Below, piece by piece: positions 1-29,729 of a stretch of DNA of 29,729 nucleotides. Position 1 is the stretch's first letter. Each line of letters begins with the position of its first letter. Source of the stretch: Candidatus Micrarchaeota archaeon (lineage in GTDB: Archaea; Micrarchaeota; Micrarchaeia; Norongarragalinales; SBBD01). The stretch spans positions 1-29,729 of the forward strand of contig JBBSVW010000028.1 in assembly GCA_038046605.1 (NCBI GenBank), read 5' to 3'. The position numbers and the translations under genes are program-made. The notes beneath the pieces are model-generated. The model ran no database searches. It was not told the origin of the DNA and was given only the letters and a program-made list of their open reading frames with translations.

Positions 1-59
1 TTATAGTATGACTCCTCAATGCCCCCATAGAATTGCTTCAAAGAATCTGCTATTCCCAT
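1..59 (-). CDS. 5' end of a gene running off the window (MGIADSLKQFYGGIEESYY...)
   Basis: ATG at 59-57 and an open frame to the window edge. An SD-like AAGTGAG and an AT-rich TATA-like TTTTATT (100-94) lie upstream on the minus strand. Confidence 0.6.
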   Translation of the reverse strand, partial: MGIADSLKQFYGGIEESYY

Positions 60-109
60 TACGCTCACTTGAGTATAGAGGTAAGTTTGAAGGAATAAAA
101 GGCTGTCGC

Positions 110-270
110 TGACCAACCGCCTGACACCTCCAGGGGGCTAAGCCCCCTACTCGTGTTACGTAGACCACTTGGGTCTACTAACATACGAAGACTTATCGTC
201 TTCGGTATGTCGCCTCTACCCCCCTAATCAGATTTGCGAATTAATTCGAGGAATTAGTATAGATCGGTCA
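110..270 (-). ncRNA. Candidate structured RNA or MITE-like element (multibranch, about 160 nt)
   Basis: A 9-bp closing stem on the minus strand (UGACCGAUC/GGUUGGUCA, 2 G-U) encloses hairpins at 132-148, 160-178 and 181-210 and the palindrome at 237-248. Confidence 0.5.
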
Positions 271-320
271 ATCCAACAAACGTTTTTAACCTCGAAAGGG
301 GATATGTTATCCGTGGGAAC

Positions 321-674
321 ATGGCTGACCTATTTACCGTGAACCAGATGCTTGATGCCATTATTGCCATCCTTGCCATAATCGTATTCATCCTCATTTT
401 CCGCTCATCCCCAAAGGGGTTTAGGAGCAGGCCCCACAAAATTGAGATTTTGAAGGGGAACAAGGGCTTATCCGAAACCCGCAAGGAAGCCCTTAGGGAA
501 ATGCGGGAACTGCTTGATGCCAAGGGCGAGCTCCAGAAAATGATTTCCGATGCGAAGCGGCGTTATATGAAAAATGAGCTCACATATGAAGCATCGCTAA
601 TAATCGAGGAGGATGCGCTAGAGAGAATAGAAAAAATCGACCGGAGGCTTTTGCAATTCGAAGGGATGTATTAG
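321..674 (+). CDS. Hypothetical protein, N-terminal TM helix plus charged helical/coiled-coil domain
   Basis: 117-aa ORF with hydrophobic AIIAILAIIVFILIF. TATA-like TTTTTAA lies about 30 nt upstream. Confidence 0.8.
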   Translation: MADLFTVNQMLDAIIAILAIIVFILIFRSSPKGFRSRPHKIEILKGNKGLSETRKEALREMRELLDAKGELQKMISDAKRRYMKNELTYEASLIIEEDALERIEKIDRRLLQFEGMY

Positions 675-708
675 GGCGGGAAATAGCGCATTGCTATTTG
701 GCATGAAT

Positions 709-756
709 CATGGGGGAAATTATTTTTACATGGGGGAATTTTTTGGCATGGGGGAA
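709..756 (+). repeat. Three direct copies of CATGGGGGAA upstream of folD
   Basis: Exact 10-mers at 709, 729 and 747. Confidence 0.85.
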
Positions 757-805
757 ATTTGTTAATTTAGGGTCAAAGGCTGTTTGTTTAATGCGGGATT
801 AAAAT

Positions 806-1747
806 ATGGCAATAATAATGGAGGGAAAACCCATTGCGGAAAAAGTGCTTGCGGAAGTAAAGGGTGAAATTTCCGCACTTGCAAAAAAGCGCATAATCCC
901 CTCGCTTACAGTCGTGCTTGTTGGAAATGATCCCGCCTCGATGGCATACGTTAATTCCAAGGAGCGCAAATCGCGGGAACTTGGCATCAACTCAAGGAAA
1001 ATATCACTTCCCGAAAAAACATCCGAAATAGAGCTGCTTAGTTTGGTTGAAAAATTGAATAAGGACAAATCCGTCCATGCGATTTTGGTGCAATTCCCCC
1101 TTCCAAAGCAAATAAACGAGCGCCACGTGAGGGATTCAATCCTGCCCGAAAAGGATGTTGACGGGCTCAATTCGGTGAGCATTGGCAAGCTATTGAATGG
1201 CGATGAAACCCTTGCCCCCTGCACCCCTAAAGGCATCATCAGAATGCTTGAAGAGCACAAGGTTGCAATCGAGGGGAAACATGCGGTTGTTGTTGGCAGA
1301 AGCCTCCTTGTTGGAAAGCCAATTGCAAACATGCTGCTTAACCGGAATGCTACCGTAACAATTTGCCATTCGAAAACCAAGAACCTTTCGGAAATCACAA
1401 AAGGGGCCGATATTCTTATTGTTGCCGTGGGAAAGCCGCATCTTGTGGGCGCCAATATGGTGAAAACGGGCGCGGTTGTAATTGACGTTGGCATCAACAG
1501 GTTAGGCGGGCAGACCGTGAAGGAGGATGTGGAAATGGGAATTAAGGGTGCAAAGGAAAAATCCGCCTCGCATGCATTTGCCAATCCCGATCAAAAGCCC
1601 AAATTCGTGGGGGACGTTGATTTTGAATCCGTGAGCAAGAAGGCATCCAAAATTTCTCCGGTCCCCGGAGGCGTTGGGCCAATGACAATTGCAATGCTGA
1701 TGAGGAACACGGTAAATTGCGCAAAACTGCAAAATGGGCTTGCGTAA
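806..1747 (+). CDS. folD: Bifunctional methylenetetrahydrofolate dehydrogenase/cyclohydrolase
   Basis: Motifs YVNSK, ILVQFPLP, KDVDG, PCTPKG, GRSLLVGKP, VIDVGIN and PVPGGVGPMT. Confidence 0.98.
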   Translation: MAIIMEGKPIAEKVLAEVKGEISALAKKRIIPSLTVVLVGNDPASMAYVNSKERKSRELGINSRKISLPEKTSEIELLSLVEKLNKDKSVHAILVQFPLPKQINERHVRDSILPEKDVDGLNSVSIGKLLNGDETLAPCTPKGIIRMLEEHKVAIEGKHAVVVGRSLLVGKPIANMLLNRNATVTICHSKTKNLSEITKGADILIVAVGKPHLVGANMVKTGAVVIDVGINRLGGQTVKEDVEMGIKGAKEKSASHAFANPDQKPKFVGDVDFESVSKKASKISPVPGGVGPMTIAMLMRNTVNCAKLQNGLA

Positions 1748-1899
1748 TTGATGGTTATTCCCCCCCAATCCCCATGCTTAATTTTTTTACGCCTAAAAAT
1801 CTGAGAATTCCTGCCTATCTTTATCCCTTATTTTTTGAAAAATGCCTCCAACCATTAATTTAATATGGATTCTTCCATTCCCTATTGTGGTATTGGAAT

Positions 1900-2817
1900 A
1901 TGGCATTCATTGATTACCTTCGCGGAAAGCTCGTGAACCGAAATCCCCTAATGATCCTCCTTCTTGGCTTTGTTTCAACAATGCTTGGGGTTGGGACCGC
2001 ATACCTGGTGTTCCCCGAAAACGTGGGGCTAATGGGGCTTGCGTTCGCTTCACTTATCATGCAGCCATTTGTTTCAAAGCTATTAAATTACGAGGAGGAT
2101 CGCTCCTACCGGACCAAGAGGATTTCCCGCGGGATTTTCAGGGATCATTCGCAAACTTTCAAGACAATCCTTCTGCTCTTCTTTGGGATCATGCTCGCAT
2201 ATTCCGCCCTTTACCTCTATTCGAGGCAGGTTCGCGTCCAAAAACTCTTTGGCTCGCAAATTGCCCCCTATTGCATAACCCTGGACAATCAGGAGGCCAG
2301 GGATTTGTGCCTTAAGGAAAATGTCGGCTATGTGAAGGAAAGCGTGCCTGATGCGGCATCAAGCAACCTCGCCGGCGGCGCTGGCAGGGGCGGTTGCGTT
2401 ACCCAAATGGATTGCTTTTTTGGCTATATTATGAACAACCTTGTTGTGATGCTTGTTGTAGTCATCCTATCCAGCGCATACGGGGCAGGCGCCATGCTCT
2501 TCCTTGGATGGAATGCCTCGGTTTGGGGCACGGTTTTTGCATATATTGCAGTTGATGCGTCTGCTGCTAGCGGTGCCAAAACCCAAGCCTTCCTTTCCTT
2601 ATTCCTCAAAATCTTCCCCCACACTTTCCTTGAAGCATCGGCATATTTCCTTGCGGTAATTGCCGGGATCGTGGTAACAAAGGCGTACCTCCGGGAAAAG
2701 ATGGGCACAAAGCGCTTCAACTTCGTGATAATGGATGGCATGCTCTTTTTCCTGCTTTCAATAATTGTTGTGGTGCTGGCAGCCGCATTCGAGGCGTTCA
2801 TCTATCCGATGTTCTAG
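1900..2817 (+). CDS. SpoIIM-like (DUF95) polytopic membrane protein with a Cys-containing external loop
   Basis: Multiple TM helices and the C-terminal motif PHTFLEASAYFLAVIAG. ATG 1900 is preferred over TTG 1885. Confidence 0.75.
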   Translation: MAFIDYLRGKLVNRNPLMILLLGFVSTMLGVGTAYLVFPENVGLMGLAFASLIMQPFVSKLLNYEEDRSYRTKRISRGIFRDHSQTFKTILLLFFGIMLAYSALYLYSRQVRVQKLFGSQIAPYCITLDNQEARDLCLKENVGYVKESVPDAASSNLAGGAGRGGCVTQMDCFFGYIMNNLVVMLVVVILSSAYGAGAMLFLGWNASVWGTVFAYIAVDASAASGAKTQAFLSLFLKIFPHTFLEASAYFLAVIAGIVVTKAYLREKMGTKRFNFVIMDGMLFFLLSIIVVVLAAAFEAFIYPMF

Positions 2818-2863
2818 TAAAATATGCGCAACATGGCAGATGGATGACCCGGCGCTCCACAAG

Positions 2864-3199
2864 CTAGGGAATCGCAAACGAGATCAGCTTTGGATTGGAA
2901 ATGCTCATGCTCAAAACCTCCTTATCCTTCAACCCCAATGCGACTATCACTTCTTTTGGAATCCGAAAGACGAACGAATTCCCCACTTTGGCGATCCTTG
3001 CCGTCAATTTTTTCTGATGGGCAAGCTTATTTATGGCAAGTATCCTGCCGGCATCATCGTGATGAATGATTTTTTCCCCGCATTTTTCACACACCCAGCC
3101 CCTTACGAGATATTCCCTATAATGGAACCTAGCTGGCGCCGCCCAACCGCTGCAGAAAACGCATTTCAATTTATCTTCTTCGATTTTCATTTTGATCAT
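2864..3199 (-). CDS. Putative antitoxin: YgiT/MqsA-type zinc ribbon fused to an AbrB/MazE/SpoVT DNA-binding domain
   Basis: CVFC...CEKCGE followed by RIAKVGNSFVFRIPKEV. ATG 3199 overlaps the upstream TGA (ATGA), with an alternative ATG at 3190. Confidence 0.8.
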   Translation of the reverse strand: MIKMKIEEDKLKCVFCSGWAAPARFHYREYLVRGWVCEKCGEKIIHHDDAGRILAINKLAHQKKLTARIAKVGNSFVFRIPKEVIVALGLKDKEVLSMSISNPKLISFAIP

Positions 3200-3465
3200 C
3201 TCAAGGAATATTCGCCTACGTGGATTACTGCCCAAATCATTTCTTTTGTTGAGTATTGGAATGATTCCGCAATTACGATTTTCCTTATCCTGCCTCCCTT
3301 TTTTAGCTCAAATTCGTGCACTCCCTCCTTTCTTTGCCTGCTTTCCATCCCCTCATGCAAAATTTGGCCCAGATCCTCCTCATCCCAATTAAGCTCTTCA
3401 AGTTCCGCCAATGCATGTTTTGTTGATTCGACATGGAGGCTTTTCCAATACAGCAAAGCAAACAC
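3196..3465 (-). CDS. Putative DUF4258/RelE-like toxin
   Basis: Pattern TKHALAEL...EDLGQILHEG...WAVIHV, translationally coupled to the zinc-ribbon gene. The start is GTG 3465, or TTG 3456 after GGGTG. Confidence 0.65.
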   Translation of the reverse strand: MFALLYWKSLHVESTKHALAELEELNWDEEDLGQILHEGMESRQRKEGVHEFELKKGGRIRKIVIAESFQYSTKEMIWAVIHVGEYSLR

Positions 3466-3478
3466 CCATTACTTCGCC

Positions 3479-3506
3479 GTATATACTTTGAAGTATATAC
3501 TTAGAA
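3479..3506. promoter_or_regulatory. Probable autoregulatory operator of the TA operon
   Basis: Perfect inverted repeat GTATATACTT-tg-AAGTATATAC (3479-3500), also a 14-bp tandem repeat. It lies between the minus-strand TATA-like TTTTAAA (3514-3508) and the toxin start. Confidence 0.7.
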
Positions 3507-3626
3507 GTTTAAAATCCTATCGCCCCCACGGCTAGCTCTAAATTAGTTTAGCCTTATATCCGATTCGAGGGGTGGTTTCGGGTGCACCTTCTCCAGGTAG
3601 CATGGATTTTTGGGAAAAAAAGCGCC

Positions 3627-4394
3627 TTATTTCAATTTTTCAATCAGCTGCGGATGCAAAACGCCATTGCTCGCGGCAAAATCAAAGCTAGTGCTGGAGG
3701 GGTTGACCTTTGCGCCATTCAGATGGGAGCATTTGCCCCCGGCCTCACTTATAATGGAGAGGGCAGCGGCAACATCCCAAATGTAAAGATAGGCGGATAT
3801 AAACACATCGAACCTGCCACAGGCAAGGAAGGCAAGGTCCATGGCAGCCGAGCCAAGGGTCCGCACGCGGTGCTTCAAAGCAAGATTCTTTTCCAAAAGC
3901 AACGTTTTTCTAATGTAGTTTTCCTTTGGGGCCATCTCAACGCATAGGAGCAAATCATAAAATTCCTTTTGGGATGAAACGGAAATCCTTTTTCCATTGA
4001 GGGTGGCGCCCTTCCCCTTGTCGGATAGGTATAGTTCGTCAAGGGTAGGAAGGTAAATTGCGCCCGCAATTATCTCTTCCTTATGCATAAGCCCGATGGA
4101 AATGCCAAAAAGCGGGTTATCATGGGCAAAATTGCCCGTCCCATCCACCGGATCCACAATCCACCTATAATCGGATTTGGCGCCAGCAAAATCGCTCTCC
4201 TCCGAGAGGAAATCGTGGGATGGGAAATTATCCTCAATAAGTATTTTTTGGAGCAGCGCCTCGCTTTTCTTATCTGCCATGGTTGCAATGTCGCGCTCCG
4301 CCTTGAAATGGATGCCTAGTTCCTTGCCGCGAAATCCCAAAACCAGCTCTCCAGCTTCCCTGGCCGCCCTGCCTGCTATTTGCGAATATTTCAT
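3627..4394 (-). CDS. suhB: Inositol monophosphatase family (IMPase/FBPase, SuhB-like)
   Basis: Motifs LSEE, WIVDPVDGTGNF, GSAAMDL and WDVAAA. Confidence 0.93.
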   Translation of the reverse strand: MKYSQIAGRAAREAGELVLGFRGKELGIHFKAERDIATMADKKSEALLQKILIEDNFPSHDFLSEESDFAGAKSDYRWIVDPVDGTGNFAHDNPLFGISIGLMHKEEIIAGAIYLPTLDELYLSDKGKGATLNGKRISVSSQKEFYDLLLCVEMAPKENYIRKTLLLEKNLALKHRVRTLGSAAMDLAFLACGRFDVFISAYLYIWDVAAALSIISEAGGKCSHLNGAKVNPSSTSFDFAASNGVLHPQLIEKLK

Positions 4395-4569
4395 ATTTTT
4401 TTGTTAGGCATCAACGCTTAAATAATGCCCCTGAAAATAGGGGAATTGATTGGCAATGGGCTGTTTTTATATAAAACTCCCGCTTCAATCCATTCAAACC
4501 CCTTTAATAAAGCTTAAAAATGCGATTGCGTTTAATTCTGACATCGATTACACTGATTAGGTGAGAACT

Positions 4570-4935
4570 ATGGGAATCTTCTCTTCTTTGAGCAAGGCGC
4601 TGGGCTTCACGCGGGACATTAATGTGGAGGAATTCATGTCCGCCGCGGAGGCCGAGGATGTGGATGTGATGCATAAGGCAGCCGATTACTATGTCAAGCC
4701 TATTGCCCTCCAAAGCGATTCGGATGTTGCGATAGTCAAGGAGGAGCTCACAAACCGCAACCATGTGCTCCTTAACTTCTCGCCGATAATGCGCAACCCC
4801 TCGAAGCTCAAGCAGGTCGTCGGAGAGCTCAAGATGTTCGTGCACTCCATCAACGGCGACATTGCAAGGATTGACGAGGACAAAATCCTGCTGACGCCGG
4901 CGAATGTGAAGATAGTTAAGAAAAGGCGGGGCTGA
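4570..4935 (+). CDS. sepF: Archaeal cell division protein SepF
   Basis: N-terminal amphipathic helix (MGIFSSLSKALG) and C-terminal GDIARIDEDKILLTPANVKI. SD AGGTGAG precedes ATG 4570. Confidence 0.88.
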   Translation: MGIFSSLSKALGFTRDINVEEFMSAAEAEDVDVMHKAADYYVKPIALQSDSDVAIVKEELTNRNHVLLNFSPIMRNPSKLKQVVGELKMFVHSINGDIARIDEDKILLTPANVKIVKKRRG

Positions 4936-4939
4936 TTCT

Positions 4940-5410
4940 ATGAAACTCGAACAATCTGAGCGGGGGGGGCGAAGGAATTTTAAGGTAGTTTTGGAAAGGA
5001 AGGAACTTACTCCAGAATGGAGGTCTCAGGTTGGGGAAATACGAAACGCTCGAAAATTGAAGTTAGTAGGGCGCGCTATACAAATTGCCGGTCTCGGATT
5101 TGCCGGTTCCCTTCCATTGGTAGGAGATCGCTCGCTTGGTTATGCTACGGGGGGAACATTTGTTGCCGCAGGGCAGGGTGCAGCAAATGTCGCAAAAAGA
5201 GACCTCGCCGAAAAACATGCGGGTGAGCTGCCTTCACTGCTGAAAAGAAGGTTAATTGTTGGGGATCCTGCTAACAATGCGCGGATATTGTCGGTTCTGG
5301 AAAATCATACCGGAGACATCTATATCAGAACATGGAGGCAAAAACTGATATTATCGTCTAAATCGCGTTTTCCGCGTTATCACGCGAAAGTAAAAGCAGG
5401 CGCTTTGTAA
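4940..5410 (+). CDS. Hypothetical basic protein with Gly/Ala-rich hydrophobic hairpin
   Basis: 156-aa ORF starting 4 nt after sepF. No family recognised. Confidence 0.65.
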   Translation: MKLEQSERGGRRNFKVVLERKELTPEWRSQVGEIRNARKLKLVGRAIQIAGLGFAGSLPLVGDRSLGYATGGTFVAAGQGAANVAKRDLAEKHAGELPSLLKRRLIVGDPANNARILSVLENHTGDIYIRTWRQKLILSSKSRFPRYHAKVKAGAL

Positions 5411-5418
5411 CAAGAGTG

Positions 5419-5560
5419 ACTGAGCCTTAATCCGTGGGAACCGGCTAAAAGACTACAGGTTTCGTTTTTGGCGCCATTATAGCGGTGTTTATCTGCGTTT
5501 TTCCCAAATTTCCAAGTCGCAGGTTAGCAGTCGGTTCCATCTCTAAGCTGTATCCTCAGT
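5419..5560 (+). ncRNA. Candidate structured intergenic RNA (about 142 nt)
   Basis: Nested stems ACTGAG/CTCAGT and GGAACCGGCT/AGTCGGTTCC (10 bp, 1 G-U), with inner hairpins at 5470-5489 and 5491-5524. Confidence 0.35.
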
Positions 5561-5648
5561 TTATTGGTCGGTATCAATCCGTGCGTGCTTTTTATTACTA
5601 ACGGGGCGTTAGCAAATTAATTTATTTTTATCCCTATTCCTAATTCCC

Positions 5649-6346
5649 ATGGCATCCAAAAACGAGCATCCGGATTTATGGCTTGATCCTCGGAAACTAT
5701 ATGCGGGATTAAAACCGGGCGAAACTTTCGGTACACTCACCCATACCGGCATCCCCGCCGAATTCCTACAAAAAGTTCTTCGGGATCCGGGCAGGATGAC
5801 CGCCCTGGAAGTGGGGCCGCATATTGTGCCTACTGCCCTTGATCTGCCCTTCAAAAGCACTACCATGATGGATATTTCAGACGCAGGCCTTTGGGCATTG
5901 AGGGAAATGGTATTACGCAGGCATCCCAAAAGGAAAGTTAGTTATGTTGCTGGCGATGTGCTCAATATGCCCCTAAAGGGGAGGTTTGATGTGGGAATAA
6001 TGAATGGCGTTTTGGGCCATTTGCCGCCTGAAAAGCATGAGGCCGCTGTTAAGGCGCTTATTTCGAGAGTTAGGCATGCGTTCATATCGGACCGCACTCG
6101 GGTCCAACAGGAAGGCCATGTGAGTGTGGATTTGGTATCAATTGCAAAAAAGCTAAAGGAATCCGGCCATAATGTGTACCTTTCCAAACCAATTGCCTTG
6201 CCTATAACCGGTGAAGTGATGGGATCCCAAGGCTTGAGCCCGAATGGATAACCGATGCGTTGGCAGAAAAATTAAGGGTGGAAACCTACCGATTCATGTT
6301 TGTAGGCAAATTGAAGCCTAAAAAAGGTAACCTGGTGCGAAAATAG
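5649..6346 (+). CDS. Class I SAM-dependent methyltransferase-like protein, apparently frameshifted near its 3' end
   Basis: Motifs LEVGP, MMDIS and VAGDVLNMPLKGRFDVGIMNGVLGHL. The main frame stops at 6251, while the -1 frame is open 6215-6346. Confidence 0.7.
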
Positions 6347-6349
6347 CTT

Positions 6350-6979
6350 CTATTTTTCCAGCACTTTTTCCTCCGCACTCCTGAAGAACTTGGAAATGCG
6401 AAGCTGCTTTAATTTTATTTCCAGCGAAGGCCCGTGTTTTTCGCTTTTTCCTCCCCTGCCTTTGGGTTTTTTTGGGAGCCTTGCCTTCAAATATCCCGCG
6501 AGCTGCTCGATTGCCTCGTTCATGATGATCTTATTGTAGTTGATTTCCGGCAAATCCTCAAGCTCGGTTTCGGAAATGCAGCTGAAAATAAGGAAATCAT
6601 CCCTTTCGGTCAGGAGAATGTAAAACGGCCCATCCTTTGCCGGTTTTGAGATGAACTTGATGCCGGAAAAATGCTTTGTGATTTTAAGGTGCGCCTCCAG
6701 CCAATCCATCTCACTATCCTGGAGCCCAAGGGATGCAGAATTCAGGTTCTGCGGATTTGCGGCGAAATAATTGCGGAAATAGCTGATTAATGGCGCACTT
6801 AGAACTCCAAGAAGCAACCCTGAAAATTTCTCTTTCTCCCCCTTGATTTTAAGCCCTGCTGTTTTTCCCACATACCTTGCATTAAGTAGGGGCGTTTGGA
6901 AAATTAGAGGATAGTAGAATTCATCCTCCTCTGAAATGAGCTTGTGGTAATTTGACCTATTCAAAATGAAGAACTCCAC
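6350..6979 (-). CDS. Hypothetical protein
   Basis: 209-aa ORF with GTG start preceded by GGGGGATTGA. Confidence 0.75.
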   Translation of the reverse strand: MEFFILNRSNYHKLISEEDEFYYPLIFQTPLLNARYVGKTAGLKIKGEKEKFSGLLLGVLSAPLISYFRNYFAANPQNLNSASLGLQDSEMDWLEAHLKITKHFSGIKFISKPAKDGPFYILLTERDDFLIFSCISETELEDLPEINYNKIIMNEAIEQLAGYLKARLPKKPKGRGGKSEKHGPSLEIKLKQLRISKFFRSAEEKVLEK

Positions 6980-7049
6980 TTCAATCCCCCATAATAGCTC
7001 TCAAATGATGTATAAAAAGGCAGGCTATTCCGCTTAGGCATCGGGTTTT

Positions 7050-7685
7050 TCAGCTTGTTTTTTTGGCCATCCCCTTCTCGCGGAACCTTCGTATTGCCTC
7101 TGCAAGCTCTTTTTGATATTTTACCCTTATTTGCGTTGCCGGCGGTACAGCTTCCCCTCCCTCGCTTATTTTTTTTACACCCCGGGCCTCCTTGATTACA
7201 GGATAGTGGGGCTCGATGAATCCCTCTAGGTGGAAATGAGTAAGCAGCATTCCTATTGCCGTCCTTGAGAAGGCATCGGATATAAGCCGATGCATAAGGT
7301 ATCGGGGAATGTCGGATATGGGCAGCGGCTTGCCGTATTTGAAATCGTTGTGGGTAACCAGTGTCCTTCCATCGATTTCCCTTGCCCTTTTCTGCATATC
7401 ATCAAGCCGATCGTCCGAAACCCTTTCATCCGCAGGAATTGCAATTTTGGCTATTCCTGGAATATTATCTATGTAATGCCCATAATGGGCCGAATTGGCA
7501 TGCCCCCTATTAAGGAACCCTGCCACATCTGAGTAGGTGAGCCTTTTTTTTCTTTTTGAATTGGGGTTGATAATGAATTCAAGGGCGTTTGCCTTAAGGT
7601 GCCCGTACGTCGAATCAAAACCCTTCATTGCCCTTTCTACCCTTCCTTCCCCCGTAAGCCTATGAAGGGGGATTTTCCTTGGCAT
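7050..7685 (-). CDS. Hypothetical basic orphan protein
   Basis: 211-aa ORF with GAGGAG and TATA-like TTTAATA upstream. Confidence 0.75.
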   Translation of the reverse strand: MPRKIPLHRLTGEGRVERAMKGFDSTYGHLKANALEFIINPNSKRKKRLTYSDVAGFLNRGHANSAHYGHYIDNIPGIAKIAIPADERVSDDRLDDMQKRAREIDGRTLVTHNDFKYGKPLPISDIPRYLMHRLISDAFSRTAIGMLLTHFHLEGFIEPHYPVIKEARGVKKISEGGEAVPPATQIRVKYQKELAEAIRRFREKGMAKKTS

Positions 7686-7787
7686 GTAATTACTCCTCAG
7701 AGCATGATTATTAAATCAGCTCCGGGAGCCGCTTTTAATTAAAACAAACCGATTTAAAGCCGGAGAACAGGAAAATAGGGGGTTCGA

Positions 7788-8828
7788 ATGGGCGCAGGTT
7801 CAATAATGCCAAAGGCCAATGGGCATAGCGGATTTACCGATGCACAGCTTGAGCTCGAAGCAAAAAGGCTCCATTCCAAACTTTCCAATTTGGGCTGGAA
7901 CATTGAAACCTGCAGATTATACGCCCCCCTCACTTTGGAAATCAACACTCTCAAAAAGCTGCAAAATGCCGTTATTTTGGCTCACAACTATCAATCGCCC
8001 GAAATCCTATTTGGAATTGCAGACTTTGTCGGGGATTCGTATATGCTTTCAAAGCAGGCGCAATCCACTCCAGCAAAAAAAATCATTTTCTGCGGCGTGC
8101 GCTTCATGGCGGAAACCGCAAAGATGCTCTCTCCGGATAAAGAAGTACTGCTCCCAGCGCCTGATGCTGGCTGCTCCCTTGCGGAATCAATTACCGCGCA
8201 GGATGTTGGGGATCTCAAAAAGCAGCACCCAGATGCTGCCGTTGTCACCTACATCAACACTTACGCCGATGTGAAGGCGGAATCGGATGTAATTGTCACT
8301 TCAAGCAACGCACTGAAAATAATCGAGGCGCTCCCGCAAAAGAAGATCATTTTCCTGCCAGATAAATATATGGGGCAAAACCTTGCCAAGCAAACCAAGA
8401 AGCAGATCATCACCTGGGATGGTCTTTGCGTTGTCCACGAGGAGTTCTCTCCAAAGAAGCTGGATGCCTACAAGAAATTCTACCCGAATGCCAAAATATT
8501 GGTGCATACGGAGTGCTCGCCAGCAGTAGTCCAATTGGCGGACATGAGCGGTGGCACTGGCGATATGCAAAAATATGTGGCCGAATCAGATGCGAGTGAG
8601 TTCATGTTGGTGACTGAGTGTGGGCTCTCCGACAAGCTTAAAGTCACCTTCCCTTCAAAAAAATTCATCCCCTCCTGCGGCCTTTGCCCCCATATGAAGA
8701 GGAATGATTTGAGGAAGGTGCTGCAGGCACTGAAGAATCCATCTGCCGACCAGAAAATTTCAATTCCGGAAGATGTGAGGGAAAAAGCGCAAGCCGCCTT
8801 GGATAGGATGCTCCTATATGGAAACTAG
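7788..8828 (+). CDS. nadA: Quinolinate synthase A
   Basis: Motifs ILAHNYQ, GDS, FCGVRFMAET, YINT and HTEC. Three Fe-S Cys ligands occur in AGCSLA, GLCVVH and CPHMK. Confidence 0.97.
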   Translation: MGAGSIMPKANGHSGFTDAQLELEAKRLHSKLSNLGWNIETCRLYAPLTLEINTLKKLQNAVILAHNYQSPEILFGIADFVGDSYMLSKQAQSTPAKKIIFCGVRFMAETAKMLSPDKEVLLPAPDAGCSLAESITAQDVGDLKKQHPDAAVVTYINTYADVKAESDVIVTSSNALKIIEALPQKKIIFLPDKYMGQNLAKQTKKQIITWDGLCVVHEEFSPKKLDAYKKFYPNAKILVHTECSPAVVQLADMSGGTGDMQKYVAESDASEFMLVTECGLSDKLKVTFPSKKFIPSCGLCPHMKRNDLRKVLQALKNPSADQKISIPEDVREKAQAALDRMLLYGN

Positions 8829-9298
8829 TTTCCTTTCTTTTCCTTCTTCCATGGTGAGTTATTCGATTTTATTTTCTTAATTATTATAGACGCATTTCCT
8901 GTTGTCATTAACTTAAGCTCGGATATTGGAATGCCTAATCTAATATGGGGTGGAATATTTTCTGCAAATCTTGAAAGCAATACGTGCCGGGCAAAATCAC
9001 TCCTCATTGTTTTTGCTGCCCCTGTAATTTCTTCTCGAACCAAAGGCGCTAATTCATGGTTGCCTTCCCTTAACGCCTTATAATATCTTTCTGCGGTATC
9101 CTGTTCGCCTGCTGCCATCAACAACCTGACTGCACCTACGTGTTCACCAGCATCCCTTAAATTTTCAGCCTTCCTAAGTTCTCTATTAATTGCGGCTCTT
9201 GCCTCCTCTATTTTGGCTTCAGATTGTCTAATTCTTAAACCATTGAGATCTAGCGGTATTGCTTTATTGTGTATCCGTAGACTTTCTAAGCTAACCAT
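8825..9298 (-). CDS. Hypothetical helical orphan protein between nadA and nadB
   Basis: 157-aa ORF that fills the gap and is visibly AT-richer than its flanks. Its stop overlaps the nadA stop. Confidence 0.7.
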   Translation of the reverse strand: MVSLESLRIHNKAIPLDLNGLRIRQSEAKIEEARAAINRELRKAENLRDAGEHVGAVRLLMAAGEQDTAERYYKALREGNHELAPLVREEITGAAKTMRSDFARHVLLSRFAENIPPHIRLGIPISELKLMTTGNASIIIKKIKSNNSPWKKEKKGN

Positions 9299-9322
9299 TC
9301 TACCACCAATTTAATACTTCTA

Positions 9323-10819
9323 ATGGCATATTTAAAAAGGGTTGATATGGAAACCGACATCCTTGTCATTGGCAGCGGAATTGCCGGCCTTAGCCTTGCC
9401 CTTAAGGCCTCGAAAATCGGGCAAGTGGTAGTTGCAACCAAGAAGGCCGCATTTGATTCCAATACTGCCGAGGCGCAAGGGGGCATTGCAATTCCGGTGG
9501 GTAAGGCAGATGAGAAAAAGCACATAGAGGATACGCTAAAAGCAGGGAGAGGAATATGCAACGAAAAGGCAGTTGCGCTTATGGTCAAAAAAGCGCATGA
9601 CCGGATCAACGAGCTATCTGAGTGGGGCGTCAAGTTTGAAAAGGAGAAGGGCGGATTCAAGCGCACCTTGGAAGCTGGCCATAGCGTCCCTCGCATCGTA
9701 TTCAATGTGGATGCAACAGGCAGGGCAATCGAGCACAAATTGGTGATGCTTGCAAGGGAAAACAAGAATATCCGCATTTTGGAGGATTCGATGCTTATTG
9801 ATTTGGCAATTGGCACTTCCGGTAGCTGCGTTGGCGCCTCGTTCCTTCGTGAGAATTCATTCATCCAAACTATTTCAGCAAAATTAACCATTCTTGCAAC
9901 CGGAGGCCTTGGCCAAATTTATGAAAAAACCACAAACCCCCATGTTGCAGCGGGGGATGGATTTGCCGCCGCATTTCGGGCAGGGGCAAAAATGGAGAAC
10001 ATGGAATTTGTGCAGTTCCATCCAACCAAGCTGGACGTGCCCTCCAATCACCCATTCCTGATTAGCGAAGTGCTCCGGGGGGAGGGAGGCACGCTCATCA
10101 ACTGGAAGGGAGAGCAATTCATGCAGCGCTACGCAAAGGAAGGCGAGCTTGCGCCGCGCGATGTTGTAGCCCGCGCGATTTACATCGAAAGCCAAAACGG
10201 GTCCGTTTACCTTGACATGACCCACAAAAGCGAGGAATTCCTGCGAAATAGATTCCCAACAATATATGCAAAATGCCTGGGATTTGATTTGGACCTTGCA
10301 CATGATAAAATACCAGTCACTGCAGCTGCGCATTACATGTGCGGCGGCGTAAAAACGGATTTGAAAGGGAATTCGAGCATTCCTAACCTCTATGTGATTG
10401 GCGAGGTCGCCTGCACCGGAGTGCACGGCGCAAACCGGCTCGCCTCCAATTCGCTTCTTGAGGGCATGGTGTTTGCGCATGAAGCATATTTGGATGCCAA
10501 GGGAAAAATCGGAAAACTCGCTTTGGAAAAAGCGCCGGAAATGGTGTTTTCAATTGGAGATAGCAAGGATACGGCAAACCCAAGGCAAGAAATCAAAAAG
10601 CTCATGTGGGAAAAGGTGGGGCTTGTCAGGAATGAAAAAGGGCTAAAAGATGCAATTGATATGCTTGGAAAAATGGATTTCAAGGCAAAGCCCTCCATTT
10701 CCAAATCAATAAATTCCAAATCCCTGGAGGATTGGAACATGGCGCAAACATCCCTCCTTGTTGCACGCGCCGCCTTAAAGCGGAAAAAGAGCCTTGGGTG
10801 CCATTTCAGGACAAATTAG
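9323..10819 (+). CDS. nadB: L-aspartate oxidase
   Basis: Motifs VIGSGIAGL, AQGGIA, EAGHS, LATGG, FVQFHPT, SEVLRGEG, ELAPRDVV, AAHYMCGG and GVHGANRLASNSLLE, with nadA nearby. Confidence 0.96.
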   Translation: MAYLKRVDMETDILVIGSGIAGLSLALKASKIGQVVVATKKAAFDSNTAEAQGGIAIPVGKADEKKHIEDTLKAGRGICNEKAVALMVKKAHDRINELSEWGVKFEKEKGGFKRTLEAGHSVPRIVFNVDATGRAIEHKLVMLARENKNIRILEDSMLIDLAIGTSGSCVGASFLRENSFIQTISAKLTILATGGLGQIYEKTTNPHVAAGDGFAAAFRAGAKMENMEFVQFHPTKLDVPSNHPFLISEVLRGEGGTLINWKGEQFMQRYAKEGELAPRDVVARAIYIESQNGSVYLDMTHKSEEFLRNRFPTIYAKCLGFDLDLAHDKIPVTAAAHYMCGGVKTDLKGNSSIPNLYVIGEVACTGVHGANRLASNSLLEGMVFAHEAYLDAKGKIGKLALEKAPEMVFSIGDSKDTANPRQEIKKLMWEKVGLVRNEKGLKDAIDMLGKMDFKAKPSISKSINSKSLEDWNMAQTSLLVARAALKRKKSLGCHFRTN

Positions 10820-10863
10820 GGGGGTGGTGGAGATTAATAGGGCATATTCGGTTTGTTAGAAAT

Positions 10864-11244
10864 CTACTTTTTGTTGCTTCTCGACGCAACAAATTCCTTT
10901 AGGTTTTTTACACTTGGGGTGAGAATAAATCCATTTGCAACTTTCAATTGCCGTGCCAATTCCTTGGCATGGGGGAACAATCCTTTTTTTTGCAAAATTA
11001 CTGGCTTGCCATATTCATTCACGGCAATAATGCCAACTACCCCGTTTGCCTTCACTAACTGTATGCCCGCGCTAAAGCCGATCATCCTATGGTGTTCCTC
11101 CGGCAGGATGTGCATTCCGGCATCGCCAATGCTGTATTCGGGATTATTAGCCAGGAATGGCCGGATTTGCATTTGTGTTATTTTAATCAGGTATTGGATG
11201 CTTTTTTCCACATATGCCGCTGCGTCCGGGTTCATCCGCGGCAT
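10864..11244 (-). CDS. Hypothetical protein, likely co-transcribed with the 1404-aa gene
   Basis: 126-aa ORF starting 7 nt after the upstream stop, with SD-like AGTGAT. Confidence 0.7.
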   Translation of the reverse strand: MPRMNPDAAAYVEKSIQYLIKITQMQIRPFLANNPEYSIGDAGMHILPEEHHRMIGFSAGIQLVKANGVVGIIAVNEYGKPVILQKKGLFPHAKELARQLKVANGFILTPSVKNLKEFVASRSNKK

Positions 11245-11251
11245 TGTCTTA

Positions 11252-14200
11252 TCACTTTAGTTTTATTATCCTGACCGCCATCACTCCCGCAACAATTGCC
11301 CCCAGCATCATGAGCGCATACGGGAACTGCTCTGGAAATGAGGGTATGGAAAATGGCGTCGAATTTGAAGAGGTGCCCTGCCTTGTCTGGTAGCCGTAAA
11401 GATTATCGCCAGGGATTCCGCGCGTCCCTTCGGGCGTGTTGTATAAACTCAAACCGCGCTTTGCAAATTCATCATTCCATGGGATGTCCTGCCCGTTGAG
11501 GGCGTACCAAAGTCCCGTCCTTGGGTCAAAGGCAATCATCCCTCCGGCGCCCTTAGCTGCTAGAAGTGCCGCAAGCTCCAAAAGCCCATCCGGTCCCTGC
11601 GCGGATAGCACCGGCTGGCCATTTTTCATGTCCAAATTGAACTTGAAATCGCCCCTGTCCGTTGGGACAATTATGTCGTTTCCTTCCCTCCTAAGCGGGC
11701 CGGTAATATTGTAATCCGTTTGTTCACCGGTCTTTTTGTCAATTACGGAAAGAACCTGCTTGCCATTCTCATCCGTTGAAATCACATATTTCTTATCCGG
11801 CGTTTCAAGAAGCGTGAACCCGCCGCGGTTTCCATTTGCATCTGTTTGCACCTTATCAAGGGCTTCCTTCATCTCCTGCGCCTCCTTTTCACCGCCAACT
11901 TTAGGAATCACATTGTCAATTGAAATGCCCGGGACGCTTTTCCCATTCTCATCGATGGTGTTCTTAATTGATGTGGATATCGCCTTGATGTTATCCGCCG
12001 CCTTGGTTTTGGCAAGAATGTAAAGAGCAACCACTAGCCTTTTTCCGTTTTCATCAAATTCAATCCTTCCGCGCTCGGTGATTATTGTAAGCAGCGTTCC
12101 GGCTTGTACCTCCTCAATCCCTTTCTTTTCGCGCAAATGGCCCTTGATTAACACATCCCCATTGCCCATAATGGAAATCAGGTTTCCATTTTGTGCGCCT
12201 GCCCCAAGCTCATCCATCGCTTCAATAGAAGGCGCTTGAATTTCCTCACCTGCTTCAAATGCCTCTTCCCCACCCAGGGCTTCCGGAACATCAATTCCAA
12301 GTATTTCTGTTGCATTCCTTCCGGTGCTACGGATGTACCTGATTTTCCCCTCATCGGCAGTGATCCTCCCTTCCGTTGTGTAGACTGCTACAACCCTCCC
12401 AAAGCCCGAAGCACTCAAATCGCTGCCCACATCAATTTTTAGCGTTTTAAGCTGCTGCCTTAGGCAATCCATTGTTGAGCAGCCATCGTTTGTAATCAAT
12501 AGGTTTCCTCCCAGCGATCCTGGCGTTACCTGCAATATTTCGCTTTCATAGCACGCATTATCCAATCCAGCAGAAATTATGCGGTTTGGAATAAGCGTCC
12601 TGGCAAGATCCTGCATCATTAGTGAAAGCAATCCGCGGTCGGGATTTGATGACAATTTGAGGCTCTTTCCGGTTTTCTTATCCGTGTAGGTGACTCCCTT
12701 ATCATCAACGCAAACAAACCCATCCTTGGAATCATGGCATTCGCGGAAGCAGCCATTCTTTGCTAGCTTATCGTACACCCCAAACCATTGCTGCGTTGCG
12801 CCATCGAGGTGGATGTAAAATAGATCCTCCGGATTTAGCTGCCCGTATGGGTTGTCCTGGATCGCCCTCAAATTAAGCATTTCAGTTAGTGATTTTTCTT
12901 CCACCTTGCTGCCGATGCCCCCAAGCAAACCGGACAAGTTGAGCTGCTTGCCCACATCGATTTTTGTTATCTGGTCGAATTTTTTTTGCAGGTTCTGGTT
13001 TGCCTTGTCGGCTGAGATTTTCTGGTAGGCCAAAATCTTGTAGGATGTGTCCTTGCAGAGGGAGACGTATTCAAAACCGCGGCTTGCAATGACTTGCTTG
13101 CCTAGTTGAACTGGATCGAGGAGGACAATTGCTTTGTAGAGGTTTGCAGTAGCCTTTTCCATGGTCGTGTATTTCAATTCCGTCTTGTAGGGATCCAATT
13201 TCCGAAATTCCTGGGTCTTTGTTGTAATCTGTTTTGCCAATGCCTCGTGCTGGTCCGATGCGTGAAGAAAATCGTTATACAGTTTGTTGTAAGCTGGATT
13301 ACCCTGCCTCAATCCAGATTGTTCTGCCTGCGTTAACAGTTTAATACTGCTCGCTTTAGCCGCATATTCTTCCCCAGCCAATAGCTTCAATTCGTTGATC
13401 TCGCCGGATGTTTTGGTTAATAGTTCAGTTTGAGCCTTCGAGAAGAAACCAGTGGTCTTTGAGGATAGCCCCTTAAGGAAGCTTGCTTTGAATGCCCCGC
13501 CCAGGACCTGCAAGAACCCCTGATTTGGCCAAACGACGTTGGATGCAGACTGGACGATTGATACGCCGGTGAAAATCCTGTATTTTAGCAGCATGTTATC
13601 GACAATCTCCTCATCGCATACCTCGTCCTTGCTAAATCTCACCGGATCCACGAGCCTTGTCACAACAAAATCGAAAATACCCGCCCTTGTGATTGTCGAT
13701 ACCGGTCCCGAAAGGTATTGAATGTCGGCTCTCCTGTATATCAAGAAATTGACAAGGGGTGCAAGCACTGCCATGGACTGGTAATATTTTGCAAACTCCG
13801 CGTTATTCTTTATTGTAGTTCCCAGTTCAAGGTTATTGCTGTAAAGCGCGAAGCTGGTGTAGTCCCCGCCCTTCCTTACATCCTCAAATAACGAGCTTTC
13901 AGCCTGCCCTTTCCAATCCATTTTAACCTGCCAGCCAGTCCCTTTCTGCTCAAAGCTGGTGTAGCTGTCTGAATATTGCTCTTCTGGCGTTGAATCTCTT
14001 GTGATGTAAAATACCTTCCCGGTTTCGAATGCCTTTGTTGGCGCGCCCGCCTCCATCAAATCTGATGCCCAATCCGTGATTTTACCTGTTCCAAAGAAAT
14101 CTGATGCCCTCCTGAAATCGGTCAGGAAATCGTTATTATTTACGTAAATCTGAAGGTAATTATCCTTCAGCTTTTTATCGTTGGTAACCAATGATGAAAA

Positions 14201-15466
14201 AAGGATTTGATTTGATGCTGATAGGGCGATTCTTGCAGCCCCCATCCATCCAGCTCCATAGAGCATTATGGCTACCGGCTTCCATTTCTGGACGGATGTT
14301 TCAAAATCAAGCTGTCTCATTAATTTCTCATTCCCTTCGATCCTGCGGTTAGCCTCCAGTCCCTCGTTTAGCAATTCGTCGCCCTTTAGGCTGTCGCCTA
14401 GCCTTCCTTGGTTAAGTTTGCTTAACCGTTCGAGCTGTTCCTTATCGTCTTGCATTTGAAGCTTAAGTCCGTTCACTCCCTGCCTTGAGAATAATATTGA
14501 CGCTGCCCCTGCAAGCGAAGCCCACATTTCATAGTTGCTCCATTGCCCAACTGTGGTGACATACTTTTCATACATCCTTGGGATGACCATGCTTCCAGCA
14601 TAACTGTTAAGGGCAGCTGTAGTTTGCTTGGTAGTGATGTGCTGGGGAGCCTTCACAGTTGTCTTGCTCTGGTCAAAGCCTAGGAGGACATCTTTGTTGA
14701 GGAGCGCCTGGAATGTGACTTTTCCGTGGATGAAACTCCGGTCAATTAGGCATTGGTTCTCCTTTTCCTGCGGTTGGGTCTTCATGATGTCTTTCAATGC
14801 AACGCTCTTGCCGTTTGGAAGCACCACTTTGTATGCTTCATAGGCAGGCTTTGGAATTTCCCCTTGCTGTGAAATCCCAAGCACTTGAGCAAGCTTATCT
14901 TGCCCCCCAGTTGTCCGCGATGCAATTGCCCTAATCTGCTCACGGTTGAGCTTTCCGGTTTCGCTGTCTATGCCGAATTCTTTGGCAATCTCTTCGCGCC
15001 CCTTTTCATCATATTCCAAAAGGTTCGCAATATCCTTTATGCCGTAAACAGGCTGGTCGGCGAGATTGATGTTGATTTGGATGTTTTGGGTAGTTTGGTT
15101 TGTTGGATCATTTTTCCTAAGGGCAGAATCGCTTAATGTGGAGAGCTGCTCGGTTTGGAAAGTCAATAGGCCCTTTTGGTACCTTGCAACCTCCGCTGCA
15201 TCCATCTCCGCCATCTGGCAGGTTCCTTCAAAAGTAGTGAAATCCCTGACCTCCTCATCGGCAAAATTCAATTGGGATGGGGGGGTTGCTAAAGAGATAA
15301 TTTTGGAGTTTGCGATGTTTCCGAACCCATTCGATCCTTCTTTGCCACCCCCATCATCGTAGTAATCGTAATAATATGTGGATGCGTATGCGAACGGTGA
15401 AAATAGGGATAGGAGCATCAGCATGAAAACGGATAGGGAAAACACTCCCCCAGCAGAAGGCGCCAT
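11252..15466 (-). CDS. Very large exported, C-terminally membrane-anchored protein (1404 aa)
   Basis: Signal peptide (...LFSPFAYA), scattered Cys and internal hydrophobic helices. The C-terminus is IPSFPE plus a TM helix and a basic tail. Confidence 0.9.
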   Translation of the reverse strand: MAPSAGGVFSLSVFMLMLLSLFSPFAYASTYYYDYYDDGGGKEGSNGFGNIANSKIISLATPPSQLNFADEEVRDFTTFEGTCQMAEMDAAEVARYQKGLLTFQTEQLSTLSDSALRKNDPTNQTTQNIQININLADQPVYGIKDIANLLEYDEKGREEIAKEFGIDSETGKLNREQIRAIASRTTGGQDKLAQVLGISQQGEIPKPAYEAYKVVLPNGKSVALKDIMKTQPQEKENQCLIDRSFIHGKVTFQALLNKDVLLGFDQSKTTVKAPQHITTKQTTAALNSYAGSMVIPRMYEKYVTTVGQWSNYEMWASLAGAASILFSRQGVNGLKLQMQDDKEQLERLSKLNQGRLGDSLKGDELLNEGLEANRRIEGNEKLMRQLDFETSVQKWKPVAIMLYGAGWMGAARIALSASNQILFSSLVTNDKKLKDNYLQIYVNNNDFLTDFRRASDFFGTGKITDWASDLMEAGAPTKAFETGKVFYITRDSTPEEQYSDSYTSFEQKGTGWQVKMDWKGQAESSLFEDVRKGGDYTSFALYSNNLELGTTIKNNAEFAKYYQSMAVLAPLVNFLIYRRADIQYLSGPVSTITRAGIFDFVVTRLVDPVRFSKDEVCDEEIVDNMLLKYRIFTGVSIVQSASNVVWPNQGFLQVLGGAFKASFLKGLSSKTTGFFSKAQTELLTKTSGEINELKLLAGEEYAAKASSIKLLTQAEQSGLRQGNPAYNKLYNDFLHASDQHEALAKQITTKTQEFRKLDPYKTELKYTTMEKATANLYKAIVLLDPVQLGKQVIASRGFEYVSLCKDTSYKILAYQKISADKANQNLQKKFDQITKIDVGKQLNLSGLLGGIGSKVEEKSLTEMLNLRAIQDNPYGQLNPEDLFYIHLDGATQQWFGVYDKLAKNGCFRECHDSKDGFVCVDDKGVTYTDKKTGKSLKLSSNPDRGLLSLMMQDLARTLIPNRIISAGLDNACYESEILQVTPGSLGGNLLITNDGCSTMDCLRQQLKTLKIDVGSDLSASGFGRVVAVYTTEGRITADEGKIRYIRSTGRNATEILGIDVPEALGGEEAFEAGEEIQAPSIEAMDELGAGAQNGNLISIMGNGDVLIKGHLREKKGIEEVQAGTLLTIITERGRIEFDENGKRLVVALYILAKTKAADNIKAISTSIKNTIDENGKSVPGISIDNVIPKVGGEKEAQEMKEALDKVQTDANGNRGGFTLLETPDKKYVISTDENGKQVLSVIDKKTGEQTDYNITGPLRREGNDIIVPTDRGDFKFNLDMKNGQPVLSAQGPDGLLELAALLAAKGAGGMIAFDPRTGLWYALNGQDIPWNDEFAKRGLSLYNTPEGTRGIPGDNLYGYQTRQGTSSNSTPFSIPSFPEQFPYALMMLGAIVAGVMAVRIIKLK

Positions 15467-15544
15467 GATATACCCTAACCAAAGTCATCCTTATAAACAT
15501 TATTTTGGAGTTAAGCGGCGAAGTTTTTAGCGCACCGACGTCAA

Positions 15545-15670
15545 ATGGGTTGAAGCATGGATCATTTTTAGGTTAAAGCGATCAGTTGGGCTCCCAGATT
15601 AGGGCATTAATCTCATTTTCCGCCATTGCTTGGGATGGTTTATCGCCCCTTTTCCATGCATGAAGCCCAT
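15545..15670 (+). ncRNA. Candidate structured element upstream of the ftsZ promoter (about 126 nt)
   Basis: Nested stems ATGGGTT/AGCCCAT, GCATGGA/TCCATGC and GCGAT/ATCGC, with inner AGATTA/TAATCT. Confidence 0.3.
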
Positions 15671-15764
15671 AGTAGATTTTAAAAGTGTTTATGCGCTTAG
15701 TAAATGCTAGTCGTAATACAAGCGTTTTATCCAAATCAAATTTGGGGGCGCAGGGTGGTGAAAA

Positions 15765-16841
15765 ATGGAAAGCATAGTATCTGATGCATTGAGGCATTCT
15801 TCGAAGAAACTCGAGGGCGAAGAATTTTTCGAAACCCCCCGCATAATGGTCATCGGGACCGGCGGAGGGGGCTGCAATTCCGTCAACAGGCTGGCGCGTT
15901 CCGGCATAAAGGGCGCGGAGCTCGTCGCAATCAACACGGATCGGATGCATTTGACGATGATCAACGAGTCCGTAAAGAAAATTCTCATCGGCGCTTCCAT
16001 CACGAGGGGGCTGGGAGCCGGCGGATATCCGGAAGTCGGGGCAAAATGCGCCGATGTCTCACGTGATGCGCTGGAAAAGCTCCTTTCCGGAGCGGATTTG
16101 GTATTTCTCACCTGCGGCATGGGCGGCGGGACCGGAACAGGTTCTGCCCCGATTATTGCCGAACTCGCCAAGAAACAGGGTGCAATCGTCATTTCCATCG
16201 TGACCTATCCGTTCGCACTTGAACGCGCAAGGCTGGAGAAGGCGGATAACGGCATCGAGGCGCTAAAATCGCAGGCGGATACGATCATCGTGATCGACAA
16301 TAACCGGCTTGTCCAGATCGTGCCAAACCTTCCAATCGACCAGGCGTTCAATGTAGCTGATGAAATCATTGCACGGGCAGTGCGCGGAATCACCGAAACC
16401 ATCACCACCCCCTCGCTAATCAACCTTGATTTTGCGGATGTACGCGCTATCATGAGCAACGGCGGAGTTTCCATGATTGCAGTTGGGGAAGCAAAGGGAA
16501 CTGGAAGGGCGGATGAGGTCGTTGCAAACACCCTAAATCACGCTTTATTGGATGTTGATTTCACCGGCGCAACCGGAGTGCTCCTGCATATTACTGGAGG
16601 CCCCGATATGACCCTTGGTGAGTGCAATTCCGTTGGAACCGCGCTAACCGAGCGGGTTGATCCAAACGCAACAGTCATCTGGGGCGCGAGGCTTGATCCG
16701 GCATTCGAGGGCAAGATCGAGGCAATTGCAATCTTTACCGGAATCCAATCGCCCTATGTGCTGGGCAGGTCTCAAGTGCCAAAGATGGCTAATGCGTCCA
16801 ATTCCGGCGCAAGGAGCGTTGATGACATTGAGTTTATTTGA
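15765..16841 (+). CDS. ftsZ: Cell division protein FtsZ (FtsZ2-like)
   Basis: Motifs GTGGGGCN, AINTD, GMGGGTGTG and NLDFAD. PFALERAR resembles archaeal FtsZ2. SD GGTGGTGA. Confidence 0.98.
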   Translation: MESIVSDALRHSSKKLEGEEFFETPRIMVIGTGGGGCNSVNRLARSGIKGAELVAINTDRMHLTMINESVKKILIGASITRGLGAGGYPEVGAKCADVSRDALEKLLSGADLVFLTCGMGGGTGTGSAPIIAELAKKQGAIVISIVTYPFALERARLEKADNGIEALKSQADTIIVIDNNRLVQIVPNLPIDQAFNVADEIIARAVRGITETITTPSLINLDFADVRAIMSNGGVSMIAVGEAKGTGRADEVVANTLNHALLDVDFTGATGVLLHITGGPDMTLGECNSVGTALTERVDPNATVIWGARLDPAFEGKIEAIAIFTGIQSPYVLGRSQVPKMANASNSGARSVDDIEFI

Positions 16842-16867
16842 GGTTTTTACCTCCTTACTCTTTCTTT

Positions 16868-17542
16868 TTATTTTTCCAAATCCCTAATGATTTCTTCGAT
16901 TTGTTGTAACCATTTTTCCATCCGCGCTGTGGCCAATTCTTTCTCTTTTGAGACCTCACAATCCCCTCCTTCTGGTTTTCTTGTTATTTTCTTTGGCACT
17001 ACGAAATCCCATTTTGTCTCTAATGATTCTCCAACTTCTCCTTCTAGGGAAGCAGGCAAATTGAAATGGTGTGCTATATAGTTGCGATAATTATCAATTT
17101 CATCATCCAAAATTTCCATTTTATTAAAAATTTTCCCATCCTCCGAATCCGGTATTGGTTTTTTTGTATCTCTATAATATTTCCTAACTCCTCCAAACGT
17201 TATGCGTCTTTTATCAGGCGTATTAATATTGAAAACTTTATCGAAGATGTGTGCTGAAATATCGAGTATTGAATTTATTTGAAATAACGCAGCCTCGAAA
17301 TGGGACAAATAAAAGTATCTTGTGTAGTCATCTTTTTGTTGTGTTATTTTTTCTTCATTCTTCTTATTTACTCTCATAAAATAATCTTTATATTTCTTTT
17401 CAGTTTCTTCCATTTCTCTGAAAAAAATACGAGCATATCTGCTTTTTTGATCCATTGCTTCTAGCTTCTTTTTTATCCAGTCCTCTCCTTTCCAATCTGG
17501 TAAATAGGCTCCAGTCGTAGTTTTTAGTATTAATTTTCCCAT
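16868..17542 (-). CDS. Putative HEPN-domain RNase (Cthe_2314/LA2681-like)
   Basis: Rx4H motif RNYIAH (17086-17069) and upstream helix FEAALFQINSILDISAH. The gene is AT-rich with SD GAGGGGGG. Confidence 0.65.
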   Translation of the reverse strand: MGKLILKTTTGAYLPDWKGEDWIKKKLEAMDQKSRYARIFFREMEETEKKYKDYFMRVNKKNEEKITQQKDDYTRYFYLSHFEAALFQINSILDISAHIFDKVFNINTPDKRRITFGGVRKYYRDTKKPIPDSEDGKIFNKMEILDDEIDNYRNYIAHHFNLPASLEGEVGESLETKWDFVVPKKITRKPEGGDCEVSKEKELATARMEKWLQQIEEIIRDLEK

Positions 17543-17644
17543 ATGATCCCCCCCTCATTCGATCATATATTGGTGCAAATTTAAAGAGATATATTTATAT
17601 AGTTAATTGACGCTATTTTAGTGCATAAACAGATGGTGATTAGC

Positions 17645-17893
17645 ATGCGAACTACGTTAAGCTTTGAAGGGCTGCCGGAATTGATATTGGAAAAAGCGGT
17701 TGAATTGGGGCTGGCGCGCTCGAAAACCGATGCGCTCAGGATGGGCATTTTTGCCCTCAATAAGGAATATCATCTCGTCAAGGATATTGAGGAGGCAATG
17801 GTTGCAAGAAAGCTTGAGCTTGAGGAAGAGGGGATGAAAGCTTCAGGTGAAAAATACCTATCCGAAAAGGAGGCGCTTTCCAAATACCGGTGA
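17645..17893 (+). CDS. Putative antitoxin, ribbon-helix-helix-like
   Basis: MRTTLSF...ILEKAVELGLARSKTDALRMGI with a charged tail. SD GGTGAT precedes ATG 17645, and a RelE-like gene follows. Confidence 0.75.
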   Translation: MRTTLSFEGLPELILEKAVELGLARSKTDALRMGIFALNKEYHLVKDIEEAMVARKLELEEEGMKASGEKYLSEKEALSKYR

Positions 17894-17897
17894 TTGC

Positions 17898-18173
17898 ATG
17901 GAACTGAAGCAATGGCGCCTCGAATTCAAGCTTGGCTGGGACGTGCACTTCAAGGATTTTGACAAAAGCGCCCAGCAACGGATTATGAAAAAAATCGAGC
18001 AGATAAAATCACCATTGCAAGGACGGGGTTTGCATTCCTCCCGATTCAAGGTTGAGGAGGCCGGCGGCTATCGCATAGCGTATATTGAGGATGAGCTGGC
18101 GCAATCAAGGAGAATCCACTTTGTCGGCGATCACAAGCAATACGAAAGATGGTATTCGGGCAGGAGTGATTGA
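17898..18173 (+). CDS. RelE/ParE-family toxin
   Basis: Pattern FKDFDKSAQQRIMKKIEQI...GGYRIAY...IHFVGDHK. SD GGTGA overlaps the antitoxin stop. Confidence 0.8.
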   Translation: MELKQWRLEFKLGWDVHFKDFDKSAQQRIMKKIEQIKSPLQGRGLHSSRFKVEEAGGYRIAYIEDELAQSRRIHFVGDHKQYERWYSGRSD

Positions 18174-18237
18174 ATTATTCCATTTATTTCCAACCCCTAG
18201 TTGAACCTTTATTATTCTTTGCGGGCGCAGTATTTCC

Positions 18238-18624
18238 ATGCCTAACAAAATTCGGGATGTCGATCCACATGAATTGGCCCTGAAACTACGGAGAATTGTG
18301 GGGCGCGGCATTCGGGGGCGTTTGAAGGATATTGATGGATTAAAAATCGGGCTTGCGCGCAGTGCTCCGCAGAGGCATATTGTGATTAACGCCACCGTAG
18401 GCGATGAATTCAGCCACTCCGCGCTGATTCCGCTCCTCACCTCCTATCTGGATGATGTAGCAACTTCGCATACCGATGGTACGAATTTGGGCCATATCCT
18501 AAGCTTTCACTCGCCACTCGAAAAAAGAGACCATGAACGGATGATTTACCCCCTTACGTGCACTTTGGAGATCAGGGATAGCATCAGCAGGCAAAGGAAA
18601 CGGCGCCCTAATGAGCGAGGATGA
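18238..18624 (+). CDS. Hypothetical basic orphan protein
   Basis: 128-aa ORF with TATA-like TTTATTA about 25 nt upstream. Its 3' end overlaps the HAD gene end. Confidence 0.6.
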   Translation: MPNKIRDVDPHELALKLRRIVGRGIRGRLKDIDGLKIGLARSAPQRHIVINATVGDEFSHSALIPLLTSYLDDVATSHTDGTNLGHILSFHSPLEKRDHERMIYPLTCTLEIRDSISRQRKRRPNERG

Positions 18625-19273
18625 TTTCCGCAAACTCCCCCAAATCCCTGACCTTCCTGCCCTTCTCAACCGGAAATTCCGTTTTCTTGCGTTCCAGAAA
18701 GTAGGCGTCGATCCCAACTTTCCTAGCTGAAACGTAATCGAATTGGTAGTCATCGCCTATATGGGTGAGCTCTGTTGGGGGGATTCCCATCCTGTTGCAC
18801 GCCTCCAAATAGCCCCTAGGTTCGCCTTTGATACATCCAAAATCAGATGTGGCGGAGAAGACGCGAGTGAAGTACTTTTCCAGATTTTCCACTCGTAATT
18901 TGAAATTGATGAATTCACGGGTGGCATTGGAAATCACAATCAACTCGTAGCTTTTGCTCAATTTCCTAAGGGCGGGGATGGTATCCGGATAAAGGTTAAT
19001 GAGGTGGCTGCTTTCCTTCAGAATTGTGTTGTAATCCTCTGCAAGGCCAAGTTCCCTAAACCAGAACTTGATGTCATACCATCTTGCATCCTTGTCCCCC
19101 ACGTACGCATAGGCTGCAAACACGGCGCTTTTTGCGGTCTCAAAATCAAGATTGTTCTTCTTTGCAAACAGCCGCGGGATTTCGGTCAGCCATACGGCCT
19201 TCTCGAAGTTGAGGTCCGCCAGCGTTCCGTCGAGGTCGAAGGAGATGATACGTTTTTTTGTCATGGAAAACAT
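18608..19273 (-). CDS. HAD-superfamily hydrolase
   Basis: Motif I FDLDGT, motif II ISN, motif III K and motif IV HIGDDYQFD. Confidence 0.93.
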   Translation of the reverse strand: MFSMTKKRIISFDLDGTLADLNFEKAVWLTEIPRLFAKKNNLDFETAKSAVFAAYAYVGDKDARWYDIKFWFRELGLAEDYNTILKESSHLINLYPDTIPALRKLSKSYELIVISNATREFINFKLRVENLEKYFTRVFSATSDFGCIKGEPRGYLEACNRMGIPPTELTHIGDDYQFDYVSARKVGIDAYFLERKKTEFPVEKGRKVRDLGEFAEIILAH

Positions 19274-19330
19274 TAGGTGACCTGATTATTTATCCCCATT
19301 CCAAGACTGGGCTTGTAACCTTTTTTCCGC

Positions 19331-19795
19331 TTAAAATTTGAAATCCGCCTCCCCGTAGACCTTTTCGCAGTAGTCACAGACGAGCTTCAGGGGGTTGCGC
19401 TCCTTGATGTGGAGCTTTGATTGGCCCTCCTTGTTTGTTATGCAATTGGGGTTGGGGCAGGGAAGCACCCCTTCGAGGGAATCCGGAAGCTTCACCTTGT
19501 ATTTCTCAATCACTTCGTAATCCTTGATCACGTTGATTGTGGCATAAGGCGCTATTAGTGCGATTTTCTCAAGTTCCTTCTTCTTGAGGTCCCTCCCCTC
19601 AATCTTGATGATGTCCTTGAGGCCGGATGTTGCTGATGGAACGTTGATCAGGACGGAAATCGTCGCCTTGAAACTTTCATCGATCCCAAGGATTGAGAGC
19701 AATTTAACCGCCCTTCCCTGCGGCACATGATCAATCACAATGCCGGTTTCTATTTTCTTGACTTTCAGGATGTCCTTTTCGGTTTGCTTTGGCAT
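19331..19795 (-). CDS. pyrI: Aspartate carbamoyltransferase regulatory chain
   Basis: Motifs GIVIDHV, KDIIKIE, CPNPNCIT and CDYCE, downstream of pyrB. Start set at ATG 19795. Confidence 0.97.
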   Translation of the reverse strand: MPKQTEKDILKVKKIETGIVIDHVPQGRAVKLLSILGIDESFKATISVLINVPSATSGLKDIIKIEGRDLKKKELEKIALIAPYATINVIKDYEVIEKYKVKLPDSLEGVLPCPNPNCITNKEGQSKLHIKERNPLKLVCDYCEKVYGEADFKF

Positions 19796-19921
19796 ATGAA
19801 TTACCTTTTTTATTATTTGATTGAATAGCAAATATTGTTGTTGAACAATTTATTCCCCGCATTTACCATTCTATTCCAATTCCGTATTTTCCATTCAATT
19901 TTATTTTACCCTATTTGTTCC

Positions 19922-20836
19922 TTAGCCGTTCAAAATCAATGATAATATTGCCATCCTCGTCGGGATGCCATTTGCCTCCTGCTCAAAATACTTTGCGCGC
20001 TTATCCGAATCGACCTCCGTTGCAATCTCATCTACCCTTGGGAGCGGGTGCATGAGCATCGCATCAGGTTTTGCGCTCTTCATCATTTCAGCATCGATCA
20101 CATAAGCCGCTTTCTTGTATTCCTCCGGATCCTCAATCCTCTCCTTCTGGATTCGGGTTGCATAGATCACATCGGCCTTTGAGAAATCAAGGGATGTCAG
20201 CTCCTCCACCTTTGATTGCTCCCTTAGGTCATTTAGCATGAATGAAGGGAAGCGCAATTGCTGCGGGGAATAATATTGCAATTTCACATCCTCGAATTTT
20301 GAAAGCGCATATGAAAGCGAATGGACCGTCCTTCCGTACTTCAAATCCCCAAGCATCAAGACCGTCAGCCCATCGATTTTCTTTTTCTCCTTTTTTATCG
20401 TGTACAAATCAAGCATTGCCTGCGTTGGATGCTGATTATTCCCATCGCCAGCATTAATCACCGGCACATCCGCCGTTGCGGCAGCAAGTGCCGCCGATCC
20501 CTCATTTGGATGGCGCATTACAAAGCAATCAACCTGCGGCTCCATCGCCTTTATGGTGTCATGGAGCGTTTCCCCCTTGCTGTGTGAGGATGTCTTGGGA
20601 TCGGAAAAGCCCAGTATTTCGCCCCCGAGTTTCCTCATTGCGGTTGTGAAGGAGAATTGAGTCCTGGTTGAGGGCTCATAAAAAAGCGATGCCATGACCT
20701 TGCCCTTAAGCTCAGTTAGGTGCTCTTTTTTGCGGAAAACGGAATCCATCTTTTCTGAGGCGGAAAGCACTTCCTCTATTTGCCTGCGTTCCATGCCTAC
20801 TGTTGATATGAAATCCTTTCCCTTGATGGATGACAT
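19922..20836 (-). CDS. pyrB: Aspartate carbamoyltransferase catalytic chain
   Basis: Motifs FYEPSTRT, KGETL, NAGDG, HPTQ, GDLKYGRTVHS and MHPLPR. Start set at ATG 20836 after GGGGGT. Confidence 0.98.
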   Translation of the reverse strand: MSSIKGKDFISTVGMERRQIEEVLSASEKMDSVFRKKEHLTELKGKVMASLFYEPSTRTQFSFTTAMRKLGGEILGFSDPKTSSHSKGETLHDTIKAMEPQVDCFVMRHPNEGSAALAAATADVPVINAGDGNNQHPTQAMLDLYTIKKEKKKIDGLTVLMLGDLKYGRTVHSLSYALSKFEDVKLQYYSPQQLRFPSFMLNDLREQSKVEELTSLDFSKADVIYATRIQKERIEDPEEYKKAAYVIDAEMMKSAKPDAMLMHPLPRVDEIATEVDSDKRAKYFEQEANGIPTRMAILSLILNG

Positions 20837-21063
20837 TTTTACCCCCCACGATGAATTGTGCCAAAATCGGCCCCGCATACCTTCCCATTAATTTTCTTGC
20901 CAAGGCTTTGCCTATAATAATTGCAACCCAAGCATCAGGAGTAATTATTGCGGGCGCATCTTTTAAAACCGCTTGCCAAAACTTCCTGCCCACCTGCGGA
21001 TAGTGTTTTTAATATGCCTGGGCAGGAATATATCCATTTGATCCAATTTTTCCGGTGATACCA

Positions 21064-21225
21064 ATGGTCGTAAAAGAGGAGGCGTGCTGCCCCAAATGCT
21101 TTACATACAAATCCTTCATCGTTCCCCTGGTTTTTGATGATGGCAACGCAACATTCAACTGCCCCCATGACAAGGCCCACATCTTTGTAGAGGACGAGGA
21201 GGGCTTCCTGATGAGCAAGGGATGA
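21064..21225 (+). CDS. Small (53 aa) putative zinc-finger protein, absent from the ORF track
   Basis: Sequence MVVKEEACCPKCFTYKSFIVPLVFDDGNATFNCPHDKAHIFVEDEEGFLMSKG. SD GGTGAT lies directly upstream and TATA-like TTTTTAATA at about 21006. Confidence 0.75.
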   Translation: MVVKEEACCPKCFTYKSFIVPLVFDDGNATFNCPHDKAHIFVEDEEGFLMSKG

Positions 21226-21234
21226 TGTTCAAAC

Positions 21235-21705
21235 ATGCCGTTTCCACCCGCAGCAACAATTCCCCCCCACCATGCCGAATCTGCATATGTCGTTGCCTTT
21301 AGGGTGCGTGTGGGGAAAGCGAATAAAGGGCTCGATTTCATCCTGCATCCCGAAAGGATTGATTCCGTCCATTTTGATGGTGCGAATTCGATGTTCCAGT
21401 TAAAGTATGAACCCATAGATGTCGATGCTTCTGCGAAACTTCACATAGAGCGGGTTGCATATAGGTGGAGGGATGCTTTCCTTAGGGAATTGAAAAAATC
21501 CACGCTTGATTCGGTGCGAGCTGATATCCGTTTTGAGGCAGATGAGGTCATGAAGCCTGATCCTTCGTTTAATCATCCGACCTATACCTACTCCCCGAAA
21601 ATGCTAATCTCCGTTTGGGCAAAAGGGCAAAAACGGAATAAAAATGCAGGCCCGAATTCATGGAAATTGAAATATGCAAGGGGTCAACTAGGAGGAAAAA
21701 AATAA
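21235..21705 (+). CDS. Hypothetical protein
   Basis: 156-aa ORF starting 9 nt after the small zinc-finger gene. Confidence 0.65.
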   Translation: MPFPPAATIPPHHAESAYVVAFRVRVGKANKGLDFILHPERIDSVHFDGANSMFQLKYEPIDVDASAKLHIERVAYRWRDAFLRELKKSTLDSVRADIRFEADEVMKPDPSFNHPTYTYSPKMLISVWAKGQKRNKNAGPNSWKLKYARGQLGGKK

Positions 21706-21738
21706 TCGTTGCGTATTTGCCCGGGTCGGATGGCGGTT

Positions 21739-23172
21739 TTATCCCTTAATCACTCCAATCGGAACCATCTTTGCAACAATCTTGCTTATTCCTGCAAGCT
21801 CGACCGCCCTAACGACCTCATCCACATTCTTGTAGGCTCCGCCGGCCTCTTCCGCGAGCAGTTCATAGCTTCCGGCCTCAATTGCCTGCCCCGATGCTTC
21901 CATTTGCTTAACGATATCCCTTCCTGAAAATCTCCGGATTGCCTCGTGCCTGCTCATCACCCGCCCTGCACCATGGCAGGAACTCCCGAACGTGAGCGCT
22001 GCACCGGGCTGGCCGCATAGCAAATATGAGGCCGTATTCATTGAACCCGGAATGATCACCGGCTGGCCCACATTCCTATAAGCCTGCGGGATTTCCTTCC
22101 TTCCCTTCCAGAATGCGCGCGTTGCGCCCTTCCGGTGGACGCAAACCTTCTTGGTTTTTCCCGCAACTTCGTGCTCTTCAAATTTAGCAATATTGTGGCA
22201 AACATCATAAACCAGCGATAAATCGTAATCCTCCCATCTCCCCCCAAGCACCTGCGCAAATGTCTCCCTTGCCCAATGCGTCATCAGCTGGCGGTTGTTG
22301 AATGCAAAATTTATTGCAGTCCTCATCGCCTGCAAATAATCCTGCGATTCCTTTGCATGAAGCGGCGCATATGAAAGCTCCCTATCCGGCAATTGCCAAT
22401 TGTTCTTTTGGATTGCCCCCATCATCGTTCTAATGAAATCATCGCATATCTGATGCCCATAGCCCCGGCTTCCGGAATGCACCATGATTGTGATCTGCCC
22501 TTCGTGGGTAATTCCAAATGCCTTGCCTATTTCAGGATCGAGGATTTTTTCCACTTTTTGGATTTCCATGAAATGGTTGCCGGCGCCAAGCGTCCCCAGC
22601 TGCGGGCCGCCGCGCTTTTTTGCCATATCGGAAACCAATGAATAATCGCTATCGCCAAAAAAGCCATTCTCCTCGCAATGCTCCAAATCCTTTTGGGTGC
22701 CATAGCCGTGATTGACCGCCCACCTAAGCCCTTCCGTTACCGCCTCCTCGAGCTGCTGGGGGTTAAGCCTAACCTTGCTCTTGCTGCCAACGCCAGATGG
22801 AACATTGGTGTAAAGCGCTGAGATGAGGGGTTTGAGCTTTGGACGGATGTCCTTTTCGCTAAGGTTTGTGCGTATCAACCGGACGCCACAATTTATGTCG
22901 TATCCTACTCCACCGGGCGAAACGATCCCATCATCCGGATCAAATGCTGCAACCCCCCCTATCGGGAAGCCATACCCTTCATGGCCATCGGGCATGACGT
23001 AGCTCGCCTCCAATATTCCTGGAAGCTGCGCCACATTTTGCGCCTGCCTAAAGGTCCTATCGCTCATCATCGACCCTAGCATCTCCGAGGTTGAAACTGC
23101 GCGAACAGGTACGCGCATGTCCCCTTCCTTGGGGGATTCGTATATTCCCTTCCTGAATTCCTTGAAATTCAC
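21739..23172 (-). CDS. rtcB: RNA-splicing/repair ligase RtcB
   Basis: Motifs PDGHEGYGFPIGG, VGYDINCG, GNHF, HSGSRG, HN, HRKGAT and HGAGR. GTG start with SD GGGTGAT. Confidence 0.98.
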   Translation of the reverse strand: MNFKEFRKGIYESPKEGDMRVPVRAVSTSEMLGSMMSDRTFRQAQNVAQLPGILEASYVMPDGHEGYGFPIGGVAAFDPDDGIVSPGGVGYDINCGVRLIRTNLSEKDIRPKLKPLISALYTNVPSGVGSKSKVRLNPQQLEEAVTEGLRWAVNHGYGTQKDLEHCEENGFFGDSDYSLVSDMAKKRGGPQLGTLGAGNHFMEIQKVEKILDPEIGKAFGITHEGQITIMVHSGSRGYGHQICDDFIRTMMGAIQKNNWQLPDRELSYAPLHAKESQDYLQAMRTAINFAFNNRQLMTHWARETFAQVLGGRWEDYDLSLVYDVCHNIAKFEEHEVAGKTKKVCVHRKGATRAFWKGRKEIPQAYRNVGQPVIIPGSMNTASYLLCGQPGAALTFGSSCHGAGRVMSRHEAIRRFSGRDIVKQMEASGQAIEAGSYELLAEEAGGAYKNVDEVVRAVELAGISKIVAKMVPIGVIKG

Positions 23173-23338
23173 CTTATCACCCGAGAGCTAAATTATGCCA
23201 ATTGGTGTTTTTAAGTGTATTTTTGCCTTTGCTTTGTTTAAAATGGCAATAAATTTAGCTGGTTTTCCATATCGGTCCATATGCGTTCAATGCTTTGCCT
23301 TTGGTTAGGTATAAATTTGCCCCTGCATTCACCTATCC

Positions 23339-23878
23339 ATGTGGAAATACCTATTGCTCTCTATAATATCAATTCTGATCATTGCCCAGTTTGGGCTTCT
23401 TGATGTTGGGGGGCTCCTCGAAAAACGCACTATCGGCATCCATGCTGACAAATCCGAATACAAAAGCGGGCAGGCCATCATTATCAATGCAACCGGAAGC
23501 GGAAGGAAGTATGTATCCATTGGCCAATTCCCCTTCGAATTCTTCAAATTCGGCGAAAAATCAAAGGCTTGGGAAAAGCTTGATGTAGGCAATGGCCCAC
23601 TCCCGAAAATTTATTGCAATAATGGCCGTATGGAACTCTCCGGCACAGCAGTTGATGACCGGCTGGTTTGCAGGCAGTTGGAGTCCATGCAATTCAAGTG
23701 GATGGGCAATTCGTGGAGAACTGTTCGCATCCCCTGCGGCCAATCCGAGCTGGACGAAACAAGGATTGTAAACGAGACCGGCAGGATTAAGGCGCAACTA
23801 ACGGTTTATGACGATTCAAGCTGCACAAAATTGAATGCGACCCTATCGGTTGAATTCCAAATCAACCCCCGAACATAA
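23339..23878 (+). CDS. Secreted or membrane-anchored beta-rich (Ig-like) protein with 4 Cys
   Basis: N-terminal hydrophobic segment and a DKSEYKSGQAIII pattern typical of Ig-like domain starts. Confidence 0.75.
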   Translation: MWKYLLLSIISILIIAQFGLLDVGGLLEKRTIGIHADKSEYKSGQAIIINATGSGRKYVSIGQFPFEFFKFGEKSKAWEKLDVGNGPLPKIYCNNGRMELSGTAVDDRLVCRQLESMQFKWMGNSWRTVRIPCGQSELDETRIVNETGRIKAQLTVYDDSSCTKLNATLSVEFQINPRT

Positions 23879-23950
23879 CGCCATTCTTATCCCCAAACAT
23901 AAACAATATTCTTATTAATGGCAAGCGGGAAATAGGAATGGAAGCTAATT

Positions 23951-25156
23951 ATGGCAAAGCGGTCAAAAATGAAAAAACGCAGGGCGGGGCAAGTTTTCCT
24001 CTATTTGCAATCGGGCTCTTCAATGCAAAAAAAGGGAATTTCAGCCAGCTCCATTGGTAGGCCCGGAAAAGTAGAGTTGGAAAAGAACCCCCAAGCAATC
24101 CCAAAATCAGCAATTTCCGCAGCCAATTCACCAAATGCGGTTATTGCAGCAAAGCAGCCAAAAAACCAGAAATCAATTTCCCAAATCAAGGATATTTCGC
24201 AAATCAAGAGCACTGCCGATGTTGCCGTATCCGATGCACTGATCGACCAGGTGATAGGGCAAAACAAGGCAATTGAAGTAATCAAGAAGGCGGCCATCCA
24301 AAAGCGAAACGTCCTTCTTGTGGGAACGCCCGGAACCGGCAAAAGCATGCTCGCACAGGCGATGGCCGAGCTCATGCCAATCGAGGAGCTTTCGGACATT
24401 GTAGTTACCGCCAACCGCGAGGATGACAACATGCCAAAAGTGAAGATACTAAAGGCGGGTGAGGGCAGGAAGATAATTTCCGGCGAGCGGATGCAAACAC
24501 GCATGACCGCAGGGAATACGAATTACATGATGATTGGCTTCATGATGCTTTCCATGATGATTGGGCTTTATATCCTTCCCAAATACTTTTCCGATGTGAT
24601 TGTTGCCGCAATGCTAATTGGGATGTTCCTAATGGGGGCGGCACTTGTTTTTGGGATGACACTTGGCAGGGGCAGGATGTTTGATACTGCCGAGAGCATG
24701 AAATTGATTGTGGATAATTCAGGGAAGAAGAAGGCGCCCTTTGTTGATGCTACTGGAAGCCGGGCAGGCGCACTTCTTGGGGATGTGAAGCACGATCCTT
24801 TTCAGTCATTTGATGGGAAGACAAAAATTGAGCTAAATGGTTCCCAAAAATCAATGGAGGACGCATGGAAGGAATACTCCGGCAAATTCCCAGTTGAAAG
24901 GAGGGATGATGGCTACGAATCAATCATTGTTCCCAAAAAGGCGAAGGCGAAAATCAAGGCAAGGAAAGGCAAAAAGATTGCCCAATCAAGGCTCCTAATC
25001 ATCAACCGAAGGCCATATGGTGGAAAGCTCGTTGGCATTAAGGTTGGGAAAAAAGGCACTTTGTTTACAACCCCGGAGCACGCCTACATTTCTAACCCAT
25101 CCGAAAAACGGGCAAGCAAATTAAGGAAGGGGATGAAGGTATTTGCTGAAAATTGA
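23951..25156 (+). CDS. lonB: Archaeal Lon protease (LonB) N-terminal half fused to an N-terminal intein fragment
   Basis: Motifs LIDQVIGQ, Walker A GTPGTGKS, two TM helices and APFVDATG...GALLGDVKHDPFQ. No Walker B or protease domain follows. The true start may be ATG 24023. Confidence 0.92.
   Translation: MAKRSKMKKRRAGQVFLYLQSGSSMQKKGISASSIGRPGKVELEKNPQAIPKSAISAANSPNAVIAAKQPKNQKSISQIKDISQIKSTADVAVSDALIDQVIGQNKAIEVIKKAAIQKRNVLLVGTPGTGKSMLAQAMAELMPIEELSDIVVTANREDDNMPKVKILKAGEGRKIISGERMQTRMTAGNTNYMMIGFMMLSMMIGLYILPKYFSDVIVAAMLIGMFLMGAALVFGMTLGRGRMFDTAESMKLIVDNSGKKKAPFVDATGSRAGALLGDVKHDPFQSFDGKTKIELNGSQKSMEDAWKEYSGKFPVERRDDGYESIIVPKKAKAKIKARKGKKIAQSRLLIINRRPYGGKLVGIKVGKKGTLFTTPEHAYISNPSEKRASKLRKGMKVFAEN
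24806..25153 (+). mobile_element. Split-intein N fragment (IntN, 116 aa)
   Basis: Block A-like SFDGKTKI (Ser1), block B TTPEH (TxxH, 25070-25081) and N4-like RASKLRKGMKV, then a stop. Confidence 0.85.
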
Positions 25157-25281
25157 GCTAATGTGCTGCCTGTTGTTTTTGCCAATTCTTCGGCTCTTCA
25201 CAATCGCCAATTAACCTGTTCCTCTCCGAAATTTTCCTAGTACCGATTGTTTTTTATATGTCTTTTGATTATCAAATTGGT

Positions 25282-26016
25282 ATGCCGAACTCCAAAGCCC
25301 AAACATCCCTGGAATATCTCTTCTTGCTTGGAGGCGTGCTTGTCACCTTGATTGCAGTCATAATCATTACTAGGGGCAATGTGTTTGGAACAACAAGCGG
25401 AGGGGTTGACAATACGACACTCACAATCAACCAGACCTTTGCTTCGGTCCAAGGAAAGGCGCCGGTAATTTCGAATGTACAAGTTACGGTTAGGGCCGAT
25501 ACTGCCATTATTTCATGGCAAACAGACCAGCTTACCTCTTCTTCCGTCGCCTACAAGCCTTCGGCTGGCACAGTTGATTCCTATGCCGGCTCAACAACCC
25601 AAGTTTCCTCTCACAAGGTTACCATTTCTAATATGCCCCTAACAACGTATTCCTACCAGGTCACCTCATGCAATACACAATCGCTTTGCGCAACCAGCAG
25701 CCCCGGATCGTTCACGATAGTTTTCTCCGGCATCTGTCCACAATTTGGACAAAGCTGCGGGAGCATTGTTCAATCATGCGGCTCGTTCTCGACCTGTACA
25801 ACGTCATCCAAATTTGACGCCTATTGCGATTGTGTACCAGATACTCCGGTTTGCATATCTTGCGGAACGTCCTCGAATCAAATTAAGGGATTCTGTCCCG
25901 CAGTAACGTGGTGTACCTGGACTTGCGCCAATCCTTGCACACTACCTGGTGGAGTACCAACCTGCGGCACTTGCACCGGCACTTGCAATCCTTGTGGTGG
26001 AGGCTCTGGAACTTGA
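25282..26016 (+). CDS. Class III signal peptide (pilin-like) protein with FN3-like domain and Cys-rich tail
   Basis: KA|QTSLEYLFLLGG prepilin motif and FN3-like PVISNVQV...IISWQTD...HKVTI...YSYQVTS. The last ~95 aa hold 16 Cys. Confidence 0.88.
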   Translation: MPNSKAQTSLEYLFLLGGVLVTLIAVIIITRGNVFGTTSGGVDNTTLTINQTFASVQGKAPVISNVQVTVRADTAIISWQTDQLTSSSVAYKPSAGTVDSYAGSTTQVSSHKVTISNMPLTTYSYQVTSCNTQSLCATSSPGSFTIVFSGICPQFGQSCGSIVQSCGSFSTCTTSSKFDAYCDCVPDTPVCISCGTSSNQIKGFCPAVTWCTWTCANPCTLPGGVPTCGTCTGTCNPCGGGSGT

Positions 26017-26130
26017 GTGTATTAGATATATTAATGCCCTGATTGCTACAGGCTAATTGGATAGTCTGGAGGAAAATATCATTCCCTTATTTTAGGCTTT
26101 AGTCAAGGCAAATATCCGCAAATCAAATCC

Positions 26131-26532
26131 CTACTTCTCCCCACTAATCCTAAGCAGCAGTTTCCTATCCATCGTCTCCATATATTCGATTTCCCTTCCG
26201 GTTTCCATATCCGGGCGCATATCCTCCGGGACCTCGACTTCGAATGTTTCATAGCTTGTCAAATCCATGAGCTGGGCGCTGTTGCCGGTTACCGCAACTA
26301 TCTGTGCGCGCTTCCTTTCGATTATTGGGATTTCAACATCCGCATCGGAGGGCCTTGCAAGCGAGCGCTTGGTTGAGTCGAATAGGCCAATAGCCACAAC
26401 GTTCAATTTCGCAGCGCCGTGCTTTCCCGGCTTGCTCTTGTCAATTGAAACTACCCTGCAGGGCACATCGTCGATCATGACATACTTGCCTACCTTCAAA
26501 TCGCCCATTGAACCAAATATCCTATCGACCAT
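26131..26532 (-). CDS. eif5a: Translation factor aIF5A (eIF-5A)
   Basis: Hypusine loop SKPGKHGAAK. SD GGGTGA precedes ATG 26532. Confidence 0.97.
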   Translation of the reverse strand: MVDRIFGSMGDLKVGKYVMIDDVPCRVVSIDKSKPGKHGAAKLNVVAIGLFDSTKRSLARPSDADVEIPIIERKRAQIVAVTGNSAQLMDLTSYETFEVEVPEDMRPDMETGREIEYMETMDRKLLLRISGEK

Positions 26533-26646
26533 GAAATTCACCCAAGTAAACAATAGAGGAATTGGATAATTTACTAGCTCAATATTTATAAACGTAGGGA
26601 GCGATTCTTCCTAACTATTCGCTGGCACATTTTAGGGGTGGACATC

Positions 26647-27543
26647 ATGGAGCTCTTTTTCCTTGGCAATGGCGGCGGGCGCATCGTGCTCGATAGGCAA
26701 ATGCTTCCAACCGGCGGCTTTAGGGTTAGCGCACCTGGAATTGCGATGCACACCGATCCGGGCCCCGGTGCGTTCCTAAAAAGCTTCGAGCACAAGCTAG
26801 ATCCTAGGGATTTGAATGCTATTTTCTGCTCACATGCGCATATCGACCACTGCCATGACGCAAACATCCTGATCGAGGCGATGAATTTTGGCAACTACAA
26901 TGGCAGGAAGGGGGTTTTGCTTGGCTCCAAAAGCGTCGTTTCCGGATACCAGGAATTCGAAAAGCAGATCGACGAGTATTTCAAGGGGATGCTATACGAA
27001 TGCAAGGCAATGAATCCGGGGGATGTGCATGAATTCAATTTGTTAGGCATGGCTGCCAAGGGCAAAGGCGCATTGAATTCCGGCCTCGCGCCAAAACCCC
27101 ATTTTTCCAATTTGGAGGGGGGGAAGGCAAGCAATTCCCCAGCATTAAGGGCGGTTAAAACCCTCCATGAGGATCCGACCGATATCGGATTTGTATTCGA
27201 AAGTGAAGGCGTATCCCTTGGCTATACCTCCGATACCGGCTATTTCGATGGCATCGCCGCGCAGTTCGAAGGCTGTGATTTCCTGATAATCAACTGCCTT
27301 CGCCCAAATGCCGACCTTTTGGAATTCCATATGACTTCAATGGAGGTGGTTAAGTTCGTAAATGAGATGGTAAAAAAGCCCCGGGCAATAATCCTGACCC
27401 ATTTAGGGATGAAATTCATCCAGGCAGGAGCCGAAGGGCAAAGGAAGTTGGTGGAGGAGAAATCCGGCGTCCAAGCCATTCTCGCAAAGGAGGGGCTAAG
27501 GCTGGATTTGAAAAAAATGAAAGAGCAACAAGTGCTGGTTTGA
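26647..27543 (+). CDS. MBL-fold metallo-hydrolase (RNase Z/PhnP-like)
   Basis: Motifs FLGNGGGR, DPGPG, SHAHIDHCHD, YTSDT and LTHLG. SD GGGGTGG precedes ATG 26647. Confidence 0.92.
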   Translation: MELFFLGNGGGRIVLDRQMLPTGGFRVSAPGIAMHTDPGPGAFLKSFEHKLDPRDLNAIFCSHAHIDHCHDANILIEAMNFGNYNGRKGVLLGSKSVVSGYQEFEKQIDEYFKGMLYECKAMNPGDVHEFNLLGMAAKGKGALNSGLAPKPHFSNLEGGKASNSPALRAVKTLHEDPTDIGFVFESEGVSLGYTSDTGYFDGIAAQFEGCDFLIINCLRPNADLLEFHMTSMEVVKFVNEMVKKPRAIILTHLGMKFIQAGAEGQRKLVEEKSGVQAILAKEGLRLDLKKMKEQQVLV

Positions 27544-27662
27544 TGCTTTCGTAACCCTCTTGTTAAAACAAATATGGTTAAAATTATTCGATTATTGGTT
27601 TGAATGAGCCGGAGCATCATTTAGGCAAAATGCAAATCCACTTCAATTGTTGCATCTGCCCC

Positions 27663-28523
27663 TCAAATTGCCAGAGTTGCGAATGCCAAAAGGCCAATCA
27701 GGAGGGCTAATAGGGATAGGTCCCTTGCCGCCTTGAAACTTTTTTCAGATGGCCTATCCATCAGCCGGTAAATGCAATATGCCAAAAGCAAATTGTTCAT
27801 GGCAATCAATGCCGCATAGGGGGAAAAATAATTCCCGTTGATTGGCAGCCAACTTAAAAGGATTGAGAGTCCAAAAAATGCGGATGATAGGATCAAAGTG
27901 GCTTTGCCCCCAATTATCATCGGAAGCGTCCTTGCGCCTATTTTCCTATCCCCCCTGACGTCCCGAAGGGTGATGATGAGCTCGCGGCCCATCCCTGCAA
28001 GGAAGGAGATTGCAACGAAGAGTGCAATTATCCCCTGCAATTCGCCGGAAACGGCAAAATTCCCGTAAATGAACGAGACCGCCATGCTGCCTGCAATGTA
28101 TGCGTTCCCAAGAAGCGGCTTTTTCTTGAGGTAATTGTCATATGTTGCGGAAAGGAAAGTGAAGAGCAATGCGATTGCGAAGCAGTAGATGTTGACAAAC
28201 AATGCAAGCAGCAGTCCCAGCGCAAACAGGAAAACCGACGCCCTTAGGGCATCGCCCCTCACTATTTTCTTCGCAACAATTGGCCTATCCAGCCTCCTGT
28301 TTGCAAGGTCCGTTTCATACCCGAAATAATCGTTAAGCATGAATGCAGCGGCGGTGATGAAAAAAGGCCCCAAGGCAGGAAATATGGCTGCCAACGAAAA
28401 CGGGTAGAAAAATATGCCCATATATTTAGCAGTCAGCGCTTCAGAAATAACTATTGCAATTGCTACCATGAACGCATGCTCGATCCTTGCGAGCCTTAGC
28501 CAATCCACTGCGCTACCCTTCAT
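27663..28523 (-). CDS. UbiA prenyltransferase, probable digeranylgeranylglyceryl phosphate synthase
   Basis: Motifs NDYFGYETDLANRRLDRPI and GRELIITLRDVRGD...GARTLP, with multiple TM helices. Confidence 0.88.
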   Translation of the reverse strand: MKGSAVDWLRLARIEHAFMVAIAIVISEALTAKYMGIFFYPFSLAAIFPALGPFFITAAAFMLNDYFGYETDLANRRLDRPIVAKKIVRGDALRASVFLFALGLLLALFVNIYCFAIALLFTFLSATYDNYLKKKPLLGNAYIAGSMAVSFIYGNFAVSGELQGIIALFVAISFLAGMGRELIITLRDVRGDRKIGARTLPMIIGGKATLILSSAFFGLSILLSWLPINGNYFSPYAALIAMNNLLLAYCIYRLMDRPSEKSFKAARDLSLLALLIGLLAFATLAI

Positions 28524-28568
28524 TTCAGATCGAAATTATTCTTGGCGTCTCTTACTTTATATATGCGG

Positions 28569-28721
28569 GGTTCAGTTTGGTTTAGTGTTGTCCCGTAATA
28601 AGTCCCTCTCGGTGGATAAGCTGGGCTTTATGAGCGAGCTAAATCTTCGAAAGGGGCAATGGATGATCCTGGAAATGCAGAGAGGAAGTTAATTCAGGAC
28701 AATACAAAAACCATCAGAATC
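28569..28721 (+). ncRNA. Candidate rod-like structured RNA (about 153 nt)
   Basis: Stacked stems GGTTC/GAATC, TGGTTT/AAACCA, GTGTTGTCC/GGACAATAC, CCTCTC/GAGAGG and GGAT/ATCC, with apical hairpins including CTTC-GAAA-GGGG. Confidence 0.5.
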
Positions 28722-28760
28722 GATAGTAATAAATATAACCTTAATATTCTAATTATAACT

Positions 28761-29450
28761 ATGAAACCAATATTTTCAGTACTGTTTTTGGCTTCGTTTA
28801 TTTTTCTCGCGGGCTGCACACAGCAAGCACCGCCCATAACCCAATATGTCTGCGCTGATGGCAGCGTCGTCAACGAAAAAGCGCTTTGCCCGACCGCACT
28901 GGCTCAGCCCTCTCCAGCCGTTTCCCTTACGCCAGAAATGGAATTGAAAGTATGCGCCGGCATGCCCGCGATTCAAAAGGGCTCTTACGAAGATTACTGC
29001 ATAATGGGCCTAGCGGGAAAACGCAAGGATACCTCCTTGTGCATCGAAGTCAGCCGGGACAACCGCCTCCAGTGCTACTTACTGGTAGCTGAAGTGAAAA
29101 ACGACCCGGATGTTTGCTTGAAGGCGGAGTTCGAGGCGGACCGATGTTACCAGTCATATGCGACCGATGTGAGGGACGGCTCCATCTGCGGGAAGATAAA
29201 GAGCGTCAGCGAAAGGGACAGCTGCTATCAGAACCTTGCAAGCCAGCTCGGCGACTCCGCCCTCTGCGACAAAATCACCTCGGCAGGGCAAAGGGACAGC
29301 TGTTATTCCAATATGGCCATGAACCTGCGGGATGTCTCATACTGCAACAAAATCACGAATTCGGACCAGAAACAGAACTGCTTGAGCAATCTCGGAGGCA
29401 AGCCCCAGCCCCCCAATCTCGAGTCCAGAGCCATCCCCTCCTACAAATGA
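28761..29450 (+). CDS. Lipoprotein with Cys-rich helical repeats
   Basis: Lipobox FLAGC and about 5.5 repeats of ~25 aa (RDxCYxxxAxxxxDxxxCxKI). ATG 28761 follows TATA-like AAATATAA. Confidence 0.88.
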   Translation: MKPIFSVLFLASFIFLAGCTQQAPPITQYVCADGSVVNEKALCPTALAQPSPAVSLTPEMELKVCAGMPAIQKGSYEDYCIMGLAGKRKDTSLCIEVSRDNRLQCYLLVAEVKNDPDVCLKAEFEADRCYQSYATDVRDGSICGKIKSVSERDSCYQNLASQLGDSALCDKITSAGQRDSCYSNMAMNLRDVSYCNKITNSDQKQNCLSNLGGKPQPPNLESRAIPSYK

Positions 29451-29612
29451 TCACTTTTTCTTTTCTCTCCCCTCCCAGCATCGCCGTTTCTCCCACGGCA
29501 AAGGCAAATCGCTGTCGGATCCCGATAAGCGTGCCCGGACCGCTGCCGTCTTTTACGTCTTTTCGGTTCAAAAGTCGCAAAACATTCAAGGGGCGCTATA
29601 AACCTATCAAAA

Positions 29613-29645
29613 TGGAGCATCAGCTATCTGGCATCAGATGCTCCA
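29613..29645. promoter_or_regulatory. Inverted repeat, possible operator or leader hairpin of the next gene
   Basis: TGGAGCATC-N15-GATGCTCCA just downstream of TATA-like TATAAA (29597-29602). SD-like GAGGGTGAT and a TTG occur at the window end. Confidence 0.4.
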
Positions 29646-29729
29646 AACGGGCAGGAGGCTGAAAGTTAATGCCTTCCTATTCTTTGAAAAACCCCGCCGC
29701 CCTACATTAATTCGAGGGTGATCGGTTGT

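Follow-up and report, generated by a model that had tools for sequence, protein, structure and literature searches.

We infer, with a probability of about 85%, that the gene at positions 23951 to 25156 (forward strand) of the window, i.e., the whole 29,729-nucleotide stretch of DNA analyzed here, encodes the N-terminal half of the protease LonB fused to the N-terminal fragment (IntN) of a naturally split class-1 intein, and that covalent trans-splicing joins its product to that of a separate gene for the C-terminal half. Naturally split inteins are a well-known kind of element; LonB is a new host for them, and new as well are the dependence of a whole archaeal family on a split intein and, apparently, a large set of natural cysteine-less variants. 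The initial annotation had known of no described split-intein Lon, and a search of the full-text literature, with supplements, subscription journals and intein databases outside its scope, likewise found contiguous Lon inteins and no split one; none was found in the available parts of PMC2677866, PMC4760082 and PMC7765530.

The LonB N-half and its intein fragment

The open reading frame at 23951..25156 (+, stop codon included) encodes 401 residues and matches the LonB model TIGR00764; the gene caller's version, P0001, is 395 residues long, six shorter, consistent with initiation at the second Met. TIGR00764 covers residues 85 to 367 but only profile positions 4 to 196 of 608, at 199.6 bits where the whole-protein cut-off is 516.6, i.e., the frame corresponds to half of LonB and not to a whole one. 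When the LonB profile was run over the whole genome, 24203-25084 matched profile positions 4 to 206, and nothing anywhere in the window matched positions 206 to 608, so the LonB continuation is missing from the open reading frames of the window, as had been claimed from the sequence at the outset. The next open reading frame downstream, at 25258-26016, encodes an unrelated Cys-rich protein.

Residues 1 to 285 (23951..24805, +) form the N-extein, delimited by the TIGR00764 match to profile positions 4 to 196 and by the intein-less LonB proteins of relatives; it consists of a basic N-terminal tail and the N-terminal part of the LonB AAA+ domain up to ...GDVKHDPFQ. Within it, the Walker A motif GTPGTGKS occupies residues 125 to 132 (24323..24346, +) and is followed on its C-terminal side by a 50-residue hydrophobic stretch with a break, found by a Kyte-Doolittle scan at residues 191 to 240 (24521..24670, +). 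This hairpin is predicted from its hydropathy to form the two membrane helices typical of LonB, inserted within the AAA+ domain.

At the end of the N-extein the protein reads ...GALLGDVKHDPFQ, then SFDGKTKI... The intein-less LonB of relatives runs HDPFQ/SGGLGTP, the normal continuation given in the initial annotation, and in the window Ser286 stands directly after HDPFQ. The ensuing 116-residue IntN (24806..25153, +), which contains no cysteine, was delimited by an alignment, termed A1, of 15 N-halves with one contiguous mini-intein (16 sequences) and by comparison of the A1 profile with solved inteins, its score with TIGR01445 being below cut-off. It begins with Ser1 (residue 286, codon 24806..24808, +), the presumed first nucleophile, which is Ser in 15 of the 16 aligned sequences and Thr in one, and carries the block B motif TPEH at residues 374 to 377 (25070..25081, +), in which T, E and H are invariant in all 16. 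The TGA stop codon (25154..25156, +) falls at the canonical split point, since in a further alignment (A4) it coincides with the place where contiguous relatives carry the inserted endonuclease. The frame, the TIGR00764 range and the position of the stop thus bear out the initial annotation, which had described LonB similarity ending at HDPFQ, 116 residues with Ser1 and TPEH, and a break at about the usual split point.

Support for the tail being an intein fragment comes from the family rather than from the single sequence. Compared with solved structures, the A1 profile matched the Methanocaldococcus jannaschii KlbA intein best (2jmz, 9.3e-9), followed by the VMA, CDC21 and RadA inteins, and 18 of the 19 chains among the matches listed are inteins or intein hosts. 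The intein_Nterm model TIGR01445 matches 12 of the 16 IntN sequences (best 2e-7), with the window's own at 16.2 bits, below the cut-off of 24.5, and the Pfam intein and Hint models gave 0 families at E ≤ 1 on the window's tail; the search of this tail alone with Hint and intein models that had been proposed gave no match above cut-off. Its counterpart for the C-terminal fragments, TIGR01443 (Intein_Cterm), matches 13 of 16, with 28.4 bits for the fragment of the congener G003 against a cut-off of 15.6. Because the profile matches solved inteins and the same architecture recurs in relatives, the similarity of the tail goes beyond chance.

The window's IntN is also 47% identical (E 9e-26) to the N-terminal part of a contiguous 161-residue mini-intein that sits at the same site in the LonB of G034. 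The fold predicted for this mini-intein has a pLDDT of 97.3, and all matches listed in a Foldseek search with the model are inteins or other HINT domains, with TMq up to 0.86; the structure of fused Aes123 PolB1 (9hth) is among the top ones. Comparison of congeners indicates that both intein fragments are under purifying selection: pN was 0.20 to 0.33 against pS of 0.68 to 0.90 for IntN in 21 of 21 pairs, and 0.13 to 0.37 against 0.71 to 0.95 for the C-terminal fragment (IntC) in 10 of 10, synonymous sites being saturated and replacement sites not. Congeners share only 70 to 78% identity at the DNA level.

In docking predictions, the window's IntN paired with a congener's IntC scored 0.87, compared to 0.00 for the best control, with contacts agreeing between runs by at least 91% and a partner pLDDT of at least 74; 58 of 80 solved complexes attain the mark applied, as do 2 of 110 mismatched pairs. 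Because split-intein structures have already been solved, passing this mark may reflect likeness to them rather than constitute proof of binding. No cysteine occurs in the 10 IntN and 9 IntC sequences of the window's family. Taken together, these results mark the element as a genuine naturally split intein that, in that family, lacks cysteine.

Separate LonB halves in related genomes

The TIGR00764 search covered 41 genomes (labeled G001 and so on), namely the window's own, 6 others of the genus, 4 further members of the family and 30 of the order; the database relatives of the N-half protein are themselves labeled Candidatus Micrarchaeota. The same split, which the initial annotation had suggested looking for, is found in relatives: an N-half-type match (profile positions 4 to about 197, frames of 325 to 465 residues) is present in 17 of the 41 genomes. 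A separate C-half-type match (profile positions about 194 to 607, frames of 457 to 535 residues, 632 to 666 bits) accompanies it in 15 of these 17, the window's genome and G005 having the N-half only, and both halves are present in 9 of 10 genomes of the window's family. The halves often lie on separate contigs or far apart on one, for example at 143 kb (+) and 53 kb (-) of a single contig in G007, at 100 kb and 78 kb in G028 and at 58 kb and 28 kb in G032. Most other genomes of the order have a single uninterrupted LonB of 631 to 718 residues.

The junction HDP[FYL]Q is present in all 17 N-halves and is followed by Ser in 16 and, in the relative G039, by Thr. The tail after it is mostly 111 to 124 residues long, with 138 and 163 residues in two cases and one tail cut by a contig end. 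On the other side, the IntC alignment (A2) comprises 16 C-half genes, a 17th (G002b) having been omitted as an identical copy of that of G004. Each of the 16 starts with Met and an IntC of 30 to 50 residues (mostly 40 to 44) that ends in Asn and leads directly into SGGLGTP; the elements Y-N, T-T and G-N, the terminal Asn and Ser+1-GGLGTP are invariant throughout the 16. With TIGR00764, the C-half of a congener by itself reaches 661 bits over profile positions 195 to 607. The second gene that had been predicted, an IntC followed by a LonB C-half starting with SGG, is hence present in 15 relatives, 9 of them of the same family, but was not found in the window's own assembly. The HN expected at the end of IntC was seen in part, the residue before the terminal Asn being His in 12 of the 16 and Ser (2), Arg (1) or Lys (1) in the other four.

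When the IntN profile was applied to the whole order (68 genomes), it matched 34 places in 32 genomes, 28 of which, in 27 genomes, lie in short frames of 198 to 502 residues; for 10 of these 27 the length of the frame is all that is known. Such a short frame with IntN occurs in all 11 genomes of the window's family, the window's own included. Beyond the order, the IntN profile retrieved 91 proteins at E ≤ 0.001 from a library of 1.84 billion representatives; for 33 of them E is ≤ 1e-10, and 20 of these have a match reaching to within 20 residues of the C terminus, a count made by hand that includes the window's own protein and some fragments. The first 70 residues of a C-half match 206 clusters, and 105 of the best 120 are 433 to 547 residues long. 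Twelve longer proteins of 618 to 640 residues are among the matches listed; of four sequences that were read, one has the length of a C-half and three belong to these twelve. Further variants include N-halves in which IntN is followed in frame by an endonuclease domain and then a conserved C terminus, carrying the labels Heimdallarchaeaceae, Woesearchaeota and Micrarchaeota, and N-halves of some other archaea that bear an extra contiguous intein at another site.

Stages of the split at one insertion site and comparison with known systems

A single insertion site presents a range of states within the order. The site is empty in the LonB of, e.g., G015 and G016; it holds a contiguous mini-intein in G034 (Ser1) and G026 (Cys1), and a contiguous 497-residue intein with an endonuclease domain and Thr1 in G021. 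In G020 and G031, an N-half with IntN, a free-standing open reading frame (344 or 373 residues) and an IntC with its C-half follow one another on one strand. This free-standing frame shares 35% identity (E 3e-53) with the endonuclease portion of the G021 intein, and the two frames match the endonuclease region of an intein-containing RtcB model at 3e-21 and 5e-19; Pfam gave no match for the one of G020, and a profile of three endonuclease sequences (A3) had no meaningful match among solved structures, the best being a histone acetyltransferase at E 0.078. In G039 the halves are adjacent with an unrelated small frame between them, and in the window's family they are dispersed and the endonuclease is absent. 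Most likely, the split arose by break-up of a mobile LonB intein, with the window's family as the end state.

A tree of C-exteins (35 rows) places the window's family in one all-split clade with support of 100/99. At least 3 changes of the split state fall on well-supported branches, a count that includes G029, whose label "split" is wrong: a contig end truncates its frame, and its match to profile positions 114 to 607 shows no intein. The tree omits G012, G013 and G017, which the motif filter missed, as well as G000, G005, G014, G030 and G037, which offered no usable C-terminal part.

The same site is used in Thermococcales, as stated in the initial annotation: the LonB proteins of Thermococcus nautili and Pyrococcus sp. 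ST04 read HDPFQ/C...KN/SGGLGTP around a contiguous intein. Host protein and site (HDPFQ/SGGLGTP) are thus shared with the window's intein, and the C-terminal block of the Thermococcales intein (..YN.TT..GNL.AN....N) is clearly homologous to the LonB IntC of the window's relatives. The two differ in that the Thermococcales intein is in one piece, with Cys1, an endonuclease domain and a Lys preceding the last Asn; the element of the window is split, lacks an endonuclease and starts with Ser1. A Lon intein of Pyrococcus abyssi was reportedly described by O'Brien et al. in 2010. LonB is named among the intein hosts of Euryarchaeota in the part of PMC4760082 covered here.

Like the split inteins of cyanobacterial DnaE and Nanoarchaeum equitans PolB, the window's intein family has the canonical split at the endonuclease point, a long IntN, a short IntC and dispersed halves, whereas the hosts of those two are DNA polymerases and the host here is a membrane-bound AAA+ protease with a membrane-anchored N-half. 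N. equitans is likewise a DPANN archaeon. The nucleophiles differ too, with Ser at positions 1 and +1 in the LonB split intein compared to Cys1 and Cys+1 in DnaE. In both the DnaE and the N. equitans systems the gene parts are at different loci, according to the portion of PMC2677866 consulted. That portion also covers the "fractured genes" of Dassa et al. (2009), whose model of intein splitting has the endonuclease lost and the halves uncoupled in its last stage. The loci described there code for enzymes of DNA synthesis and DNA repair, accompanied by GIY-YIG or Vsr-like endonucleases; the words "Lon", "protease" and "archaea" have 0 occurrences each in the text of PMC2677866.

The layout of G020 and G031 is exactly that fractured layout, and the states seen across the order follow the course that Dassa et al. 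put forward for such genes. The window's own locus is not fractured, as neither a C-half nor an endonuclease gene adjoins its N-half, and its family corresponds to the final stage of the model as set out in the consulted part of the 2009 paper, with the endonuclease lost and the halves uncoupled. The LonB fractured loci differ from those described there in their free-standing frame, which is related to the endonuclease domain of a contiguous LonB intein.

A further parallel is provided by the cysteine-less split inteins of phage-type PolB, Aes123 PolB1 and LCGC14 PolB2, which, in the sections of PMC12707363 and PMC13014065 covered, share Ser at 1 and +1 with the LonB split intein. Fragment sizes are likewise close, 115 to 120 plus 39 to 46 residues in the PolB type per those sections and 116 plus about 44 in LonB. 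The LonB element differs from them in its host, archaeal LonB, and in its intein sequence family.

There are few naturally split inteins, from which tools for protein ligation are made, and the natural candidates discussed in the part of PMC12707363 covered come from PolB-type polymerases. The LonB split intein would add one with Ser at 1 and +1 and dozens of diverged natural variants. If splicing occurs as we propose, an essential-looking membrane AAA+ protease of a whole Micrarchaeota family would be under obligatory post-translational ligation. In addition, one archaeal order contains all stages from the empty site to dispersed halves, so that the origin of a split intein can be compared within one gene. 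Such genes bear the names "ATP-binding protein", "LAGLIDADG family homing endonuclease" and "sigma 54-interacting transcriptional regulator" in public records, and because these names omit LonB, the protease may be under-called in surveys of DPANN genomes.

Proposed trans-splicing and alternative explanations

Under the reading we favor, the gene product would be a membrane-anchored LonB N-half, with Walker A and the membrane hairpin, fused at HDPFQ to the 116-residue IntN. The second gene, as in the 15 relatives, would supply Met, an IntC of about 44 residues ending in Asn, Ser+1, and then Walker B, the helical domain and the Ser-Lys protease domain. The two intein fragments would meet on the cytoplasmic side of the membrane and dock to form a single HINT fold, and trans-splicing would join ...HDPFQ to SGGLGTP..., freeing the intein pieces and yielding a normal full-length LonB. 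The break separates Walker A from Walker B within one AAA+ domain, so that each half by itself should be inactive. We rate covalent trans-splicing high because conservation extends to Ser1, block B, the terminal Asn and Ser+1.

An extension of this reading holds that the split is kept because it is useful. Since the half with Walker A is membrane-anchored and that with Walker B and the protease domain is soluble, trans-splicing could serve as an assembly checkpoint that would restrict active LonB to the membrane and cap its amount at that of the less abundant half; the same extension would have a three-gene LonB of DPANN archaea assembled by tandem trans-splicing. In five genomes, chosen by their match to one such variant protein, LonB is indeed encoded by three consecutive genes matching profile positions 3 to 197, about 170 to 267 and 266 to 607. 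The middle proteins of this type that were read begin with an IntC; in G068, whose middle gene is cut at the start of the locus, the middle gene ends with the N-terminal part of a second intein plus an endonuclease, and the third begins with a second IntC ending in HN/CDF. We nonetheless consider the checkpoint and tandem proposal, taken together, unlikely. For the gating of protease assembly suggested in the initial annotation we found no support, and passive break-up of a mobile intein fits the intermediate gene arrangements of relatives as well as gating does or better.

Alternatively, the intein fragments may no longer splice but act as an assembly tag of mobile-element origin that keeps the LonB halves together without a covalent bond. 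Aligned with the Pho RadA intein, block F of the C-terminal fragments is atypical, with Asn in place of the usual Asp and Gly in place of the usual His; the penultimate residue is Ser, Arg or Lys instead of His in 4 of 16 C-fragments, and position 1 is Thr in G039. There is also a precedent, in the part of PMC3045599 covered, for a fragmented enzyme assembled by interaction domains of mobile-element origin. Against such a tag, Ser1 (15 of 16), T..H (16 of 16), the terminal Asn (16 of 16) and Ser+1 (16 of 16) have been kept despite saturation of synonymous sites, and mere binding would need none of them. Moreover, the contiguous alleles of G034 and Thermococcales share the unusual block F and must splice to give a one-piece LonB, and a break between Walker A and Walker B lies within a single AAA+ domain. 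Loss of splicing is therefore quite improbable, and trans-splicing remains our preferred reading.

That reading requires a partner, and no gene for IntC with the LonB C-half was found in the 106 contigs of the window's assembly (1.64 Mb, 90.7% complete) with TIGR00764, Pfam Lon_C, the IntC profile A2 or tblastn with the C-half of G003, so that the tblastn proposed in the initial annotation did not recover the partner. Among the matches that did appear, the one on contig C13 is a paralogous AAA-only Lon-like ATPase, those on C9, C23 and C89 are stand-alone S16 protease-domain proteins, and the remainder are C-terminal ends of contiguous inteins in other genes. Gene order in congeners, however, leads to two contig ends: the gene downstream of the C-half in G001, G002 and G004 matches a gene starting 16 to 22 bases from the start of C65, and the gene upstream of it in G001 and G006 matches a C41 gene ending at about base 660, after which the next gene runs off the end of C41. 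Because these flanking genes map to the ends of C41 and C65, the C-half is expected between them, and the partner gene probably exists in the window's organism, in the assembly gap between the two. An exact 40-mer from the start of C65 retrieved from metagenome contigs only the same 6582-base contig (L079), with no bridge into the gap.

The missing gene could instead mean that the C-half has truly been lost and that the N-half is a relic on its way to decay, a case to which the congener G005, also with the N-half only, lends some support. However, the window's frame is intact with all catalytic residues present, and it shares 60 to 68% identity with congeners along the A1 stretch and shows a pN well below pS. 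The two assemblies are also fragmented (90.7% complete in 106 contigs here; about 110 contigs and 90% complete in G005), the genes that flank the C-half stop at contig ends in the window's assembly, and 9 of 10 genomes of the family have both halves. Genuine loss is accordingly very improbable, and an unassembled partner is the better account.

Because the window is part of a fragmented metagenome assembly, an artefact was also considered, in which the stop codon would have come from a sequencing error, a frameshift or misassembly within a contiguous intein-bearing LonB; its likelihood is negligible, as 17 genomes stop at the same intein point, the downstream DNA codes for an unrelated protein, and contigs assembled independently run through the junction and the stop into the DNA beyond, showing 0 differences, with no joints or indels reported. 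The check for misassembly over the junction that had been called for was thus passed by independent contigs. Of the runs examined, X3 and X4 cover the stretch in parts only. In one run labeled as a possible source of this DNA, a 2524-base contig built with a different assembler spans 23700-25500 with 0 differences, and in a second run so labeled a 5314-base contig, likewise built with that other assembler, spans 24007-25500 with 0 differences. A run belonging to another study yielded a 151-nucleotide contig that extends across the stop codon itself (25084-25234), also with 0 differences.

Division of LonB among three consecutive genes

In addition to a division into two genes, LonB was found as three consecutive genes on the same strand. 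This layout was present in all five of the genomes G068 to G072, each of which had been selected because it matched the middle protein of the arrangement; the archaeal labels among these genomes are Iainarchaeum, Nanoarchaeia, and unclassified archaea. In G068, where the sequences were read, the locus spans C6:174313-180622 (L166, L173, and L162), and the further three-gene loci are located on contigs C48 of G069, C6 of G070, C2 of G071, and C22 of G072. The first gene covers positions 3-197 of the LonB profile (NCBIfam TIGR00764) and carries an intein N-fragment (IntN-a), while the second encodes the intein C-fragment IntC-a, a middle piece of approximately 90 aa, and the N-part of a second intein fused to an endonuclease/HTH region. 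The third gene begins with a second IntC that ends in HN, after which come CDFVL... and the protease. As judged from these sequences, a LonB of this kind would need the tandem action of two distinct split inteins, one Ser/Ser and the other Cys/Cys.

Further variants of LonB inteins

An apparent second mode of LonB splitting, at the same site as in the LonB of the window, was seen in the database proteins P0127, P0164, P0109, and P0026. Here, a single frame contains the N-half followed by IntN and an endonuclease domain together; it terminates in a conserved C-terminus and includes neither IntC nor the C-extein. Position 1 of the intein is Ser in two of the four proteins and Thr in the other two. 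P0127, P0164, and P0109, labeled across Heimdallarchaeaceae, Woesearchaeota, and Micrarchaeota, are annotated as 'ATP-binding protein'.

Two other split-type N-halves, P0007 and P0008, both annotated as 'LAGLIDADG family homing endonuclease', carry an additional contiguous, endonuclease-bearing intein at another site, i.e., between ..FVDA and TGSRAG in P0007 and within Walker A, after GTGK, in P0008. LonB of this type would require cis- as well as trans-splicing.

Among the related genomes, Thr also replaces Ser/Cys at position 1 in one split LonB intein (G039, L048:3539-3904) and one contiguous LonB intein (G021, L028:2107-3597). The split LonB of G039 is the closest tree neighbor of the intein-less LonB of G035. 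Just 3' of the fractured LonB locus of G020, a 156-aa ORF (L057:5247-5717) gave a weak LAGLIDADG_3 match, under the cut-off (E 0.002).

A Lon-like paralogue and other inteins in the same assembly

The assembly containing the window (G000) also encodes a paralogous Lon-like AAA+ ATPase in a 504-aa frame (C13:30650-32161, minus strand), which matches LonB profile positions 4-93 and 154-402 and is without a protease domain. A zinc-ribbon-like four-Cys insert occupies the position of LonB's membrane hairpin. The LonB profile search listed a counterpart in 40 of 40 relatives.

Contiguous inteins are plentiful in this assembly: six long frames of 711-1222 aa, located on contigs C45 (two matches, sharing one frame), C11, C55, C4, C13, and C29, are matched by Pfam Intein_splicing. 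The LonB IntN was undetected by intein models in the same search.

Other ORFs of the window

On visual inspection, a 477-aa ORF just upstream of the LonB N-half gene (21739-23172, minus strand) resembles an RtcB-type RNA ligase encoded by a single uninterrupted frame. Inspection by eye of a 252-aa ORF (25258-26016, plus strand) revealed an N-terminal hydrophobic segment and a C-terminal half very rich in Cys, Thr, and Ser. The largest ORF of the window encodes 1404 aa (11252-15466, minus strand).
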